From the IMG/VR virus record IMGVR_UViG_3300037156_000058, positions 4,692 through 68,691 of that record: a DNA stretch of 64,000 nt. One strand, 5' to 3'. Source of the stretch: a virus. The first letter of the stretch is position 1, and each line of letters begins with the position of its first letter. Shown one piece after another: positions 1 through 64,000 of the stretch. The notes below the pieces were generated by a model. The model saw only the letters and a list, made by a program, of their open reading frames with translations, searched no databases and had not been told where the DNA came from. Made by a program: the position numbers and the translations under genes.

Positions 1-144
1 ATTAAGGATGGTTCCAAGCCTCCGAGCGCGCGCAAATTGACCCCGGATGAGGCCAAATTTCACAACGAGTGGATGGGTTACGTAGTGATAGCCGAATCGC
101 CCTTAGAGGCGGTTCAGAAAGTTATGAGGTACTGCAATTTATGA
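1..144 (+). CDS. VRR-NUC-like PD-(D/E)XK nuclease, C-terminal part (runs off window start)
   Basis: Frame 1 reads IKDGSKPPSARKLTPDEAKFHNEWMGYVVIAESPLEA..., resembling the (E)xK...LT..E..F C-terminus of phage VRR-NUC proteins. TGA overlaps the next ATG. Confidence 0.6.
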   Translation: MKDGSKPPSARKLTPDEAKFHNEWMGYVVIAESPLEAVQKVMRYCNL

Positions 145-425
145 CGCTACTTGAAAAGGCACTTCAGACAAAGACAATACGGAATCTATCTCAGAATAAG
201 GGAGACAATTTCGACGAAAGACTGGAATTGGCGCTGGCCTATGCAAACCGGAAGATATCAGTATCCCAGTCCATTGCGGCTGGAGGAACGAAAGGCGCTT
301 CCGGCTTGGGATCTGTGATCGTAACAGCCATTCGCCGCGGGATTATCAAGGTCGAGCGGGTGCCTGAAGTGGGGTCTCAAGGACCGGCATCTCTAGTAGT
401 TAGTAACGGGAGCGAGCCGCGATGA
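141..425 (+). CDS. hypothetical protein
   Basis: ATGA overlap with the upstream stop and the downstream start; start moved from 69 to ATG 141. Confidence 0.6.
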   Translation: MTLLEKALQTKTIRNLSQNKGDNFDERLELALAYANRKISVSQSIAAGGTKGASGLGSVIVTAIRRGIIKVERVPEVGSQGPASLVVSNGSEPR

Positions 426-604
426 CATCACTCTACATCGCAATCGTTTCCGGGTTCGGCTTCATGGGATTCATGGCCGTGCTCTGGATCTGCGCCACGC
501 TCCACGAGATCCACTTAGACCTGAAGGAACTAAACCGCGTTCTGGCGGAGAAGCAACTGGAGATACCGAGCCCGATGGTGGTTCGCGACTGGAAAGAGAG
601 ATGA
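422..604 (+). CDS. small membrane protein
   Basis: N-terminal hydrophobic helix; ATGA overlaps on both sides. Confidence 0.6.
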   Translation: MTSLYIAIVSGFGFMGFMAVLWICATLHEIHLDLKELNRVLAEKQLEIPSPMVVRDWKER

Positions 605-813
605 CGAACTTCTTTGCGACAATCGGATTTCTCTCCGCAGCCTTCGTACTCTGCCTGCTGGTGTCCCGCTCAATCATCGACGGCGCCGTGCAGCGCGTCA
701 CGCGCCACAGGCAGCGGCTGGAGGCATGTCGTCCAGCGTGGCGTTCTGGCTGCGACGAATATCGGCGGTCGCTGCGATTTCAGGGGCTTTCGAATAGGGT
801 GATGGAGCGATGA
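601..813 (+). CDS. small membrane protein
   Basis: N-terminal hydrophobic stretch; translational coupling. Confidence 0.55.
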   Translation: MTNFFATIGFLSAAFVLCLLVSRSIIDGAVQRVTRHRQRLEACRPAWRSGCDEYRRSLRFQGLSNRVMER

Positions 814-1481
814 GAGAACCGGCCGAACATTTTCTGAAAGACGTGCAGCACCACCAGATGACGATCCCGCTCAACGAAGGCGTCTACCGCCACGTCCGCT
901 TCAAGCAGCCGGGAACGTCAAACATGTGGTTCGACCTGGTGACATGGCCCGGTTTCCTCACGATCAGCGGCGACATGGGTACGTGGACATTCTCTCGCGT
1001 GCCAGACATGTTCACTTTCTTCCGTGATGACAAGCTACGAATCAACCCGTCGTACTGGGCTGAGAAGTTAGAGCATGGGAATTTCACCGGCCGGGAAGGT
1101 GGCAAGATCTGGGATCAGGATACGTTTCAGGCGCATCTCATCGACCAACTTGAGCGTCATTTCGAAGATGAGCCGAAGAAGCTGACCGAATTGAAAGCGG
1201 CCGTAGAAGAGGAAATATTCCGGTTGCATGACGGCGATGGCCCGCATGCTATGCGCCACGCCGCCTACGAGTTCACGTACGAGTTTGAGGCCGACCGGGA
1301 CACGCGGAGTTACACGGAGAAGATTCGCTTCCCGCGCGAAGTTAAAAAGTTCCAGTTCGAAGGCATGGACCTACCCGATGGCATGGTCTACTCCTATCAC
1401 TTCGTTTGGTGCCTCTACGCCATCGTGTGGGGAATCCAGAAGTGGGATAACGGCGACCTATTCGGGCAGGTGGAAGCATGA
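810..1481 (+). CDS. conserved phage hypothetical protein
   Basis: 223 aa with GGAG RBS. Motifs FDLVTWPGFLTISGDMG / INPSYWAEKL / WCLYAIVWGIQKWD recall a common phage family of unknown function. Confidence 0.75.
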   Translation: MREPAEHFLKDVQHHQMTIPLNEGVYRHVRFKQPGTSNMWFDLVTWPGFLTISGDMGTWTFSRVPDMFTFFRDDKLRINPSYWAEKLEHGNFTGREGGKIWDQDTFQAHLIDQLERHFEDEPKKLTELKAAVEEEIFRLHDGDGPHAMRHAAYEFTYEFEADRDTRSYTEKIRFPREVKKFQFEGMDLPDGMVYSYHFVWCLYAIVWGIQKWDNGDLFGQVEA

Positions 1482-1999
1482 GGCTCACCGAGGCGCAGAT
1501 CCAAAAGACGTGCAGCGACTTCCTTGCCCTCGACGGCTGGCGTGTGCTCATAACCAATCCGTGCAGCGACAAGGCCCGAGGCAAGGGATTCGGGGAAGTT
1601 GGGATGAGTATACCCGACGACGAGCTACTTACCCTGCACCTCGACATTGAGGAGCACATGGACAAAGTTGCCGCCATGTTCGCTCCCGGGGCGCAGGTCA
1701 CGTTGGTGGTGCATTTCCCGGGGTTGCCCGAGAAGGGGCTGTGTTTGGGGGATGACATCGAGGGCGCGATCGAGCAGGTACGGCACCTGCAGGGCAGTAA
1801 CAGGACGAAAGTGATTGAACCGATGAGGACGGTGGCGTCGCAGTTGGCGGATCCGGCAGTCGTGCAGGATGCGATGGGCGTGATTCACAAGCCAATGCCG
1901 TGCGCGGGGTGCTTTTGTAGTCAAACGCTACCGAATCAACTCCAATCGTGCCTTTGCGCTTGCCATCCCTCTGATCGGCGGGCGTGGAGCATGCGATGA
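1478..1999 (+). CDS. probable chimeric ORF with truncated VRR-NUC-like N-terminus
   Basis: The first ~43 aa (TEAQIQKTCSDFLALDGW...GFGEVGM) look like a VRR-NUC start; the rest is unrelated. Confidence 0.5.
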   Translation: MRLTEAQIQKTCSDFLALDGWRVLITNPCSDKARGKGFGEVGMSIPDDELLTLHLDIEEHMDKVAAMFAPGAQVTLVVHFPGLPEKGLCLGDDIEGAIEQVRHLQGSNRTKVIEPMRTVASQLADPAVVQDAMGVIHKPMPCAGCFCSQTLPNQLQSCLCACHPSDRRAWSMR

Positions 2000-2171
2000 G
2001 CGTGACCATAATCGGGCTCGACATCGCGCAGAAAACCACTGTTCTGGAACCACAGCCAATGGATACTCTGTTTGTTTGCTCAGAGGATTTTGCTTAACGC
2101 GATCGACCATCTGTCCCGACGTGAAAACGAAGCAAGGATAGCAATCCAATGAGCGACCGTGGAGGTGAAAC

Positions 2172-2378
2172 GTGGATGAAGCAATCCTGATCGAGATGGC
2201 GCAGCGGTTCAGGGCGCTGGAAGACATCGCCGAATTCGCAGGCGCATTGCTTCCGCGCGATATGCCTCGTGACGAATTTGTTAATTTCACGTCCGAGGGA
2301 ATGTCCGAAGCGCTGGAAGCCTGCCGGGATGACATGGTGGCGATGCAGGAAGCCATACGCGCGAGGGCCGGGAAATGA
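2172..2378 (+). CDS. hypothetical protein
   Basis: GGAGGTG RBS before GTG; coupled to the next gene. Confidence 0.6.
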   Translation: MDEAILIEMAQRFRALEDIAEFAGALLPRDMPRDEFVNFTSEGMSEALEACRDDMVAMQEAIRARAGK

Positions 2379-2587
2379 ATCCAACTCCCGAAGTTATTCA
2401 GGCCGCCACAGACCGTCTGCGGGCTGCGTTTATGCGGTACTCAATTGCCGGTCTGCGCTGGGATTACTGCTGCAATATCCACGAAGATACCCGGCAACTG
2501 ATCCGCGATGAGTTGGCGCGCCGAAGATTCCGTATGGCGACTTTCATGGCGATGGGCCGCGGCGAACGTGAAGTAGGGCGATTTTGA
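2375..2587 (+). CDS. hypothetical protein
   Basis: ATGA overlap within the operon. Confidence 0.55.
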   Translation: MNPTPEVIQAATDRLRAAFMRYSIAGLRWDYCCNIHEDTRQLIRDELARRRFRMATFMAMGRGEREVGRF

Positions 2588-2819
2588 TCGAAGACGTAAT
2601 TTCCTGCTTCGTTTGCAGCGAGCCGACCGGATGTCGGCATTTAGAACGTGATCTACGTCCGTTCATTGCCGCTCAGCGCCGCGCAGGAGCGATACTAAGC
2701 CAGCGCGCGGTAAATTCCATTGAGTAAGCGGCCCTGCGCGAATACGTGGCCCGTGTGGTCAAGCACAGTCGGTATAAACGACAGGAACAGTCGGCGGAGA
2801 TGGGATTCGGGAGGAAATC

Positions 2820-3098
2820 ATGAGCGTGAAATGGGAAACAGTAAAAGTTGGGGACGTCCTGTGGGATAAGCAGCGTCAGAAGATGGGGAACACTACCATG
2901 AGTCGAGACGCTATTTTCTCTGTACGTGTGGAATCCATCAATTACGCGCACGGTACTGCGATAGCATCGTGGAACGGAAATCCGGCGAGATGGTACCACA
3001 GGAGCGGAATCGAGCGCCTGTATCGCAATAAGCCGAAAACCAAACCGAGCATATTCGACAGAGCGCTGGAAGCTGTGAAGGGGAAAGTAGATGTCTGA
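2820..3098 (+). CDS. hypothetical protein
   Basis: GGAGG RBS; 92 aa. Confidence 0.65.
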   Translation: MSVKWETVKVGDVLWDKQRQKMGNTTMSRDAIFSVRVESINYAHGTAIASWNGNPARWYHRSGIERLYRNKPKTKPSIFDRALEAVKGKVDV

Positions 3099-3621
3099 AA
3101 TCGAGAACGAATTGTCGGAACCAGCAAAACGATACAAAGCGGAGAATGTCGTGTGCATGAACTGCGCGAGATCTCTGATCCCCGGCTGGATGCAGATGCC
3201 GGGACACGACGGCGAAGCGTGCGAATCGTGCAATGGAAGTGTAAAATCGGATACCCCGCAAGATCCCTGCTACCCGGCGCTGAACAGGGAGCGCGGAGAG
3301 TTGATCGCGGAGAGCATTGCCGGGACGTTGACAGAGGGCGGAATACATCGCCTCACGTATCTGAACGGCTATACGGACGCCCATATTGCCCTAATGGCGC
3401 CGCACGATACTTCGGTGCTGGATGCGCTGGAGGAAATCACCGGCACGGGGAAGTCGAAAGACCTGCTGGCCGCACTGAAGGAATGCCAAGTTGCATTTAA
3501 GGCAATGGAGCAGTCACCCGCGATCATGATGCGTGTGTCTGAGGAGCAGTATGATACTTGGTTCATTAAACTGGCAATGGACGTCCAATCCGCGATATCG
3601 CGTTACGAAGGGAAATCATGA
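3091..3621 (+). CDS. hypothetical protein with CxxC pair
   Basis: CMNC...CESC; overlapping operon arrangement. Confidence 0.6.
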   Translation: MSEIENELSEPAKRYKAENVVCMNCARSLIPGWMQMPGHDGEACESCNGSVKSDTPQDPCYPALNRERGELIAESIAGTLTEGGIHRLTYLNGYTDAHIALMAPHDTSVLDALEEITGTGKSKDLLAALKECQVAFKAMEQSPAIMMRVSEEQYDTWFIKLAMDVQSAISRYEGKS

Positions 3622-4325
3622 GCACATTGAGAGATGACTTACTTAGCAGGGAAGTTGTGTTGAATCTGATCTGGCTGCGGAAGAGCCCGAATCCGATGGC
3701 GTGCGATGACTCGCTAGATAAGCACGACGCAGCCCAGCGCGCCGACCTGTTCCGCGTTTCCAACGAACTGTGCGGCCTGAAAACAGTTCTCGGGTGCCAG
3801 AACGGAACAGTCCAAGACGCGATAGCCTCCGTCGAAGCGAAAGACGCCTACATCACGGAGTTGGGGGAACGCTGTAAATCTCTTGATGCGGGCGCATTGC
3901 CGCGGAGGCAGAGGATAGCTCAACTGGAGTCCGAGGTCCAGCGGATCACAGAAGCATTGGCCTCAGCAGTAGGGTCTTCAGAGGATCGCCTGCGGCAGAT
4001 ACGGGCCATAGGGAAGGAACTTGCGGAAGCGAAAACCGCCTATCAAGGTTTGTTCGACTCGCTGGAAATAGTGGGCGAGGAAAGGGATGAATTACGGGGT
4101 GAATTGAATTCCCTTAACGCGGAATTGAATGCGCAGGCCGAGACGATCCGTGCCCTCCGCGCCCGGCTGCAGGGGGCTGAGAAGGACACGAGGCGGTTGG
4201 ATTGGATACAGGGGAAAAGTGACTTATGTCGTGTAGATAACGATGCCGGTATCTCGCTCTCATGGAATCAGCGGACGCTTCGTGAGGCCATCGACGCCGC
4301 AATGGGCGAGAAGGAGGGGAAATAG
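3618..4325 (+). CDS. coiled-coil phage protein
   Basis: Heptad-rich; ends in the common phage tail RLDW...LREAIDAAM. Confidence 0.7.
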   Translation: MSTLRDDLLSREVVLNLIWLRKSPNPMACDDSLDKHDAAQRADLFRVSNELCGLKTVLGCQNGTVQDAIASVEAKDAYITELGERCKSLDAGALPRRQRIAQLESEVQRITEALASAVGSSEDRLRQIRAIGKELAEAKTAYQGLFDSLEIVGEERDELRGELNSLNAELNAQAETIRALRARLQGAEKDTRRLDWIQGKSDLCRVDNDAGISLSWNQRTLREAIDAAMGEKEGK

Positions 4326-4564
4326 TGACTAAGGGGGCTCTTGATGTTCTCATCCAGATGCAGGACGGCGTAGAATTCGCTTACGAAAACGGATGCGGGT
4401 ACCTTGCAAATCGGCGTGTAAAGAACGCCAGCAAGATTCTCATGGAATTGCTACGTATAATGGAGATCCGAAAGGTTGACACGGGCATGGAACCTACAGA
4501 GATATACCGCATTGGAGAAACAGGCCGGGAAATACTGAAGAAGGGGGGCCGTAATGCCGATTGA
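4325..4564 (+). CDS. hypothetical protein (possible winged helix)
   Basis: GGAGG RBS; C-terminal YRIGETGRE is wing-like. Confidence 0.55.
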   Translation: MTKGALDVLIQMQDGVEFAYENGCGYLANRRVKNASKILMELLRIMEIRKVDTGMEPTEIYRIGETGREILKKGGRNAD

Positions 4565-4730
4565 CCCGAAAGTGTGGATACAATGCCTGGCCGACTGCAT
4601 ATGCCACAAATGTGGAGGCCCAACGGAATACCGGATTGTAGAGGATTCAGAAGGCCACGAGGATGTTAATCACCGGTGCAAGGACGAAAAGTGCATGGCG
4701 ACTCGATGGGTAGATGGGAGCGATGCGTAA
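4554..4730 (+). CDS. 58-aa Cys-rich protein (not in ORF track)
   Basis: My translation: MPIDPKVWIQCLADCICHKCGGPTEYRIVEDSEGHEDVNHRCKDEKCMATRWVDGSDA*. TAATG overlap with the next gene. Confidence 0.6.
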   Translation: MPIDPKVWIQCLADCICHKCGGPTEYRIVEDSEGHEDVNHRCKDEKCMATRWVDGSDA

Positions 4731-5452
4731 TGCCTATTGACCCAAAGGATACTTATGCCGAGATTTGCAAGCGGGGGTGCGAGTGGTGCGCAAAGGGACA
4801 TACTGCAACCGTCGATAGAGGAACAGTTCACAAAGTTTATTCCATGAAATCGACAGCCCCGGACTGGCAAAAAGACGAAAGAGTCAAAGGATTTTCAGAA
4901 TACTTTCGATGCACCGCCTTTACCCGCGATCAGGTAATCGAGCGTCAAGCCACCGAGCTTACCGCGCAGGCCGAAATACTTCAGTTGAGAGAGCAGGAGT
5001 TGAACTCTCTCAATACAGAATTGAACGCTCAGGCCGAGACGATCCTGCGGCTGGAGATGGCTAATGTCGAAGCCCATGATGTAGCGACGGAACAACAGGA
5101 AATGCGTATAGAGCAGAACGAGACGATCCAGCGACTGCGAGATGCGGTGGAAGGATTACTGGTCATGATGGATTACGGACCCAAACCGCAGAAACTTGAT
5201 GCTGCACTCACTTGGCGACAAAATGACGAACTGGCGAGATCGAACGCGCTCAGCGCTCTTGCTGACCAGCCAGCGCCGCCCGCTCCAGCAGAGAGGGAGT
5301 GGCGGGCGCAGCATCGTCAGTTCCCGGGCATCGCAGTAAAGATTAGCCGATCCTGCGAATGGCAATCCTCCATCAATCCGGATTACCAATTGCAGTACTC
5401 CGACGACGGCGGAAAAACGTGGACCGACGCGGAGGTTACCGATGGAAAGTAA
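4730..5452 (+). CDS. coiled-coil hypothetical protein
   Basis: Start placed at ATG 4730 (TAATG overlap). Confidence 0.65.
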   Translation: MPIDPKDTYAEICKRGCEWCAKGHTATVDRGTVHKVYSMKSTAPDWQKDERVKGFSEYFRCTAFTRDQVIERQATELTAQAEILQLREQELNSLNTELNAQAETILRLEMANVEAHDVATEQQEMRIEQNETIQRLRDAVEGLLVMMDYGPKPQKLDAALTWRQNDELARSNALSALADQPAPPAPAEREWRAQHRQFPGIAVKISRSCEWQSSINPDYQLQYSDDGGKTWTDAEVTDGK

Positions 5453-5774
5453 GACGACGTTGAAGCCGTGCCCGTTTTGCGGATGCCTGGCTTCCTTGTG
5501 CCAACGTAATGGGGAGTTTCTAGCGGAGTGCGACAACCCGGAGTGCTCCGTAAACCCGTGTGCGGCAGAGGATTCCGAGGCTGCGGCGGTAGATGTGTGG
5601 AACACGCGCCCTCAGGACGCGATCCTCGAAGCGGCTCAACGGGTGGCGGATGCGCAGCGACGGTGGATGACCTGCGATTTGCCTGAATATGAATACGTAT
5701 TGGCGGCTAGTGAATTTCGAAATTCCGTAAACGCCCTCGCCGCGCTGCTGCCCGCTAAAGGAGAGAAGCCATGA
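5442..5774 (+). CDS. Lar-family restriction alleviation protein
   Basis: LKPCPFCG...C..C...A...WNTR signature. Confidence 0.75.
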   Translation: MESKTTLKPCPFCGCLASLCQRNGEFLAECDNPECSVNPCAAEDSEAAAVDVWNTRPQDAILEAAQRVADAQRRWMTCDLPEYEYVLAASEFRNSVNALAALLPAKGEKP

Positions 5775-5986
5775 GCGTTGACATGACCGACCGGAGATTT
5801 ACCTATTCACTACGCGTGTATTGTGATTCTCCCGGATGCGCAACATTCGAGGAAATCATCGGGAAAACTCAGCAAGGGTGTTTACGCCGCGCTGAACGTG
5901 AAGGGTGGACAGTCACAAAGAACCGCTTATTTACGGCATGCCCAGCATGTACGAAGAAGCTTACCGCGATAAAGGATATAGTATGA
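5771..5986 (+). CDS. zinc-ribbon hypothetical protein
   Basis: CDSPGC...GW...CPAC. Confidence 0.65.
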   Translation: MSVDMTDRRFTYSLRVYCDSPGCATFEEIIGKTQQGCLRRAEREGWTVTKNRLFTACPACTKKLTAIKDIV

Positions 5987-6330
5987 CGGACGCAGAAATC
6001 ACGAAACTGATCGCAACGCGCGTGATGGGCTGGACGTGGCACCAGAGAAGCGCATGGGTCGATCAGGAGGAAGGGAATGAAGATCGGGGGGCATGGGAAT
6101 GTAACAACCGATACGCCTATGGCCGCTACTTCAACCCGCCCGAATCCATCGCCGACGCGTGGCTCGTGGTCGAGAAATTGCGGGAACTGGACAATTATGT
6201 GCGTATTGAGCTACATCCTTCAGGTCAGTGGTGCCACGTAGCCGTTTGGAGACACGGAAAGATTACGAACATCAGGTCCGATACCGCCCCTATGGCGATT
6301 TGCCTGGCGGCACTGAGCGCGGTTAACTAG
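5983..6330 (+). CDS. phage ABA-sandwich domain protein
   Basis: IATRVMGW...SIADAWLVVEKL...APMAICLAAL pattern; start at the ATGA overlap. Confidence 0.75.
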   Translation: MTDAEITKLIATRVMGWTWHQRSAWVDQEEGNEDRGAWECNNRYAYGRYFNPPESIADAWLVVEKLRELDNYVRIELHPSGQWCHVAVWRHGKITNIRSDTAPMAICLAALSAVN

Positions 6331-6338
6331 GAGAAGGT

Positions 6339-6557
6339 ATGAACGATACTGCCGCAATCGCGATAGCTGAAGCTGTGGCGGGTTTGGATCTCACTCCGCC
6401 AGATTCTAAATGCCCGGTTGAGGTCTGCCGGAAATGCCGGAAGAGCCCAGTTTGGTCCCTTTCAACAAGAGGAATCTGTCTTAAATGCTGGCGGTTACGC
6501 AAGCGCTCAGAATCGACTCCCTGGCCCACTGATTCCTTGCTGACTGAATCCCGTTAA
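6339..6557 (+). CDS. hypothetical protein with CxxC pair
   Basis: GGAGAAGG RBS; overlaps the convergent endolysin end. Confidence 0.45.
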   Translation: MNDTAAIAIAEAVAGLDLTPPDSKCPVEVCRKCRKSPVWSLSTRGICLKCWRLRKRSESTPWPTDSLLTESR

Positions 6558-7050
6558 GCTCCGGCCGCTCGATTCGGTGAGATTCCCGAGCTGCAGTAAC
6601 GTAGTCGCCAGCGTCCATAGCAGACCACATGCGCGGAAATGGCTTGCCGGTGTTGTACAGGCAATCCAATGCGGCATCTCGACACCCTGACGGCCATGCG
6701 CTCGATTGCGGATGCAGGCGCCCGAGCAGAGCAATCGTCTTGCCCATGTCGGCAGCTTTCAGGGCGTCGATCTGCGCATCGGTCAGGCGGCAGACCGTAG
6801 CTTCCTCATACGCTCCCGCTGCGAGGCCGGGAGCCATTCGTTTTACATTGGCCCAGTCTTCCTCCGCCCACTCGTCCTGGAACGCGCCTACGGCGTCCAG
6901 CCTGGTAAACAGGGCATGCCCGACGCCGCAGGTTGGAGTCCCCCCGCCGTCTGCGTAAATCCAGCGCGACCGTCCTTCGAACTCGTCGAGCGCTTCGGAC
7001 CAGCTCATCGGCATTATCGAGCCATCCACCACCGGAGCCTGACTACTCAC
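6481..7050 (-). CDS. endolysin, phage lysozyme (GH24-like)
   Basis: EFEG...Y.D.GG.PT.GVGH matches the E-x8-D-x5-T lysozyme catalytic pattern. Exact start uncertain. Confidence 0.8.
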   Translation of the reverse strand: MSSQAPVVDGSIMPMSWSEALDEFEGRSRWIYADGGGTPTCGVGHALFTRLDAVGAFQDEWAEEDWANVKRMAPGLAAGAYEEATVCRLTDAQIDALKAADMGKTIALLGRLHPQSSAWPSGCRDAALDCLYNTGKPFPRMWSAMDAGDYVTAARESHRIERPELNGIQSARNQWARESILSACVTASI

Positions 7051-7262
7051 GAAATGACTCCCTGCCGAAGTAATTCGTCAAGCGCCCTCTGCGCCACATC
7101 GATCCGCAATTGCTTTTCGGCTGTGCCAAGTTGGTCCCATGGGGCGTCGGGATATGCTTCTGTGGGCGCCAATAGAGAAAGTTCCGCCCGTGCCGATTGC
7201 ATGGACACCGCCAAGGACACAGCGTTGAATCTCTTTTGGTCGAACGTTCCATTAAGGATCAT
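7047..7262 (-). CDS. hypothetical protein in lysis cassette
   Basis: Coupled between the holin and endolysin. Confidence 0.55.
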   Translation of the reverse strand: MILNGTFDQKRFNAVSLAVSMQSARAELSLLAPTEAYPDAPWDQLGTAEKQLRIDVAQRALDELLRQGVIS

Positions 7263-7549
7263 TTCGCTTCTCCCGCATCAACCGCTGGGGCCTGCGCTTC
7301 GACGCGAACTTCCGTGACCTGTGACATGGCCACGGAGGCCGTGGATGGGCTCGCTGCCGCGACCTCTTCCACGGTCGAGTGTACGTTGGTGGACTTGCTC
7401 GTAAAGCCGAGCGCAAGCACCCCGCCACCCATGACGTACTTGGCGATTTGCACGACGACCGGGTAATGGACGAAAGTCTCCGGGCTGAAGACAACAAACC
7501 CAGCAACGAAGACGACGATCCCAGAAAGGGACGTGGGCCAGCTTTTCAC
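7259..7549 (-). CDS. putative holin
   Basis: GGAG RBS then GTG; two hydrophobic segments and a polar tail; upstream of the lysozyme. Confidence 0.6.
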   Translation of the reverse strand: MKSWPTSLSGIVVFVAGFVVFSPETFVHYPVVVQIAKYVMGGGVLALGFTSKSTNVHSTVEEVAAASPSTASVAMSQVTEVRVEAQAPAVDAGEAK

Positions 7550-7746
7550 AGCACACTCCGTGAAATCTTCCAAAACAGACGGAGCATGGCAATCCTCGTT
7601 CGCCAGCCGCGATTCGTGCCAGAGGGAAGGACTACCGAGTAGCGCAGCGCGAACGCGATGCGGTCCGTTCGCTTCCGGAGTGATGGACCTTGATCTATGT
7701 ACCACGGTATGCGGAGGCTGTTGTGCATGGATTCAGGATACCGCAC

Positions 7747-7789
7747 AAAAAACCGCCCCGGTTCCTTGTCGCAGGAGTTGCCGGGGCGG
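7747..7789 (-). terminator. intrinsic terminator
   Basis: CCGCCCCGG...CCGGGGCGG stem followed by T6 on the minus strand. Confidence 0.8.
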
Positions 7790-7925
7790 GTACTGTACTG
7801 CGCGGGTTGTATGGGTGATATTGTGAGGGACGCGCCGCCAGCCCTCTTTGTTTTCGCTTTATCCGTCGTTCCGGTCACGTACCGGACCACTCGTTAGGCG
7901 ATGGCCTTATGGATGAGTAAATTCC

Positions 7926-7955
7926 ATCTTACACCCGGACGCCGGGAGATTGCAA
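7926..7955 (-). promoter_or_regulatory. sigma70-like promoter
   Basis: TTGCAA-18 nt-TAAGAT. Confidence 0.55.
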
Positions 7956-7959
7956 GACT

Positions 7960-8232
7960 TTACTGCGCTGCCGGGGCAGTCGCCTTGCTGGTGAACACGC
8001 CAGCAGCATTCAGCAGCGCAACGGCGATACCGATTGCCTTAACGAGCGCAGCCAGAAACGCGGTCTGATTGCCCCACGACTTCTGGAGATCCTGCTCTGT
8101 CTCGAAAGCCGCCTGGCCGATTGCAAGCCCGGCATCGAGCTTCGCCTTTCCCTGTCCAGAGATAGGTATTTCCGCTTCTATGACCTTCGCAATGGAGAAA
8201 GCCTGCGGGATGAGAGATAGCCACTTAAACAT
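7960..8232 (-). CDS. small amphipathic/membrane protein
   Basis: GAGG RBS; hydrophobic C-terminus. Confidence 0.7.
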   Translation of the reverse strand: MFKWLSLIPQAFSIAKVIEAEIPISGQGKAKLDAGLAIGQAAFETEQDLQKSWGNQTAFLAALVKAIGIAVALLNAAGVFTSKATAPAAQ

Positions 8233-8350
8233 GTTTTTCCTCGATTCTGAATTTGCTCCCGGTGCAGGTGGCTAACGACAGCGGAACCGAGGGATGACGC
8301 CGCGCCAGTACCGTTGCCGGGAACAGGACCATCTTATCACGTTTTCGGCG

Positions 8351-8674
8351 TTACGGTTTATCGCAAACTTCAGTTCGTACGACTTCAGCCCTTCCGGTCC
8401 CGTTCCACGTTGCCACAAATACCGGAGTAAGACTATTCATGCTGCCATCGCGGTCATCGTAGGGGTATTTCTTGTCCGGGTCGGGGAAGTTTTCCCACTT
8501 CATTCCGAATAGTGTCGCCTGATCCCGCGCCCACGCAATGGCCGGTTCCTTGCGGCTGAACGTGCAGGAATTTCCGCCACCAGCGGGAAATAGGATATTC
8601 GCCTGATAGATGACGAATCTGCCCCACTCGGAAATCTCCAAATCGAGAATCCAGCGCTTTCCTGTGACGAACAT
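8351..8674 (-). CDS. hypothetical protein
   Basis: 107-aa ORF directly after the upstream stop. Confidence 0.55.
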   Translation of the reverse strand: MFVTGKRWILDLEISEWGRFVIYQANILFPAGGGNSCTFSRKEPAIAWARDQATLFGMKWENFPDPDKKYPYDDRDGSMNSLTPVFVATWNGTGRAEVVRTEVCDKP

Positions 8675-8676
8675 CC

Positions 8677-9000
8677 CTACGCTCCCACCGGAGCCGCGCC
8701 GGATTTAATTGTGAATGGGATTCCGCCGATGGTGCCGACGATTCCGGTTGCCATCACTTGCGCCACCAGTCCGCGCCATGCGATTGATTCCGCCATAACG
8801 GGCGCCAGATCCGCCTGAATCACCGATCCGGCCTGCGCGATCCGATCCGAAAGCAGCGCCGACAGTGCATCGCTGGCCTGCTTGATGGCCGCCTGTTCGT
8901 CCGCGGACAGCGTATCCAAATCCCGCCCGAGCGCCTGCACCACGGGAGCGAGAATACCCGGAAGTTTGCCCGCAAGATCGTTGGTTACGTCGATTCCCAT
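8677..9000 (-). CDS. hypothetical protein
   Basis: GAGGTG RBS; helical Ala/Leu-rich. Confidence 0.7.
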   Translation of the reverse strand: MGIDVTNDLAGKLPGILAPVVQALGRDLDTLSADEQAAIKQASDALSALLSDRIAQAGSVIQADLAPVMAESIAWRGLVAQVMATGIVGTIGGIPFTIKSGAAPVGA

Positions 9001-9073
9001 TCAGATCACCTCTTCGTCTCGCTGTCGATCTTCTGGACTGCGCCTATGCCTGCCTGATCGAGCCCGAACGCCA

Positions 9074-9259
9074 TCAGATCACCACTTCTCGGTCCACGTA
9101 ATCAGCGACCTTTTCTAGCGCCTGTGATAACAGCACCACGGCATCAGTAAGGTCTGGGTGGCATCCCGCCGCCTCGACGATCTGCATCGCGTCATAGATA
9201 GCCTTCTCCGCAGGCGTAAACTGGTCGATTCGGTTTCGTCGCGAGATTTCGTTACTCAT
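9074..9259 (-). CDS. conserved phage hypothetical protein
   Basis: MSNEISRR...TPAEKAIYDAMQIVEAAGCHPDLTDAVVLL; internal ATG chosen as start. Confidence 0.65.
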   Translation of the reverse strand: MSNEISRRNRIDQFTPAEKAIYDAMQIVEAAGCHPDLTDAVVLLSQALEKVADYVDREVVI

Positions 9260-9311
9260 CGCGGGCCGTCCAGTTCGTGTGCGAGGTTCAGCATGGCGAG
9301 TAGGGCGCGGA

Positions 9312-12300
9312 TCATTGCGCCACCATCCCGCCAACTACAGTACTGGCGGATACCAGCCACGACCCGGAGCCGTTGCCGAACGTGATCGTGCTGCCGTCTG
9401 AGAGGGTGACGGTAACCACTCCAGTTGTATACGCCACGACCGCGGTCGTTGCTCCCGTGCCGTCCAATGCAGCAGGGGAGAAGGTCGTTACCTCCGGCTT
9501 CGTGGCGTCAGCCGTGTAGGAGTTTGTGGCGGTCGTGTAGTTGGCCGGAATCGACGGCATGGAATAGTAAATCCATGATCCCCCAGCGGTAAAAGCTGGA
9601 CTCCCTGCTGCATTTGCCTCGGTGTTCGTCGGCCCATTGAATTTGACGATCACTTCTGAGCGTTGCCCCTTCATCGTGAATCCGGAGTTGGATGCAGAAC
9701 TGACAGCAGGGAGGGACTGAAGGTACTCTACGATTGCCCCCGCGCCGCTGGGTGTAATATCATCCAGCACGAATGCGAATCGCGACGCCCCACTGGTATA
9801 CATCACCCAAGTCCTTCGCATAGCTGTGACGCCTGCCGAGTAGGCCGCGCCACACACCATCGGGACCACCTGCCATGATCCGTTGTTACTCGCAGTTCCG
9901 AGCGTCGTCACGTTGGTATTCCCGCCGCCTACCGTGTTTCCATCCACCGAAAGCGAATTGTGATTAATCGCGGCTGGCAGGTTGTAGCCGGGGTCCAGAA
10001 GGAACTGCTCTCCCTGTGAGGACAAAGTGAACGTACAGGTGTCGTTCTCGTGGTGCTGTTGAGTTCCGACTTCATGATTAGAAGAACCTTTCAGTCCGAT
10101 GTATAAATCAGGGGTAGCCGTGTTAGTCTGCGATTTGATCGACCCCCATTGTGTTGAGGTGAGCAACGAAGGGCTTGGTAAGTTTACCTTGCTGATCGTG
10201 GTAGAAGGATTGGATGAGCGCCACATCATTGCGTACTGCGCGTATGGCAGTACATCGGATAGTGTGGCCATCCAGCGGTTGCCGCCCATCACGCAGTTTA
10301 GCGGCGCGCAATATGTCGCGTTGGGCTGCTGCGCCGCATCCTCTAGGTACATGAACCAGTCAGCCATCCAGGTTAGTTGCGCGTTTCCAGTGCGCTGCCC
10401 AATGTCGATCATCTGCGGAATCAATTGCACCAGAGGCTGAGAATCATTAAACGTGGTTAGCGCCGCCCCGTCCCAAAGCGTGTTGACGAAGTTCGCAACG
10501 TACTGGTAGTTTGTTGCGAAGAATCCGGGGTCGGCAGGGGAGTTTCCGACCAGCGTATTCGTGTTGATCCGCGCCCGAGCATAGACATCATAGGCTGTCG
10601 TTCCGTACTGAGCATAAAGAATCCCCTCGACATACCCGCCGTCTGGCATCCAGGTATAACCAGCCCACGTTAGTAATTGTGTGTCGATGGCAGAAAGCAG
10701 GATTTGCGCCGACGTGTTCACATAGGTAGTTGGCGCAGCATATCCACGAAGCGACTGAAGGCTGCTGTAGAGCGCCAATAAACAAACCCCACCACCTCCC
10801 TGCGTGATCACCACACGATTAGGCCATGAGTGGTCGGAACCCGATCCGCTGGGGTCATTTGTCTTTGCATAGTAGAAATAGTTAACCGCGTTCTGGAGAA
10901 ATACTTCATACTGTGCGCGCTGAGTCGGAGTAAGTGACGGGAAGAGAAGGTCGTACATCTGCGCGACAGGTAGAGCCGCATTGTTAAGTCCAGCGGGGAA
11001 ACCGTCCCAGTATAGATTCACGGTATCCAGCGGAAGCTGGTTATAAAAATCCCCTTGGTTGGCCGTCGTGATGCCAGCGCTGTAAGCCGTCAGGTCCGAA
11101 GCAACTCCGCTCAACAGGTATCTGTAACCATAGTCCATAAACGCCATATTGCGAAACGATGGATTTCCCCCGTTGATCGTGTCGTAAGTTATCGCCCGAG
11201 TCACAGCATCGGTGTAGTTTATGTACGCAGGGTTGATCCAACGTGCCTGAATAGCAGGAAGACCCGCCGCATTGAACTGTAGGTATGGGTGACCCGAATA
11301 CCCGAAACTGATCTTGCCTGTGGCCGGATACGTCCCGCTGCTGGTGGAGTCGTACACCGTGGTAGCCCCTGAGTTGCACTTCAGCATGATAGCGGGGCTT
11401 CCTTGCGATCCATTGGGAACTGCCACCGAAAGGCTTGTTGGGTTATTATAGGTGACCGTCCCTGAGATTCCCGAAAACGTGACCGTGCATGTTGAGTCGA
11501 ACCCAGCTCCGGCGAACTGCACTGTAGCGTCTGCCGAGTTCGCGGGAGTCGGAGGCACCTCAAATGGCATGATCGAGTACAGGATCGGAGCGGAGTAGTA
11601 AATGCCGGGATAGTACTCGCTGTCGATGTTGTTGCAGATCAGGTGTAGCCCGTACGTCGAGCCATTGGATTCGGTCGGTAACGCCACCGTAATCAGAGAA
11701 GTGCTGACGAAGCTGGGTGTGGCTGTCTGGACCGTACTCCCCTGCCCGATGCGAACCGAACAGCTTGCACCGGAGTTGAAATTCGTTCCGATCAGATTGA
11801 TCGTCTGTCCGGTCTGAAAACTTCCGCCTGCCGCAGCCGGGGAGATGCTCGTGACCGTCGCAGGGGTTCCTCCTGTGACTCCAGCCGCCACGCGGATGTT
11901 CGTAAACACACCGCCGGTATCGTAGCGTGACCCGACACCACCAGTGGTTCCCAAAGTATAGAGAGAAACGTACTGGAAAGACTTTGCCTGGTAAGCCGAT
12001 GGAATCGCCACGGTGTAGGAGTAGTACGGGACGGACCCATTCTTGTAGTTATCCGCCATCATGTTGAACGTCAGGTTATTCGATCCGTCTCGAATGATCT
12101 GAATCGTCCACTGCCAATTGGGGATCTGTGCCGATTCGTTCGCGCTCTGAGGCCAATTAAAGGACGTGTAAGCAGGGCCGAACGATGTCCCGAGTTGCTG
12201 GCCGACAATCAAATTAGTCGTCGTTGCGTAGTTCACAGGCAGGTTGCCGAGCCACATGCCCATGAAAGGACCTCCATTCATGTTTGCGAAAATAGACACG

Positions 12301-12662
12301 TCCAATGCTCCCATTGACGCAATCGGGGCGGTCGTAAGCGCGATCCCAACAGTTCCAGCAAGGAGGTAGTCCACGTATGCGTAGTTGTGAGTCGGGTAGA
12401 TATCAGCCTGAAACGTGAATGACTGAGTACCAACCGCGCATGGCATGGAGGCCGTCCCTACGCCACCTTGGGCGATGGTAGACATACCTGGAGAGGCCGA
12501 CCCCGACCCTTGATATACCATCGCCGCTCCATCGCTGGATGCGAGTGTCCATTGCGCGGGGAGCGTGGCCGCGTCAAAGTGTTCTGAGCAGTAGTTGGCT
12601 GGCGTGGCCTGGCCATAGCAGACCGCGATACCAGCAAAAAACAACCACATCTTTACTGGCAC
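9312..12662 (-). CDS. signal-peptide-bearing IPT/TIG + heparinase II/III-like polysaccharide lyase protein
   Basis: N-terminus KMWLFFAGIAVCYG|Q; two IPT-like repeats (TSISP...INLIGTNF; QFAGAGF); DGGYVEG..Y and HHEND..F.L...G...L.DPGY...HNSLSVDG. Start could be 12674, 12662 or 12650. Confidence 0.7.
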   Translation of the reverse strand: MPVKMWLFFAGIAVCYGQATPANYCSEHFDAATLPAQWTLASSDGAAMVYQGSGSASPGMSTIAQGGVGTASMPCAVGTQSFTFQADIYPTHNYAYVDYLLAGTVGIALTTAPIASMGALDVSIFANMNGGPFMGMWLGNLPVNYATTTNLIVGQQLGTSFGPAYTSFNWPQSANESAQIPNWQWTIQIIRDGSNNLTFNMMADNYKNGSVPYYSYTVAIPSAYQAKSFQYVSLYTLGTTGGVGSRYDTGGVFTNIRVAAGVTGGTPATVTSISPAAAGGSFQTGQTINLIGTNFNSGASCSVRIGQGSTVQTATPSFVSTSLITVALPTESNGSTYGLHLICNNIDSEYYPGIYYSAPILYSIMPFEVPPTPANSADATVQFAGAGFDSTCTVTFSGISGTVTYNNPTSLSVAVPNGSQGSPAIMLKCNSGATTVYDSTSSGTYPATGKISFGYSGHPYLQFNAAGLPAIQARWINPAYINYTDAVTRAITYDTINGGNPSFRNMAFMDYGYRYLLSGVASDLTAYSAGITTANQGDFYNQLPLDTVNLYWDGFPAGLNNAALPVAQMYDLLFPSLTPTQRAQYEVFLQNAVNYFYYAKTNDPSGSGSDHSWPNRVVITQGGGGVCLLALYSSLQSLRGYAAPTTYVNTSAQILLSAIDTQLLTWAGYTWMPDGGYVEGILYAQYGTTAYDVYARARINTNTLVGNSPADPGFFATNYQYVANFVNTLWDGAALTTFNDSQPLVQLIPQMIDIGQRTGNAQLTWMADWFMYLEDAAQQPNATYCAPLNCVMGGNRWMATLSDVLPYAQYAMMWRSSNPSTTISKVNLPSPSLLTSTQWGSIKSQTNTATPDLYIGLKGSSNHEVGTQQHHENDTCTFTLSSQGEQFLLDPGYNLPAAINHNSLSVDGNTVGGGNTNVTTLGTASNNGSWQVVPMVCGAAYSAGVTAMRRTWVMYTSGASRFAFVLDDITPSGAGAIVEYLQSLPAVSSASNSGFTMKGQRSEVIVKFNGPTNTEANAAGSPAFTAGGSWIYYSMPSIPANYTTATNSYTADATKPEVTTFSPAALDGTGATTAVVAYTTGVVTVTLSDGSTITFGNGSGSWLVSASTVVGGMVAQ

Positions 12663-15481
12663 ATGAAGCTCCAATGTCCGAGAATAGCGCTGGTTCCCCC
12701 GGAGGATGTCACTTTGACTCCTATGCGGTCGCCTTTAGTGATCGTTCCCGTACTGCTCGAATCAAGCAATATGACCCCTGCGGAAGTACCGGCGCTGATA
12801 GTTCCACTCATAAGCGTTGTGTCTGATGTTCCAGTGGAGCCCATGTCCACAACCGATATAGTGGTGGTTACGCCACCTGTCTGTGTTCCTGCAAGGGTAA
12901 GTTGCAGGTACGTGGCAGAACAACCACGCGGGAACGCCACAAAAGCATAAGGCTCCGTCCCATTGCTATATCCACCAAACGGAGCGTAGTAAGTAGTGCT
13001 TGCATTAGTTCCCTCAATCGCTCCCTGCACAATGAATGCCGAGCCGGACGCGGGGGTTATAGACACTCCGAATTCTGTTAGTGAAGGAACCGTCGCAGCG
13101 CCCGGCTCGAACTCCATATCAATATAATGCCCTTGACTAACCGATACGGTATGAGTTAGATCAGCATAGGCGGCAGGGCTTGTGTCTGTTGTTGCCGGGG
13201 TAACGGTTAGGGTTGTTCCAAGCCCGTTGTCATTCATCACCGGGTTTACCGTGAAGACGTTCGTGGGAGCCGTTGTGTGCGAGTACATTAAAGCCTGCAT
13301 GGTTCCCGAGAAGGGAAGCGGCGTGGCGTACTCCAGTTCGGTGGGTCCACATCCACCGGAAAAGCCGCAATATGCAACCGTGCTGGCGGTCATGGCAAAT
13401 GCTTTTGCATTCGTCAAGACCGAAGTCATAAGCCCGCTGTCGGCTAAAAACTCCGCAGTTATGCCACTTATATTAGGAGTGCCCCCGGAATTTTGCTTAG
13501 CCGACGCAAACCCCCACTGCGATCCTTGATCTTCATGCCAATACAATGCGTTTGATTGCGTATAAGAGCCTACTCCAGCATTGGGCTGCACTATCACTCC
13601 ACCGGGAGACGTTCCGTTTATGGCGCTTCCGAATCCGGATGCCGCACAATCTACATCAGCCCCGAATCGTAAAGATGAACCAGCATTAGCAGCAGGAAGT
13701 GATATCGCTACGTTCCGAAAGTACCCGGCTGATGGCCATTGCAAAACTGACCCTGAGGCCTGACATGGCGACGACCCGCTTGCTGCGACAGTCCCTGGCC
13801 AATAATTCCCATTGCCGGAAAAAAGGTTTCCGTATCCGACAATACTCCCAGATGCCGTTGACGATGGCCCTGTAGCGCACGTCGGGCAGGCAATAGTGCC
13901 AGCTGAAGTGATCGGGCCGCCGGTGATTGGTCCGGTTGTGGCGACACTGGTTACGGTTCCAGACCCACCACCACCCCCATTCAAGAGTGTCCATGCCCCG
14001 GTCGCCACGGACGTGCAGGCGGGAGCAGCCGTTCCGCTGGCCGCTGCACACCAGTAATCGTTATGGTTTGTCGTGTCAGAGAACAGATCACCAGGGAGAT
14101 TGCCCGTTACGCTGCCCGGTGCAGCAGTGCCAAAGAATTTCTGAGCCAGAAGTGTTTTATCCGCCGCGCATGTACCGCTGGTTGTGATCGCACCGCCCGT
14201 TAGGCCGCCATTGCAGGTGATGCTAGATATTCCGCTCCCGGCAGCCCCGGTTGCACCTGTAGCCCCGGTTGCACCTGTAGCGCCCGTGGCTCCATTAGCC
14301 CCGGTCTGAGAAATGTAGTAGTTCGCTCCATCCGGTGCGACCTCAACCAGAAATCGTGGGCACCCGCCGGCTGCGGTACAGACTGCAATCGGACCATAAG
14401 CGGCTTGCCCGTTCGCCGTCGCTCCATTCAACCCCACGGCTAAAGTCTGCGTCTGCGACTGATTCATGATCGCCAGCTTGCAATTCGTTCCGCCGAGGGT
14501 GATAGCCGACGCAGGGAGTGAGAACGTAAGGCCGCTGCCTGAGAAGGGAATCGTAGACCCGCAGTCCGATGCCTGCGCCGTGTAGTTGGTGGTCTGCACA
14601 GCCTCAACCGCCGTGGCAATCCCCTGCGGCCCAGCGGGGCCGACGCTGAGAATGTTGAATTGAGTCCCGTCATAGCCGAGGTTGTAAAGATTCCCTGTTC
14701 CGGCTCCGACCGTAATCGTGTTGAGGGCCAGAGGAGCACCCGCGCTGTAGATATTCTTCGCTCCCAGCGTCGATATATCGAGCGTGGCCGCGCCGCTGTT
14801 GTTCACGTCAACCTTCAGGCTCACGGTCATGCCTGCCGTATAGGATGTAAGGGCTGGTGACGGCGTGCAGGTATAAGTAGTCGCGCTGGATGATGCTGTT
14901 TGGCAGTAGGTGCCGCCTGTGACGGAACCCCCTCCCCCACTCAGCACCTGATAGTTCGCGCCGTCGCTGAAAACCTGTTTGCTGGTGTGTGCGGGAACCG
15001 TCAACACGCTGCCGCTGATGTCTGCTGTTGGGCCACCATAGAACGTGCTCGTGGTCGCGGTGACTGTGAGAGAGCCCGCGCCGATATTGTTCACTACTAC
15101 AAACCAGCCCGCCGCGAATCCCGTCGTGCCGGCCTGCGCGATGGTCCACGCCGCTGCCGTGTTCGTGGTCAGGGATGTACCGCAGTCGCCCGTCACAATT
15201 GGGTAGGAACCATTGTGCGCGGCAGTGGCAAGCGTTTCGGATGCCGCTGGAGTTGTCGTGCCCGTCGCTACCGAAATACCGCACGATCCGCTAACCGAGG
15301 TCACTGTACCTGCCGTTGGCGTTGCCCATGAGCATGGCGGCGCCGTTCCGCCAGAATTTGCCTTCAAGACTTGGTTCGTCGTAGCGGAGTTTGTAACGCT
15401 CTCGCATGGACCTGGATTCTGTGCCATCGCAAGAGCGGATCCGAAGGCCATGAGGGCCAGGAGAATTATTAACCGTTTCAT
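12653..15481 (-). CDS. signal-peptide-bearing tail-fibre-like protein with short collagen tract
   Basis: MKRLIILLALMAFGSALAMA|Q; G/T/S/A rich; GAT collagen repeats; GTVTSV fibre motifs. Confidence 0.7.
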   Translation of the reverse strand: MKRLIILLALMAFGSALAMAQNPGPCESVTNSATTNQVLKANSGGTAPPCSWATPTAGTVTSVSGSCGISVATGTTTPAASETLATAAHNGSYPIVTGDCGTSLTTNTAAAWTIAQAGTTGFAAGWFVVVNNIGAGSLTVTATTSTFYGGPTADISGSVLTVPAHTSKQVFSDGANYQVLSGGGGSVTGGTYCQTASSSATTYTCTPSPALTSYTAGMTVSLKVDVNNSGAATLDISTLGAKNIYSAGAPLALNTITVGAGTGNLYNLGYDGTQFNILSVGPAGPQGIATAVEAVQTTNYTAQASDCGSTIPFSGSGLTFSLPASAITLGGTNCKLAIMNQSQTQTLAVGLNGATANGQAAYGPIAVCTAAGGCPRFLVEVAPDGANYYISQTGANGATGATGATGATGATGAAGSGISSITCNGGLTGGAITTSGTCAADKTLLAQKFFGTAAPGSVTGNLPGDLFSDTTNHNDYWCAAASGTAAPACTSVATGAWTLLNGGGGGSGTVTSVATTGPITGGPITSAGTIACPTCATGPSSTASGSIVGYGNLFSGNGNYWPGTVAASGSSPCQASGSVLQWPSAGYFRNVAISLPAANAGSSLRFGADVDCAASGFGSAINGTSPGGVIVQPNAGVGSYTQSNALYWHEDQGSQWGFASAKQNSGGTPNISGITAEFLADSGLMTSVLTNAKAFAMTASTVAYCGFSGGCGPTELEYATPLPFSGTMQALMYSHTTAPTNVFTVNPVMNDNGLGTTLTVTPATTDTSPAAYADLTHTVSVSQGHYIDMEFEPGAATVPSLTEFGVSITPASGSAFIVQGAIEGTNASTTYYAPFGGYSNGTEPYAFVAFPRGCSATYLQLTLAGTQTGGVTTTISVVDMGSTGTSDTTLMSGTISAGTSAGVILLDSSSTGTITKGDRIGVKVTSSGGTSAILGHWSFMCQ

Positions 15482-15861
15482 CGAGTGGCCTTAATCACAG
15501 GAACATCGCCCGCGGCGAAAGTCGAGATCAGGACGCGGCGAAACGGAGAAGCGCCGGAATCAGTGTAGGCTCCGTTGCCGGTCGTCAGTCCGATTGTGGC
15601 AATCGTCAGGTACTGAGCAGCAACGTCATTCCCTGCTACTTGCACCTCCACCACGGAACCATTCGGGCACCTAGAGACATTGAACGTAATCGGATACTGC
15701 CCCGCATCGTGATATCCCTTCGAGAACGAGATCGACGCAGATCCGGAGACAATCGTTTCCGTGCCGTCGAGGAGCGTTAGACTCTGCCCCGCTTCGAGAC
15801 TGGCGATGTTGAGGCCAGCGCCTCCTGTGTTTGAGCCGGATTGAGGGGTGCTGTAGAGCAT
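15478..15861 (-). CDS. putative small virion beta-sandwich protein
   Basis: Beta-rich composition; position between ejection and fibre genes. Confidence 0.55.
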   Translation of the reverse strand: MLYSTPQSGSNTGGAGLNIASLEAGQSLTLLDGTETIVSGSASISFSKGYHDAGQYPITFNVSRCPNGSVVEVQVAGNDVAAQYLTIATIGLTTGNGAYTDSGASPFRRVLISTFAAGDVPVIKATR

Positions 15862-17330
15862 TATTTTTTCTCCTTTATATTTGGGGCAATCTGCCCAATA
15901 CGGCCTGTCGTTGGGCGCCGCAGTGTCCTGCCTGTTTGGTTGACGCCCTTCGCGAGTGCTGCCTGCGCAACTGGATCGGCTGCAATTTCCGGCAATATAA
16001 GGCCAGCCGCTGCTCCGAGAGGGCCAAACTCGTGACCGCCATAAAGAGCGGCCGCCAGCGCCCCGGTTCTAGCCGTACCGCGGTTGAATACGCGGGGAAG
16101 AAGCGACGGTCGCAGGGCGTTCATCTGCGATGCGCGCTCAACGGGAATGCCGCTCGATATCCGCTGATTAAGTTCCGCGCCTTCAGGCGCAACTCGGTCA
16201 AGTTCCGTATCCATCGCGTTGTATGCGCCGCGTGCGGTAGGCATGTCGATGATGCCGGGATGAAGTTGGTTCCAGGTAGTGAAGTCTTTCCCAAATTCGG
16301 TTTTCATCCTGCGAAGTTGGGCTGGGTCTTGAAAGGCTGAGATTTTAATAGGGCCGGATGGTCCAATTGTTCCAGGCGGAGGCGTGTTTATCGGACCAAC
16401 GTCGCCCGCGAAATTCTGTCCGGGATCAGTCAACTGTTGACGCATCTGCTGCAACTCAGGGACACGCCCCCTGCCGAACGGAGGAGCATATGTGCTGTTC
16501 CCTGCCTGCGCCTGCGTGATGCGTGCGTCGATCACGTCACGGGCTGGCGTAAGGCTTCCCTGCGCGGAAGAGTTGGCGTACACCTGGTCAACTTGCCCCG
16601 TAAGGTCGTTCACTCTTTGTCGCGCACGAGCTTCAATTGTTCCAGGACGAATCGCTCCACCCGTTTCGTCGAGCGCAAAACGACCGGGAGTTTTCCCGAA
16701 CATCTTATCGGCCAATTTTATCTTTAGGGCGTGCTCCATCAAAGGCTCTGCCGTTCGCATCAGGCCAGCGCCTGTTCCGCGTGAAATCTCAGGAGCAGCC
16801 ACCGTGGAGATTAAACCGGCTCCGGACCCCAATCCGCCAGCCACGTCCCCGCTACCGATTTGATCGCCAGCGTTGGCAGCGGCAGGGCCGACAAGGGGAA
16901 TCATTCCCGCCAGTCCGTGGCCGAATGCTGACGACGCACGCTCAACTCCGTTCATACCGCTGAATTCGCCTTTGCCTTGTGCCGCCTGTTTCGCCTTTGA
17001 AAATTGGTCTATCTGCGGGTCGATCAGGTGAGTTCCGAGGGTGCGCGATAGTCCGATATTTGGGTCCAGCGCTTCTTTACCCATTTCGATTATTCCCGGA
17101 ACTGGGTTGACGGCACTGGCGAAATTTGAGACGAATCGCTCAGTTGGGCCTGATCCTTCGGTGCCAGGAGTCAGACTGAGCGGCTTATCTGGTACGGAGC
17201 CGCCTTCACGTTTCGCAGCCAATGCGGTCAACGGGTCTTGACTTACTCCCGACGTAGAAACAGGTGCACCGGTAGCAGCCCCTCCATTTGAGGCACGCTG
17301 TGCGGCGAGCTGTTCCAGTCGGTCGGCCAT
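15861..17330 (-). CDS. putative internal virion / DNA ejection protein
   Basis: Gly/Ala-rich amphipathic segments; podovirus synteny. Confidence 0.6.
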   Translation of the reverse strand: MADRLEQLAAQRASNGGAATGAPVSTSGVSQDPLTALAAKREGGSVPDKPLSLTPGTEGSGPTERFVSNFASAVNPVPGIIEMGKEALDPNIGLSRTLGTHLIDPQIDQFSKAKQAAQGKGEFSGMNGVERASSAFGHGLAGMIPLVGPAAANAGDQIGSGDVAGGLGSGAGLISTVAAPEISRGTGAGLMRTAEPLMEHALKIKLADKMFGKTPGRFALDETGGAIRPGTIEARARQRVNDLTGQVDQVYANSSAQGSLTPARDVIDARITQAQAGNSTYAPPFGRGRVPELQQMRQQLTDPGQNFAGDVGPINTPPPGTIGPSGPIKISAFQDPAQLRRMKTEFGKDFTTWNQLHPGIIDMPTARGAYNAMDTELDRVAPEGAELNQRISSGIPVERASQMNALRPSLLPRVFNRGTARTGALAAALYGGHEFGPLGAAAGLILPEIAADPVAQAALAKGVNQTGRTLRRPTTGRIGQIAPNIKEKK

Positions 17331-19058
17331 TTAGTACGTCCACCCGTCTTCGGTAAGCATCTTCTTTGCTTTCGCCGGATCGTTGCCAGTCATGTCCAGA
17401 TAATGCTCCATCGTAGACTGGCTGGGAACCCGATCCGGCCCGTCATCGGTAGATCCCTGATACTTCGCCTCACTTCGTGCCTTAACGACGTCCTCAGACA
17501 GCCGGGAACGGCCAAGATCGACCATCTGTTTCATCTGCGGAGCGGTCAGTGTCAACCCAGCGAGATAGCCGTCTTTGTCGAACTTAGCCTTCATGCCCTG
17601 GAGCCACGGCCGAGATTTTTCAGCTTCCGAGATAATCGCCTGATTGATGCGCGCGCCCTTCGCGAGTCCCATTGTCATGCCAAGATGATTTGCCAGCAAC
17701 GAGAGCATGGCTTGCTGGTCGTGGTTTTTCACGGCATCGTCGTAATTCTTCGTCATCACATTGACGCGCTCTGCGGAGTCCATCGCGGGAGTGAACGCCT
17801 TGAATGCGGCGGCCTTGACGCCCTGCTCGTCCTTATGTGTCCGGTTGGCCTGTGCTAATTCGGATGTCTGCTTGCGGAGTTCGGCCGTCTGTTTTCGGTT
17901 TTCGTTGGTGCCGAAAGCAGACTCTTCGCCCTGAAGCAACTTATCTGTGCGGTCGAAGTCTTTTTGCGTGGCGTCGGCAGGCAGAACGTAATGCGCCGGA
18001 AGCGCGGCGCCGGGATGAAGCACCTGGTAGCGTGCGGTCATTGCCTGATTGATCTGATCCACGCGCGGACCAAGTGGCTTATCCCCCTCGGTAACGGTGG
18101 CTGGCTTGGCTGCATTTTCAGCCTTTATGAATTCAACCGGATCTTTGTCTTTGTTCTCCGGACGTGCCTGCCACGCCTCGAACGGAGTCTTGGGCGCCGC
18201 ATCAGGCTTGGCTTTCCCGGCCTGAAGTACCTGTTTTACCGCCGGATCAAGATTGGGGTCGTTCGGGCCGTGAATCTTGCCGAGAGCGTCACGATATCCG
18301 ATATAGCTTCCATCTCCAGCCTTGAAAAACTCCTCGTCGTGAGGCTTACCTACTGGATTCCTTAACGCATCGGTTTCCGCCTGCTCGTGCCCAGTCTGAG
18401 CCGCTTCGTGCTCTTGTTTCGCCACAGATTCATTCGCGCCCTGCTCAGACTTCGCGGCACTCTCCGCGTCAGCCACAACGCCCTGGTGGTAGCCTTCGGT
18501 CCCCGGCAATGCAGCCTCAAGTCCGGGAGTAGCGAACCTTCCAACCGCGTCAAGTACCTGCAACGGAATCCGAGCCCACGGATTATGAATCTGGCCGATA
18601 CCACTACGGCCAGTGTCGGCATGAGTGTGCGCCTGATCGCCATGGAGCGGTGCTTTCGTCACCCGCGATAATTCGTCGTACATCGGCGTAGACGGAGGTT
18701 GAAACTTCGCGGGAACTGGGATAGAGCCAGCGACTGCTGGTTTTGCTGCTGCCTGTGAAACCGGAATAGTACCGGGAGCCGTGATTCCTTCAGGCATCCC
18801 CATCGGCGCGGATTGGCGCTGCGGAAGCGGAATTGCGCCAGTGTCCGGAGCGGGGGCCGCGCCAGATTGCAGCGGAATAGAGCCCTGTACCGGACCCTCA
18901 GACGGAGGAGCGGAAGTATCGCCGGGACGGAGCGTACCCGTCATTGCGATGTGACGATCCACGCCCTGCATGAGCGCGTCTTTCGCGTGCGGGGTCAGGC
19001 GAATCAGTTCGTCCGCTATCGGGTTTCCGGTTTGCGTCTCCTGCGGATATGTGGTCAT
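17331..19058 (-). CDS. putative internal virion / DNA ejection protein
   Basis: Helical Ala/Gln/Lys-rich; synteny. ATG 19058 has an AGGA RBS. Confidence 0.6.
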   Translation of the reverse strand: MTTYPQETQTGNPIADELIRLTPHAKDALMQGVDRHIAMTGTLRPGDTSAPPSEGPVQGSIPLQSGAAPAPDTGAIPLPQRQSAPMGMPEGITAPGTIPVSQAAAKPAVAGSIPVPAKFQPPSTPMYDELSRVTKAPLHGDQAHTHADTGRSGIGQIHNPWARIPLQVLDAVGRFATPGLEAALPGTEGYHQGVVADAESAAKSEQGANESVAKQEHEAAQTGHEQAETDALRNPVGKPHDEEFFKAGDGSYIGYRDALGKIHGPNDPNLDPAVKQVLQAGKAKPDAAPKTPFEAWQARPENKDKDPVEFIKAENAAKPATVTEGDKPLGPRVDQINQAMTARYQVLHPGAALPAHYVLPADATQKDFDRTDKLLQGEESAFGTNENRKQTAELRKQTSELAQANRTHKDEQGVKAAAFKAFTPAMDSAERVNVMTKNYDDAVKNHDQQAMLSLLANHLGMTMGLAKGARINQAIISEAEKSRPWLQGMKAKFDKDGYLAGLTLTAPQMKQMVDLGRSRLSEDVVKARSEAKYQGSTDDGPDRVPSQSTMEHYLDMTGNDPAKAKKMLTEDGWTY

Positions 19059-19063
19059 CGCGG

Positions 19064-19291
19064 TCAGAAATAATCCTGCCAATTTGTCTTAAAAATCCCG
19101 TTGGGAGATGCGTCTTCCTGCTGCTGTGGGCCTGTAGGCTGCTTATTCACGGGCATTCCAGCAAGTAGAGCTCCCCTGTAATTGTCTTGCTGCGGAGGGT
19201 ACTGAACCTGAGAACCAAAAACGTCTGGCAAAAACGCATGGAGTCCAGATTGAATGGCACCAGGGAGCAATGTTCCAAGTAAAGAGGCCAT
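19064..19291 (-). CDS. hypothetical virion-associated protein
   Basis: Fills the gap in the ejection-protein operon. Confidence 0.5.
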   Translation of the reverse strand: MASLLGTLLPGAIQSGLHAFLPDVFGSQVQYPPQQDNYRGALLAGMPVNKQPTGPQQQEDASPNGIFKTNWQDYF

Positions 19292-19293
19292 AT

Positions 19294-19851
19294 TTATTTA
19301 CCCTTCTTGAATCCAGCCGCTGAGGTTGCCGCACCACTCAACGCCCCAGTAATGTTATTGAAGGCGTCCCAAGAAGCGTTCTCTTCCCCCGTGTTAGCCT
19401 GGACCAAAGGCGCGACTTCCCCGAGCGCGTTATTCGCCCCGCCAACATCAGTCCCGTAAATCCCCTGGAGTCCAGACAATCCAGCCTGCTGTTCTTTCGC
19501 CTTCAGTTCCGCGTTCTGAGCGTCGATATCCTGACCTGTTCGCGCCAGAGCCTCGGTGCCGGAGCGTGCGGAATCTGCGATTGCTGCCGCCGGAGTACCT
19601 GCGTTGCGAGTCCTGCCAGCTAGTAAAGCCCCGCGTCCCGTCGCTCCAGCCGTAGCGCCACCGGCCGTTTCCATCGCGTGCGTGTTCATCGACGCGAGAT
19701 CGGTTGGCGCGAACCCGGCGGGGTGCGCTGCCTCGGTGGTAAGTTGCGGCATGAGAGACGAGAATATCCCGTTGGATTTTCCCGTGAGGGCGTTGGAATT
19801 TGTCTGCGCGGTAGCCGAAGCTGCCTGCGCGGGGTCACTGCCTCTTCCCAC
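19294..19851 (-). CDS. putative small ejection (pilot) protein
   Basis: Gly/Ala/Gln-rich low complexity; GAGGGG RBS; P22 gp7-like position. Confidence 0.6.
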   Translation of the reverse strand: MGRGSDPAQAASATAQTNSNALTGKSNGIFSSLMPQLTTEAAHPAGFAPTDLASMNTHAMETAGGATAGATGRGALLAGRTRNAGTPAAAIADSARSGTEALARTGQDIDAQNAELKAKEQQAGLSGLQGIYGTDVGGANNALGEVAPLVQANTGEENASWDAFNNITGALSGAATSAAGFKKGK

Positions 19852-19862
19852 TTTTCACCCCC

Positions 19863-20252
19863 TCAGATCCGCTTACACCAGGAATCCCAGTTGCGAACCC
19901 ACCCGAAATGGCGGCATAGCCATCGCCCAAACTGCTTTGATATCTCTGGTGGAAGAAACGCATTGGCCTCATTATAACCCTTTGCATTCAACTCCGCATG
20001 AACTGAATCGTGGAGCATTCGGATTGCGGACATTCGGGCGTGCGGCGGGCCAAAGTCACTTGACAGGAAGTAAATCTGCACAATGCGCTCCGCTATCCCG
20101 GCGCATAGCGGTTCATCGTTATCGTCCACAACCACGCAAGCCGATTCGATGTGCTGGCCGTTCAGGTCGGGGAAGTCGTACTGAAGACCGGACGCAGCGT
20201 GGAATTTACGGAGTTTCGGAATGTCGTCGTTGCGGAGCTGGCGTACGGTCAT
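19863..20252 (-). CDS. GNAT-like virion assembly protein
   Basis: VRQLRNDDI start and FGW end; located just before the ejection genes. Confidence 0.5.
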   Translation of the reverse strand: MTVRQLRNDDIPKLRKFHAASGLQYDFPDLNGQHIESACVVVDDNDEPLCAGIAERIVQIYFLSSDFGPPHARMSAIRMLHDSVHAELNAKGYNEANAFLPPEISKQFGRWLCRHFGWVRNWDSWCKRI

Positions 20253-20292
20253 TTGAGGTCAATTCAGGCTTGTGCCGCCCTGACTGCGGGTG

Positions 20293-22932
20293 TTACTGCG
20301 GAACTGGGTAGTAATTCGGGTTAGCCAAAGTCCCCGTGCAGGTGTAGCCGAAATTCGTTCCGGACATGCTCCCGGATGAGGTAACTGTTACCTGTGTATT
20401 GGATTCCGCTGACACGTAAAACGTGAGATTCGAGGAATCCATAAAATTGCAGGCCGGGGAGTTTACGAATCCGGTTCCAGCGAAAACAATAGTGCAGGCG
20501 GTCACAGCTCCGTCAGGAGATATCCTGCCCTGCGTATTTGTCGAATACGACGCTATCGAAGGGGCAGATCCACATGAGCTAATAGTAGGCATCAAAGTCG
20601 GTACTGGGTAGTAGAAAGTTCCGCACGGCCCGCTGCACGTGTTGTTCTGGTCGTATCGAATCTGGCTCACAGCCGGAGTCAGCCCCGTGTTGTCCTCAAA
20701 CGCAATGTGAAGCGCGTTACCAGCGTCATTTCTCAGTGTGTTGCTATCGACTTCCACGCTGTATGTGCCTGCACCGTTAAGTAGGATGCCAGCATAAGAT
20801 CCTCCGCCTCCGTAGCGGAGCGTGTAGCTTGCGCCTGACGCCACAGCCGCAAGGGGGGAGCTCAGCGCGATACTCGTGGCACTGCTGTAGCTCGCCACCG
20901 TGTAGGTAGTCCCGTTGACGGTGAACCCTCCGCCCACCATGCCTACTGAGAACGTAGTTCCACTCCCGGTAATAGCGGTCGATCCTTTTGTGCCGCTGAC
21001 TGTTCCCGTTGAGTACGTTGTACCACCGGCGACGTTGCAGTTGTAGCAGTAGTTGTGCCCAATATATCCGTCCACCACCGATGAAAACGTCCAGCCTCCG
21101 TTGTTGGAGTTGGCGCAGAAATTGTCCGTGAACGAGAATCCAGTCATTGAGCCCATGGCTCCGCAGTCGTTGCTGTTCGTAACAGACACCGCCTTGACGG
21201 AGTTGTTTACTCCGGATGTCGGGTTGTCATAAGAAAACAGTAAAGGGGACACCCCAGACAGCAGGATTGGATTTCCGGTAACATTATTCAGGGTTGAGTC
21301 GTGGATATGCACGTTACTGCACGGTAGGTTCATGACCGTTCCATTATATGGGATCTGTAAGGTAGACCCCAAGCACGTAATTCCGCCCTGCGAGGAATGC
21401 GCTATGTCGCTGATCCACACGTCACCGATATCGATGTCGGATACGCCCTCCATGAAAATGGCGTTTTGCGTTCCGTATCCGCCGCAGTTTCCGTCAACAA
21501 TGCATCCTGCCGTCGGGTCGCCTTGAATAGTGATCCCGCTTACTGACGCCTTCGCATGGGGTGTCTGCACAAACGATAGATTACTGTTCTGATAGACCTC
21601 GTTAGAAACGGAAATGTCAGAACAAAAGAAGTTGATTCCAAGGCCAATTGGGTTCTGGGTGTAAGTATTTCCGTGGATATTATACCCGTATTGATAAACA
21701 GGGGAAACCGTGCTGCCCATACCGCAACCGACTGATACTCCGAACCATTCATTGTGATCGAACGTCGAGTTGGAGATCGTCACGTTTGAAGCATTGTTGA
21801 TTTGCAAGCCGACGACCTGACCGCGGGCAACGTAAAGATGGTCGATGTCCACCTTCGATGGCCCAACCTGCGCATTACCTGTCGGGTTGATTACGATATC
21901 GTACCCAGTAAAGGGCGTCCCCGTGGCATTCAAAGAGTCGATCCCAAAATCGTGCAGGTACACTGCTCCTGTAGTCTGGATCGCGATCATATTGGCCGAC
22001 TGGGCGAGACAGGATGAGTGCGTCGTGAACATCGTTGACTTCGGGCCGTCACCGTAGAGGGAAATTGTGGCTCCGCTTGTTGTAGTAGGCGCCACGTTGC
22101 AAATTCGATAAGTGCCAGCCGTAAAGTGAAGAGATGCGCCCGATGCCGCCGCCACCGTGATCGCGTTCGAAACCGCAGTGGTGGTGTTCGTTGAGTTGTC
22201 GCCAACTGCCCCGAACCACTGACCCTCAATAGGGGAAGTACTGGGAAGCACCACCGTTCCCCCCGCCGACAGATCGAAGTGCTGCGTAAGGGTGCCAGAG
22301 AAGGAACCGGTCAAGGTAACCGTTTGGCCGGATGCCGGTTTGATGATGCCATTGGCGACCGCCTGGATATTACACGCCAAACTTTGCGTGGTAAGGCCGC
22401 TCCATGTCTTCGTGACGTACAGAGTGCCTGCTCCAGCCGCCGTACAGGCCAACGGCAGTGTCGAATAACTCGCGTCGCACGTCACACCCAGCGGGCACCC
22501 GGCAGACGCTCCCACGTTGACAGGGTACGGCCCATAGGTTCCACCGCCAGCATTTGACGGAGGACGAAGATAAAACGAATATTGGCCTGGAAGCAACCAC
22601 GCTCCGAACTCGCCTTGGTTGTTGGATTTTGTCGTGCATGGATTCGAGGTAGTCGCTGGCGTCAACTGCGCGGTCGTCGCGCACGGAGTTACGGCGGTGA
22701 AACTGGTGTAGGTGGTCGCTGGGCTGGCGAGACATAGCGCCAGAGTGGAAGCAGTCCCTGAGCAGAAATTCACAGTCGCGCCGGGGATGGCAAGTACCGG
22801 GCAAAGCGAACCTCCAGAGCACCCCGAATTCGTCGTGTAGGTATTCGAGCCGAAGCGCACAGCCTGAGCATGAAGCGCAATCGGGGCGACGAGAAGTGCA
22901 ATCAAAATCAGTGAGTATCGCATTGTGGTCAT
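20293..22932 (-). CDS. signal-peptide-bearing tailspike-like beta-helix protein
   Basis: MRYSLILIALLVAPIALHA|Q; WFGAVGD...T.A...AI......L.F.AGTY pectate-lyase-superfamily beta-helix start; Asn/Ser-rich repeats. Confidence 0.75.
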   Translation of the reverse strand: MTTMRYSLILIALLVAPIALHAQAVRFGSNTYTTNSGCSGGSLCPVLAIPGATVNFCSGTASTLALCLASPATTYTSFTAVTPCATTAQLTPATTSNPCTTKSNNQGEFGAWLLPGQYSFYLRPPSNAGGGTYGPYPVNVGASAGCPLGVTCDASYSTLPLACTAAGAGTLYVTKTWSGLTTQSLACNIQAVANGIIKPASGQTVTLTGSFSGTLTQHFDLSAGGTVVLPSTSPIEGQWFGAVGDNSTNTTTAVSNAITVAAASGASLHFTAGTYRICNVAPTTTSGATISLYGDGPKSTMFTTHSSCLAQSANMIAIQTTGAVYLHDFGIDSLNATGTPFTGYDIVINPTGNAQVGPSKVDIDHLYVARGQVVGLQINNASNVTISNSTFDHNEWFGVSVGCGMGSTVSPVYQYGYNIHGNTYTQNPIGLGINFFCSDISVSNEVYQNSNLSFVQTPHAKASVSGITIQGDPTAGCIVDGNCGGYGTQNAIFMEGVSDIDIGDVWISDIAHSSQGGITCLGSTLQIPYNGTVMNLPCSNVHIHDSTLNNVTGNPILLSGVSPLLFSYDNPTSGVNNSVKAVSVTNSNDCGAMGSMTGFSFTDNFCANSNNGGWTFSSVVDGYIGHNYCYNCNVAGGTTYSTGTVSGTKGSTAITGSGTTFSVGMVGGGFTVNGTTYTVASYSSATSIALSSPLAAVASGASYTLRYGGGGSYAGILLNGAGTYSVEVDSNTLRNDAGNALHIAFEDNTGLTPAVSQIRYDQNNTCSGPCGTFYYPVPTLMPTISSCGSAPSIASYSTNTQGRISPDGAVTACTIVFAGTGFVNSPACNFMDSSNLTFYVSAESNTQVTVTSSGSMSGTNFGYTCTGTLANPNYYPVPQ

Positions 22933-22939
22933 TTTACCT

Positions 22940-24523
22940 CTACGGGATCGACTCGATCAGCATCCAGTTGAAAGTGGACGTGTCGAGAACGTTAGTGCTT
23001 GTCACAACGAAACCCACCCCGGCAGTGTTTACGACGGTCAGGCTGCCGATGTTGGCGAATACGCCACCGCCAGTATCCGTCACAAATGTTCGCGTGTTTG
23101 CCGTCACTGACGTATTCGCTACCGTCAATGTTCCACCAACCAAGGCACCTGTTCCGATTCTGGAGTTCGTGCCGGCCTTGACCTGCAATCCCTTGCCGAG
23201 CGTGATTGCTTTGATGTCACCAGTCACAGGAAAATCGCCGGACGCTTGCGCCACGGCAGGATTTGGGTATGTGCCACTGAGATCGCCGCCCGCGGAGCCG
23301 GTTGGAGGGCCACCGCCAGTTCCACTGACCGCCGCCGTGATCCGCCCCTTGGAATCTACCGTCAGGCTGGTATTGGTGTAGTTATTTGGCGTTACAGCCG
23401 TGTTCGCAAGTGTCAATGCACCGCTAGCGGCAAGCGTGGCATCGCCCGACATCGTTTGCTCAACGGGAAGATTACCCGTGCTCCCGATGTAAAACTTGTT
23501 GGTCGCTAGCGCCGCTGCCGTTGGAACCCCGTGCGTGTCTGAGCCAAGAACGGTCGCACTGATCGGAGCAATTTGCCCGATGAGTTGGAACCGCGTGCCA
23601 TCGTACATCAGGAGGTAGCACCGCCCGGTCACCAGTTCCCCGCCAGCCAGCGCAACGGTCCCGTTCTTCGTGATCGCCTTTGCTCCAATGGAGTTTACGT
23701 TCAGCGTTACCGCCGAACTGTTGTCGTGAATCGGAATATAGCGAACAAAGAAATCCACCGCCAGTGCCGAATACGGAACCGCCGTTACGCCCGTGATCGC
23801 ATCCCCGGTCCCTGCGATGGCTGACAGGGTTTCGCACGGAGAGATAACCGGCTCGGAAATAGAGACTGATCCGCCGCCGGGGGTGCTGCCTCCGGCCGTG
23901 ACAGCTCCAGTGCCCACCAGGGACGGTGAGCCAAGCCCCCCCCGCGCCAGTTTTAGCGTATTATCGAATCCACTGTTTACCGTGCGCTTCGGTACAGGAC
24001 CTGGACCCACGCCGCCCTGCCCTGGGGCGCCAGTCCCACTTCCCTGAGATGGCAGGTACGCGGGAGGGCCGATGGAGCCGCCGCCGCTCACTGGGATAGG
24101 AGTCGCTCCGCCGTGAACGATAATCGGACCCGCCCCGCTCCCAGGGACAGCATTGTAGGCTCTCACGTACCGAGTGCCGTTGCCGATAAATTCGGTATGA
24201 CTCCGCGAATCTCCGAGGTAGCGTATCTGTGGGTCAGTGAATTGCGGATTATCCGCGTGCTCGATATAGTTGATCGCTCCGCGTTGCAGCCCTGCGCCAT
24301 TGTGAATTATCGAAACATGAAGCACGCCGTTCTGTCCAATAGCCTGAACGTCCTGAATCGGAGGCGGCAAGTTAGGCTGCCCTTGCGGGTTGACGTTGCC
24401 CTGCTGCTCGGTATTTGAAGTCTGCCGCTCGATAGACTTCATCATTTGGTAAAAGCGTGCCCCGGCATCGGGTACGCCATCGATTACCAACTTTCGGAGC
24501 CAGTTCAACTGAGATATTTTCAT
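22940..24523 (-). CDS. tail fibre/needle-like protein (no signal peptide)
   Basis: TLNVNSIGAKAI...YDGT.FQL domain, TVDSKGRITAA, AGGDLSGTYPNP fibre motifs; ATGA overlap start. Confidence 0.7.
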   Translation of the reverse strand: MKISQLNWLRKLVIDGVPDAGARFYQMMKSIERQTSNTEQQGNVNPQGQPNLPPPIQDVQAIGQNGVLHVSIIHNGAGLQRGAINYIEHADNPQFTDPQIRYLGDSRSHTEFIGNGTRYVRAYNAVPGSGAGPIIVHGGATPIPVSGGGSIGPPAYLPSQGSGTGAPGQGGVGPGPVPKRTVNSGFDNTLKLARGGLGSPSLVGTGAVTAGGSTPGGGSVSISEPVISPCETLSAIAGTGDAITGVTAVPYSALAVDFFVRYIPIHDNSSAVTLNVNSIGAKAITKNGTVALAGGELVTGRCYLLMYDGTRFQLIGQIAPISATVLGSDTHGVPTAAALATNKFYIGSTGNLPVEQTMSGDATLAASGALTLANTAVTPNNYTNTSLTVDSKGRITAAVSGTGGGPPTGSAGGDLSGTYPNPAVAQASGDFPVTGDIKAITLGKGLQVKAGTNSRIGTGALVGGTLTVANTSVTANTRTFVTDTGGGVFANIGSLTVVNTAGVGFVVTSTNVLDTSTFNWMLIESIP

Positions 24524-27500
24524 CGGGCCGCGCCCCGGATCGGCAGTCTCGCATTCGTCCGCAACCATGCACGAATCAATTGAAGAACGAACGAATTGTC
24601 TGTTCCAGTGACAGGAGAACTACTGCACTTGAAAGACATGCGGTTCGCTACCGCGTTGGCGCCAACCCACTCCAGGTCGAACTTCGGATTGACGGTCATC
24701 GTTCGGGAGCAAGACAACGCCCACGGATTCGACAGATTGTCGCAGAACGGAGTAATCGTCATGAGGCCGACACCATAAATCTGCGCCGTCAGGTAAGCCA
24801 GCATCGAGCGCGAACCGATACCCATCTGCTGCCCCTGCTCAGTCCCAGGCAAGAAGTAGAGGAAATAGTACGGATGAATCTGGCCGTAGTCGTCATCGGT
24901 CAACTTCGCCGGATCGAGAGTGTAGACGTTGCCGTAGAGCAAAAGTGATCCGGTATTCGGGGCCACTCCGTCGCCGCCGAAAAACACAGGTTGAAGTTTC
25001 CCTGCCGCCCGGTACATCAGCGCGGCACCATTCATCGTTAAAACCCACGGACACCACTTGCGCGCATTGTCCTTCGCGCTTAGTTTCCCGGTCAATGAAA
25101 CGTGAACCGGATCGGCACCCGCAATCTCGCTGGCGGTGCTCATCTGCCGGTAATTCATCGTGTAGATGCGGTTTGGAACACGGTTTTCGGCGCTGGATAT
25201 CGGCAGTCCGAAATAAATCACGCGCCCATTGGGGTCGTTGAGTGCCCACGCGCTGGCGAGCGTTGCCGTGTTGACCGAGTCCCAATCCGGCTGAATCTCC
25301 TGGCTTATTTTCGGGACGTCGCCGCCGCTGAATATCCGTGCCCCGGAAGACGAAGCCCATGCCATCCAGGTTTCCCCGCCCGACTCCGTATTTTCGTCAG
25401 CCTGCGAAACCGTGAGAGCGAAGGTGGATATCAATCCGCACTCCGAAGCCGTTGGATCTACATCCCACCCTGCTGGCTCAGTCGTTCCGTTGTCCGCCGT
25501 CTCGTGCAGGTGCCCGCCGGGGTCCCGTGTCAGAACGTAGAGCGTCTTCCTGATCTCAGAAAGCCCCATGACCTTGTGGGTATCTTCAGGGCCAAACACA
25601 CCGGAAACGCCGTCGAATCCCTCAGGATTGTTGACGTAAGAACCGTTGATGATTTCGTCGGTGTATGGATTGTCGGAGTAGATAATGAACATCTCGTCAA
25701 CCAGAAGCGTAGGGCTTGTCGTGACGGACGAAGCGTAAACGCTCAACAGTAAATCAGCCGGGATGATCGATGGGGTCTTTAGCGAGAATGGCGCTTCCAG
25801 CCACGAACCTGACGTGCTCATCAATGCCCCTGAGATAGTTGCGACTGACGAGAACGTAGCTCCGGTCGCGCTCGTGATCGCCACCGTGAATGTCAGGTTG
25901 GCAGTTGCTACGCTTGGCTTGAGCCAGGCACGGATTTTATACTGTGTACTGGCTGCCGCAACCGGAGCTCCGGAATAATTCTGGTACATCGACTGGCTGA
26001 GGATGCCTTTATTCCCGCCGCCTGCTACGGTTGTGATGAGCCAGCCTGATCCGTAATGCCCTGTCGCGAGGGCGCCGCCAACATTCAGCGTTGCATCCCA
26101 TCCGGTCGGCAGTGTCGGGTTCGACTTAAAATATCCTCCGTCGAAGCCCATATTCAGCAGCCCGCCCGCGCCGGTTCCTCCCTGAATGGCATTGCGCTGG
26201 CCGTAGGCGAGCAGCCGTGAGCTATACAGCCCGAACCCCAGTGCACCGTCGAGAACGATCTGGTTCGCCAGATTGTTGCCTTGCAGGGAGATCCCGATGG
26301 CGGAAAAAAGAGCGTTATCCGAGAAATCCAGGACGATGTTCGCTGTCGTGTTGTCGTTAATCTGCGTGGCGGTGCCGACCAGAATTCCGTTGACCTGCGG
26401 AGGCGTGGGGATGTAGTAAAAATACGCACCCTGCGCGCCCGTGAAGCAAAGGATTCTCCCCTTGATATTCGACGGACCAATCGGGATATCCTTCACGCTT
26501 ATGTACTGGCCACCGTTGGCGGTGAACTTCACTGGTGGACTCGGTGCCGTGATAGCGTCCTGCCGTGTGAGGAACGCCACCTGAAGTTGATGCTGCCCTG
26601 GAGCTGCCTGCCCGTAAGGAGTCGCCAGCGTACCTACCGTCGTCGATGTACTGGCGTTCGGGCCGTACTGCTGATACGTGAAACTCGTTGCCGTAGGGAC
26701 TGACGACACGAAGAATGAGCCGCTCCAGGCGTATTTAACTGTGCCTGTGGCCCATCCGCCCGCGGGCGAGTTTGAATAGTTAATGGCGATCTGGAACACA
26801 GTCGGACTGGGGGCCGTAAGAACCTGAAAATAATCCGGAGACGGGCTGTTGTTGGGGATGTACCAATTGACGCTAATCACCCCCGTTGTGTCCGTCGCGT
26901 CTACGTCCACTTGAACGAAAGTGAATTGGGTTGGCGAAATTACGCTCTGAACGAATGCGGTTGTGTTGAAACTTCCGGTGGCGAATGACGATGTAGTTAT
27001 TTGCGCGTTAGGGCTTAATCCATGCGATGTTGCCGTCGTGACCGTGACAATTTGACCGACGCGAACCGCTGCTGTGGCTCCGCCGCCGACAGCGACCCCG
27101 ATTACTCCCGTCAGGGAAATAAACAGGCCAGGGATAAGCCCGTGCGCCGATCCCATCGTTACTGTCGCCAAACCAGGATTGTCCTCGTTGTTGATGACGA
27201 TGGTAGAAACCGAAGTTCCGATCGTTGCGGCCGGCACTCCTGAAACCTGAACCTGATACCCAGCCTGTAAATTATGTGCGCTTGCCGTGGTCCCCGTTAC
27301 CACGTTCCCGGATCGACTGAGGGAAGGACCGCCGTAGGTAATCTGCCCCCCCGCAGCGGGCCCGTAAAACGCCCCGGTGGCCGAATAAGCTGCAGCCTGA
27401 ATAAGCGTGTCGCCGAATACTGCGGTCACAGTGTACGTGAGATTAAACGTCGCGTTCGTGCCGGAAACCGTGATACTGATCCCGATGTTGTCCGCAAGCG

Positions 27501-28119
27501 CAGATGCGCCACTCGAAACGAAGATGTTAACGCCAGTGAAGTATCCGCCAGTCACTCCCGTTGGATCTATTTCTATCGTGGCCGGGTTGATGTTGACAAC
27601 CGAAGCCGCGGCCAATACCACGCCGGGATAAGAGAAGCAACTCACTGTCGGCGGAGCTCCGGGTCCGTCTTGCGTCACGCGGTCCAGATTTGTGCCATCG
27701 TACTGAAGCGGAACGTCCGTGCCGTGTAGCCCGTCTGAGATCGCGATGTACTCGCGCCCGAACGCCGTGATCGACTTCGCGTAAGAGCCGGGAGTCGTGG
27801 TCGCCAGAAGCGTGTACGTTCCCGGCGATGATGTCAGGTTCTCGACCCACAGGTTGCCCGCAGAGTCCAGATAAAGATTGCGAATAACGCCAACCGGGTC
27901 AACGTAGCTTTTCCCGTAGGTGACGGTCACCGCGCCCATCGGCGTGTTGAAAACTTTCTTGAGGCCTCTGCGGGAGAAAACGGAGCCGGGAAGGAACTCC
28001 ATATCGGAGCAATCAGGGGAGACGCCTTCGGGGAGATCCGAAGGGTTCATGTCCGTGACAAGGCCACCGAATACGTCTACGGCGATATCTTTGTCAGTGG
28101 GTTGCGGATTAAAGGCCAC
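24520..28119 (-). CDS. large tail/nozzle protein (P22 gp10 / tubular protein B-like by position)
   Basis: FGGLVTDM.P..LP.G.SP.C..M.F N-terminus; beta-rich; follows the adaptor genes. Confidence 0.6.
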   Translation of the reverse strand: MAFNPQPTDKDIAVDVFGGLVTDMNPSDLPEGVSPDCSDMEFLPGSVFSRRGLKKVFNTPMGAVTVTYGKSYVDPVGVIRNLYLDSAGNLWVENLTSSPGTYTLLATTTPGSYAKSITAFGREYIAISDGLHGTDVPLQYDGTNLDRVTQDGPGAPPTVSCFSYPGVVLAAASVVNINPATIEIDPTGVTGGYFTGVNIFVSSGASALADNIGISITVSGTNATFNLTYTVTAVFGDTLIQAAAYSATGAFYGPAAGGQITYGGPSLSRSGNVVTGTTASAHNLQAGYQVQVSGVPAATIGTSVSTIVINNEDNPGLATVTMGSAHGLIPGLFISLTGVIGVAVGGGATAAVRVGQIVTVTTATSHGLSPNAQITTSSFATGSFNTTAFVQSVISPTQFTFVQVDVDATDTTGVISVNWYIPNNSPSPDYFQVLTAPSPTVFQIAINYSNSPAGGWATGTVKYAWSGSFFVSSVPTATSFTYQQYGPNASTSTTVGTLATPYGQAAPGQHQLQVAFLTRQDAITAPSPPVKFTANGGQYISVKDIPIGPSNIKGRILCFTGAQGAYFYYIPTPPQVNGILVGTATQINDNTTANIVLDFSDNALFSAIGISLQGNNLANQIVLDGALGFGLYSSRLLAYGQRNAIQGGTGAGGLLNMGFDGGYFKSNPTLPTGWDATLNVGGALATGHYGSGWLITTVAGGGNKGILSQSMYQNYSGAPVAAASTQYKIRAWLKPSVATANLTFTVAITSATGATFSSVATISGALMSTSGSWLEAPFSLKTPSIIPADLLLSVYASSVTTSPTLLVDEMFIIYSDNPYTDEIINGSYVNNPEGFDGVSGVFGPEDTHKVMGLSEIRKTLYVLTRDPGGHLHETADNGTTEPAGWDVDPTASECGLISTFALTVSQADENTESGGETWMAWASSSGARIFSGGDVPKISQEIQPDWDSVNTATLASAWALNDPNGRVIYFGLPISSAENRVPNRIYTMNYRQMSTASEIAGADPVHVSLTGKLSAKDNARKWCPWVLTMNGAALMYRAAGKLQPVFFGGDGVAPNTGSLLLYGNVYTLDPAKLTDDDYGQIHPYYFLYFLPGTEQGQQMGIGSRSMLAYLTAQIYGVGLMTITPFCDNLSNPWALSCSRTMTVNPKFDLEWVGANAVANRMSFKCSSSPVTGTDNSFVLQLIRAWLRTNARLPIRGAAR

Positions 28120-28147
28120 GGTAGGTTCCGATTGGCGTCAACCGCGA

Positions 28148-28495
28148 TTACAGTTTCTGGAAAAACGCCCGGAAGTAGAGCGTGGCCGGAATCGTGCCGG
28201 AATAGGCCGATGCTCCCGTGTACTGTGTAGTTCCGTTGAACACTTCCACCCTGCCATTTGCCTGCGTGCTGCCGGGGTCGAATTTGTACTCCCATCCAGA
28301 TTGAGACGCGCCGGCGGGGGCAATCTCAAACACGTTGGCGGAAGTTGGCGGCGTGCTACTCGGAACGCCAATAGTGGACAGGTCGAGCGGATCGCCGGTC
28401 GTGACGTAGTTTCCGCTGGTAGTGATTGTGCCGTTCACGATGAACTGCGAAGCTGTGAAGTCGATGCTGGTTACGGTTGCGACGACGAGTGCCAT
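28148..28495 (-). CDS. small structural protein
   Basis: GGGAG RBS; beta-rich, Y.TTGDPLDL motif. Confidence 0.6.
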   Translation of the reverse strand: MALVVATVTSIDFTASQFIVNGTITTSGNYVTTGDPLDLSTIGVPSSTPPTSANVFEIAPAGASQSGWEYKFDPGSTQANGRVEVFNGTTQYTGASAYSGTIPATLYFRAFFQKL

Positions 28496-28532
28496 GTGAT
28501 CTCCCTGCCTTCAGGAGATAGAATATCACAGG

Positions 28533-28697
28533 TCATTTCACCACCGGCCTGTCCGCAAACTCGCGCAACCGCTTCGACGCTGCAATAACCCGCTTCGGAC
28601 GCTTCTCGCACGTCTTGAAGTGCGGGCGGTCCTCAACTGCGGTCTGAGGTTTTCCGCACCAGCCACAGGGACGGGTTACGCCGGGTTTACCTGACAT
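28533..28697 (-). CDS. 54-aa C2HC zinc-finger protein (not in ORF track)
   Basis: My translation: MSGKPGVTRPCGWCGKPQTAVEDRPHFKTCEKRPKRVIAASKRLREFADRPVVK*. Confidence 0.55.
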   Translation of the reverse strand: MSGKPGVTRPCGWCGKPQTAVEDRPHFKTCEKRPKRVIAASKRLREFADRPVVK

Positions 28698-28872
28698 TCA
28701 TAGCCTCTGCGATTACGTCCCGCATCTTAAGCGCCGAACCGCACGGACCCAGTAAAGCGCCAGCGAATAATACGCGATCGCTCATAACGGAAGCGTCTGG
28801 CGTGACCTTTATCTCGACGGAATCGAAACCGTCAAGCCAATCGAGTATTTGAGTGTCGGTCGGACGTTCCAT
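28687..28872 (-). CDS. 61-aa hypothetical protein, apparently leaderless
   Basis: TGATATGCT 6 nt before ATG; DTQILDWL...RDVIAEAM phage motif. Confidence 0.6.
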   Translation of the reverse strand: MERPTDTQILDWLDGFDSVEIKVTPDASVMSDRVLFAGALLGPCGSALKMRDVIAEAMNVR

Positions 28873-28917
28873 GACAGAAGCATATCACATCTCTGTCAGG
28901 AATGGTATACTTGATTT

Positions 28918-29028
28918 GGAGATTCGGCACAAACATGGCTCATGGTCAGAGTACTCGTACTGCGACTAATCTTAAAGATGGTCAAGGCCCACGCGGATAC
29001 AGTGGAAAGCGCTGACTGCCGAATCTCC
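28918..29028 (+). ncRNA. candidate 111-nt structured RNA
   Basis: Perfect 12-bp terminal inverted repeat GGAGATTCGGCA/TGCCGAATCTCC starting 6 nt after TGGTATACT; internal hairpins. Confidence 0.5.
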
Positions 29029-29029
29029 G

Positions 29030-29878
29030 TTAATACCCGCCGCCGTAATACCCAGCGTTACCTCCACGGCCTGAACGCGGTTGACGTGTGACGGTTACGC
29101 GCTGTTTCATGCGGACATCGCGATTGAACATCAATTTCGCGCCAGCCTCCGCAGCCTTCGACTGAGACTCCGAAGCTGCCGCCGCCTGCTCTGCCGCTTC
29201 CGCATCGTTCGACGGAGTTCTCGCAATTGAGTACTCGTGAACAATGCGCCATGCGAACGGTTCAAGACAGCGTGCCAACGGGCACGATTGTTGATACCAA
29301 CGTGTCGTGGCGCTATTCACGAAGTCCGCCAGGTACTGCACGTACAGAATCCGCAAATCCATCGACATAGAAGATCCGGGAAGGTAGATCGACGCATTAC
29401 GCCACTCCCACATGCCGTTGCACGTTGAAGACTTCGACTGCGACGGCATCCCGTCCAGATAACACTCCATCGGCGTATCGGGGAAAAACTGATTCTGATT
29501 CGTCCAGCGTTCCCAGACTTTCAGCGGGTGAACGAACGTGGACGGCAGCACCGGCGTGCTCTGATAATTCGTGCCGTCGAAGAATGTATTCCAGTTGATG
29601 AACTGCTGGGTGGAAGGGTCTTGGCTGGTCATCGCCGGAATGCCCGTGATGATGACTTCCTGCTTCAGGGGCGTGTAGCCCATGTCGGCAAGAGTTTCCT
29701 GCAGCCATCGCCACGCTGCGTTCGTGACCGTCTGGCTGAAGGCGTCTTCGGTGTCGAGAATCTTTCCGCCTGTCGCGACGATGGACTTCAGCTTGTCGTT
29801 GAGGCGGGTTCGCGCAAGGTTTAAGATCGAGATCAGCGGGTCGTTGATGGTGGAATTCGGCGGAATAATAGTCGGCAC
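29030..29878 (-). CDS. putative head-tail adaptor (paralog 2)
   Basis: ARTRLND...N.AWR.LQ..LA pattern; synteny. Confidence 0.6.
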   Translation of the reverse strand: MPTIIPPNSTINDPLISILNLARTRLNDKLKSIVATGGKILDTEDAFSQTVTNAAWRWLQETLADMGYTPLKQEVIITGIPAMTSQDPSTQQFINWNTFFDGTNYQSTPVLPSTFVHPLKVWERWTNQNQFFPDTPMECYLDGMPSQSKSSTCNGMWEWRNASIYLPGSSMSMDLRILYVQYLADFVNSATTRWYQQSCPLARCLEPFAWRIVHEYSIARTPSNDAEAAEQAAAASESQSKAAEAGAKLMFNRDVRMKQRVTVTRQPRSGRGGNAGYYGGGY

Positions 29879-29879
29879 G

Positions 29880-30782
29880 TTACTGCGCTCCCATCGGCTG
29901 CGCTCCAGGCGTCAAGCGATCCGGCATCTTCCCCACTTCACTCGCCTTGGCCAGCGCCCGTGCTGCCTGCAAATCCCGACCAGCAATCAAAGCAATCCCC
30001 GCATCGGCCTTCGCGCTGAACGAAGCTGCGTCGATATCGCCGCGAGAGCCAGCCATTTCCACGCAGATGAGATCCGCGAACGGGCTCAAGCATTGCACGA
30101 TCGGTACAGCCTGATTGGGACTCACCGAAATATCCGTGAAGTCAGCCAAATACGATCCGCCGCGGACTCGCAGATCCGTCAACCCCAAAGCACCGGGAAG
30201 GTAAATCTTGTTGTCTCGCCAGTCCCAGGAGAAATTCCACGAGTCCTGCGGAACGGCCGGCAGTCCGTTCAATACCTGATCCATATCGAGGAAACTCTGA
30301 TTGGGCGCATCGACAGGAAAGGGCGGTGCCAGAGCGACGATCTGGTCGATCTGGCTCTGAGTGTAGCCGTCATTCGCCAGCGCGTTCTCGAAGTCCTGTA
30401 GCGTCGTACTGGCTGGCGCCGCGATGTTGATTCGCTCCCAAAGAGTCAGCGGAGAAATGAACCACTGCGGACAGACGAAAGAAGTGTTGAGGGAGTTTCC
30501 GTCCCAATAGCCGGTCCAATCAAGCCACACCTGAGTTCCTGGGTCCGGAGGGGAGCCGAATACTGGAGGAAGTCCGGACAGAATGAATTCTTTCTCGAAC
30601 AGGAGGTAGCCGAGCCCCGCGAGTTTTCGCTGGAGAACGCGCCACGCGAGGTTCACAATGGGAAGCGTAAATGGCTGCGAGTCCATCAAAACTTCGCCGC
30701 CGAGAGACTGAATAGAATCGTTCAGACGAACGCGCGCTGCGTTGCAAACCGTTTCTATCGTATCGAGGGGGGCCGTTGGCAC
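29880..30782 (-). CDS. putative head-tail adaptor (paralog 1)
   Basis: Alignable by eye with 29030-29878. Confidence 0.6.
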   Translation of the reverse strand: MPTAPLDTIETVCNAARVRLNDSIQSLGGEVLMDSQPFTLPIVNLAWRVLQRKLAGLGYLLFEKEFILSGLPPVFGSPPDPGTQVWLDWTGYWDGNSLNTSFVCPQWFISPLTLWERINIAAPASTTLQDFENALANDGYTQSQIDQIVALAPPFPVDAPNQSFLDMDQVLNGLPAVPQDSWNFSWDWRDNKIYLPGALGLTDLRVRGGSYLADFTDISVSPNQAVPIVQCLSPFADLICVEMAGSRGDIDAASFSAKADAGIALIAGRDLQAARALAKASEVGKMPDRLTPGAQPMGAQ

Positions 30783-30800
30783 GTATTCAGTGTACTAAAC

Positions 30801-31160
30801 TCACGCTTCGATAATCGTCACACCGGGAGTATCGACGGGAGCTACGCCGCGCATGGGGTCGTAGTGGCTGATCTGAGCCCCGTTGCGGACCTGACGGGCC
30901 GTTAGATTGGACACAACCAAATCTTCCTTCTTCAGCAACTCCGGGTATTTCTCTATAGTTTCCGGCTTGACGATGCGGAATGATGGACGACGGGCGGCGC
31001 GAATCTGTGCTGCGATTACTTGGCACGCTGTTCTGGCAAGTTCCCCACCCGGCTCTGCTGGATCGATGGCTGCGAGTGATGCGTCCGCTATTTTTGCCGT
31101 GCGTTCTCGCTCCAGGAGAATTTGACGGGTTACCTCGTCACGGAAAACTTTCAGTGTGAT
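30801..31160 (-). CDS. 119-aa hypothetical protein with probable non-canonical (ATC) start
   Basis: Open frame fills the gap exactly; GAGGG 7 nt before ATC; no ATG/GTG/TTG near the 5' end. Confidence 0.5.
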   Translation of the reverse strand: MTLKVFRDEVTRQILLERERTAKIADASLAAIDPAEPGGELARTACQVIAAQIRAARRPSFRIVKPETIEKYPELLKKEDLVVSNLTARQVRNGAQISHYDPMRGVAPVDTPGVTIIEA

Positions 31161-31170
31161 AGGCCTACCC

Positions 31171-32082
31171 TCAGTTCTTCTTTGCCGCTTTCAGACGTTC
31201 GTTCTCCGCGCGGGCTCGGTCCAGTTCGATCTCGTCCGCAGACTTGACGGGCGGCGCGGCCTGAGCCATGGGAGCCGGAACCGCAGGAGCCACAGCCACC
31301 GCAACGCCAAACTTCTGGTTATACAACTCCCGATCGATGACCATGTTGCACTTCTGGCAGGTCGGATACTTCGGATTCCGCTGTTCGCCGCAGTTGTCGC
31401 AGGGAATCGTCTCAGCCTTCGGAGGAGCGACCTTCGCCTTGAACCACGGCACTCCGGTTTGTCCGGTCAGTTCCGCTGCGAGGTAGTGCTTGCTACCCAC
31501 GCGAGATTTGAACTCCGCATCGTTGCCCGTCCCCCAGGCTCCGTTCGCTTCGAGCACGAGATCGTACAGGTACTGATTTACGGCTGCCTGAGCTTCCAGA
31601 ATCTCTTCGTGAAGTGGAGTGGCTCCAGCGGGGCCACGAACAGAACCGATGAACAGTCCAGTCTTGCGCCGCGACTCTCCGGAATAGTTACGGAGATCCG
31701 GACCTTCACCGAGAATCTCCTGAGCGATGTAGTTGCCGCTGATATCTTCCGCTTCAAACTTGTCCTCGCCGGGAATCGTCTCCATGAATATGCCAGGAAC
31801 TTCGCAGACGTAGACGTAATCGACACCCTTCGGGCACGCTGGGATCTGGACCTGTCCCCAACTTCCGAGGAATACGTGCGGGTCGTTGAACGGCCCGACG
31901 TTGAAAATGTGGACGGCCTTGGCCTTGGAGATTTCCTCAATCTCGTTGAGCCGGCGCGGCAGGCGACGGCCTTTGTTCATTTTCTCCTGATAGACTTTCG
32001 CCGACCGTGCGGCTGCGTCCGTCATCGACTGGTCCCACTTCACGCCGCCCATTTGCTCTACTTTTGGATGAATCTGGATCAA
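31171..32082 (-). CDS. hypothetical protein with zinc ribbon
   Basis: CDNC...CQKC; GGAG RBS and TTG start. Confidence 0.75.
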   Translation of the reverse strand: MIQIHPKVEQMGGVKWDQSMTDAAARSAKVYQEKMNKGRRLPRRLNEIEEISKAKAVHIFNVGPFNDPHVFLGSWGQVQIPACPKGVDYVYVCEVPGIFMETIPGEDKFEAEDISGNYIAQEILGEGPDLRNYSGESRRKTGLFIGSVRGPAGATPLHEEILEAQAAVNQYLYDLVLEANGAWGTGNDAEFKSRVGSKHYLAAELTGQTGVPWFKAKVAPPKAETIPCDNCGEQRNPKYPTCQKCNMVIDRELYNQKFGVAVAVAPAVPAPMAQAAPPVKSADEIELDRARAENERLKAAKKN

Positions 32083-32109
32083 AATTATTCTCCTGTTTTT
32101 GTTGCGGGA

Positions 32110-32805
32110 CTACGCCACCTTAACCGGCACAGAAAAAGCCCGGCGCCGCTTACCGCCAAACAATTTATGCGAGCCAGTCAGCGGGATATCCGACTTGGCA
32201 GCGCCGCCCATCGGCAACCCCAGTTCATTCGCAGACTTGATAATCGGAGCCGTCTTCGTCCCACGACCGGGCGCATGTCCGCCGCCGACCATCGGAGCCG
32301 TTCCGTAAGCCGGGAGCACGTTCCTGATACGCGCCTCAATCTCGTTATTCTTGTCCTTCTCTTCAGCCGCGTACTGCGCCTGGCAGGCATCGAGATTGTC
32401 CTGAAACGAACCCTCGCGTCCAGCGAGAATCCACTTCACGAGTTTGTCCACGCTGGAGTTCGCCGGGTCCGATGCCTCAAAAGTGTGGCAGTGGTCGTAA
32501 TCGCCGCGATCCTGAAACGGAATAGACGGGAAACGTAAGTCCCACTGTTCCCGTGTGAGACCAGCGTGGTACAGAGACGCCGGCAGCCAACCCTCCATAA
32601 TCCAGAATCCAGCGAGTTGCCGATACCGCGGGCGCCACTTCCCACCCACTGAGCCGTCTACCCACTGTCCCGTGACCATGTGCTTGCGGGAGTCGGCAAA
32701 CACGATTCGGAATTTCGGTTCGCCGTAGAGGTTCACGCCGTAGCGTTTCATTGCTTCGGGGCCGAAGCCGGGGGCGTGGGTTAGGGTTGGGGGAGTTTCA
32801 AGCAT
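32110..32805 (-). CDS. hypothetical late protein
   Basis: 231-aa ORF in the late operon. Confidence 0.75.
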   Translation of the reverse strand: MLETPPTLTHAPGFGPEAMKRYGVNLYGEPKFRIVFADSRKHMVTGQWVDGSVGGKWRPRYRQLAGFWIMEGWLPASLYHAGLTREQWDLRFPSIPFQDRGDYDHCHTFEASDPANSSVDKLVKWILAGREGSFQDNLDACQAQYAAEEKDKNNEIEARIRNVLPAYGTAPMVGGGHAPGRGTKTAPIIKSANELGLPMGGAAKSDIPLTGSHKLFGGKRRRAFSVPVKVA

Positions 32806-33016
32806 GGGGACGCAGCGTGTCGTAATCGTTGATAGGACTGACGCGACCCTTATCGTTATCCCGGAACCAATTCCTCAACCGGGTCGCAGCCGGGTAACGA
32901 TCCACCGCGGGCCGCACATCCCCCGCCATCCCCTGATCGCCGGGAAGGGAAACGTCGTCGTTGTCGGTCATGCGGTAGCCATGCATGTCTGACATAATAG
33001 CACGGGTTGGGGTCAT
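32798..33016 (-). CDS. hypothetical protein
   Basis: ATGA overlap with the endonuclease stop. Confidence 0.45.
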   Translation of the reverse strand: MTPTRAIMSDMHGYRMTDNDDVSLPGDQGMAGDVRPAVDRYPAATRLRNWFRDNDKGRVSPINDYDTLRPHA

Positions 33017-34026
33017 CGGGTCACCGTGATTTTGGGTTCGGCAAGGAAGGTGTCTACCTTGAAATCCACGCCTGGACGGAACTGAGGTGCTGTCGTCGTG
33101 TCGAAAACTACGTCCTCCGCCCTGGGTTCGTGGTTGGGCGGGAGATCGGGATTCTTCGCAAGCCAATCAGCCTTGGATTTGCGGTCGCTGCCGTAACGCT
33201 CTAAATACCTGAGCGCGTTCAATGCCCATCCGTCAACGTACTCGACCGGGTGCAAAGCGGTATTGCACTTGGCGCACAACAGACCGCGCGCCTCTCCTGT
33301 CTCATGATCGTGGTCGATTACGAGGTACAGGCGCTCTCCAACGATTGCGTTTGGCGGTAGTTTTCTCCCATCGGTGGTTGCTGGACACAATGCACAGTGG
33401 CCACCCTGTTCCGCCAGTTTAGCGTCGTACCAGGCTGGAGTCACCTTGTACTTTTTCATCATCCAAGAAGCACGTACCGAGTCTCTGTTTTCTACGCGCC
33501 ATCCGCTTATCCATTCAGCGAACTCCGCTTTTTCTTCGGGTGTTTGCGCGTCCCTGCGGTCTTGCATTTTAGATCCGACGCAAAGTTTGCATTTTCCGTG
33601 AGTTTGATCCCCAGCAAATTGCGTGACTGGCACGAAAGATTTGCACTTTCCCGCGCACCACTTCAACCCATTGGATTCGGCATCGCGAACCATTTCAATC
33701 GTTATGCCGCGCTTTGCCAGTCTGGGATGTACTTGGTTTGCCCGCGCCTGTCGAAGCAATTCTTTGGCTTCTTCGGTATGGTGCTGACCGTTGCGGGTTC
33801 CTGGTTGCCCAGTGTGGGCGAGCCGCATCTTTTCAATAGTCTCTGGACTGAAAATGCGCCCCTTCATCTTGAGGCTCATAGCGGCCCGCGACTCGGCAGA
33901 CCTGACCCGCCCCGTAGACGCTAACGCTTTCTTTTGCCGCGTCTCCTCGCTGTCTTTCCAGCCCGTTCGTGCGGCGCTTAACCGCGCCTTTTGTTCTTCG
34001 GTAAAATGCTGTCCTTTTGGTGGCAT
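33013..34026 (-). CDS. NUMOD3 + endonuclease VII-family homing endonuclease-like protein
   Basis: HFTEEQKARLS-type repeats; CALC...IDHDHETG.ARGLLCAKCN. Confidence 0.85.
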   Translation of the reverse strand: MPPKGQHFTEEQKARLSAARTGWKDSEETRQKKALASTGRVRSAESRAAMSLKMKGRIFSPETIEKMRLAHTGQPGTRNGQHHTEEAKELLRQARANQVHPRLAKRGITIEMVRDAESNGLKWCAGKCKSFVPVTQFAGDQTHGKCKLCVGSKMQDRRDAQTPEEKAEFAEWISGWRVENRDSVRASWMMKKYKVTPAWYDAKLAEQGGHCALCPATTDGRKLPPNAIVGERLYLVIDHDHETGEARGLLCAKCNTALHPVEYVDGWALNALRYLERYGSDRKSKADWLAKNPDLPPNHEPRAEDVVFDTTTAPQFRPGVDFKVDTFLAEPKITVTR

Positions 34027-34064
34027 ACCATCAGTATACCACCAAAAGGATACTTCGAATCGCC

Positions 34065-35333
34065 CTAGTGATTAAAATAGCCCTTGGGGATTGTGATATT
34101 TGATAACACACCGCCGCTTCGGGCGTTCGAGTTGCCCACCTGGACCATCTGGACGAGGTACATCAACATCGAAGAAGCTACGCCACCACTGATCCCGTAA
34201 GCGGGGAAAATGGTCTGACCCGAAACCTCATAATAATCGAGAGGCTTCGTTTCAATGCGGAACCAATTCTTCAGACTGACGTAATCGATCAGGCCTGGAA
34301 TTGCGCGCTCATTGTAGAGAGCTTCGCGTCCACCGATCTGTGTGGGAGCGCGCTTCTTCAACATATCTTCGGACGAGTCGCCCTTGATCTGCTGATAGAT
34401 GTTCGCTGTCACCAGAAGCCCGACATTTTCCCACGCAGCCCGCATATCCACGTTGCAATGCGGGGTCAGGTCGAGCGCGTCGGCTTCGTCGATACCGATC
34501 GCCAGTTCGATGTTCGCTTCGAGCGCGCGAACGATTGCGGGGGTGAGCGATCCGTTCACGGCCACTGTGCTGGTCGAGAACTTGCCGGGAAAGGCCGAGC
34601 GCTGGATACCCATGAAACTGCCAGCGTTGCCGCCGACCTGGTAGGCACGGAGGCCGGCCAGTCCGGAGTTAGCTACGCCAGCGGAACCGGAGATCAGGAG
34701 CAGAGTGCCAGTTGCGAACCCGACAGGAACCGGGCCGGTCAGCCAGATCGTGTTGTTGCCGATGTCCACGGAGTCAATGGTCACGGTAGCGATGAAGCCC
34801 GCGGCGCCGGTCAGAGCGCTGTAGCCGTCGAGATCCTGATTGTCCTGGAACAGATTGGCATTGTTGACGACGAGCCCGTTGGTCGTGGTGCTGACCACGG
34901 TATCGAGCGTGTTGCTGCCGTTGCCCTGGAACGCAGCGTCCATGTACCCGGCGAAAGTCTTGGTCGCCTGAGTCTGAACCAGCGTGACATAGGCCTTGAT
35001 TGCCTGTTCGTCAGTCGCGGTAGCCCATTCGGCGAGCGCGGAATACTGGCTGCACTGGAGGAAACTCGTGCACGAGAGATACCCATTGGTTTCCATGGGG
35101 CCGCTGCCGAGGTTCATGTCTCCGCCGTTGAAGTTATCGGCGTTCGCGCGGAATTTCGCGCCGGAGAGCGGCAGGAAGGGGATTCTTGCGGGACGGTTGG
35201 AAACGGGACGGACATCGGTGCGTACACCGATCTTCGACCATAAACGTGAGGCGAGCATGAAAAGGACGGGAAGCTCATCGCGACACCATTCAAGTTGACT
35301 AGCTATCGAGTTTTGGACTCCGGCTGCGGGCAT
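34065..35333 (-). CDS. major capsid protein
   Basis: 422 aa, AGGAG RBS; follows portal and scaffold-like genes; GLAGL-type motif. Called mainly on synteny. Confidence 0.75.
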   Translation of the reverse strand: MPAAGVQNSIASQLEWCRDELPVLFMLASRLWSKIGVRTDVRPVSNRPARIPFLPLSGAKFRANADNFNGGDMNLGSGPMETNGYLSCTSFLQCSQYSALAEWATATDEQAIKAYVTLVQTQATKTFAGYMDAAFQGNGSNTLDTVVSTTTNGLVVNNANLFQDNQDLDGYSALTGAAGFIATVTIDSVDIGNNTIWLTGPVPVGFATGTLLLISGSAGVANSGLAGLRAYQVGGNAGSFMGIQRSAFPGKFSTSTVAVNGSLTPAIVRALEANIELAIGIDEADALDLTPHCNVDMRAAWENVGLLVTANIYQQIKGDSSEDMLKKRAPTQIGGREALYNERAIPGLIDYVSLKNWFRIETKPLDYYEVSGQTIFPAYGISGGVASSMLMYLVQMVQVGNSNARSGGVLSNITIPKGYFNH

Positions 35334-35533
35334 ATAAAGACACTCCTGGGTTTGAATTTTGGAATTGTCTTCAATCGCTATGCGCCCCTTTTGCCTGAGT
35401 CGGCTAGCCGTGGGGTACTGCTATTGGCGTGGCATGTGATGAAGCTACTACAAATCAAAACCGAGTGGCTTTACGTCCGCTTAGGGGTGTCGGACTCCCT
35501 CCTCAATTTCTGAAGAACAGTTTACCACTGTTG

Positions 35534-36052
35534 TCAGTGGCTTGTGAATGCGCCGTGGAATTCCGCGCGTTTCTTGACCACAACCGCGTGTGCTTCTTCT
35601 TTCGTGTCGAAGAACCCGAAACTGATCTTCTTGCCCTTTACATGGAGCGTGGCTCTCCATTTGTTGCGGTCGGGAGACACACCTTTATAGCCAGACGTGT
35701 TCGTGATCGGCATCTTTCGATTACGCGCGTTCTCTTCGTCCGACGCCTTGCGGAGATTGTCTCGTCGATTATCGAGCGTATCGCGGTTTGCGTGATCGAC
35801 CTTCACAGATGGATTGCCTTTGATTTGGCGGTGCATCCCCTGCGGACGCTTGCGGGGATGGTCGAGCCCAGTGAAAACCTTCCGGGAAGCATAGAACGAC
35901 TTCGTATTCGGTGCCCAGATAGCGTGCCACTTCCATCTGGAAAGGCGGTGAAAGTCTCGGGGATCGACCTTGACAAACTGGCCTTGGGTGAGAGGAATAA
36001 GGCAGTACTTGCCGTGTTCGTCGGTGTAAACTGTAGGTACGGGCTGGGTCAT
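35534..36052 (-). CDS. HNH-AP2 homing endonuclease
   Basis: VDHANRDTLDNRRDNLR and NTSGYKGV...W.A...G.F.T.EEA. Confidence 0.9.
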   Translation of the reverse strand: MTQPVPTVYTDEHGKYCLIPLTQGQFVKVDPRDFHRLSRWKWHAIWAPNTKSFYASRKVFTGLDHPRKRPQGMHRQIKGNPSVKVDHANRDTLDNRRDNLRKASDEENARNRKMPITNTSGYKGVSPDRNKWRATLHVKGKKISFGFFDTKEEAHAVVVKKRAEFHGAFTSH

Positions 36053-36121
36053 CTGTTACCTCAGATTCAAGATTGCCGCGTTACGAGCGCGGTGAACTAC
36101 TCAGCCTCTATTTTACCACTT

Positions 36122-37513
36122 CTAACGCGGAAACTTAACCTTCCGCCCATCCTTCAAAACAGCCTGGCCGTTGGAGTAGGCGTTCGGACCCAGGTTGCGA
36201 GTGCGGTCGAAGTCGATCTCCGCGATACCGGGCTTCACGGTGAGATTCTTCCATCCCGCTTCGGCGATGGGCGCTTTGACCGGGACACCGTTCTCACTCT
36301 GGCGCACACCGGGTGCGGCCGCGGCAGGTTTCTTGCCAGCCTTAGCGGGGGCGAAGTGATCGACAACCGACGCCAAAGTCTTCGGCGCTTCTTCGCGGAA
36401 CAGAGCCCGAATCGCGTTTTGGTATCCGGCCTTGTCGCCAGCCTTGAAAAATTTCGCCGCGTTCTGGCCCTTTGCCGCCACGACCTTATCAAAACGTGAA
36501 GCGAACAGTTCCTTGATGGCGGCTTCAGTCGTCGAGTTGAATCCGCGTTCAGTGCGAAGTTTGGTGAGCGCGGGGCCCACCACACCAGTCAGTTCTGATT
36601 TCCACGTCAGGCCGTATTCCTGATTTTTAACGGATTGCTCGCGTTGAGTCAGTGCCGTTTCCCGGCCATCGTCTCTCGCCGGCGCATCCTGCACGCCCTC
36701 AATCTTCGGTGCCGCAACCTGCTTGCCAGCTTTCTCAACCACCGGGTTGAACGTGCCCGCAACCGTCTGGCTCCAGCGGTCCAGCACTTCATTCTTCTCA
36801 GGAGAATCCGGTATCCGGTCGATGAAATATTTCATCTCGCGGAGGGTAGTGCCGAGTCCGGACTGATCGAACTGCGCCTTCATCTTGCCAGCCAGATAGG
36901 AATCGAATCCTTCCGGGTGCATGGAAGCATACTTTTCGATCATCGCGGGAGCAACCTTCAGGAATGACGCCTTGCCTTCCGGGGACGCGACGAGAGCTTC
37001 GATGAAACGCGGATCGCCCGCCGTGAACTGCTGGTCGATATCGTTGAAGTAGGCCAGGTCTTCTTTGGTCTTCGCAACGCCGTCCGCGCCGCCCAGTTCA
37101 TTGATCGTCGCTTCGTATCCGGCGATCTTCGCTTTCACGTCCTGAACGCTGCCGAATTCGCGGGCGAATACGTCCTGCCGGATCAGCGCATTGCGAATCT
37201 GTTTTTCGAGCGCGGGCGACTTCGCTTTGATTTCGTCGAGAACGGCTTTCGCGGCCGGATTGATCTTGCCGTTTTCAATCGCGCGGCCTTTGAACGGTTC
37301 GCCAGTGGCTGCGGTGTCTTCGACTGGTGCCGCTTCGTCCGTGGTCGTGTCGTCGGTCGTTCCAGTTGCATCGTCTACAGCGCCTTCGTCTGCGCCCGTA
37401 TCAGTCCCGGTGTCGATGGTCGAGTCCATCACCCCGGACATATCGCCGCCACCGCCCCCCATATCAATACCGGCAGATCCCATCAGTGGGGTGGATGGCA
37501 AGAAAAATCCCAT
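36122..37513 (-). CDS. putative capsid scaffolding protein
   Basis: Acidic disordered N-terminus and helical body; between portal and capsid. Confidence 0.65.
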   Translation of the reverse strand: MGFFLPSTPLMGSAGIDMGGGGGDMSGVMDSTIDTGTDTGADEGAVDDATGTTDDTTTDEAAPVEDTAATGEPFKGRAIENGKINPAAKAVLDEIKAKSPALEKQIRNALIRQDVFAREFGSVQDVKAKIAGYEATINELGGADGVAKTKEDLAYFNDIDQQFTAGDPRFIEALVASPEGKASFLKVAPAMIEKYASMHPEGFDSYLAGKMKAQFDQSGLGTTLREMKYFIDRIPDSPEKNEVLDRWSQTVAGTFNPVVEKAGKQVAAPKIEGVQDAPARDDGRETALTQREQSVKNQEYGLTWKSELTGVVGPALTKLRTERGFNSTTEAAIKELFASRFDKVVAAKGQNAAKFFKAGDKAGYQNAIRALFREEAPKTLASVVDHFAPAKAGKKPAAAAPGVRQSENGVPVKAPIAEAGWKNLTVKPGIAEIDFDRTRNLGPNAYSNGQAVLKDGRKVKFPR

Positions 37514-37540
37514 GTGGTTAGTTTACCTTATTCCTGACAG

Positions 37541-38251
37541 TTATGACAGCGATGATCCGCTGCGCGGTTGAATGCTGAAATAATCTTCCGGCCACGGCAT
37601 TTCTTCTTCCCACTTCTTTTTAAGTTGCGCCCGTGACGGGAAATCGTTTGGTAATGGACGCAGGCGATTGTTCGTGTTTGGGTCAAGTCCAGCCTGAATC
37701 ATAGCTTCGTCGGTCCCGCCAAACCTGGACTCAATAGCCCCGAGGCTCAACTGGTCGCATTCCCGGATGTCTTGGTGCGTAGGAGTATGTCCGATGGTCG
37801 CAGCCAAAACCTGAATACGGAAAAGCATCTGAGCCGTGCACCGCGCCTTGAGATTGTGGTTTTCAACGACGCGGGGAGTTACCGACTTGCCTGTCCTGGC
37901 TATAGTGGAACGCTTTACGGCCTCTCTGGCCTCGCGGGACTGAACACCACGACCGGGACCGCCGTGTTGTTTTGCTACGACCCGATGTTTGGCCCTAGTC
38001 CCCAGGCTGGATATCGGACTAGACGGACGCAATCCGTGAAGTCGATTGTATTCCGCCTTATTGATGGAGTGCTTTGCTCTGATGTGATTGCCGAGTCCCT
38101 TGAGCCATGCGCCGCACTCATGGCATTTGGTTTGGTCCAACGCTTCGTCGTACTCAATCGCGCCGAGCAAGGATTGTCCACTCTGCATAAATGGGGCTTT
38201 TTCGGCGATAGGGAAGGGGTGTCCGTGAATCAAAACGTGTGACGCTTGCAT
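37541..38251 (-). CDS. MucR/ROS-like zinc finger + homing-endonuclease-associated repeat protein
   Basis: CHECG...L..HI...H......Y...HGL; TPT...RFGG...A...AGL. Confidence 0.6.
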   Translation of the reverse strand: MQASHVLIHGHPFPIAEKAPFMQSGQSLLGAIEYDEALDQTKCHECGAWLKGLGNHIRAKHSINKAEYNRLHGLRPSSPISSLGTRAKHRVVAKQHGGPGRGVQSREAREAVKRSTIARTGKSVTPRVVENHNLKARCTAQMLFRIQVLAATIGHTPTHQDIRECDQLSLGAIESRFGGTDEAMIQAGLDPNTNNRLRPLPNDFPSRAQLKKKWEEEMPWPEDYFSIQPRSGSSLS

Positions 38252-38258
38252 ACACAGC

Positions 38259-38453
38259 CTACTTTAACACATAAATATATGCGCGACGGCGGCCAACCGA
38301 TATATCGCCAACAATACGTGTTTCGCCGCGCCTCTTGAGTTCCGTCATCCATGCGGCAGCGCGCGGGAAAGTCCAGTTCAGCGTGGCAGACAGTTCAGAC
38401 GACGTAGCTGGACCCTCCCGCAAGACAGCGCGTACTTGGTCGCCCTTCGACAT
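38259..38453 (-). CDS. small winged-helix protein
   Basis: GPATSSELSATL...L.R.G...YIY. Confidence 0.6.
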   Translation of the reverse strand: MSKGDQVRAVLREGPATSSELSATLNWTFPRAAAWMTELKRRGETRIVGDISVGRRRAYIYVLK

Positions 38454-40913
38454 TTATGCTTGCGCGGGAGCGGCAGGAGAGCCAAGCGAAGCCTGCGGAG
38501 CGGGAGGCATCCCGGCAGACGGCGGCAATTGCCGAGCCCGGTTCCCTTCCTTCTCCTGCTTCTTTGTCTTCGGCGGACCTTCCGGCTCGCCGAGCATCTG
38601 TTGTTGTGCCGCCGCTTGCATTGCTTCCGCCTGCATGACTTTCTGGTGTGCCATCGCGTGCAGAATTACGTTCAGAACGCCAAGTGGATTACCAGCCGGA
38701 TACTGTTCCGTTCGCAGTGCCGCCTGACGGCGTCGCGCGTTGCTGGATAGCCACTCTTTGCCCTTCTCAAATTCCGGCTGGTGGTAGTCGAGTTGATCGA
38801 CAGGGACAGACGGCTGCAATAACTGTAACGCCATCAGATCGCCCGTGAGCGCGCGCTGATAGAGCGCGCCGAGAGACATATCCGGGAACGGAGTTGGAGG
38901 CGGTTCCGGTTGTCCTGCCGCAAGTGCGGCGGCATTCGCCTGAACCATTTCTGTCGCGTGCGCCACCTGGAGTTTCTGAATTACTTCAGGATCAGGCGGC
39001 AACGGCTGCCCCTTCAGTAATTCCTCGATCTCGATCAACTGCTTATCACGAGATTCCGCTGCCGGGATCACGAGTTCCGAGAATCCCTGAAGGTCTGCGA
39101 ACGTGCGCCAGTTGTCGGGACTGGTCATCAATTCTTCGCCAACTTGCGGAGACTGCGCGGCCATCTGGAGCATGACCGTTAGATTCTGCCGTTTCTGTGC
39201 TGTGGTTTCAGGGAAACTCGAATCTTCATCCGGGTAGGCGCCGAAGTGGCCCTTGGAAATCTTCTCGATCTGGAGTTGATCGCTCTGATCGCCGGTCGCA
39301 ACCACAATTCCGTTCTCGTAATCAGGATTGCGGGATGCCAGCAATGCCGCCTGATACCGGATGCGCGCCCACTGCCGCTGCATGGCGCTCCAGATCAGGC
39401 CGAGTTGCCCCATTGCCTGTTGGCGTAATTGTGCCGCGCCTGAGCTAGTCTGCGCATGTTCGTCTCCACTGCCCGACAGAACTGGCGGGGTCGCCAACAT
39501 CAACTGCGATAACGGACCAGCGACGTCCTGAATCCACGCCATGACAGTTTGCGGCAAAACCAGATCGGGCTCACGGAAGAATGACGCCGCCAACGCGAGA
39601 TCCTTACGTGCTTTGCGGATACGGATTGCGTATGGCTCCGCACGTTGATTCGTTACCGCGTCGATGTCCTGTTCTTCGCCGTCGATCCATGTTGACGGCC
39701 AGCCAGTATCCGACGCCTGCCGTAGCCCGTTCGTGACATCGTTGAAAGTGTCCTGAATGACAACGAACAGATCGAAGATCGCCTGGCGAGACATGCCGTC
39801 GCCTTCATACGGAAACGCTATATCGAGCGCGTCGTCCATCGACTCATCCCACGATCCAACATAAGTTTCTCCGATGAAAACGACGTGGCAGCCAGATGGG
39901 AATAATTCAAGGAGTTTGTCTTTGACTGTCCCGGTTCCGTCTTCGCACGGCGCGTCACATTCCTCGTCCTCGAAATTCGCCGGCCGAAGCCAGCAATTCA
40001 TGCGAGTGACAACGTGCGTCATCGCATCGCCCTGCTGAGTTTGCGTGCGCGTTCCCTGAAGAATACCGAGGCGAGCGGTGCGCTCGTATGCAGATTCTCC
40101 GACACCGGACACTCCCGGCTGGATCATCTTCGAGAAAAGTTTACCTTCGACGTTCTCGCCGGGATACTGCGCTTTTGCCTGCGTTACGTCCGGATCGTCC
40201 ATCAGGAAGCAGTACAGGCATTCCTTCTGGCTGGCCGCGAGTATCGGCACCTTGGATTCGAGCGTGCCGTGGAACGTAGTCAGTTCCATCCGCTTCGCGG
40301 TGCCGTCGTCGTTCAGGCCGAACATCTGCGCGTCCGCTTCCGTGCGCGTCCAGGAAACCGTGCGCCCCGACACGCGCATGAACCGGACCTGTTTTTTCAT
40401 CAGGCCCTTCACGTCGTTCGCGCGGTCGAATATTTCGGTGTAGACTCCAGCCTGATCCGCGGCTTCCTTGTCCTCTTCGAGTTGCGAGTTGATCGGACGG
40501 AAGGCGATTCCGGGAGGGGACTGCGTGAGAACGGAGTCGATCACGCGGGCATACGGCAGGGTGATGTTGTAGTCGTCGATGTACTTCGGGGCCTGCCCTT
40601 TGCCGTTGATCCCGTTGCATATCTGGCCGGCCACCATCGGCTGAAGTCCCTGGGTGTTCTCGTAGAGATGCTGGACGCCTTTTTCGTAATAACGATTTCG
40701 TCGGTCGCGCATAATTTCGCGGCGCCGGGGGAATTCGTCCTGGTGTTGACGCTTAGAAACGAGGGAACTTAGGACTTTTACGATCTGGAGCGGGAGCTGT
40801 TCGTTGCGTGGACCGTAATCGTCTTCCGGCTGAGACTCCGCGCCTTCAGGGTGATCCTGTGCGGCTTCGAGTCCTTCGTTTGGCGGGGCTTCGAGTTCGA
40901 GAGTGGGGGTCAC
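38454..40913 (-). CDS. portal protein
   Basis: 819 aa; TSSGAAQLRQQA motif and Q/P-rich C-terminus typical of P22-like portals; synteny. Confidence 0.8.
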   Translation of the reverse strand: MTPTLELEAPPNEGLEAAQDHPEGAESQPEDDYGPRNEQLPLQIVKVLSSLVSKRQHQDEFPRRREIMRDRRNRYYEKGVQHLYENTQGLQPMVAGQICNGINGKGQAPKYIDDYNITLPYARVIDSVLTQSPPGIAFRPINSQLEEDKEAADQAGVYTEIFDRANDVKGLMKKQVRFMRVSGRTVSWTRTEADAQMFGLNDDGTAKRMELTTFHGTLESKVPILAASQKECLYCFLMDDPDVTQAKAQYPGENVEGKLFSKMIQPGVSGVGESAYERTARLGILQGTRTQTQQGDAMTHVVTRMNCWLRPANFEDEECDAPCEDGTGTVKDKLLELFPSGCHVVFIGETYVGSWDESMDDALDIAFPYEGDGMSRQAIFDLFVVIQDTFNDVTNGLRQASDTGWPSTWIDGEEQDIDAVTNQRAEPYAIRIRKARKDLALAASFFREPDLVLPQTVMAWIQDVAGPLSQLMLATPPVLSGSGDEHAQTSSGAAQLRQQAMGQLGLIWSAMQRQWARIRYQAALLASRNPDYENGIVVATGDQSDQLQIEKISKGHFGAYPDEDSSFPETTAQKRQNLTVMLQMAAQSPQVGEELMTSPDNWRTFADLQGFSELVIPAAESRDKQLIEIEELLKGQPLPPDPEVIQKLQVAHATEMVQANAAALAAGQPEPPPTPFPDMSLGALYQRALTGDLMALQLLQPSVPVDQLDYHQPEFEKGKEWLSSNARRRQAALRTEQYPAGNPLGVLNVILHAMAHQKVMQAEAMQAAAQQQMLGEPEGPPKTKKQEKEGNRARQLPPSAGMPPAPQASLGSPAAPAQA

Positions 40914-40920
40914 TTGCTCA

Positions 40921-41190
40921 TCAGTTTACCGCAAGAGAGATTGGCGAGGTCTTGTCTACGTTCTCCGCGATCTGCGCGGCCATCTGAAGTTGGGAAGTGG
41001 TTTCAAACTTAAAGAGCACCGCATGGACCGCTTGGCCGAGTAAATCGCAACAAAGGGACTCAGCGCCGACCATGCAGGCGATGCCGCAGTAGGGGCAACA
41101 AATCATCTCGACTTCTCCGCGTTGCGCCAATACGATTTGCCTCTCTACGTACTGGACTTTTTGCTCTGGCGTGAGGGTCGGTTCACTCAT
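40921..41190 (-). CDS. hypothetical protein (CPYC)
   Basis: ATGA overlap. Confidence 0.65.
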   Translation of the reverse strand: MSEPTLTPEQKVQYVERQIVLAQRGEVEMICCPYCGIACMVGAESLCCDLLGQAVHAVLFKFETTSQLQMAAQIAENVDKTSPISLAVN

Positions 41191-41369
41191 TTCTTTTTCC
41201 GTCCAGCCAAAATCGCTCCCGGTTTTTTCTCTGGGTCGGGGGCACCAAAGTTGATCACAGCATGGGGGCTGCTTGTCAGGGTGACGGTCTTGTTGCCGTA
41301 GGTGGTCGCTTCCGTTGCCGTTCGCGTTGCCGTGGAAGTTTTGGTTTTGCTCTTGGTGCTATCTGACAT
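41187..41369 (-). CDS. 60-aa basic Thr-rich protein
   Basis: AGGAG RBS before ATG 41369. Confidence 0.6.
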   Translation of the reverse strand: MSDSTKSKTKTSTATRTATEATTYGNKTVTLTSSPHAVINFGAPDPEKKPGAILAGRKKK

Positions 41370-41388
41370 GTACTTGCTCCTGGCGGCG

Positions 41389-41556
41389 CTACTTTTTCTT
41401 CCATCCAGACAGAATTGCTCCCGGCTTTTTCTTCTCCGGGAGCTTGCTGTAATCGGTGGCCGTTTCCCATTCTTTAACATTGGACAAGCCCCCGAGGGCC
41501 TTCTTTCCGGTAGGAGTGAAGGCCCACTTGGCTTGTTGGCGGGAGACGAATGGCAA
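41389..41556 (-). CDS. 55-aa basic protein (not in ORF track)
   Basis: GGAG RBS and TTG start; MPFVSRQQAKWAFTPTGKKALGGLSNVKEWETATDYSKLPEKKKPGAILSGWKKK*, resembling small phage MPF.S..Q..W proteins. Confidence 0.65.
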   Translation of the reverse strand: MPFVSRQQAKWAFTPTGKKALGGLSNVKEWETATDYSKLPEKKKPGAILSGWKKK

Positions 41557-41559
41557 TGA

Positions 41560-41733
41560 CTACTCCGCCGCCGCGATGTGCCCCTGTACCGACACTTCGC
41601 GGGGGTCGGGATGCGCGGTGCCGATCCCGTAGACGGCGTAATCGAGAGCGGCCTGAAGTTCGACCACCCTCTTTTCGAGATCGCCAATGCGATCTTCGTT
41701 GGATTTTGTAAGTCCTTCGTTGTTGGTTGGCAT
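41560..41733 (-). CDS. 57-aa coiled-coil protein
   Basis: TAATG overlap with the upstream gene. Confidence 0.55.
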   Translation of the reverse strand: MPTNNEGLTKSNEDRIGDLEKRVVELQAALDYAVYGIGTAHPDPREVSVQGHIAAAE

Positions 41734-43223
41734 TACTGCATCACCTCGATCATCAAGAACCGAACCCTTGCGCTGGTGAGATTTGCGGTGCCGCTGTTGA
41801 TCTGGAACGACAGGGTATCCTGCGTCACCAGATTGGCGGCGCCGGAAGCCGCCGTAACGGAGTCGATAACAGCCAGCGCAGCGGGGGGTGAGCCGGACGC
41901 CGACTGGTAAGTCATGCGACCGTGCGCCTCGATTGTGCCAGCCGCTCCGGTAGCTGCCGTGCACAGCCACATCTCTATGATGAGGTTAGACTGCGTGGTC
42001 CCGGAAGTCGCGGCCGTCGTGACGGTCCACATTGCCGTGGTGGTGGTCCCGTATACCGACTCCAGGAGCAGCGTCGGAATCAGCGTCGCGGTGGACCCGG
42101 GCGTGAAGCTGGCAATCAGCGTGATTCGCAGCGTGCGCCCGATGTTGTTCAGGAACCCGGCAGGCAGGTCAACGCGCGCCCATTCCTGAGCCGTGCCGGC
42201 CGTAACGGTCGTGATGTTTGCGAAAGGAGGGAACACGGTCTGGAACGGCTGCACCATATTCGGTGATGCCACCGGCAGAGAAGCGATGCCGGTGAATGCG
42301 TTACTGGTCGTAGGGGGCAATGCCGTTGCCACGGTGGTGATAGTCGGCGAACTGAACGAAGTTCCGATCAGGAACGCCGTGATGGCACCGCACTGAACAG
42401 TCGTGCCGTTGGCAGCCGTGCAGGGCACCTGATAATTGACGTTGGTCGTGGTTCCAATGAATACCAGGTAGCCAACGGCCCCGGTAGCCGCAATCGGGCC
42501 GGTGCCGCCGATGGCTTTGCTCACCGTCGCAGTGAAACTGTACTCACTGGACGGAATAGTGATTCCGCCAGCCGCATTGACATACGCGAACTTAACGTAA
42601 GTCGTTACCGCAGTCCATGTTCCGGTTGCCGCTGTGCTTGCAACCTGCGTGATGAGCGGAATAGATGGCGCGGCCAACAGGGACACCGAGCCGGAACGGT
42701 TTGAAATGCCGACCGAGCTTGCTGCCGAATTGTCCTCAACCCGAACGGTTCCACCCGAAGGAAGAGTAGCTGCCGAAACAATCGCCGCTGTCCCGCCACG
42801 CGAATACCACGGCGCTGTTACAACAACAATTCCACCGCCGGAAGCCGCCGCTACGTTAATGGCCTCCTGGAGTCCGTAAGTCGATGACGTAACGAAATCG
42901 CCCGTTCCGTGAGCGTTGTCGAAAGTAGCCGTGATCTGCGCAGTCCCAAGGGTCCCGGGAGTCGGATTGGAGATGGCGGTGAGCGTCACCGTTTCCGCGT
43001 TACTGCCGGTTCCCACCGTAAGAGGGTTATTGGTGTTCAACGGAGAGAAAACGGTCCCGTCTGTCGCCGTTACCTGACCGTAAGCGAGCGTCAGCGTAGC
43101 CGATCCGACAGCGCTGGGGGCTACCTGATAGACCTGAAGTGCGGGAGGAGTATCGTTTCCGGCACCTCCGAAATTGTAGTCAAGAGCCACATAACGGCCC
43201 CCGAATCTGGAGCGATTTGCCAT
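41733..43223 (-). CDS. putative virion structural/decoration protein
   Basis: Thr/Ala/Gly-rich beta protein; AAGGA RBS; no signal peptide. Confidence 0.65.
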   Translation of the reverse strand: MANRSRFGGRYVALDYNFGGAGNDTPPALQVYQVAPSAVGSATLTLAYGQVTATDGTVFSPLNTNNPLTVGTGSNAETVTLTAISNPTPGTLGTAQITATFDNAHGTGDFVTSSTYGLQEAINVAAASGGGIVVVTAPWYSRGGTAAIVSAATLPSGGTVRVEDNSAASSVGISNRSGSVSLLAAPSIPLITQVASTAATGTWTAVTTYVKFAYVNAAGGITIPSSEYSFTATVSKAIGGTGPIAATGAVGYLVFIGTTTNVNYQVPCTAANGTTVQCGAITAFLIGTSFSSPTITTVATALPPTTSNAFTGIASLPVASPNMVQPFQTVFPPFANITTVTAGTAQEWARVDLPAGFLNNIGRTLRITLIASFTPGSTATLIPTLLLESVYGTTTTAMWTVTTAATSGTTQSNLIIEMWLCTAATGAAGTIEAHGRMTYQSASGSPPAALAVIDSVTAASGAANLVTQDTLSFQINSGTANLTSARVRFLMIEVMQ

Positions 43224-43286
43224 TTCCTTTTCCTTTCGGCCCTTGCGAGGCCTGGAACTTTGCGAGTTCTGCAATTACTATACACT

Positions 43287-43316
43287 AAAAAAAGAGCCGT
43301 CCGAAGACGGCCCTTT
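43287..43316 (-). terminator. intrinsic terminator
   Basis: GGGCCGTC-TTCG-GACGGCTC followed by T7. Confidence 0.85.
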
Positions 43317-43339
43317 CTCGTTTGAAGTTTTACCGCAAC

Positions 43340-43828
43340 CTACCCTCGCATCATGGCGTGCATCCCCGCCATTCCCATACCTTCGTCGCCATCATTGTCG
43401 CTCGGCATTTCGCCGCCTTCTCCGTTCATGACAGAGGCCATGTGCTGTCCAGCCTCTTCCGGGGATTCGTGTTCGCTTGCCTGCGGATCGCCACCATCAG
43501 CCGCGTGGTGCATCTTGACCGACATTCCGTCGTGGTGCGCGTGGACGTGAGTGCCTTCCGGCTCGTGATGCGCGGCCATGTGAACGAGAGCGTGTCCTAT
43601 CGACGGATGCTCTGTCTTTGCGCCGTCGATAACGGAATGATAACTACCGTCGCCGTGGGCGTGAAGTTCGGAGCCGCCGCCTTCGTTGGGATCTTCCATG
43701 GCAGGCTTACCTGCCATCCCAGGCTTACTTGCTTGCGGGGGCTTCGCTGTGCGGGCCGCTGCTGATTTGTCTGCCTGTCTCGCTAATTGATGGTTGGGGC
43801 GAAACTTTCCGTCAGATGATATTGGCAT
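43340..43828 (-). CDS. His-rich hypothetical protein
   Basis: AGGA RBS; repeated His/Gly/Asp segments. Confidence 0.7.
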   Translation of the reverse strand: MPISSDGKFRPNHQLARQADKSAAARTAKPPQASKPGMAGKPAMEDPNEGGGSELHAHGDGSYHSVIDGAKTEHPSIGHALVHMAAHHEPEGTHVHAHHDGMSVKMHHAADGGDPQASEHESPEEAGQHMASVMNGEGGEMPSDNDGDEGMGMAGMHAMMRG

Positions 43829-44552
43829 TCTTTTGTTCCTTCCTTTTTGCCCACCATGCGGTTATCGAGGCGGACATTTTCTTTCTGTATTCCGGATCAG
43901 TGTTACTTATCCTAACGGCCGCTGTGAGATTTTTTTTATGAATCTCCGAAAGCGGTTTTCCTATATACCGTTCCCTTTGCCGTTGCTGGTTTTGGGGGTC
44001 AGACCAGTACAATTTACCTCGCTCGCCAAGCGCCCTGCACTCTTCCTTGGTACGCGTCCTGGAATGGCAAAATGGGTGGGTTCCGTCTGCGATCCCGCGC
44101 TTAGCAAAGTCACTTAACAGGCGCTTTGTCTCGTCGCTAACCCTGTACCCCAATCGACCAGATACGACTTTAGCCCTAAAATCGGAATCCTGCCACAACA
44201 AGAGCATTCTCTTGCGGGACGCTTCTAGTTGTTCCTTGGTGGGCGGAATGCCACGCACTCCATCTCCCCCGATAGTTCTGTTGTAGCCGTATTTTGGGTG
44301 ATTGCTGCCAGCCGCCTCAATGGACTTGATTTCCATCATAGCCAGCTCCCATTCATCGAACGTTTCCAGGATGCTTTCGATGGTGAAGTTTTCGACTCCG
44401 TATTTTTTAATTGCAGCGTAGATGCCGTACCCGTAGCGCGGCAGTTTAGCGGCCCATAGATGCTCCCTCCATCTGCGGGACAGGTTCTTGTGAACCGTCT
44501 TACCGATATATACCTTGCCGTTTTTATGGTTACGGATTCTGTATAGGTGCAT
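43812..44552 (-). CDS. GIY-YIG homing endonuclease with NUMOD3-like repeats
   Basis: LYRIRN..NGKVYIGKT...RW.EH; GYN.T.GGDG. Confidence 0.9.
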   Translation of the reverse strand: MHLYRIRNHKNGKVYIGKTVHKNLSRRWREHLWAAKLPRYGYGIYAAIKKYGVENFTIESILETFDEWELAMMEIKSIEAAGSNHPKYGYNRTIGGDGVRGIPPTKEQLEASRKRMLLLWQDSDFRAKVVSGRLGYRVSDETKRLLSDFAKRGIADGTHPFCHSRTRTKEECRALGERGKLYWSDPQNQQRQRERYIGKPLSEIHKKNLTAAVRISNTDPEYRKKMSASITAWWAKRKEQKNANII

Positions 44553-45030
44553 CTTGTGGCGGCAATGCCGCTGGTGTCAGACTATCAGACTTCACGCCAA
44601 GCAATTCAAGCGGAGACTTCTCCGCCGCCTGCTTCTCGTGCTCATCCGCAATCGCTTTCAACTCTGCCGGGACAACCAGTGCTGGCGTTTCCCGCTGTCT
44701 CGCCTTCTCGTCCGGCATCTGCGCCGTGGGGGATTTCGTTTTCGGGCCATCATGCCCGCACTGCGGGCAGCGGTACATGTCCGGGTCGGTCGGTGGATGA
44801 ATAATCAGGCAGGCACTGCACGCACGGCAGTACACTACTTCGGGTCGTGCCTCGACGTGCGGAGCAACTTGCACGTTAGGTGGAGTCGGCGGCGGCACCG
44901 CCTGGTGGCCTGTCGGAGTCGAGCGGTGCGCTTCGAGATGATCGATACGCATGTGGCCGCAAGTCTCGCACTCGTTGAGCGGGAGCGCACGACCTGGCGC
45001 GAATGAGGTACAGGGAGTCGGTTGCTTCAC
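44530..45030 (-). CDS. zinc-binding hypothetical protein
   Basis: CETCGH, CRAC, CPQC. Confidence 0.6.
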   Translation of the reverse strand: MKQPTPCTSFAPGRALPLNECETCGHMRIDHLEAHRSTPTGHQAVPPPTPPNVQVAPHVEARPEVVYCRACSACLIIHPPTDPDMYRCPQCGHDGPKTKSPTAQMPDEKARQRETPALVVPAELKAIADEHEKQAAEKSPLELLGVKSDSLTPAALPPQDAPIQNP

Positions 45031-45365
45031 TGTGTATTTCCTTCCATGAACGAGCGGAATCCCCGTCCGGTTGAGAACTGCGTTACTTTTTCGTCGGGAT
45101 CAACTGGTTTAACGGGAGCGTGGCGAACCGGCTCCAGATCCTCAATACGGCGCGTTGTCTCTGCGAATCGGGCGACCGCGATGTCCTCGTCAACATGCAT
45201 GTCGCGCCGGATTTCTTTTTCGGTGGCGCCGATCAACATCACCGCGTTGTCCGTGTCCGTCTGGAGTTCGTGCGTGCGTTTCCAAAACCAGAACACGACA
45301 ACCGCAATCGCTGCCCATGTGAGTAGCAACAATACACCGAGCGTAATCAAGATCATATTCTCCAT
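45027..45365 (-). CDS. membrane-anchored hypothetical protein
   Basis: N-terminal TM helix. Confidence 0.65.
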   Translation of the reverse strand: MENMILITLGVLLLLTWAAIAVVVFWFWKRTHELQTDTDNAVMLIGATEKEIRRDMHVDEDIAVARFAETTRRIEDLEPVRHAPVKPVDPDEKVTQFSTGRGFRSFMEGNTQ

Positions 45366-47188
45366 CGTGGCCTCGAAATTATCGACGTTGACTGCTTGTT
45401 CCGCGCCTCAAACTGCCGCATCGCCATTGCCCGCGCGTTCGGGTCTTCTCCTGCCGATGTTAGCACTTCGCGGACCTGAACTTCGCGGGGAACTTTGGAA
45501 CGGGTTGACAATTTTGACTTCAATAAATACCTAAGCATATCCCCGATGTTGTCCCAGATGTTGTCAACCTTCAGGACGTCTTCCGGCTTCTTTGGGTCGC
45601 GTATCAGGATAGGAATCGTGGAAATTATGCCAGTGCATTCCTCGCTGATAAGCAGCATTGGGAATCCGCCAGGATATAGGCTTGGCGTGTCGCTCAACAT
45701 CGAACACGTCTGTTTTAGGCAGTTCCAAAGAAGACGCCACCCGCCAGCGCGGTCATCATCAGCCTTGTCGGGTATCGGAAATTTGTTCTTTCTCATTACG
45801 GCGTCGATGCCGTCCGAAATTGTGTTCGCCGTACTTCTTTTCTGCCAGGCATCTGGCGATAACCAGTATTCGCGGAGCATACGGCGCTCGGCTTCTCCAA
45901 CGGTCATATCCACGATGGTCTGAGCCATCTCGCCTTCGCCTGTTTGGGAGACAACGTATTCCCTGTTTACCACTACCACGTCAACAGGGAAGTCTATTTC
46001 CTTGTTGAAGAACTTTTTGAATTCTTTCGGCGAAAGTTGTCCGGTCGCTGCCCATCCAGTTGCCGACTCGTGAGCGAATCCCCAGTCAGAGGCGATCCAG
46101 CGCGGCCACCACGGCTTTACGATGTCCTCTGCCGCTTGAGCCTTGATGACGATCTTCTCTTTTTGCCAAACTCCGAGATAATACTGCCCCTCAAACTGAT
46201 CGAACGAGCCGAATAAATCGCCAGCGCGAATGGCTTCGGGCTTGGCCCACATTTTCCGGCCTTCGGATGTCTTCTTGACGAAAATTTTGAAACGGTAATG
46301 ATCTGGGACCGTTGCGAGCCACGCTTCATCGTACTTTCCGTCAAGAGCGGGCGGAACGTCGCCGGGGAGCGCGTAGAATGATTCAAACGTCAGCGGAGAT
46401 CCGTTGACTTCGATGTTTTCACCGGAGAACCAATTCCAGCAGTCCCACCCAAACATTTGCACAAAGAAATAATCGCCAGGGGTCTCGTTTTCTTTGAATT
46501 CCTTGTCGTGAAATACACGACGAAGGTATCCGGCGCCCTGCCCACCTGGATTGTGCAGATGTAGCGTCTTGACCTGGCCAGGGAGTGCGTCAGGCCATCG
46601 GGCGCAGGTATTTAATTCCTGAAGTTCTCTCTCGCTGAACATTTCTGCCTGTTCTATGACCATGAAAAATACTTCAGGTCCGCGCGCCAGACCAATGATG
46701 TCGTCTAGTGAGTCTCCGTAGCGAAATGCAATACGGGAACCGCCCAATTCTGGAGGAAAGGCGAACTCTGGAGGAGAACTTGCCTTGTAATACTTCATCA
46801 ACTCCGGACGTTCTATGCGATATTTTTCTGTGAAGTTTTCTTCGGCTTTTGCGAGGTTTCGGCAAACGATCCAGACCGTAACTCCGGGATTGGAAAACGC
46901 AACCAGGAGGGCAATATCCCTTCCGCATCTCGATTTTGCCGACCCGCGACTTCCGCCCCCGCTTATTTTCGTGGGCACGTTGGGGCCTGTCGATCTAATT
47001 ACGTCATACAATTTTCTCTGCTTCGGCTGAAGCGTTATTCTCATCAGAAACTGGCCGCAGGCACATCGAATTTCCCCGCGACGAATCGGCTTCTTGCAGT
47101 TGGGGCATTTTTCGATAGTGGTCTTGGTGAACAGGCCCTTGTAGCCTGGAACTGTTTGGGAATCGGTTGATGAGAACGGTGTTTTCAT
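45353..47188 (-). CDS. terL: terminase large subunit
   Basis: GGSRGSAKS Walker A, MVIEQAE Walker B, HNPGG motif III, SDWGF nuclease motif, D..RY C-terminus; extra N-terminal zinc ribbon. Confidence 0.9.
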   Translation of the reverse strand: MKTPFSSTDSQTVPGYKGLFTKTTIEKCPNCKKPIRRGEIRCACGQFLMRITLQPKQRKLYDVIRSTGPNVPTKISGGGSRGSAKSRCGRDIALLVAFSNPGVTVWIVCRNLAKAEENFTEKYRIERPELMKYYKASSPPEFAFPPELGGSRIAFRYGDSLDDIIGLARGPEVFFMVIEQAEMFSERELQELNTCARWPDALPGQVKTLHLHNPGGQGAGYLRRVFHDKEFKENETPGDYFFVQMFGWDCWNWFSGENIEVNGSPLTFESFYALPGDVPPALDGKYDEAWLATVPDHYRFKIFVKKTSEGRKMWAKPEAIRAGDLFGSFDQFEGQYYLGVWQKEKIVIKAQAAEDIVKPWWPRWIASDWGFAHESATGWAATGQLSPKEFKKFFNKEIDFPVDVVVVNREYVVSQTGEGEMAQTIVDMTVGEAERRMLREYWLSPDAWQKRSTANTISDGIDAVMRKNKFPIPDKADDDRAGGWRLLWNCLKQTCSMLSDTPSLYPGGFPMLLISEECTGIISTIPILIRDPKKPEDVLKVDNIWDNIGDMLRYLLKSKLSTRSKVPREVQVREVLTSAGEDPNARAMAMRQFEARNKQSTSIISRPRWRI

Positions 47189-47266
47189 GGGATAATGGAG
47201 ACGGGCCAGAACGACGTTACCCGCGTCACCCCGGCCCTGAACTTTGCGATTGAAAGGACAATCACA

Positions 47267-47797
47267 ATGCCTATTGGAAAGTATACCCGCAAAATAATTC
47301 CGGTCAAAGACCGTCTTTTAAGCAAGAGATCCATTCAGCCGAACGGTTGCTGGCACTGGACTGGTCACGTGTCCAGGTATGGGTATGGGAAAATCAACGT
47401 CGGCGGCGTAATCAAACCGGCGCATCGTGTTTCGTATGAGGAGTTCGTCGGACCCATCCCCGAAGGGACGGAGCCAGATCATACTTGCCATGATCCAAGA
47501 GAATGTTCGGGTGGTGTCACATGCCCGCACAGAAGATGCTTCAATCCTGAACACATCGAACCCGTCACGAGAGAAAAGAACGCAAGCCGGGAACGCAGTT
47601 GCCATCGCGCGATAAATCCAGCGGTAATGGCTCTTGGCCAACAAGCCGCTGCTAAGAAAAAGAGAGAGCGAACGCATTGCGTTAACGGTCACGAGTTCAC
47701 TCCAGACAATACAAGCATGAAGGCTGGATATCGTCGCTGTAAGGAATGCCACCGGGAAAGCATGAGGGTCACGCAGCCACCTTCTCCCGCTTCATAA
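47267..47797 (+). CDS. HNH homing endonuclease (Zn-binding loop type)
   Basis: CWHWTG...GYG...AHRVSY...DHTC...C.NP.H.E.VT...N; THCVNGHEF; AAGGA RBS. Confidence 0.9.
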   Translation: MPIGKYTRKIIPVKDRLLSKRSIQPNGCWHWTGHVSRYGYGKINVGGVIKPAHRVSYEEFVGPIPEGTEPDHTCHDPRECSGGVTCPHRRCFNPEHIEPVTREKNASRERSCHRAINPAVMALGQQAAAKKKRERTHCVNGHEFTPDNTSMKAGYRRCKECHRESMRVTQPPSPAS

Positions 47798-48521
47798 TCA
47801 CCTTAGTATAAATCCTGTGAACAGCCTGATACACCCATTCACCACCGCTGCGGGTTCGATGCCCTTCGTGATTCAGCCTGTGGGCTATCCAAGGCCACGA
47901 TTTTTTCTGTGCGTGAAGATCGGTTATCCGCGCCATGATTTTTTGTTCTTCGGGGTTTTCCAGAAGGGGCTTTCGGATTTTAAGTTCTTTCTCCGCGGCC
48001 GTTCTCGGTTGCGAAGAGTATCCGAACGCGGGAGGCCCTGCCGGAAAACCCTGAGATTTTATATGCTGGAGGACGGACGTGGTCCTCTCGCCAATTGTCT
48101 CCCTCTCCCAAGAGCTTACTGAGGTCATTATGTTGAGTACGAGACGCCCCGATGCTGAGTTTGTATCGAGAGAGTCTACAACCGACACCAGGCTAACATC
48201 CATCTTTGCAAATATTTTCAGCAGGTCGTTCAGGTCGCCTACGTTTCTCGTCAGCCTGTCCAGCTTGTATATCGCCACGATATCCACTTCGCCGCGAGCG
48301 ATCATTTCAAGCAGGCGCTGCATACCTGGACGCTCCAGTGATTTTGCCGAGGCGTCGGAATCGACTATGGTTTCGATAAGCTCGGCCCCTTTGACTACAG
48401 ACATGGCTTCCAGTTTGTGCTTCTGCATATCTAAACTGACGTCTTGCTTGCACGTTGAAACGCGGCAGTACGCAACCATTCGCGGTGTTTTTATATGTGT
48501 GTCCATGTCATGCTTGAGCAT
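47769..48521 (-). CDS. serine recombinase (resolvase domain + short recombinase-type DNA-binding domain)
   Basis: YCRVST..Q, RPG, KLDRL.R, ERETIGER, P.FGY, IA..LN..G..TR.G..W. Confidence 0.9.
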   Translation of the reverse strand: MLKHDMDTHIKTPRMVAYCRVSTCKQDVSLDMQKHKLEAMSVVKGAELIETIVDSDASAKSLERPGMQRLLEMIARGEVDIVAIYKLDRLTRNVGDLNDLLKIFAKMDVSLVSVVDSLDTNSASGRLVLNIMTSVSSWERETIGERTTSVLQHIKSQGFPAGPPAFGYSSQPRTAAEKELKIRKPLLENPEEQKIMARITDLHAQKKSWPWIAHRLNHEGHRTRSGGEWVYQAVHRIYTKVIMKREKVAA

Positions 48522-48558
48522 GGAGCTATCGTAACAGGTTGCATTCTCTAACGCAACT

Positions 48559-48590
48559 AAAAAAGGCGGGAGATCCGAAGATCGCCCGCT
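48559..48590 (-). terminator. intrinsic terminator
   Basis: GCGGGCGATC-TTCG-GATCTCCCGC followed by a T-run. Confidence 0.8.
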
Positions 48591-48612
48591 GAGGTTTCGT
48601 GCTGAGTGACAG

Positions 48613-48828
48613 CTATCGCCGGAGGTAAGGACCGCCTGGCGTTGGACCTATTCCACCGCCGTATCCGAGCAGGATCGAAATAAGCCAGAGAACGACGCAG
48701 ATAATCACGACGGCGCGAATGATCTGCATGATGGTCGGGTCGATACCGGGGATGATGGAGAGCAGCCAAAGAATCAGGCCGACAACCAACAGGGCAACGA
48801 CAACGCTGATAAGAAATCCGGGAAACAT
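48613..48828 (-). CDS. small two-TM membrane protein
   Basis: Two hydrophobic helices linked by IPGIDP. Confidence 0.75.
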   Translation of the reverse strand: MFPGFLISVVVALLVVGLILWLLSIIPGIDPTIMQIIRAVVIICVVLWLISILLGYGGGIGPTPGGPYLRR

Positions 48829-49025
48829 TACTTCACTCCTTTAGCGTTCTTACCGGGTGTTCCGTCGTGTCCGGCATGACCCGCCGCTCCGGTGTCGCCC
48901 TGAATTCCGTGCTCTCCGCGGACTCCCTGCGGACCCGCTGGACCTTTCGCGCGCGACGTTGTGAGAGCCACAAACAGCGCGACCGCCGACATCAGAAACG
49001 AAATAACGCAGATTGCCGTATGCAT
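48828..49025 (-). CDS. membrane-anchored collagen-like protein
   Basis: TM helix then Gly-X-Y repeats; AGGGG RBS. Confidence 0.7.
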   Translation of the reverse strand: MHTAICVISFLMSAVALFVALTTSRAKGPAGPQGVRGEHGIQGDTGAAGHAGHDGTPGKNAKGVK

Positions 49026-49084
49026 GACATTACCCCTTTGGAAACTAAGCCTGGCTGACTGATTCGCCAACCAGGCCCGCAATG

Positions 49085-49204
49085 TTAACTGTTCTGCTTT
49101 GCAACCAGCGCCGCGAGTTCATTCTTTTCGAGTTGGGTCTGCTGCGCCACTGGCTTTGCCTGGAGTGCTGCAATTCTGGCGGTTTCGGTCGGGTTAAGTG
49201 TCAT
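49085..49204 (-). CDS. 39-aa peptide
   Basis: AGGA RBS; helical. Confidence 0.45.
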   Translation of the reverse strand: MTLNPTETARIAALQAKPVAQQTQLEKNELAALVAKQNS

Positions 49205-49277
49205 GATATTTTGTCCTGGCCCATATAGGGCTGCCGTCAAGGTTGCACTTTTAACGCCAATGGGCCAGGAATAGGAG

Positions 49278-49556
49278 TTAAGCAGCGGGTGTGTTCTGCG
49301 TGATTGCTGACGCCAAGGCGTCATCGTTCTGTGTTAGCTGGTCGGTAATCGCCTTCAGGGCGACCGGATCGGTTCCGGCTGCTTTGATCTGCGCCGCCAG
49401 TCCCTGAATAAGAACAAGAGCCGAAGCCTCAACCGTCGTGTTTCGTGTTACTTCCGCCTGCAATGCGTCAAGTGTCTGTGCCATTTTATTGAGTCCCCTA
49501 ATGATCCATCCAACCCCACAGACGAGGACCGCAAGCAGGAATGGAATGTAGATCAC
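49278..49556 (-). CDS. TM + coiled-coil protein
   Basis: N-terminal TM; L..EV.RNT.V..SA..LI.GL...I pattern. Confidence 0.7.
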   Translation of the reverse strand: MIYIPFLLAVLVCGVGWIIRGLNKMAQTLDALQAEVTRNTTVEASALVLIQGLAAQIKAAGTDPVALKAITDQLTQNDDALASAITQNTPAA

Positions 49557-49564
49557 AGCTTTTA

Positions 49565-50602
49565 TTACAACACGTTTGGGGCCGAAACGGTTACCAAGTA
49601 GGTGTCAGCGTAGTTCGCGTCGTAAGGCGCATCTGCCTGCCTGTCATGGTTACTGGCGAATAGCGCACACGTCCCGTCGCGCGATGCCGTCACCTTAGCC
49701 TGCGAGTTGTAGCTCGACGTCGGGCCATGATCGCACAGATCGGTGACCGTGCCATCAAATCCGATCTTCATAATCTTGTTGCGGTGGTCGCACGCGACCG
49801 TGCTGGTCGCGGCCTGTTCCGTTGAAACGAAGCAGAATCCAGCCTGCGTTGGGCACGAGATGTGGACCGCTAAGCTCCAGTCGAGTTCAAGCAGGACTGT
49901 GCTCTGGCCGTCCGCCAGCCGCACCTTGCATATTGCGTTCTTGGCGTTCAGGCCTGGGTCAGGATCGTCGGAGTTCGTCCATATCAGAACTTCGTCGCCG
50001 TTCTGGTCTAGGCAGACGCCCTTGTGCCCGTTGACGTTCTCGATGTGGCGCAAGAACATCATATCGCCGTCGAACAGGTCCATGCCGTGATACTCAGTCG
50101 GGCCTTTGTCTTCCCATGAAACCAGCACGTTACCCTTCGGGGTTAGGTATACGGAGTCGAAGTCTCCCGGCGTGATAAACCTTTTCCCTGTCTCTCCGGT
50201 AGTCAGATTGGTGACGAATATGACTCGCTTGTCGCCCACCGTTACCCGCTTCATTCCGTCCGGGGTCAGCAGGATATCCGCTTCCCCGTTGTCATCGATG
50301 CTGGAGAATTCAGGGAACATCTTCACGGGACCGTAGTTCGCGCCGTCGAACCTCATCCAGGCGTTGCCGTACCGGAAACTGATCTCGTTATCAGTCATCC
50401 AGCGCGGTCTGGAGTCTGCCCGCAGCATCGTGTCGTTAAAGCAGCCGCCGTTGGGGGTGTATAGCTTCACGTGGTCTACAGCGATTAGCGCGACCGCCAG
50501 AGGGTCAACGGAGAGTGGGGCGAATGAACAGGATGCTGAGTACTCCGGGGTGATCCACGGAAAGCCTTCAGCCAGTGCGTTGGTGATCCTCGTGACTGTC
50601 AT
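49565..50602 (-). CDS. beta-propeller-like protein
   Basis: ATGA overlap start; SRDG..ALFAS TolB-like blade motif. Confidence 0.6.
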   Translation of the reverse strand: MTVTRITNALAEGFPWITPEYSASCSFAPLSVDPLAVALIAVDHVKLYTPNGGCFNDTMLRADSRPRWMTDNEISFRYGNAWMRFDGANYGPVKMFPEFSSIDDNGEADILLTPDGMKRVTVGDKRVIFVTNLTTGETGKRFITPGDFDSVYLTPKGNVLVSWEDKGPTEYHGMDLFDGDMMFLRHIENVNGHKGVCLDQNGDEVLIWTNSDDPDPGLNAKNAICKVRLADGQSTVLLELDWSLAVHISCPTQAGFCFVSTEQAATSTVACDHRNKIMKIGFDGTVTDLCDHGPTSSYNSQAKVTASRDGTCALFASNHDRQADAPYDANYADTYLVTVSAPNVL

Positions 50603-51273
50603 TTCCAGACTCCGGTTTCCGTGGTTGCCTGTTTCTGTGCCGGGGTCCATGTATCTTCGCGTCCATCTTTGTGCTCCGCAACCCATCGCCGCAAGTAATC
50701 CTGAACGTCCGCATACCACGCTTTCTGGTCCTTCGTCGAGATGTTCATCGCGGAGTACTTGCCGCCGCCCGCGCCGTCGTTCATTGCCTCCGCGAGTTTC
50801 ATATACTCCCGAATCTCTCCAGTCGCCCGCACCATCGGCAGGTAGAGCCACGCAGGGGTCAGGCACAGAGCGAACTTATCAGCCACGCACAACAGGGAAG
50901 GATTTACGCCATTCTGTTTAGACAGGAAACGTGAGTGCAAAAGGCTGAACTGGCCCCACTTTCCATAAGGCTCGTTGTCAACCCACAGATAATCTTTTTC
51001 GTTGTGGCGGATGGGAGTAAAGTCCCAGTCGATTGTCGGCTCATCGTCAAACCACAGCGTCATAATTTGAGCGCCCAACTTGGGGTGTGATTCACCTTCT
51101 GGCCCGTCCATGTTCGGCTTCCCAAGATACCCGAGATCATGAACGAAAAACGCTACCCACAGGCGCGGGTCCAGCGGGAATCCGTAGAGTTTCCACCAAG
51201 CGAGTGCGACGAACCACGGATGAAGGAAAAAGCAATGCGCTCCGAACAGGACAGACTTCGTTCCGACTCTCAT
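50599..51273 (-). CDS. HD-like conserved phage protein
   Basis: H...HDLGY...HP...HSR...ADK metal-ligand pattern. Confidence 0.65.
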   Translation of the reverse strand: MRVGTKSVLFGAHCFFLHPWFVALAWWKLYGFPLDPRLWVAFFVHDLGYLGKPNMDGPEGESHPKLGAQIMTLWFDDEPTIDWDFTPIRHNEKDYLWVDNEPYGKWGQFSLLHSRFLSKQNGVNPSLLCVADKFALCLTPAWLYLPMVRATGEIREYMKLAEAMNDGAGGGKYSAMNISTKDQKAWYADVQDYLRRWVAEHKDGREDTWTPAQKQATTETGVWK

Positions 51274-51511
51274 TTTGGGAATCCTTCATTAATGGCTTTG
51301 GTTATGCGGGTGACGGTCATGTATCCTGCATTGCAGCCATTGCCGCGCCGCGAAGACTGACGAAAACCTGATCCGGCCATCGCGTCGTCGGTTTTGTTCG
51401 CAAGCAGAGGTGACGCCAGAAGAAGAACAGTCAGCGCGGATTTGGGCAATGAAGATCGACCGAGAACGAAGTTCCTCAGTACCTTGGTGCTGCGGTCGAG
51501 CGAACGGACGA

Positions 51512-51772
51512 TTACCAGTGTCTTGCCCCGTACGCAAGTATGGCAGCGAGAATTGCAGCAACCATCCACTTGATTAGATCGAGTTGGCCGGACCATGCGG
51601 CGAGACGCTCCTTGATTTCCCCCATCACCAGATCATCCTTCACCGCGTGCGCCTGGTGATCGTCGCGAATAACGGAAATGTCATGGCGTACCTGCCCCAC
51701 TTCTTCCCTTAACCCCGTGATGGCAATTTCCACCGCTTCATCCATCTCTCTCCCATGCACTTGGCTGGCCAT
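51512..51772 (-). CDS. coiled-coil + C-terminal TM protein (XhlA/holin-like architecture)
   Basis: KWMVAAILAAILAYG tail. Confidence 0.6.
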   Translation of the reverse strand: MASQVHGREMDEAVEIAITGLREEVGQVRHDISVIRDDHQAHAVKDDLVMGEIKERLAAWSGQLDLIKWMVAAILAAILAYGARHW

Positions 51773-51983
51773 GTTGCCGCCGTTGGTGGAATCTTACCAC
51801 AGACGGAGCACTTGATACTGTAATCTGTCCTGGCTGTAAATAGTACTGGCTTCTGCGCAGGAAGTGTAGTAATGTACACATTGTCGCCTGGTTTGCAAGC
51901 CTTCCGACGCGGGCATAGTTCCGAGATCAGCGGCGGGCCGTCACCCTCGCCGCTGAAACAAATCCAGGTGACGGAAGGTGACG

Positions 51984-52142
51984 ATGAAAGATTCCCCACA
52001 GACGTCCACGCAGGGCGTTTTCAAATTCGACTGCGACCATTGCGGCCGTGAGGTGGTTACCGCTCCGAACGGATCCGGGAAGTGCGGCAACTGCGATCGG
52101 CAGTATCAGATCGTATTGCCCGAGCGGCGGGCCACCGCATGA
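51984..52142 (+). CDS. 52-aa zinc ribbon protein (not in ORF track)
   Basis: GAAGGTG RBS; CDHC...CGNC. Confidence 0.6.
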   Translation: MKDSPQTSTQGVFKFDCDHCGREVVTAPNGSGKCGNCDRQYQIVLPERRATA

Positions 52143-52387
52143 TCCGATACCCGCCCGGATATCAAAGCACTTTGGGTAGACGCACGGACGACGAGGTAAT
52201 GCGGGAACTTGACCGCCGAGCCGGATTCATCAAGGGAGAGTGCCGAAGTATCCCGCTGTCGGAGGCCAGTCCGGCGCCCGAAGAGCAATTCGTGCGCGCG
52301 TCGAAATTCATCAAAGCGCAGCCGAAGAAAAATCCAGTGCCGGGACTGGCGAGTGCCTGTGGGCGAAACTCGAAGGCGAAGCGGTGA
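52139..52387 (+). CDS. hypothetical protein
   Basis: ATGA overlap start. Confidence 0.5.
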   Translation: MIRYPPGYQSTLGRRTDDEVMRELDRRAGFIKGECRSIPLSEASPAPEEQFVRASKFIKAQPKKNPVPGLASACGRNSKAKR

Positions 52388-52599
52388 GCGTAACCGTCCA
52401 CCGACTCCCGCACGTTACCGTGACCGTGGACTCCGAAGAATTAGCTGCCTGGATCGCGAAGCACGGGCCTGATAATAAGGCACGACTCGAATCGACTGCC
52501 TTTTCTACCGGACGCGACAACTATGGGCTCGTCGGGAAAGCCGGAAAGAAAGCGAAAACCGTCAACCACTTCAAGGTTGGCGCGGAGATCGGGCGATGA
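52384..52599 (+). CDS. hypothetical protein
   Basis: GTGA overlap start; coupled to the helicase. Confidence 0.5.
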   Translation: MSVTVHRLPHVTVTVDSEELAAWIAKHGPDNKARLESTAFSTGRDNYGLVGKAGKKAKTVNHFKVGAEIGR

Positions 52600-54119
52600 T
52601 CCTCCGTCCTGCGCAAATTAAATTCCGCGAAGACCTCCGTGACGCGTTGCGCTCGAATCGGGCCGTTCTCGGGGTCGCCAGTTGCGGATTCGGCAAAGGC
52701 ACGGTGATGCAAAACATCCTGATGTCTGCCGTCGAAAAAGACAAACACGTGTTGATGTTGGTTCATGGCCGCGACCGCGTTAACGATGCTGTTGAACGTG
52801 CGACAAAACTCGGAATTCCCCACGGCGTTCTGATGGGCAGCAAAAAGCGTGAGCGCTGGCACAAGATCCAACTCGCATCGTCCGATACCGTCCACCGGAT
52901 GAAGGATAAGCCAAAGGGCGACCTGATCGTGATTGACGAGGCCCACCTCAGTCTTAGCCCTACGTTCCGTGGTGTGCTCGAAGAATACCCGAACGCGAAA
53001 ATTATCGGGCTCACTGCTACACCAGTTCTCGGTAATGGAAAGCCGCTCGGCATCCGCTCGGGAGGAATTTTCGATTCGATGGTCAAGGGGCCTTCCGTTA
53101 AGGAACTAATCTCTGACGGTCACCTTGTTCGATCTGAGGTCATTGCCCCTACTCCGCCGACCGATCTGAAGGGGTTGAAAAAACTCAAGACTGGCGAATT
53201 TGATTCTGAACAGGGAGCCGCGATCTGCGACAACGCGAAGATCATCGGCGACGTGGTGGACCACTACCGACGCTACGCTTCGCATCTGAAGGCCGTCTCG
53301 TTTGGGTTCAACCAGAAGCACGCCTTCGATATCGCGGAGTCGTTTCGCGCTGCCGGTTTCAATTGGGCATATGTGGACGCGAATACTCCAGACGGAGACA
53401 TTCACACGCCGGGAACAAGAAAGTTCATCTGGCACCAGTACGACAATGGCGACTTGCAGGGGATAAGCGCGGTAGGTGTCGTCGCGACCGGCTGGGACCA
53501 TGCGGTCTGTAAATGCTTACTGCTTTGCAGCAAGACTAGCAGCCTTCCGCTCTATCATCAGCGCCTCGGGCGTGGCTCGCGTCCGCACACTGGACACGAT
53601 CATTTCCGGGTCCATGACCACACAGGAAACCTGTTTGAGTTTATGGACGTAGGCCCGTTCTTCGAATCGGAGATCGACTGGAAACTCGACGGACCTCCGT
53701 CGAAAGACTCAGAGAAGCGAATGAGTACCTGCGATCAGCAGGTCCCTGGCGATCCCGCTCCCCGGTTCATCGGCCCGTACCTGAATGGCGTCATGCTTCC
53801 CTGCATGCGCCCGTTCGAGACCGGGCCGAGGGAATGCCCGAACTGTTTTATCCCGATCGTCACAGCAGGGCGCGATGCGTCCGAGATCGAAGCGGAGGCG
53901 GGTGAGCTTGAGGCGATCACGGAAGAAATGCGCGCCGCGGCGGAAGATCGTATTCGAGCGCAGTCGGTTCGTAAGGCGGAATATCTCGACCTCGTGAAGC
54001 TTCAGAAAAATAAAGGCTACAAAAAAGGCTACCCGGCTATTATTTTTAAGTCCAAATACGGGCAGTGGCCGCCGAGCGGCTGGAAAGCTGAAGTAGAGTT
54101 CGCTGCGGGGGTCCGATGA
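52596..54119 (+). CDS. SF2 DEAH helicase
   Basis: GFGKG, DEAH, TATP, TGWD, QRLGRGSR motifs; C-terminal zinc finger. Confidence 0.9.
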   Translation: MILRPAQIKFREDLRDALRSNRAVLGVASCGFGKGTVMQNILMSAVEKDKHVLMLVHGRDRVNDAVERATKLGIPHGVLMGSKKRERWHKIQLASSDTVHRMKDKPKGDLIVIDEAHLSLSPTFRGVLEEYPNAKIIGLTATPVLGNGKPLGIRSGGIFDSMVKGPSVKELISDGHLVRSEVIAPTPPTDLKGLKKLKTGEFDSEQGAAICDNAKIIGDVVDHYRRYASHLKAVSFGFNQKHAFDIAESFRAAGFNWAYVDANTPDGDIHTPGTRKFIWHQYDNGDLQGISAVGVVATGWDHAVCKCLLLCSKTSSLPLYHQRLGRGSRPHTGHDHFRVHDHTGNLFEFMDVGPFFESEIDWKLDGPPSKDSEKRMSTCDQQVPGDPAPRFIGPYLNGVMLPCMRPFETGPRECPNCFIPIVTAGRDASEIEAEAGELEAITEEMRAAAEDRIRAQSVRKAEYLDLVKLQKNKGYKKGYPAIIFKSKYGQWPPSGWKAEVEFAAGVR

Positions 54120-54481
54120 CCGCCAACGACGTCACCAAAGATTTTCTACTGCTCGCGGCGAAGAGGTTCCCCGACGCGTTCATGTGGCGGAATAATCGAG
54201 TCAACGCGAAGATAAGAAATCCCGGCGAAAAGTCACGCTACGTAAAGGCCGGCATCAACGGCCAGGCCGACATAAGCGGGTGCTTTCCGGTTACGGTTAA
54301 CGGCCGCAAGTTCGGTATTCGTTGCGAGATCGAGATCAAGGCTGGCGACGACGTGCAGAGCAAAAACCAGATCAATTTTGAGCAGGCCATGAAGCGCGCC
54401 GGTGGGATCTACATCATCGTTCGCGAGGCGGAAGCCGGTGTTGGTTGGTTGGACATGTTGCTTGTAGAGATGGAGCGATAG
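54116..54481 (+). CDS. VRR-NUC nuclease
   Basis: WRNN...GQADI...EIK......Q..F......GGIY. Confidence 0.85.
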   Translation: MTANDVTKDFLLLAAKRFPDAFMWRNNRVNAKIRNPGEKSRYVKAGINGQADISGCFPVTVNGRKFGIRCEIEIKAGDDVQSKNQINFEQAMKRAGGIYIIVREAEAGVGWLDMLLVEMER

Positions 54482-55131
54482 TGGGTGCCGACCTCCAGGC
54501 TATCCGTGAAGCAACTGACCCGTGGGCGTTGTACAGTTCCGCTGTCAGGCTTAAAAGACTGCCTGGGAATGTTGCGGTTGGATTGTGTGTTTTCCATAGC
54601 GAGAAGACCGGAAGTTTCCGCGTGAACCTCGCGGGCCACCGCTTCGCTGGAAAGTTTCACTGTCACTCTTGCCACGCTGCCGGAGATATTTACGATTTCG
54701 TCCGCCACATAGACGGCTGCGATCTTCCTACCGCGATACGCACGCTGGCAGCAGACGCGGGCATAACCGTCTACGACCGTCCCGATACGCCGGCGGAACG
54801 GCGGCAGCGCGAAGCCGCCCGCATAGAAAAGGAAATCTGCCAGTGGTACTTCCGTCAGGAGTGGCAGAAGGCTCGACGCGGGCTTAACCTGGCGATGGCT
54901 GCATGGGCGGACGGAAATATTTTCGCCGATGACGTGGCTACCATCTACGGTACGCGACTGCGTTGGATCGAGCGTGAGCGCGGGACGGCGCTGGGACTGG
55001 CAGAATTCCGCGCGTCGAAGATCCCTGAACGGCGCTACCGGGAATGGCTGAGTGGCCACCTTGCGCGATATGCCGCGCGCCTTGATTTCGTTGCTCTTAT
55101 ACTGGATTCCGGCAACCAGATTCAGGTATGA
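54481..55131 (+). CDS. CHC2 zinc-finger (primase-type) protein
   Basis: CVFHSEKTGSF...FHCHSC...GD..DFV; GTG start after GGAG. Confidence 0.85.
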   Translation: MGADLQAIREATDPWALYSSAVRLKRLPGNVAVGLCVFHSEKTGSFRVNLAGHRFAGKFHCHSCHAAGDIYDFVRHIDGCDLPTAIRTLAADAGITVYDRPDTPAERRQREAARIEKEICQWYFRQEWQKARRGLNLAMAAWADGNIFADDVATIYGTRLRWIERERGTALGLAEFRASKIPERRYREWLSGHLARYAARLDFVALILDSGNQIQV

Positions 55132-55237
55132 TGGTGGTGCGGAGTTGCTGCCGCGCGGAACTGACCCAACGGGTCGCCTGCTCCTCACCTGGCGGGCGGC
55201 CCGCAGTCCTCCGAACTTCAGGTGAGAAGGTGAGACG

Positions 55238-55498
55238 ATGCCGAACAAAGACAGGCTGTCAGAAGAAGAGTTTGTACGCAAAACCGTTATTTCCAATATC
55301 GTCGGAATCACGAAATTTTGGATAACTCTTCGCGACTATCCGATAGAGAAAATGGTTTACTCCGGCGATCAGATGGTTGCTGAGATGTTGGAAAAATCCG
55401 GGCTTCGCGAAGAGATTATCCGCGTCATCGGCCTATACGACAGGGCTTCCAATACATCTACGGACTTGAGCGTGTTGCAGTACCGGGACTCCAAGTGA
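55238..55498 (+). CDS. hypothetical protein
   Basis: AAGGTG RBS; coupled to the next gene. Confidence 0.55.
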   Translation: MPNKDRLSEEEFVRKTVISNIVGITKFWITLRDYPIEKMVYSGDQMVAEMLEKSGLREEIIRVIGLYDRASNTSTDLSVLQYRDSK

Positions 55499-57297
55499 CT
55501 CCGGAACCAGAACCTGAATCTGTAGACGCCAAAGAACTGGCGAAAAAAATAATTGAATCAGGCAAGGCCAGCGACACGATGGAGGAATCTTTTCTCCGCG
55601 CCGTCGCGCTGCTGACGGAACTTGAACAGGCACGCATCAAAATGGATCTTCGGGCGGCGTTTAAGTCCGCATTCGTGAAATCCGAATGGATGAGCCAGGT
55701 GCGGATATTTATTCCAAAGAAGCCTGTAATCGTCACACCGCGCCCACGTTCAGACCTGCCGGAAATCATCGTATCCGACCGTCAACTTCGCGATATCACG
55801 AAAGACGCGGTAGCGGCTCTATGCAGGGCCAATCTGGATAATCCGTTTCTTTTTGTGCGTTCAGGATCTGTCTGCCATGTAGTCCGAGATGAAATCGGCA
55901 GGCCGTCTGTTGAGGATGCTTCTGATTCCTGGATACGCGGCACGATGTCGCGAACAGCGGACTGGACGCGAGTGAACGAATACAACCAATTCAAGGGCAC
56001 GTTCCCGTCGCCGGAAGTTGTGCGCGATGTTTTATCTCTCGATAACCCGCCGTTTCCGCCACTGATGTCCGTCACGGAAGTTCCGACGTTGCGCGCGGAC
56101 GGCACAATCCTAGACCGTCCCGGATACGATCCGGTTTCCTCCGTTTTTTATTCTCCAGCCTCGACACTGACAACTTACCCGCTCCCAAAAACTCCCAGTC
56201 GCGAACAGGTCAAAGAGGCCCGCGATCTCATCAACGAAGCCATCGGTGAGTTCCCCTACGCCAACAGAGCCAGCCGCGCAAATGTATTCGGGCTCCTGTT
56301 GACTCCCGTTCTGCGGCCCGCTCTTTATGGCTGCACACCGCTCGCGGTAGTTGACGCTCCACAGGCCGGAACAGGAAAGTCTCTCTTGATCGACGTTCTC
56401 TCAATCATCACCACCGGGCGGCCGGCGGCGATGGTTCCGTTTCCCTACCAGGAAGACGAGATGAAAAAGCAAATCGGCGCGAGTCTCACCGCTGGGCGCC
56501 AATTGATTGCGTTCGACAATCTGGAAGGGAAGTTGAAATCCCCGGCACTGGCTCTCGCGCTCACCGCCAAAGAATTCGAGTCCCGCATTTTGGGGTTCTC
56601 GAAAAATATGACGGTCCCGAATATGGCGACATGGATCGTCACCGGAAACAACATCGTCCCCGCAGGAGACATGCCGCGGCGTTGCTACCAGATCCGGCTC
56701 GATGCAAAAGAGTCGAAACCATATACCGGTCGATCATTCAAGCATCCGGACCTTCTCCGGTGGGTGACGGAAAACCGCAGCCAGCTTCTTCACGCCCTTC
56801 TACTCATCGCCCGTTACTGGTTCGCATCCGGGAGTCCGGTGTACGACCTCGGCCCGGTAATTGGCTCCTTCGAGGACTGGCACCGCAAGGTGGGCGGGAT
56901 TGTCACCCACGCCGGGATACCGGGGTTCCTGTCCAACTACGCGACGTTCATTGAGCAGGAAGACGAGTCGCCCGCACAGTGGGAAGACTTCCTTGCCAGA
57001 ATCATGGAACTTTGGGTGGACATCGCAGAGCCGGATGCTTCCAAGTACTTCTCCATCGCGGAGATTGTAGACCGATTACGGGCAGCAGAATCATCCATAC
57101 GCGACCAAGCTCCCGCCGAAATCGCGGACTGCCTTGAGCGAAAAGTAAACCACCGCATTGCAGTCGGCCGACTTTTCAGTTCCCGCCGCGACCGGCGCTT
57201 CGGAAACGGGAAAGAGCAACTGCATCTCGACCGGGAAGTGCAGGCCACCGACCACAAGGGATCTTTCCGGTGGCGGGTTGTTCGCACCACGTCGTAG
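55495..57297 (+). CDS. primase-associated P-loop ATPase / SF3-like helicase
   Basis: PGYD, APQAGTGKS, AFDN, VTGNN, DM.RR motifs. Confidence 0.8.
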   Translation: MTPEPEPESVDAKELAKKIIESGKASDTMEESFLRAVALLTELEQARIKMDLRAAFKSAFVKSEWMSQVRIFIPKKPVIVTPRPRSDLPEIIVSDRQLRDITKDAVAALCRANLDNPFLFVRSGSVCHVVRDEIGRPSVEDASDSWIRGTMSRTADWTRVNEYNQFKGTFPSPEVVRDVLSLDNPPFPPLMSVTEVPTLRADGTILDRPGYDPVSSVFYSPASTLTTYPLPKTPSREQVKEARDLINEAIGEFPYANRASRANVFGLLLTPVLRPALYGCTPLAVVDAPQAGTGKSLLIDVLSIITTGRPAAMVPFPYQEDEMKKQIGASLTAGRQLIAFDNLEGKLKSPALALALTAKEFESRILGFSKNMTVPNMATWIVTGNNIVPAGDMPRRCYQIRLDAKESKPYTGRSFKHPDLLRWVTENRSQLLHALLLIARYWFASGSPVYDLGPVIGSFEDWHRKVGGIVTHAGIPGFLSNYATFIEQEDESPAQWEDFLARIMELWVDIAEPDASKYFSIAEIVDRLRAAESSIRDQAPAEIADCLERKVNHRIAVGRLFSSRRDRRFGNGKEQLHLDREVQATDHKGSFRWRVVRTTS

Positions 57298-57353
57298 ACA
57301 ATACCAACATCCTTGGCCATTGATCCCGCGCGCAGGACATTCACAACTGTAGT

Positions 57354-57623
57354 TTGGGGAATCAATTCCCCAACCCCCCACAAATAAGTCCCATAGAATC
57401 AACGTTGGGGAAATTGGGGAAAGTTGCTGACCGCCAGCCCTCATGCACGTAAAGCTACAACACGAGCAACACACAGTAACAACAGAATTACGGCTCTTAT
57501 GTGAGTCCCATATTATTTCCCCAATTCCCCAATTTCATACTGAAATCTTTTGTACCTGAAAGAAAATTAAGAAGTTAACTATTTGGGGAATTGCTTGGGG
57601 AATGGTTGGGGAAACGTGGGGAA
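57354..57623. repeat. iteron-like TTGGGGAA array, putative replication origin
   Basis: Nine exact copies in both orientations plus one near copy, with an AT-rich spacer, directly after the ATPase gene. Confidence 0.65.
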
Positions 57624-58024
57624 TTGGAAATATACCTCGGAGCCCACTCGCCGCCCCACCCCAAAACCCCCACGACGAATCGCCAGACCACCGTATTTAG
57701 CGTTTACAGCCCCGCCAGCGATTTCCGTGTGTACTGGGTGCGGAAAACCCCCAACGATTGAAATTTACCGTGGTTCTGTGATACTGGAGGCCATCCTGCA
57801 TTCACACCGTACCAACAATTCTCGATAGGGGGGCGACGTGTGAGGTACTTGGTTCAGGCCCCCGGTACCTCATGGTGGCAAGGAGATGGCTAGGAGGGTA
57901 GATGGCACAGGTCTACGTCTACAGCGTAGTCCTCGTCTATACCTGGAAGTAGTCCTTCGACAAGGAGTAGACCTACCTTGTCCTGTTGTTGATAACACTA
58001 GACTTACTGGGGTATACTGTAGCT

Positions 58025-58174
58025 ATGAAGACAGCAGAGCAGGTTCAGGCAAGGATTGAAGAGTTGATGAAGTGCCGAGAGGTGCTGAAGGACGCGAAGC
58101 CAGCCAGGGAAGACTGCGAAGCTCGGATCAATACCTTGCGTTGGGTTCTGGACATCGTCACACGGAAGTTCTGA
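58025..58174 (+). CDS. 49-aa protein, apparently leaderless
   Basis: TTGATA-18-TATACT-6 nt-ATG; RINTLRWVL phage motif. Confidence 0.65.
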   Translation: MKTAEQVQARIEELMKCREVLKDAKPAREDCEARINTLRWVLDIVTRKF

Positions 58175-58241
58175 CCACAACCTGTAGTGATCAGGCGCTT
58201 TACGCCGCAAAGCACGCCAGTAAACCCTTTGTTTTCAATCA

Positions 58242-58269
58242 ACTTCCGATAACAGCCATTATGTCAAAT
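58242..58269 (+). other. dif-like XerC/XerD recombination site
   Basis: ACTTCCGATAA-CAGCCA-TTATGTCAAAT (11-6-11); right arm matches E. coli dif TTATGTTAAAT at 10/11; intergenic. Confidence 0.75.
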
Positions 58270-58310
58270 TATCCCGCTTTTTGGCTGTAAATCGCTGAAA
58301 ACTTAGGCGT

Positions 58311-58751
58311 TTATTCTCCAGGAGCGCCGTCAACGATGATCGTAATGCCGGCCTTAGCTGGTTTACCGTGCTCATCGAGCATCTGGAGTGCTGTACGGTC
58401 GCCGTAACGGTTCGGAGCGAGCTTCGAGGCCACCCAGCGTCTCTGTTCGATCCGGAGCTTAGACCGTGCAACCCACTCAGAATCGACCTTCGCATCGCCA
58501 TTTCCGGCCGTCGTAGTGTCCCTGGAAGCGTCGTCTGCGATCTCAGTTGCTTCGTCGATCAAAGCATCGCAGCCCAACCCGCGTGCACGCGCAAACTTGT
58601 TTCCCCACTCTTCCGATTCAGCCCAATCGAGCACCGTAAATCGAGACGGCATATCGGGATCGCGGCAGATTGCAGAGAGAGTTTCACCATGGCTCAAACG
58701 GACTAAGATCCGCTCTTTCACCTCGTCGCCGTAGATTGCAATTCCTGCCAT
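58311..58751 (-). CDS. terS: terminase small subunit (Sf6-like)
   Basis: GETLSAIC.DPDMPS..TV..W...ARAR...EIADD...RSKLRIE.RRW.ASKLAP.RYGD. Confidence 0.9.
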   Translation of the reverse strand: MAGIAIYGDEVKERILVRLSHGETLSAICRDPDMPSRFTVLDWAESEEWGNKFARARGLGCDALIDEATEIADDASRDTTTAGNGDAKVDSEWVARSKLRIEQRRWVASKLAPNRYGDRTALQMLDEHGKPAKAGITIIVDGAPGE

Positions 58752-58792
58752 GTGGAGATTTTAGCGCGTTTGCAGTCATGTGGCGAGATATG

Positions 58793-59179
58793 TCACTGAT
58801 TAAGTAATCGGGTTATATGGGAATTTAACTCCTCAGTCCAGCGAAACCACTCGCCAACCGAACGAAGTTTTGCAAATGAATTATGGACCTGCCGTTCTAG
58901 TTTGCGGGTTCCGTGGATTGCGCCGATTAACCGCAACGTAGATTGCATGGCGTTCCTGGGAATTGCTACGCACGGCGTGCAGCAACGTAAAGACTGGATG
59001 CGTTTTTGCGGATTTTGCGACCATCCGATTTTGACGTAACCGAAACCTGTAACGATGGATTGACAATGGGCGAAATATACATAGCCAGCCTTTGCAATTT
59101 TGGTTTTTGGTTTGCGCTTCCTTCGGGTAATAGGGCATGGGTCCAATCCATCCAGGATTCGCCTTACTGAGGTTTTCAT
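58793..59179 (-). CDS. T5orf172-type GIY-YIG protein
   Basis: GYVYF...VKIGWS..P.KR...L...E...H..F...R..GEWF; ATGA overlap start. Confidence 0.85.
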   Translation of the reverse strand: MKTSVRRILDGLDPCPITRRKRKPKTKIAKAGYVYFAHCQSIVTGFGYVKIGWSQNPQKRIQSLRCCTPCVAIPRNAMQSTLRLIGAIHGTRKLERQVHNSFAKLRSVGEWFRWTEELNSHITRLLNQ

Positions 59180-59322
59180 AGCGGCTTCAGGCTTTCGCGT
59201 TTTGCTCTGCTGAGTTGTTCGGAGACTCTCGCACGGCAGCGTTTGCAGTCGAGTCTGGGTTTGCGGTGGCACGGTTTTGGGCCTGGCCGTTTTTTCGGGA
59301 TTGGGCGTGATTGATCTTGCAT
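59176..59322 (-). CDS. 48-aa basic Cys/His protein (not in ORF track)
   Basis: MQDQSRPIPKKRPGPKPCHRKPRLDCKRCRARVSEQLSRAKRESLKPL*; TAAACT 7 nt before ATG; coupled to the next gene. Confidence 0.55.
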   Translation of the reverse strand: MQDQSRPIPKKRPGPKPCHRKPRLDCKRCRARVSEQLSRAKRESLKPL

Positions 59323-59329
59323 ATCTGCA

Positions 59330-59396
59330 AGTTTACAGCAATCAAAAGAAAGTTTGCAAATAGTTCTTGCAATCGTCTTGCAATTAAGTTTATGAT
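59330..59396. promoter_or_regulatory. divergent promoter pair with repeated TTGCAA
   Basis: Leftward TTGCAA-18-TAAACT; rightward TTGCAA-18-TATGAT; three exact TTGCAA palindromes. Confidence 0.6.
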
Positions 59397-59555
59397 GGTT
59401 TTGTCACCGAGACACAAACGCAATCGCGAAACTCCGCGAGGCGTTGAAGACTCTCGAAGTGGACACGCTCGACGCGGCGGAACTCCTGGGGGAATAGATG
59501 CCGATCACCATCAAAGGAATCCGGCTGGAGACAACCGGAAGATAAGGAGATTACC

Positions 59556-60356
59556 ATGCAGAAAAAGACTGAAGAATTTGGGGACGCCTACAAGGCCGTC
59601 CGAATGATCTACGACAATTCACCGGGTCGAAGCTGGCAAAGGCTGAACGGATCTCTCGCGGGAACACTCGCGTCCGCCATTGAAGCGCACCTGTCATTCC
59701 TTCCCGGCGACTTCTCTCTCATGCGGCGAACGATGAGCGGTCACTACTGGATGGGAAACAGTGAAGGCGATGTTTGCGGGGAGCGGTTTTATTCAATGGC
59801 TGTTAAGTTCGGACACACTCCCGCGTGCATCTCTTTCGAGCAGTACGCAGAACGGCCTGCGGCGCTGTGGCCTGAAGACGTGAAGACTCCAGCACGTCTG
59901 TGCATCGGGTCCGATATGCACTGGCAAGGCATCAAGGTCGCCGTTACAAACATCCGCGAGAACCATCTGATTCTGTGCTCGTACAAAGAATACGACAGCA
60001 TGAAACTTGAAATCGGATCGACGAAATGGATCGATGACAAGTACCGCAAAGTTACGGGCGTGCAGCGCCACGAAGACGGCCTGACGGTTGCTTTCGGTTC
60101 CGAGGTGAAGCGCGAAGACTTGCGCAAGGTTGATCGCCGATTCAAAGTCACATTCGCGGACCTGAAGACGGCGCGCAAAGTATTCGATGACCGGCAGAAA
60201 CAGGCTATCGCCCTGATCGACTCGGCCACCGACAAAGAATCACTCGCGTTGAAATCGTTGGCTGCTGGGAAATTGGGACCGGTTCGCCCGTTCGACCTCA
60301 AGGCAGTTAATGACGCGATTGCGGCCAAGGAAAAATCATTCGAGGTTACACGATGA
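59556..60356 (+). CDS. hypothetical early protein
   Basis: TAAGGAG RBS; 266 aa. Confidence 0.8.
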   Translation: MQKKTEEFGDAYKAVRMIYDNSPGRSWQRLNGSLAGTLASAIEAHLSFLPGDFSLMRRTMSGHYWMGNSEGDVCGERFYSMAVKFGHTPACISFEQYAERPAALWPEDVKTPARLCIGSDMHWQGIKVAVTNIRENHLILCSYKEYDSMKLEIGSTKWIDDKYRKVTGVQRHEDGLTVAFGSEVKREDLRKVDRRFKVTFADLKTARKVFDDRQKQAIALIDSATDKESLALKSLAAGKLGPVRPFDLKAVNDAIAAKEKSFEVTR

Positions 60357-60423
60357 GCACACTGAACGAAGACGACGTGTGGATTGCTGAGGCGGAAGCC
60401 GTCCTGAAGTCATTGGAGGCCGC

Positions 60424-60618
60424 ATGAAATCGGCCCAACTCAGTGCTCTCAAGTCTGCCGAACGTTTCGTAATCGGCGCGATGGACGTGACAGATCCCAT
60501 TGAGAAATCTGCGTTCGTCCGTCAGTACGGTCTGGAGACGAAGCAGATCATCCAGAGGGCAATAGTTGACGCGGAACTTCAGCCCGACCTGCGGGTGGAG
60601 ATGCCGGTCCTGCGATAG
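60424..60618 (+). CDS. hypothetical protein
   Basis: GGAGG RBS. Confidence 0.6.
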   Translation: MKSAQLSALKSAERFVIGAMDVTDPIEKSAFVRQYGLETKQIIQRAIVDAELQPDLRVEMPVLR

Positions 60619-60724
60619 TTTTCCTACCTTGGTAAGCAGGAACAAAGCGGGTGGCTTCACGACCCGTAACGAGCGCGGCGGGTATCCCGCGCACAAATTT
60701 AACAGCAGGGTATATGATAGCGGC

Positions 60725-60919
60725 ATGACGCAAAAAGATATCGATCTGGCCCTCGTGCCGACCCCAAAGCTGTACTCCGAGATCGGCAAGCGACGGGCGG
60801 CACTGGTGTCACCCGCGAATCGATACAAGGGCGGGAAAGGTCGCAAAGCTTGTGTTTGCGGCGATTGCCCGGCCTGCAAAAAAAGATCGAAAATAGTTTC
60901 GCAGCGTGTTGACATTTAG
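60725..60919 (+). CDS. basic Cys-cluster protein, apparently leaderless
   Basis: TATGAT-6 nt-ATG; CVCGDCPAC. Confidence 0.55.
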   Translation: MTQKDIDLALVPTPKLYSEIGKRRAALVSPANRYKGGKGRKACVCGDCPACKKRSKIVSQRVDI

Positions 60920-60937
60920 TTAGCATGGTGATTTACT
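60909..60937 (+). promoter_or_regulatory. sigma70-like promoter
   Basis: TTGACA-17-TTTACT with TG extension; GGGAGGG RBS downstream. Confidence 0.55.
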
Positions 60938-61098
60938 TAATTCAGGTCACAGATTGAGTGACTGAGAGCCTGGGAGGGCAAAATGAAACTCTTAAATCCT
61001 GCATTTGTGAGCGGCACGGTAGTCTGGATCGGGCAGCGCATCGACGATGCCGCTGAATTTTGCGCTGATGATCCATCGGCCTACATGGAGGTCACCCG

Positions 61099-61731
61099 AT
61101 GACTCCGCGCACTGTCGATCTCAGTAAGTACGACATCACCGCAATGCGGTTATGGTACGGGAGCGCTCCCGCATGGACCGACGAAGAGGTATACGCGATG
61201 TATACGACCTATGTCGGGCTGGCGCCGCTGATAAACGAATCGCGCACGGAGTCCTCCGCTCCGCTCCATCCCTCGGGGGAAGGGAGCGCGAATCCCCCAA
61301 TAAATCTGCACCCGCTATTCGGAACGATCCTTGCCTCGCAGCTGGTCGCGGCAGCCATCGTACAGGATGCGATGGCCGACCAATCGCAGGGCGGCATCGG
61401 CCATATAGCTCCGGCCCCGCTGGTGACTCCACCCGAGACCGTGGTTGAGCGGTTCTACCGCGTTGCGCGGGCGGCACACGCAGCGGCGTATGACTGCACA
61501 TGCGACCGCGACCCCTTGGCCCTCTGCGCCGTGGTAGAGCACCAGCCGACGTACATCACACAGCGTCCGGATCTTGAAAACGAGGTATGGAACGATATGC
61601 TTGCCGACTGCCTGGCGGATTGTGAGGAATCGAATCGCAAGCTGGAGTTGGACGGCGACTGGACCGCACACGAGGAAGCGGAATTCGAGCGCGGTTTTGA
61701 TGCGGCGCATAGCGCCAGAGAGGAAAGGTAA
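61099..61731 (+). CDS. hypothetical protein
   Basis: GGAGG RBS. Confidence 0.65.
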   Translation: MTPRTVDLSKYDITAMRLWYGSAPAWTDEEVYAMYTTYVGLAPLINESRTESSAPLHPSGEGSANPPINLHPLFGTILASQLVAAAIVQDAMADQSQGGIGHIAPAPLVTPPETVVERFYRVARAAHAAAYDCTCDRDPLALCAVVEHQPTYITQRPDLENEVWNDMLADCLADCEESNRKLELDGDWTAHEEAEFERGFDAAHSAREER

Positions 61732-61980
61732 TCATGAATTGCCAAAATTGCAGGTTTTGGAGCCAAGACGCCGAGAACCTGATCCGCAAATATACTGAGG
61801 AAATATGAGCGAAACCATGGAACTTACGGTAGTCAACGCGCAGAACGCAGTGCAGATATTCACGGGCGGAGGGCTCGATGCTATCCTCGCCGGGATCGAG
61901 GGTCAGGTCCGGGCGTGGAGACTCGCGCCCGCAGTTGGTTGGGGATTGTTTGCGATGGTGATTCTTTGCGGATGGGGGAG

Positions 61981-62457
61981 ATGAGTATGGAGAGAAAATA
62001 TGTAGCTGGTTTTTTGTTCAGAGATGAACGCGACGAGGTGGCGCTGATTCACAAGACACATGGGCCAGATTGCGTGATCGGGAAGTGGAATGCCATCGGC
62101 GGCAAGATCCGTAAGGGAGAACCTGGTTTACCCGATGAATCGAGCGCTGCTGCCATGTGGCGTGAGTTTATGGAAGAGGCTGGAGTGGATGTTTCATGGA
62201 CGCTCTTCCTTACCTTGAGAGGGCCGGGCTGGTCAGTGGATTTCTATCATGCGTTCTCCAGCGTCGCACTGTCTAAGATCCGCACCTGCGAAGCGGAGAC
62301 TGTCATGTCCTTTCATCTAAGCATGATGCCGGAAACAGTCCCGAATCTTAAGTGGATCATCCCGATGGCTCTCGGCCACGAAGACGATCACGTATGGGTT
62401 TACGATGTGATCGAAAAGGAAACCTTTGCGCCGCGATCACAGGCGGGGAGGCCCTAG
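61981..62457 (+). CDS. NUDIX hydrolase
   Basis: WNAIGGK...E....AM.REF.EEAG Nudix box with a short insertion. Confidence 0.85.
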   Translation: MSMERKYVAGFLFRDERDEVALIHKTHGPDCVIGKWNAIGGKIRKGEPGLPDESSAAAMWREFMEEAGVDVSWTLFLTLRGPGWSVDFYHAFSSVALSKIRTCEAETVMSFHLSMMPETVPNLKWIIPMALGHEDDHVWVYDVIEKETFAPRSQAGRP

Positions 62458-63471
62458 ATGACCGCATCCCAGCCGCTGGTTACTGGTGCCATCATTTCGC
62501 CCGGAATTTACTACGATCTGTCTGCGGCGGAATATCACGCCGCGCCGGGCCTGAGCCACAGCGCCATGAAGCATCTTGCCGTGAGCCCGTATAGGTTCTG
62601 GCACAACTGCGTAAATCCCGAACGGGAGCCAATTGAGCCGACGCCTGCAATGATCTTCGGATCGGCGCTGCATTCAGCCACGTTAGATGATGAAGCGACG
62701 TTCGATGCTCAATTCTGCTGTGAGTACGCGCCTCCGGAAGGCGCTCTCGATACCGTCCCGCAACTCCGCGACTGGCATCTTATGGCTACAGGGAATAAGG
62801 CCAAAGGCACCGCGAAAGAAGAGGTAGCCGCGCAGGTCCGGAGTATCAGCGGTCATCCGCCGATTGTGATGGACGAAGAGAAACGGCATTTCGTGGCCAA
62901 CGAAGGCAAGACGATCCTGAAGTCCTACGACTGGCAACGCCTGACGGAATGCACGCAGGCGTTAGCACGTGAGCCGGAGTTTCAGCGATTGCGGCATGGA
63001 GGCCGGAACGAGGTCAGCTACTTCGTCACGGACCCCGAGACCGGCGTGCTCCTGAAGGCGCGGATGGACTGTGTGACGCCGACGCACTCGCTGGACCCGA
63101 AAACATTTTCGTCGAAGGGCAAGACCATCGACAAAGCCGTGTGCGATGCGATCTACTACGAGAGCTACAACCGCCAGGCGTGGCTATATACCTACATTCG
63201 GCATTTGGCCGGCGAAGGATCGCCGGATTGGGTGAACGTGTTTATCGAGAGCGAGCAGCCGCACGAGGTCCGCATCAAGCGGTTGTCGCGCAACGACGCC
63301 ACCGCGCACGAGAATCTGTATTGGTCCACGGCGCGGATCGAAACTCAGCGGTTGATGTGGTTGTATGCGGAGTGCAAGGCTAAGTTTGGCGACAAACCGT
63401 GGCGCACGGATGCGAGTATAGAGACGCTTGAGGATCAGGATATCCCGGCGCTGGCGTGGGGAAAACTATGA
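62458..63471 (+). CDS. RecE/exonuclease VIII-like PD-(D/E)XK nuclease (DUF3799-like)
   Basis: PGIY....EYHA...LS.S..K...SP; FGSALH; KARMD...DPKT; Y.RQA..Y. Confidence 0.85.
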   Translation: MTASQPLVTGAIISPGIYYDLSAAEYHAAPGLSHSAMKHLAVSPYRFWHNCVNPEREPIEPTPAMIFGSALHSATLDDEATFDAQFCCEYAPPEGALDTVPQLRDWHLMATGNKAKGTAKEEVAAQVRSISGHPPIVMDEEKRHFVANEGKTILKSYDWQRLTECTQALAREPEFQRLRHGGRNEVSYFVTDPETGVLLKARMDCVTPTHSLDPKTFSSKGKTIDKAVCDAIYYESYNRQAWLYTYIRHLAGEGSPDWVNVFIESEQPHEVRIKRLSRNDATAHENLYWSTARIETQRLMWLYAECKAKFGDKPWRTDASIETLEDQDIPALAWGKL

Positions 63472-63579
63472 GCGAATCAACGACCAAAGGATTTGAGATG
63501 ACAGAAACGGAGATTATGGACGCATCTATCAAGGTCATCCAGTTGCCGATTCGTTGGCAAGAACGGAGAGCGGCATAAA

Positions 63580-64000
63580 ATGTGCAATTTCGCCTCATTC
63601 GTGCTGACAAAAGACCGTGAGTTCTGGTCTGACACATCCGACTCGCATACGGATATCATCCGTGAGCACTCCCTATGTGAGGATGGAGCGCGCGGAGTAA
63701 ATATTATCCGCGTGGAGATTTCCCCGACGGACAAGATCAAGATTTGGCCTTCGCTGAAAGCGTGGTCGTACAAGGTCGACCAGGACATCTTACCGGAGTG
63801 GCACATTCGGGAGACGACCGAGAAGCGCACGCGCGCGGCGTTGGCGCGCCGATTTAAGTCAGGGTTCACGCGGCTGGACCTGAGCGGCTGTACCGGACTC
63901 ACCGAGGTATCCGCCCCGGCCGCGACCGTACTGGACCTGAGCGGCTGTACCGGACTCACCGAGGTATCCGCCCCGGCCGCGACCGTACTGGACCTGAGCG
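63580..64000 (+). CDS. leucine-rich-repeat protein, partial (runs off window)
   Basis: MCNFASFVLTKD...VDQDILPEW N-domain, then LDLSGCTGLTEVSAPAATV repeats. Confidence 0.8.
   Translation, partial: MCNFASFVLTKDREFWSDTSDSHTDIIREHSLCEDGARGVNIIRVEISPTDKIKIWPSLKAWSYKVDQDILPEWHIRETTEKRTRAALARRFKSGFTRLDLSGCTGLTEVSAPAATVLDLSGCTGLTEVSAPAATVLDLS
63874..64000 (+). repeat. perfect 57-bp tandem repeat (at least 2.2 copies)
   Basis: Units start at 63874, 63931 and 63988. Confidence 0.95.

Follow-up and report, generated by a model that had tools for sequence, protein, structure and literature searches.

A strain-specific 127-nt insert among the structural genes of a peat phage as a candidate plus-strand transcription unit with a helix-closed product

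In several stable RNAs, among them tRNA-like RNAs, Y RNA/YrlA, 6S RNA and the phi29 pRNA, the molecule is closed by a terminal helix, and in type I toxin mRNAs such as hok and AapA1 a long-distance fold-back between the 5' and 3' ends hides the ribosome-binding site. In phages, a moron is an autonomous promoter-gene-terminator insert lying between genes of the late operon (Juhala et al., 2000, quoted in PMC10914365), and the latter source also reports twenty antisense RNAs with defined starts across five Pseudomonas phages. The locus described here, a block of 127 nt (block A, Table 1) between two structural genes of an uncultivated peat phage, shares features with each of these systems. It resembles a moron in being absent from relatives that have the two flanking genes side by side, in carrying a box of its own that matches a host-type promoter (9/12 positions by sequence) and in the GC content of its 111-nt element (0.52, lower than the ~0.51-0.60 per kb of the window), and differs from one in having no terminator, in its very small size, in lacking an established product and in pointing against the operon. 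With the antisense and small RNAs of the Pseudomonas phages it would share the arrangement of a short unit on the strand opposite the structural genes; those RNAs were found by transcript mapping (PMC10914365), whereas the element is known from its sequence alone and has no family relationship to them.

The stretch of DNA analysed (the window, 64,000 nt) comprises bases 4692-68691 of a 68.7-kb IMG/VR virus record with an estimated completeness of 79%, and identical stretches are present in contigs of several peat metagenome runs. A long minus-strand gene block extends from about 8.3 to 51.6 kb of the window, and it includes weak PHROG matches to a major head protein, a virion structural protein and a tail fiber. 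Selfish genes and a resolvase gene grouped with them are also present in this block (Table 1). Block A lies in the slot between two conserved genes of the block, coding for proteins of 282 and 115 aa, and the 282-aa family gave no match when used as a profile query against PDB. The related peat and soil phages form a large family with next to no annotation. The labels on three MAG contigs that carry relatives (Hydrogenedentes, Terracidiphilus and Elusimicrobia) are mutually inconsistent, and the host is therefore left unnamed.

Table 1. Positions of the features discussed, counted from the first nucleotide of the window.
Feature	Position	Strand	Remarks
Block A, 127 nt, present in the window and absent from L045	28903..29029		extended -10 box + 6 nt + 111-nt element + 1 nt
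111-nt element, 87-nt loop closed by perfect 12-bp arms	28918..29028	plus	sequence reading, folding, repeat statistics
Extended -10 promoter-like box TGGTATACT	28903..28911	plus	with -35-like ATCACA at 28884-28889
Extended -10 box TGATATGCT	28879..28887	minus	ATG of the leaderless 61-aa ORF follows after 6 nt
Inverted repeat TGACAGA / TCTGTCA	28872-28878 / 28892-28898		encloses the minus-strand -10 box and also touches the plus-strand -35 region
26-codon ORF P0065	28935..29015	plus	begins 5 nt past the 5' arm; stop ends 1 nt before the 3' arm
Block B, segment of the 61-aa ORF missing from L045	28698..28872	minus	reading of window against L045
61-aa ORF	28687..28872	minus	absent from L045; 11-nt overlap with the zinc-finger start
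54-aa C2HC zinc-finger protein gene	28533..28697	minus	C-x2-C...H-x3-C
282-aa conserved structural-block gene, upstream flank of slot	29030..29878	minus	stop codon 1 nt from the element; 20 homologues
115-aa conserved structural gene, downstream flank of slot	28148..28495	minus	GGGAGA ribosome-binding site
Extended -10 box TGATATTCT upstream of the 115-aa gene	28520..28528	minus	sequence reading and box scan
Endonuclease_7/NUMOD3 gene, 337 aa	33013-34026	minus	leaderless homing-endonuclease gene
HNH_repeat/ROS_MUCR gene	37541-38251		selfish gene inside structural block
GIY-YIG/NUMOD3 gene	43812-44552		selfish gene inside structural block
Resolvase gene	47769-48521		grouped with selfish genes of structural block

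A profile of the 20 homologues of the 282-aa protein was used to gather 78 related loci (43 viral and 35 metagenome, some of them the same contig present in both collections). Both flanking genes were found in 64 of these, and in 60 of the 64 the tblastn alignments end 40-236 nt apart, so that the two genes are neighbours there; the wider gaps are those of L032 (987 nt, where the match is to an upstream paralogue), L034 (370 nt), L038 (340 nt) and L045 (1302 nt). The window itself has 534 nt between the two genes. L045, the closest relative compared (95% identity in the 282-aa protein, a 284-aa gene in L045), proceeds from the stop codon of this gene directly to TTCCTGACAG, after which come a promoter box and the start codon (ATG) of a zinc-finger gene of 56 aa, whereas the same two landmarks, stop codon and TTCCTGACAG, lie 127 nt apart in the window, a gap that blastn confirmed. 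Between block A and a second segment missing from L045 (block B) lies a common stretch, a 30-nt promoter/operator identical at 22/30 positions (manual count), and the slot of L045 holds other cargo, including a reverse-oriented HNH-type gene. Since L045 lacks exactly 28903-29029 and the flanks are adjacent in 60/64 loci, the insert reading holds: judged from these alignments, block A is a strain-specific insert in a variable slot between conserved structural genes, and the slot is an insertion hotspot. The first-pass annotation of this DNA had called the insert moron-like, and the comparison bears this out for its absence from L045 and for the adjacency of its flanks, while the terminator expected of a moron is missing. 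The boundaries of the insert can be read directly, and as block A opens with the -10 box and closes 1 nt past the 3' arm of the helix, promoter and helix appear to form one unit.

The two extended -10 boxes that had been reported to stand back to back, overlapping the repeat TGACAGA/TCTGTCA (28872-28898), are present as described, and a promoter scan on its own lists ATCACA-16-TATACT with TG for the plus-strand box. Both strands of the window together contain 46 TGNTANNNT boxes, only four of which match TATAAT in 5/6 positions (manual count). Four of the 46 are followed by exactly 6 nt and then an ATG or GTG, opening ORFs of 433, 250 (the resolvase), 337 (Endonuclease_7) and 61 aa, and leaderless genes that begin 7 nt past an extended -10 box appear to be a habit of this phage. 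The 9-mer TGGTATACT of block A recurs identically at 34041-34033 on the minus strand, 6 nt before the ATG of the leaderless Endonuclease_7/NUMOD3 gene. In block A the position 7 nt past the box is taken by G28918, with which the helix opens, and the occurrence of the same 9-mer with the same 6-nt spacing before the leaderless Endonuclease_7 gene supports a plus-strand start at this base. This arrangement, an argument from sequence, is the chief ground for holding that the unit is probably read on the plus strand, antisense to the structural genes. The first-pass annotation had placed the whole module antisense to the late operon, and this is retained for the orientation of the putative RNA, while both micro-ORFs share the strand of the structural genes.

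Our favoured explanation is that block A is a minimal plus-strand transcription unit inside the minus-strand structural block, with a non-coding product that would be a stable small RNA and/or a cis-antisense transcript, and we put the probability of this reading at roughly 0.35; that block A is a plus-strand unit of either kind, non-coding or micro-mRNA, seems slightly better than an even bet. A host sigma-70-type RNA polymerase would use TGGTATACT and initiate at G28918, and nucleotides 1-12 of the transcript would pair perfectly with nucleotides 100-111, burying the 5' end in the helix. The product may be a discrete molecule or the 5' domain of a longer antisense transcript, as the block has no terminator: either the 3' end would be trimmed back to the helix, or the polymerase would read on across the 3' end of the 282-aa gene in antisense direction. 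As a stable small RNA the product would display an 87-nt weakly structured loop, and it would at the same time interfere with the late genes or act on them as a cis-antisense transcript. Co-regulation with the operon of the 61-aa ORF and the zinc-finger gene could come about through the operator-like repeat that overlaps both back-to-back promoters. The existence, the 3' end and the action of such a transcript are what we infer from the arrangement. The pairing of both ends in one helix is the likeness to the stable RNAs with a terminal helix and suggests stability and a trimmed 3' end, and the commonness of phage antisense RNAs with defined starts (PMC10914365) was counted in favour of a non-coding plus-strand reading.

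The helix is plain in the sequence. Its arms GGAGATTCGGCA (28918-28929) and TGCCGAATCTCC (29017-29028) are a perfect 12-bp inverted repeat, so that the stem claimed to open 6 nt after the -10 box and to end at 29028 is present, and four perfect 12-bp local inverted repeats (gap up to 150) occur in the window against 0.6 +/- 0.9 expected from 30 Markov simulations, a chance estimate that, like the others for this element, is post hoc because the element was chosen by eye for its repeat. The whole 111 nt fold at -39.6 kcal/mol on the plus strand (z -3.14, 1/200 shuffles equal or better), with predicted probabilities of 0.98-1.00 for the base pairs of the closing stem. Against a non-coding product, the minus strand folds equally well (-37.9 kcal/mol, z -3.23, 0/200 shuffles equal or better), and the enclosed 87 nt show no excess folding on either the plus strand (-19.0 kcal/mol, z 0.04, 91/200 shuffles equal or better) or the minus strand (-16.8 kcal/mol, z 0.51, 133/200), which is unusual for a structured functional RNA and, together with the absence of a match in Rfam or ARAGORN, sets the element apart from the terminal-helix RNAs. 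The short palindromes from which a multi-hairpin RNA had been proposed (CATG, AGTAC, ATCT and CAGTG) do exist; with an interior that folds like its shuffles they carry no signal, and the fold signal is that of the closing stem alone. A plus-strand intrinsic terminator, the lack of which also speaks against the reading, was sought after 29028, where the scan gives no more than a weak hairpin within the 282-aa gene (29085-29101). Outside the element no stretch of at least 12 nt in the window matches or complements it, a further point against, and a trans target within the phage is thus not evident.

The absence of a homologue in the searches likewise weighs against a non-coding RNA. Rfam 15 gave only an unrelated 16-bit match (29413-29448) for the region 28000-29600 at E <= 10 and none for the whole window at gathering scores, and ARAGORN found no tRNA or tmRNA gene in the window, in agreement with the initial remark that the RNA family was not a recognised one. 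A covariance model built on the single sequence (R1) matched only the element itself across 79 sources. It returned nothing in the full records of 43 relatives (L045 not among them), a best E of 0.092 in 12 viral loci with zinc-finger homologues, this being a 30-nt GC hairpin, and a best E of 0.35 in L045 and the three MAG contigs. Scans for both arms at the spacing of the element, which detect exact arms only, had no match in IMG/VR or in the genomes of 185,579 species (one each). By blastn, the 1.8-kb region had no match among phages, and the element itself gave just 21-nt chance matches against phages (E 0.4) and none against plasmids. Neither the 282-aa protein nor the 61-aa ORF nor the zinc finger brought any relatives when searched for as exact peptides in IMG/VR viral contigs. 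Four relatives of the 282-aa protein (P0002-P0005) are 72-79% identical to it, and the contigs that encode them were left out of the search for the element. The element is single-copy in its 68.7-kb record and recurs with 0 differences in contigs of the further peat runs X2 and X4 (four runs compared); being identical, these contigs offer no variation in which covariation might show. None of the runs listed for this sequence is an RNA run, which counts against the reading as well. More widely, a box followed by a closed stem was matched seven times (three distinct) in 373 boxes against 2.7 expected, and a stem of 12 bp was found only here.

On another reading block A is a functionless relic of selfish-DNA traffic through this slot, such as the promoter end left behind by a reverse-oriented gene since lost, with the repeat and its position relative to the box coincidental. 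The phage carries genes of the Endonuclease_7/NUMOD3, GIY-YIG and HNH_repeat types as well as a resolvase gene, several of these with boxes of their own, and the reverse-oriented HNH-type gene of L045 sits in the same slot; chance alone would supply about 0.6 perfect 12-bp local repeats per window, the interior is unstructured, no homologue was found and the element was selected by eye. A relic would nevertheless need the chance repeat to fall in the 534-nt slot, to lie no farther than 1 nt and 15 nt from the edges of the indel, and to begin exactly 7 nt past one of only four strong boxes in 128 kb (both strands). Given that the element was picked by eye, that nothing stands out in its interior and that selfish DNA abounds in the phage, we regard a relic as doubtful yet still a serious possibility.

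The reading retained as the main rival to a non-coding product keeps the plus-strand unit and makes of it a micro-mRNA. The loop is filled by a 26-codon ORF (P0065), which the first-pass annotation had missed, and GGAG occurs at 28918-28921, inside the 5' arm and 13 nt upstream of its ATG. On this account the unit encodes the 26-aa peptide, the 12-bp helix would lock the 5' end, including GGAG, against the sequence past the stop codon, and translation would be confined to the nascent chain, as long as the 3' arm has yet to be made. Such a clamp would be of the kind known from hok and AapA1, to which the predicted 5'-3' helix of the element is similar in that it encloses a very small ORF and includes the GGAG. 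An ORF fitting the loop as P0065 does turned up in 0.27% of the 100000 shuffles and, among 4408 real windows of 87 nt, in 10 (p about 0.003), which favours a coding over a non-coding product, while under a looser criterion (any complete ATG ORF of at least 20 codons) the share of shuffles is 3.1%. An unstructured interior also suits an mRNA, and tiny genes are dense in phages. The codon usage and the translation signal speak otherwise: third-position GC of P0065 is 0.31 (manual count) against 0.56-0.72 in genes of the phage, GC periodicity in codon phase over the element is not significant (p 0.24), and the clear ribosome-binding sites of the phage sit 4-6 nt from the start, so that at 13 nt the role of GGAG as a ribosome-binding site is doubtful. 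The peptide is hydrophilic, of low complexity and rich in glycine, serine and threonine (mean hydropathy -0.8 to -2.0 in 11-residue windows), unlike the membrane toxins, and in further contrast to hok and AapA1 no overlapping antisense RNA gene is visible, the box scan of both strands giving no minus-strand promoter box inside the element. P0065 had no PHROG match and is too short for homologue searches. Taken together, a micro-mRNA appears unlikely. A second plus-strand ORF (49 aa, 28942..29091), which leaves the insert and runs antisense to the 282-aa gene, had no homologue, no PHROG match and low Atlas recognition, and was dropped as a candidate.

On a further reading the element would act on the minus strand as a 3' untranslated structure of the 282-aa mRNA, serving as a stabiliser, a processing site or an insulator that separates the late transcript upstream from the regulated promoter of the 61-aa ORF. 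Its start 1 nt past the stop codon of the 282-aa gene and the folding of the minus strand, as good as that of the plus strand, accord with such a role. The helix was also considered from the outset as a possible terminator hairpin of the late mRNA, and here the result is negative: the helix encloses 87 nt, no U tract follows it on the minus strand and the scan gives no minus-strand intrinsic terminator at the element. Nothing similar stands at this junction in any relative examined, a minus-strand role leaves the 15 nt beyond the helix, with their inward-pointing box, unexplained, and ribosomes that halt at the stop codon, 1 nt away from the helix, would presumably open its 5' arm again and again. 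We consider this role quite improbable. Least tenable, and in our view highly improbable, is a miniature inverted-repeat transposable element (MITE), a DNA parasite that block A recalls by its perfect 12-bp terminal inverted repeats, the short 111-bp unit and the insertion hotspot, since there is no target-site duplication (the flanks GATTT and GTTAA have no common direct repeat), the element is single-copy in the record with no other copy found by the exact-arm scans, and the indel block exceeds the unit delimited by the repeats by 16 nt.

The genes to the left of block A were at first read as its partners. The leaderless 61-aa ORF and the 54-aa C2HC zinc-finger gene both lie where they had been reported; the proposal that RNA and two proteins form one self-contained module is not supported, since L045 has the zinc-finger gene with neither the element nor the 61-aa ORF, and the suggested co-occurrence is likewise missing in the 12 viral loci with zinc-finger homologues, none of which has a match to the element, the 61-aa ORF being without a homologue. 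The latter is the sole member of its cluster among 5.8 billion proteins, with no tblastn match in the 78 loci, and neither Pfam nor PHROG has a match to it. The leaderless start of this ORF, the overlap with the start of the zinc-finger gene, which lies behind GAGG, and the GC by codon position (0.60/0.42/0.56) are compatible with a real, recently acquired gene. For its structure, AlphaFold2 gave an all-helical model of low reliability (pLDDT 60.9, pTM 0.23) and an Atlas model (pLDDT 0.66) a weak, sub-threshold likeness to HicB/UPF0150, dsrm and a phage ABA sandwich domain; the two models disagree, so neither was used.

The zinc finger, by its sequence relatives, belongs to a real small family that is found also without the element. 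It has 43 representative homologues at E <= 0.001, in which P-C-G-W-C, R, H and C are invariant (C11, C14, H26 and C30 in 21 sequences), and the L045 copy is 82% identical with its promoter retained. The AlphaFold2 model (pLDDT 86.6) predicts a beta-hairpin (strands 9-10 and 17-18) and two helices, one at 20-29, with the C-x2-C in the hairpin and the H-x3-C in the helix, both conserved, as in classical beta-beta-alpha C2HC fingers. The predicted fold thus resembles these fingers with no significant structural or Pfam match: the best Foldseek matches are C2HC/C2H2 fingers, none with E < 1, the best PDB profile match has an E of 0.0019, and there is no Pfam family.

The inverted repeat TGACAGA/TCTGTCA looks like an operator, as the minus-strand -10 box falls within it and it also touches the plus-strand -35 region. 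L045 retains its left arm, and the right arm there lies over the zinc-finger start codon. In the unrelated viral contigs L081, L086 and L088/L089 zinc-finger homologues stand behind promoters flanked by TGACA...TGTCA pairs, which supports the operator reading of the repeat in the window, and the putative operator is perhaps one for the zinc-finger protein itself. The first-pass annotation had proposed a regulator, antitoxin, decoy or anti-defence role for its RNA-plus-protein module; its observations were confirmed in part and its interpretation is supported in part. That the element might be the first example of a class of phage small RNAs so far unrecognised, with helix-clamped ends, a large open loop and a promoter sharing its operator with a conserved zinc-finger protein, and might serve, for instance in anti-defence, to sponge up or decoy a host factor, can be given only a very slight chance.

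Block A is accordingly filed as an orphan phage accessory small transcription unit and not as a new category, and as a single orphan sequence its element has the worth of a lead. If the plus-strand transcript is real, it would be among the smallest self-contained phage accessory units described, with a promoter box of 9 nt and a product of 111 nt. It would also offer a case for how a transcript without a terminator acquires its 3' end, and would raise the question of whether a clamp between the 5' and 3' ends serves the stability of the RNA or limits translation of a micro-ORF. Perhaps more reusable are two features of its surroundings, the leaderless starts that follow an extended -10 box by 6 nt and the small PCGWC zinc-finger family, which recurs behind promoters flanked by TGACA/TGTCA repeats.

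The 282-aa gene and the neighbouring 300-aa gene are tandem paralogues (29030-30782), and since both queries match one and the same gene in many related loci, some relatives may carry only a single copy of this pair. Three free-standing genes of homing-endonuclease type and a 250-aa resolvase gene are dispersed through the structural and packaging block (see table). In L045, the closest relative, the homologue of the 115-aa gene has on either side one reverse-oriented gene that carries HNH-like motifs (at 4957-5694 and at 5878-6387, both on that locus's minus strand), and the corresponding junctions of the window are empty.

Further repeats occur elsewhere in the window. TGGGGAA/TTCCCCA repeats are clustered in both orientations in an apparently non-coding stretch (57360-57640) and include a perfect inverted repeat; this cluster looks like replication-origin iterons or the binding array of a regulator. 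At the end of the window a 57-nt unit is present as two perfect copies in tandem (63874-63987), which fall within open frames extending past the window end. The 1120-aa ORF contains an inverted repeat whose 12-bp arms pair perfectly across a gap of 125 nt (9466-9614), and part of the sequence recurs as a third copy near 9704.

Features of the window: selfish genes, extended -10 boxes and the inverted repeat of the TGGGGAA/TTCCCCA cluster
Feature	Position	Strand	Remark
Endonuclease_7/NUMOD3 gene	33013-34026		homing-endonuclease-type, free-standing
HNH_repeat/ROS_MUCR gene	37541-38251		homing-endonuclease-type, free-standing
GIY-YIG/NUMOD3 gene	43812-44552		homing-endonuclease-type, free-standing
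Resolvase gene, 250 aa	47769-48521		
Extended -10 box	50881-50873	minus	exactly 6 nt to ATG or GTG, 433-aa ORF
Extended -10 box	48536-48528	minus	exactly 6 nt to ATG or GTG, 250-aa ORF
Extended -10 box	34041-34033	minus	exactly 6 nt to ATG or GTG, 337-aa ORF
Extended -10 box	28887-28879	minus	exactly 6 nt to ATG or GTG, 61-aa ORF
12-bp perfect inverted repeat	57410/57525		part of TGGGGAA/TTCCCCA cluster

Homologues of the 54-aa zinc-finger protein are preceded immediately by a TTGACA...-10 promoter (position ~1900-2000) in the unrelated viral contigs L081, L085, L086 and L088/L089, and their start codons apparently lie ~7 nt past the -10 box. A TGTCA mirror of the -35 box is additionally present in L081, L086 and L088/L089. 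The combination of promoter/operator and leaderless start would be a conserved layout of this family.

The Endonuclease_7/NUMOD3 gene is also leaderless, and its -10 box (TGGTATACT) and start codon are bracketed by an inverted repeat that has perfect 12-bp arms and a spacer of 15 nt (34012-34050). Because the left arm of this repeat lies upstream of the predicted start, the repeat looks like an operator acting at the DNA level. Judging from the spacing of such -10 boxes and start codons, leaderless expression seems to be common in this phage, above all for selfish or accessory genes.

What the first reader, a model, noticed from the sequence alone, without database searches (positions are those of the whole stretch)
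58242..58269. dif-like XerCD site in a tailed phage with no integrase in view
Seen: ACTTCCGATAA CAGCCA TTATGTCAAAT between convergent genes, close to the candidate origin. Established: XerCD sites are 11-6-11 and are exploited by IMEX elements (CTXphi, TLC) and by plasmids for dimer resolution. The spacer differs from the canonical TGTATA. Inference: this large podovirus-like genome either integrates at host dif or resolves dimers as a phage-plasmid using host Xer. The adjacent 49-aa leaderless ORF is a candidate accessory factor.
Basis: partly seen in the sequence, partly recalled or inferred. Interest (0 to 1): 0.7.

Follow-up and report, generated by a model that had tools for sequence, protein, structure and literature searches.

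The report
Host dif look-alike on a phage
A tailed phage from peat carries, on a small recently gained insert, a near-perfect copy of the DNA site where bacteria untangle their chromosomes, so it may borrow the host's own enzymes to recombine with the host genome, although this is not yet shown.

Summary
The 28-bp site is at 58242-58269 as described, and it is not chance. Both 11-bp arms are identical to chromosomal dif sites of Acidobacteriia MAGs, and about 6e-7 matches to the 18-base core are expected in this record.

The record is a 68.7-kb tailed-phage contig with no tyrosine recombinase. It has only a truncated serine recombinase, no repressor or partition genes, and many homing endonucleases.

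The site lies 42 nt past the stop of the small terminase gene, on a ~300-bp insert that also holds an orphan 49-aa ORF. The nearest relative found has unrelated DNA there, so the site is accessory, not core.

The same core pattern occurs in 53 viral contigs against 4 for a reversed control. Their spacers differ from chromosomal ones. Three complete phage genomes carry it with no recombinase, one beside excisionase-like and Cro-like genes.

The phage site also resembles, beyond the Xer core, a dispersed repeat in one Acidobacteriota genome.

Best reading (0.35): an acquired, functional XerCD site that lets the phage recombine with host dif, IMEX-like. Main rival (0.3): a passenger Xer-type cassette with no role for the phage.

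No integrated copy was found, and the 49-aa "accessory factor" has no support.

The parts
58242..58269 (+). dif-type 11-6-11 site: left arm 58242-58252 ACTTCCGATAA (XerC side by analogy), spacer 58253-58258 CAGCCA, right arm 58259-58269 TTATGTCAAAT (XerD side by analogy)
   Evidence: Both arms are identical to the chromosomal site in L095 and 25/28 identical to L059. Which arm binds XerC and which XerD is recalled from E. coli dif and was not tested.
58010..58310 (.). ~300-bp accessory insert (orphan ORF plus site), replaced by ~70 unrelated bases in the nearest relative L190
   Evidence: blastn and MAFFT: homology with L190 runs through terS to its stop and resumes at about 58009.
58025..58174 (+). 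49-aa ORF, orphan, coding status doubtful
   Evidence: No Pfam or PHROG family. The only hit among 5.8 billion clustered proteins is itself. Two strain variants are both non-synonymous, C17Y and T37I.
57989..58018 (+). sigma-70-like promoter (TTGATA-18-TATACT) ending 7 nt before the ORF's ATG
   Evidence: Consensus scan, 10 of 12 matches. A pattern match only.
58311..58751 (-). small terminase subunit gene (Sf6 type), whose stop lies 42 nt from the site
   Evidence: PF20901 E 1e-31, phrog_1482 E 1.5e-30. 35-43% identical to annotated terS genes of GenBank phages.
58219..58316 (+). imperfect long hairpin that embeds the site; the spacer stretch ACAGCCA (58252-58258) pairs with TGGCTGT (58283-58289)
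   Evidence: RNA fold of 58170-58320: -38.1 kcal/mol, z = -3.7, 0 of 200 shuffles fold as well. Meaning unknown.
57840..58009 (.). non-coding stretch conserved with L190 (78% identity) that borders the insert
47769..48521 (-). truncated large-serine-recombinase gene (catalytic domain plus first half of the Recombinase domain), the only recombinase in the record
   Evidence: PF00239 E 1.3e-35; PF07508 positions 1-50 of 102 only; phrog_95 'integrase' positions 80-308 of 651. No second half and no zinc ribbon elsewhere in the record.

Best explanation
The site is a genuine XerC/XerD-type recombination site, a mimic of host dif. This tailed phage gained it horizontally on a ~300-bp insert just past its small terminase gene. 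Proposed mechanism, inferred and not shown: in the host (probably a peat Acidobacteriota bacterium) XerC binds ACTTCCGATAA and XerD binds TTATGTCAAAT. The spacer CAGCCA matches dif spacers of Terriglobales/Bryobacterales-type genomes only on the XerC side (CAG...A). XerC would therefore exchange the first pair of strands with chromosomal dif, and the Holliday junction would be settled by replication rather than by XerD/FtsK. The phage genome would then be joined to the chromosome at dif without any phage integrase, as VGJphi-type IMEX elements do. Shown: the site, its identity to real dif arms, its non-chance status, its accessory nature, the lack of a usable phage integrase, and the wider enrichment of such sites in integrase-less viral genomes. 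Inferred: Xer binding, the host, the order of strand exchange, and any integration.
For: The arms equal real dif. L095 has both arms identical and L059 is 25/28 identical.

It is not chance: 6e-7 matches expected in the record, and shuffles agree.

The XerC-side spacer fits. 6 of 120 chromosomal sites have spacers starting CAG, and 5 of those 6 are Acidobacteriota-labelled MAGs. The phage was found in runs labelled peat metagenome.

There is no tyrosine recombinase in the record, and the serine recombinase is truncated.

The wider pattern supports a function. 53 viral contigs carry the pattern against 4 for the reversed control. Viral spacers differ from chromosomal ones: the canonical ending is seen in 14/42 viral against 65/99 chromosomal unique sites, p = 7e-4. 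That argues against host-DNA contamination.

44 of 49 such viral records have no PF00589. Of 7 records at least 98% complete and tested for both recombinase families, 3 have neither: G409, G412 and G413.

In G412, which has terminal repeats and is complete, the site lies 34 nt after an HTH_17 (excisionase-type) gene that follows an HTH_3 (Cro/CI-type) gene.

G413 is a distant structural relative of this phage and also carries a site.

The site is unchanged in strain variants from two other runs. L192 has a degenerate site at the same place and orientation after terS. It is the top PWM score of 1,764 windows.
Against: The nearest relative, L190, lacks the insert, so the site is not needed by the lineage.

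No Cro/CI-type, excisionase-type, ParA/ParB or Rep family appears among 80 ORFs; 25 of 26 matched families were visible. Homing endonucleases abound (HNH x2, NUMOD3 x2, GIY-YIG, T5orf172, endonuclease VII), which is more usual in virulent phages (recalled).

No phage homologue lies beside any of 120 chromosomal dif loci. Only one distant structural relative turned up in 401 Acidobacteriota genomes, and its contig has no dif-like site at up to 4 mismatches.

Among 88 terS-relative loci (582 kb), only L192 has a site at up to 3 mismatches, and the reversed control also gives 1.

The site's closest sequence relative outside the core is a dispersed multi-copy repeat in genome G225, which favours the passenger reading.

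The host is unknown, and about 21% of the genome is missing.
Confidence: 0.35

Rival explanations
1. Passenger cassette. The site belongs to a family of Xer-type (dif-derived) mobile or dispersed repeats that live in the host clade. One copy, with an orphan ORF, landed in the phage genome. Xer may move or have moved the cassette, but the site does nothing for the phage's life cycle.
For: It is an insert relative to L190, with sharp borders at the terS stop and at a conserved non-coding block. The ORF is an orphan. The phage site plus the next 8 bases (35 nt) differs at only 3 positions from the core of a 160-310-nt repeat. That repeat gives 37 BLAST matches on at least 15 contigs of Acidobacteriota genome G225. 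The T[AT]TCCCGC extension is absent from 118 chromosomal and 42 viral unique sites. In G225 the copies lie 1-4 kb apart between single accessory genes: a DNA methylase with a ScaI-type nuclease, a PIN protein, methyltransferases and orphans. The phage genome is already heavily colonised by selfish genes. A second low-depth contig in the probable source run holds a near-identical site in other DNA (record 2).
Against: Similarity to the G225 repeat stops after 35 nt; the rest of the repeat is not in the phage. Only 1 of 401 sampled genomes shows such a repeat. The record has a single site at up to 4 mismatches of the core, so there is no flanked module. Both arms are intact, whereas many G225 copies have decayed. 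It does not explain the general excess of intact sites in integrase-less viral genomes.
Confidence: 0.3
2. Multimer-resolution site (cer/psi-like). The phage DNA spends time as a circular replicon, and host XerCD resolves dimers at this site.
For: It is a full Xer core with a non-dif spacer, as in plasmid sites (recalled). It lies about 560-900 bp from a cluster of TTGGGGAAT repeats next to the primase-polymerase-like and helicase genes, a candidate origin.
Against: No partition or plasmid Rep family appears among 80 ORFs. Known tailed plasmid-prophages carry their own Xer-like recombinases and partition systems (PMC8026635, passages read). A phage that packages from concatemers has no obvious need for dimer resolution (inference). 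The site is absent from L190.
Confidence: 0.1
3. No Xer role. The sequence is kept, or tolerated, for another reason, such as part of a hairpin that ends the convergent transcripts of terS and the small ORF. Its likeness to dif would then be a relic of captured host DNA.
For: The 151-nt stretch around it folds far better than shuffles, z = -3.7, and the spacer takes part in a 7-bp stem. The site sits between convergent genes.
Against: 22 of 22 arm bases match real dif. A relic or a hairpin does not need that. No T-run terminator was called there. The site is unchanged in three runs, but at 1-3% divergence that is weak evidence.
Confidence: 0.15
4. Artefact: chance match, host contamination or a chimeric assembly.
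For: None beyond the record being a metagenome assembly.
Against: Expectation is 6e-7. Phage genes lie on both sides. Separate contigs from runs X2 and X3 bridge the site.
Confidence: 0.02

Closest known systems
IMEX phages of the VGJphi / CTXphi / TLCphi kinds (filamentous, Vibrio) and dif-type double-jelly-roll prophages
   Same: A dif-like site on the phage genome, no integrase of its own, and a spacer that departs from host dif. IMEX biology is taken from PMC12715192 (passages read) and from the abstracts of PMC6744903 and PMC9226527 (listings).
   Different: This is a ~69-kb tailed dsDNA phage, not a <16-kb inovirus or DJR phage. It has no RstR-type repressor or XafT-type factor next to the site. 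No integrated copy has been seen. The site is accessory within the lineage. The host phylum is probably Acidobacteriota, not Vibrio.
Plasmid multimer-resolution sites cer / psi
   Same: A Xer core with a non-dif spacer on an extrachromosomal replicon.
   Different: No partition or Rep genes were found. Accessory-protein binding sequences could not be assessed. The replicon is a phage.
pdif / dif modules of Acinetobacter plasmids
   Same: Small accessory DNA segments associated with XerC/D-type sites (abstracts of PMC6449649 and PMC7399989, listing). The G225 repeats between single accessory genes look similar.
   Different: Modules are bounded by two inversely oriented sites, and the phage has one. 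The phylum and replicon type differ.
Chromosomal dif
   Same: 11-6-11 layout, with both arms identical to dif of Acidobacteriia MAGs.
   Different: It is on a phage, and the spacer CAGCCA departs from the usual chromosomal ending. Position 4 is C in 6% of 99 unique chromosomal sites.

Membership tests
XerC/XerD recombination site (dif type) | Two 11-bp arms around a 6-bp spacer, with inner ATAA / TTAT dyad | tested here: met
XerC/XerD recombination site (dif type) | Arms match those used as dif by bacteria that could be hosts | tested here: met
   At least 120 bacterial loci carry the core. L095 has both arms identical and L059 is 25/28 identical. In 401 Acidobacteriota genomes, 11 have a site within 3 mismatches.
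XerC/XerD recombination site (dif type) | Bound and cleaved by XerC and XerD | not testable with these tools
   Needs EMSA or a recombination assay. The host is unknown.
IMEX (integrative mobile element exploiting Xer) | dif-like attP on the element | tested here: met
IMEX (integrative mobile element exploiting Xer) | No integrase of its own | tested here: inconclusive
   No PF00589 in the record. The one serine recombinase lacks its DNA-binding half. About 21% of the genome is unseen.
IMEX (integrative mobile element exploiting Xer) | Found integrated at host dif, flanked by hybrid dif sites | tested here: inconclusive
   No phage homologues in 120 dif loci. One distant relative in 401 genomes, without a dif-like site on its contig. 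These samples are small and capped.
IMEX (integrative mobile element exploiting Xer) | Maintenance or regulation genes beside attP (repressor, Xer activation factor) | tested here: not met
   The neighbours are terS and an orphan 49-aa ORF. No HTH or DUF3653 family appears among the visible Pfam matches of 80 ORFs.
Plasmid resolution site (cer/psi) on a phage-plasmid | Replicon with partition and plasmid replication functions | tested here: not met
   No ParA/ParB or Rep families among 80 ORFs. The record is incomplete.
Plasmid resolution site (cer/psi) on a phage-plasmid | About 150-180 bp of accessory sequence bound by PepA/ArgR/ArcA on the XerC side | not testable with these tools
   No model for such sequences in this phylum.
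pdif / dif module | Segment bounded by two Xer sites | tested here: not met
   There is one site in the record. The next best match has 4 mismatches of 18 and lies about 15.7 kb away.

The most novel reading that the evidence does not exclude
Tailed dsDNA phages of soil and peat bacteria form an undescribed class of Xer-exploiting elements. They carry host-dif mimics with altered spacers and no integrase, and they lysogenise, or otherwise recombine with the chromosome, through host XerCD. In this phage the module arrived as a 300-bp cassette in a genome whose own serine integrase has decayed. Related Xer-type cassettes circulate between Acidobacteriota chromosomes and their phages.
Probability: 0.2. 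Interest if true: 0.8.

Novelty: new variant of a known kind. Interest (0 to 1): 0.58.

Why it matters
Hijacking of host Xer recombinases for integration is described for small filamentous and double-jelly-roll phages, genomic islands and plasmids. My four library searches turned up no tailed phage that relies on a host-dif mimic without its own recombinase. If the site works, phages scored as 'virulent' because they lack an integrase may still integrate. That would affect lifestyle prediction in viromes, especially for soil phyla such as Acidobacteriota, where no phage genetics exists. The wider pattern found here gives a concrete set for testing: 53 viral contigs, and three complete genomes with no recombinase.

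Tried and rejected
- **Near relatives by exact site:** the viral-contig scan for the site with a free spacer gave 0 hits. A conserved 26-mer from 57845-57870 gave 0 hits.
- **Single-protein viral scans:** terS gave one weak locus. The primase-polymerase-like protein gave G406, which is only a mosaic relative. It shares few proteins and has no site at up to 3 mismatches.
- **Naming the phage lineage:** the capsid-like protein has no match in 50,697 GenBank phage records. The capsid-like and portal-like proteins and G413's 3,565-aa ORF have no PDB sequence match. The middle of that ORF has no GenBank phage match. The 'N4-like' or 'podovirus' label is therefore not established.
- **RNA genes:** no tRNA and no Rfam family in the window.
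- **Laying contigs of four runs on 56500-60000:** no joint at the site. These are assembled contigs, which drop rare forms, so this says nothing about integration.
- **G019:C46:** this 104.6-kb contig of an Acidobacteriota genome holds distant structural homologues but no dif-like site. I did not establish whether it is a prophage.
- **Flanks of the G413 and G409 sites:** no Pfam family.
- **Ros/MucR as a possible switch gene:** its domain lies inside a 236-aa ORF in the structural block, far from the site.
- **Not run:** no complex prediction of the 49-aa ORF with XerD, because I do not claim they bind.
- **Supplementary files of the IMEX papers** were not seen. They may list dif-type prophages that I am unaware of.

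Full report
**The observation**

- It is unique in the window at up to 3 mismatches, and 0 of 100 shuffles match.
- A generic dif core that I recalled (ATAA-N6-TTATGTNAANT) hits only here at up to 1 mismatch, with 0.02 expected.
- For the 18 specified bases used in the later scans, 6e-7 matches are expected in the whole record.

**What the record is**

The window is bases 4692-68691 of a 68,691-bp IMG/VR virus record. It is classed linear and is about 79% complete by CheckV.

Genes around the site:
- a 49-aa ORF at 58025-58174 (+) with no family;
- the small terminase gene at 58311-58751 (-): PF20901 E 1e-31, and 35-43% identical to annotated terS genes;
- a T5orf172/GIY-YIG-type gene at 58793-59272 (-);
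- a primase-polymerase-like gene at 55495-57297 (+) and a helicase at 52596-54119 (+);
- further right, a NUDIX gene and a RecE-like PDDEXK nuclease.

The site is intergenic. It lies 68 nt past the small ORF's stop and 42 nt past the terS stop.

A long block of minus-strand genes (9.3-51 kb) includes a capsid-like protein (phrog_14242, weak) and tail-fibre-like and depolymerase-like domains. This is a tailed phage. Its capsid-like protein has no match in GenBank phages or the PDB, so the lineage is new and I could not confirm the 'podovirus' label.

**Is it really dif-like?**

I scanned one genome per bacterial species for TCCGATAA-N6-TTATGTCAANT. These come mainly from Acidobacteriota, Actinomycetota, Myxococcota/'delta' and Nitrospirota, with one site per locus. 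This is the dif of those groups.
- Extracting all 120 sites shows one Acidobacteriia MAG (L095) with both arms identical to the phage site, and a Bryobacteraceae MAG (L059) at 25/28.
- The exact left arm ACTTCCGATAA occurs in 14 of the 120 loci, 6 of them Acidobacteriota.
- Spacers starting CAG occur in 6 of 120, and 5 of those are Acidobacteriota-labelled.
- In 401 sampled Acidobacteriota genomes, 11 have a site within 3 mismatches of the phage site, with three positions left free.
- The runs that hold the phage are labelled peat metagenomes.

A peat Acidobacteriota host is therefore likely, but it is not shown.

**Relatives**

The phage has no close relative in the viral collection.

An alignment of terS homologues found 8 metagenome loci and 80 viral loci.

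*L190, the nearest relative.* L190 is a 5.25-kb contig with terS 58% identical.
- It matches the phage at 83% DNA identity to the terS stop, and again at 78% over window 57840-58009.
- Between those stretches the phage has about 300 bp (the 49-aa ORF and the site), where L190 has about 70 unrelated bases.
- The site therefore sits on an insert that the nearest known relative lacks.

*The rest of the terS set.* Across all 88 loci (582,562 bases) only one site within 3 mismatches appears, and the reversed-sequence control also gives one. That one hit, in L192 (terS 43% identical), lies 37 nt past the terS stop in the same orientation as in the phage. With a weight matrix it scores 16.3 bits, above all 1,677 control windows, whose maximum is 15.2. 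This is suggestive of a decayed homologous site, no more.

*Strain variants.* Contigs from two other peat runs bridge the site. Record 5 covers 58018-58444 with 5 differences. Record 14 covers 57891-58588 with 22 differences. No listed change falls between 58135 and 58370. At 1-3% divergence this conservation is weak evidence, but it rules out a chimera.

**Lifestyle**

- No tyrosine recombinase is present in the record.
- There is one serine recombinase, at 47769-48521. It aligns to positions 80-308 of a 651-position integrase profile and has only the first half of the Recombinase domain. No second half and no zinc ribbon exist elsewhere. It abuts an HNH endonuclease gene. It looks like a decayed large serine integrase.
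- A Pfam pass over 80 ORFs matched 26 families, of which 25 were shown. It lists no Cro/CI-type or excisionase-type HTH, no ParA/ParB and no Rep. It does list many homing-endonuclease families.
- On the part we can see, the phage looks virulent. This weighs against the integration idea, although a fifth of the genome is missing.

**The wider pattern**

The same core pattern occurs in 53 viral contigs, against 4 for the pattern read backwards.

Their spacers differ from chromosomal ones. The usual [AT][TC]A ending is seen in 65 of 99 unique chromosomal sites but in only 14 of 42 unique viral sites, p = 7e-4. These are therefore not just host DNA at prophage edges.

Recombinase content of these records:
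- Of 49 records searched, 5 have a tyrosine recombinase. Of 50 searched, 2 have a serine recombinase.
- Seven records at least 98% complete were tested for both. G414 and G415 have a tyrosine recombinase, G407 and G408 have a short serine recombinase, and G409, G412 and G413 have neither.

Three of these records deserve a closer look:
- G412 has terminal repeats. Its site lies 34 nt after an HTH_17 gene, which follows an HTH_3 gene. That is the place where attP sits in a lysogeny module, but there is no integrase.
- G413 (70 kb, with a 3,565-aa ORF) shares five structural proteins with this phage at 23-31% identity, and it has a site elsewhere in its genome.
- G407 and G408 are related to each other (39 shared proteins), and both carry sites with different spacers.

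Intact dif mimics are therefore recurrent in tailed-phage-sized genomes without integrases. My four library searches show IMEX phages only among inoviruses and double-jelly-roll phages. They show tailed plasmid-prophages only with their own Xer-like recombinases (PMC12715192 and PMC8026635, passages read).

**A complication**

In the 401-genome search, one genome (G225) had five strict hits on five contigs.
- The site there (GCTTCCGATAA CGGCCA TTATGTCAATT, then TTTCCCGC) is the core of a 160-310-nt repeat. That repeat gives 37 BLAST matches on at least 15 contigs.
- The copies occur in both orientations, 1-4 kb apart, between single accessory genes: a methylase with a ScaI-type nuclease, a PIN protein, methyltransferases and orphans.
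- The phage site plus its next 8 bases differs from this core at 3 of 35 positions. The 8-base extension is found in none of 118 chromosomal or 42 viral unique sites. The likeness ends there.
- A second, low-depth contig in the probable source run also matches only 58240-58272 (3 differences), with unrelated flanks.

So Xer-type sites also exist as dispersed repeats in this phylum, and the phage's insert may be one of them.

**Mechanism and rivals**

I commit to a functional Xer site gained on a cassette. It would let host XerCD join phage DNA to host dif by a XerC-first exchange, because the spacer agrees with candidate host spacers only on the XerC side. I give this 0.35.

| Reading | Confidence |
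|---|---|
| Functional Xer site gained on a cassette (IMEX-like) | 0.35 |
| Passenger cassette, no role for the phage | 0.30 |
| No Xer role (hairpin or relic; the region folds at z = -3.7) | 0.15 |
| Dimer resolution on a circular replicon | 0.10 |
| Artefact | 0.02 |

The remainder is unassigned.

The 49-aa ORF has no support as an accessory factor. It has no homologue, and its two strain variants are both non-synonymous.

**Verdict**

In kind this is a new variant of a known strategy. It is moderately interesting in itself, and more so as one of a set of integrase-less phage genomes with dif mimics.

Noticed in passing
L317-L326 (genome G225, contigs C18, C44, C47, C23, C63, C3, C7): A dispersed 160-310-nt repeat whose core is an intact or decaying dif-type site. 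It gives 37 BLAST matches in one 3.4-Mb Acidobacteriota genome. Copies lie 1-4 kb apart between single accessory genes (R-M pair, PIN, methyltransferases). The genome has only 3 tyrosine recombinases, one of them about 5 kb from copies on C7. This may be an undescribed Xer-type cassette or MITE system.
   Followed up: partly
L298 (G412) 14565-15280: A complete 58.6-kb phage genome with terminal repeats and no tyrosine or serine recombinase. Its dif-type site lies 34 nt after an HTH_17 (excisionase-type) gene that follows an HTH_3 (Cro/CI-type) gene. This is a better candidate for a tailed Xer-exploiting phage than the window's own.
   Followed up: partly
L131-L183 (viral contigs): 53 viral contigs carry TCCGATAA-N6-TTATGTCAANT, against 4 for the reversed control. 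Groups of related contigs share identical sites, for example L132/L138/L147/L154/L161. G415 has two sites 72 nt apart in direct repeat.
   Followed up: partly
window 47195-48521: A truncated large-serine-recombinase gene (250 aa, N-terminal 40% of an integrase profile) overlaps by 29 nt an oppositely oriented HNH endonuclease gene. This may be an integrase destroyed by a homing-endonuclease insertion.
   Followed up: partly
window 57350-57680: A cluster of TTGGGGAA(T/A) repeats in both orientations, just after the primase-polymerase-like gene.
   Followed up: no
window 57840-58009: A non-coding block 78% identical to L190. It includes a perfectly conserved 30-mer with a GAGGTAC...GTACCTC dyad and repeated GTAGAC/GTAGTCC words. 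Function unknown. The L190 contig ends inside it.
   Followed up: no
L192 544-571: A degenerate dif-like sequence (3 of 18 core mismatches) lies 37 nt after the stop of a 43%-identical terS, in the same orientation as in the window.
   Followed up: partly
record ends (G000:C1 1-618 and window 63477-63998): Minus-strand ORFs are cut at both ends of the record. An independent 68,149-nt contig of run X1 ends within about 100-440 bp of the same ends. One gene may span the unassembled gap.
   Followed up: no
whole window: Unusually many homing-endonuclease-type genes: HNH x2, NUMOD3 x2, GIY-YIG, T5orf172 and an endonuclease VII fusion at 33013-34026. Most structural proteins have no PHROG or Pfam match.
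   Followed up: no
window 58240-58272, run X1 record 2: A 447-nt, depth-2.9 contig from the probable source run matches only these 33 bases (3 differences), with unrelated flanks. It is another dif-type site in the same community, possibly a host dif or a G225-type repeat.
   Followed up: no
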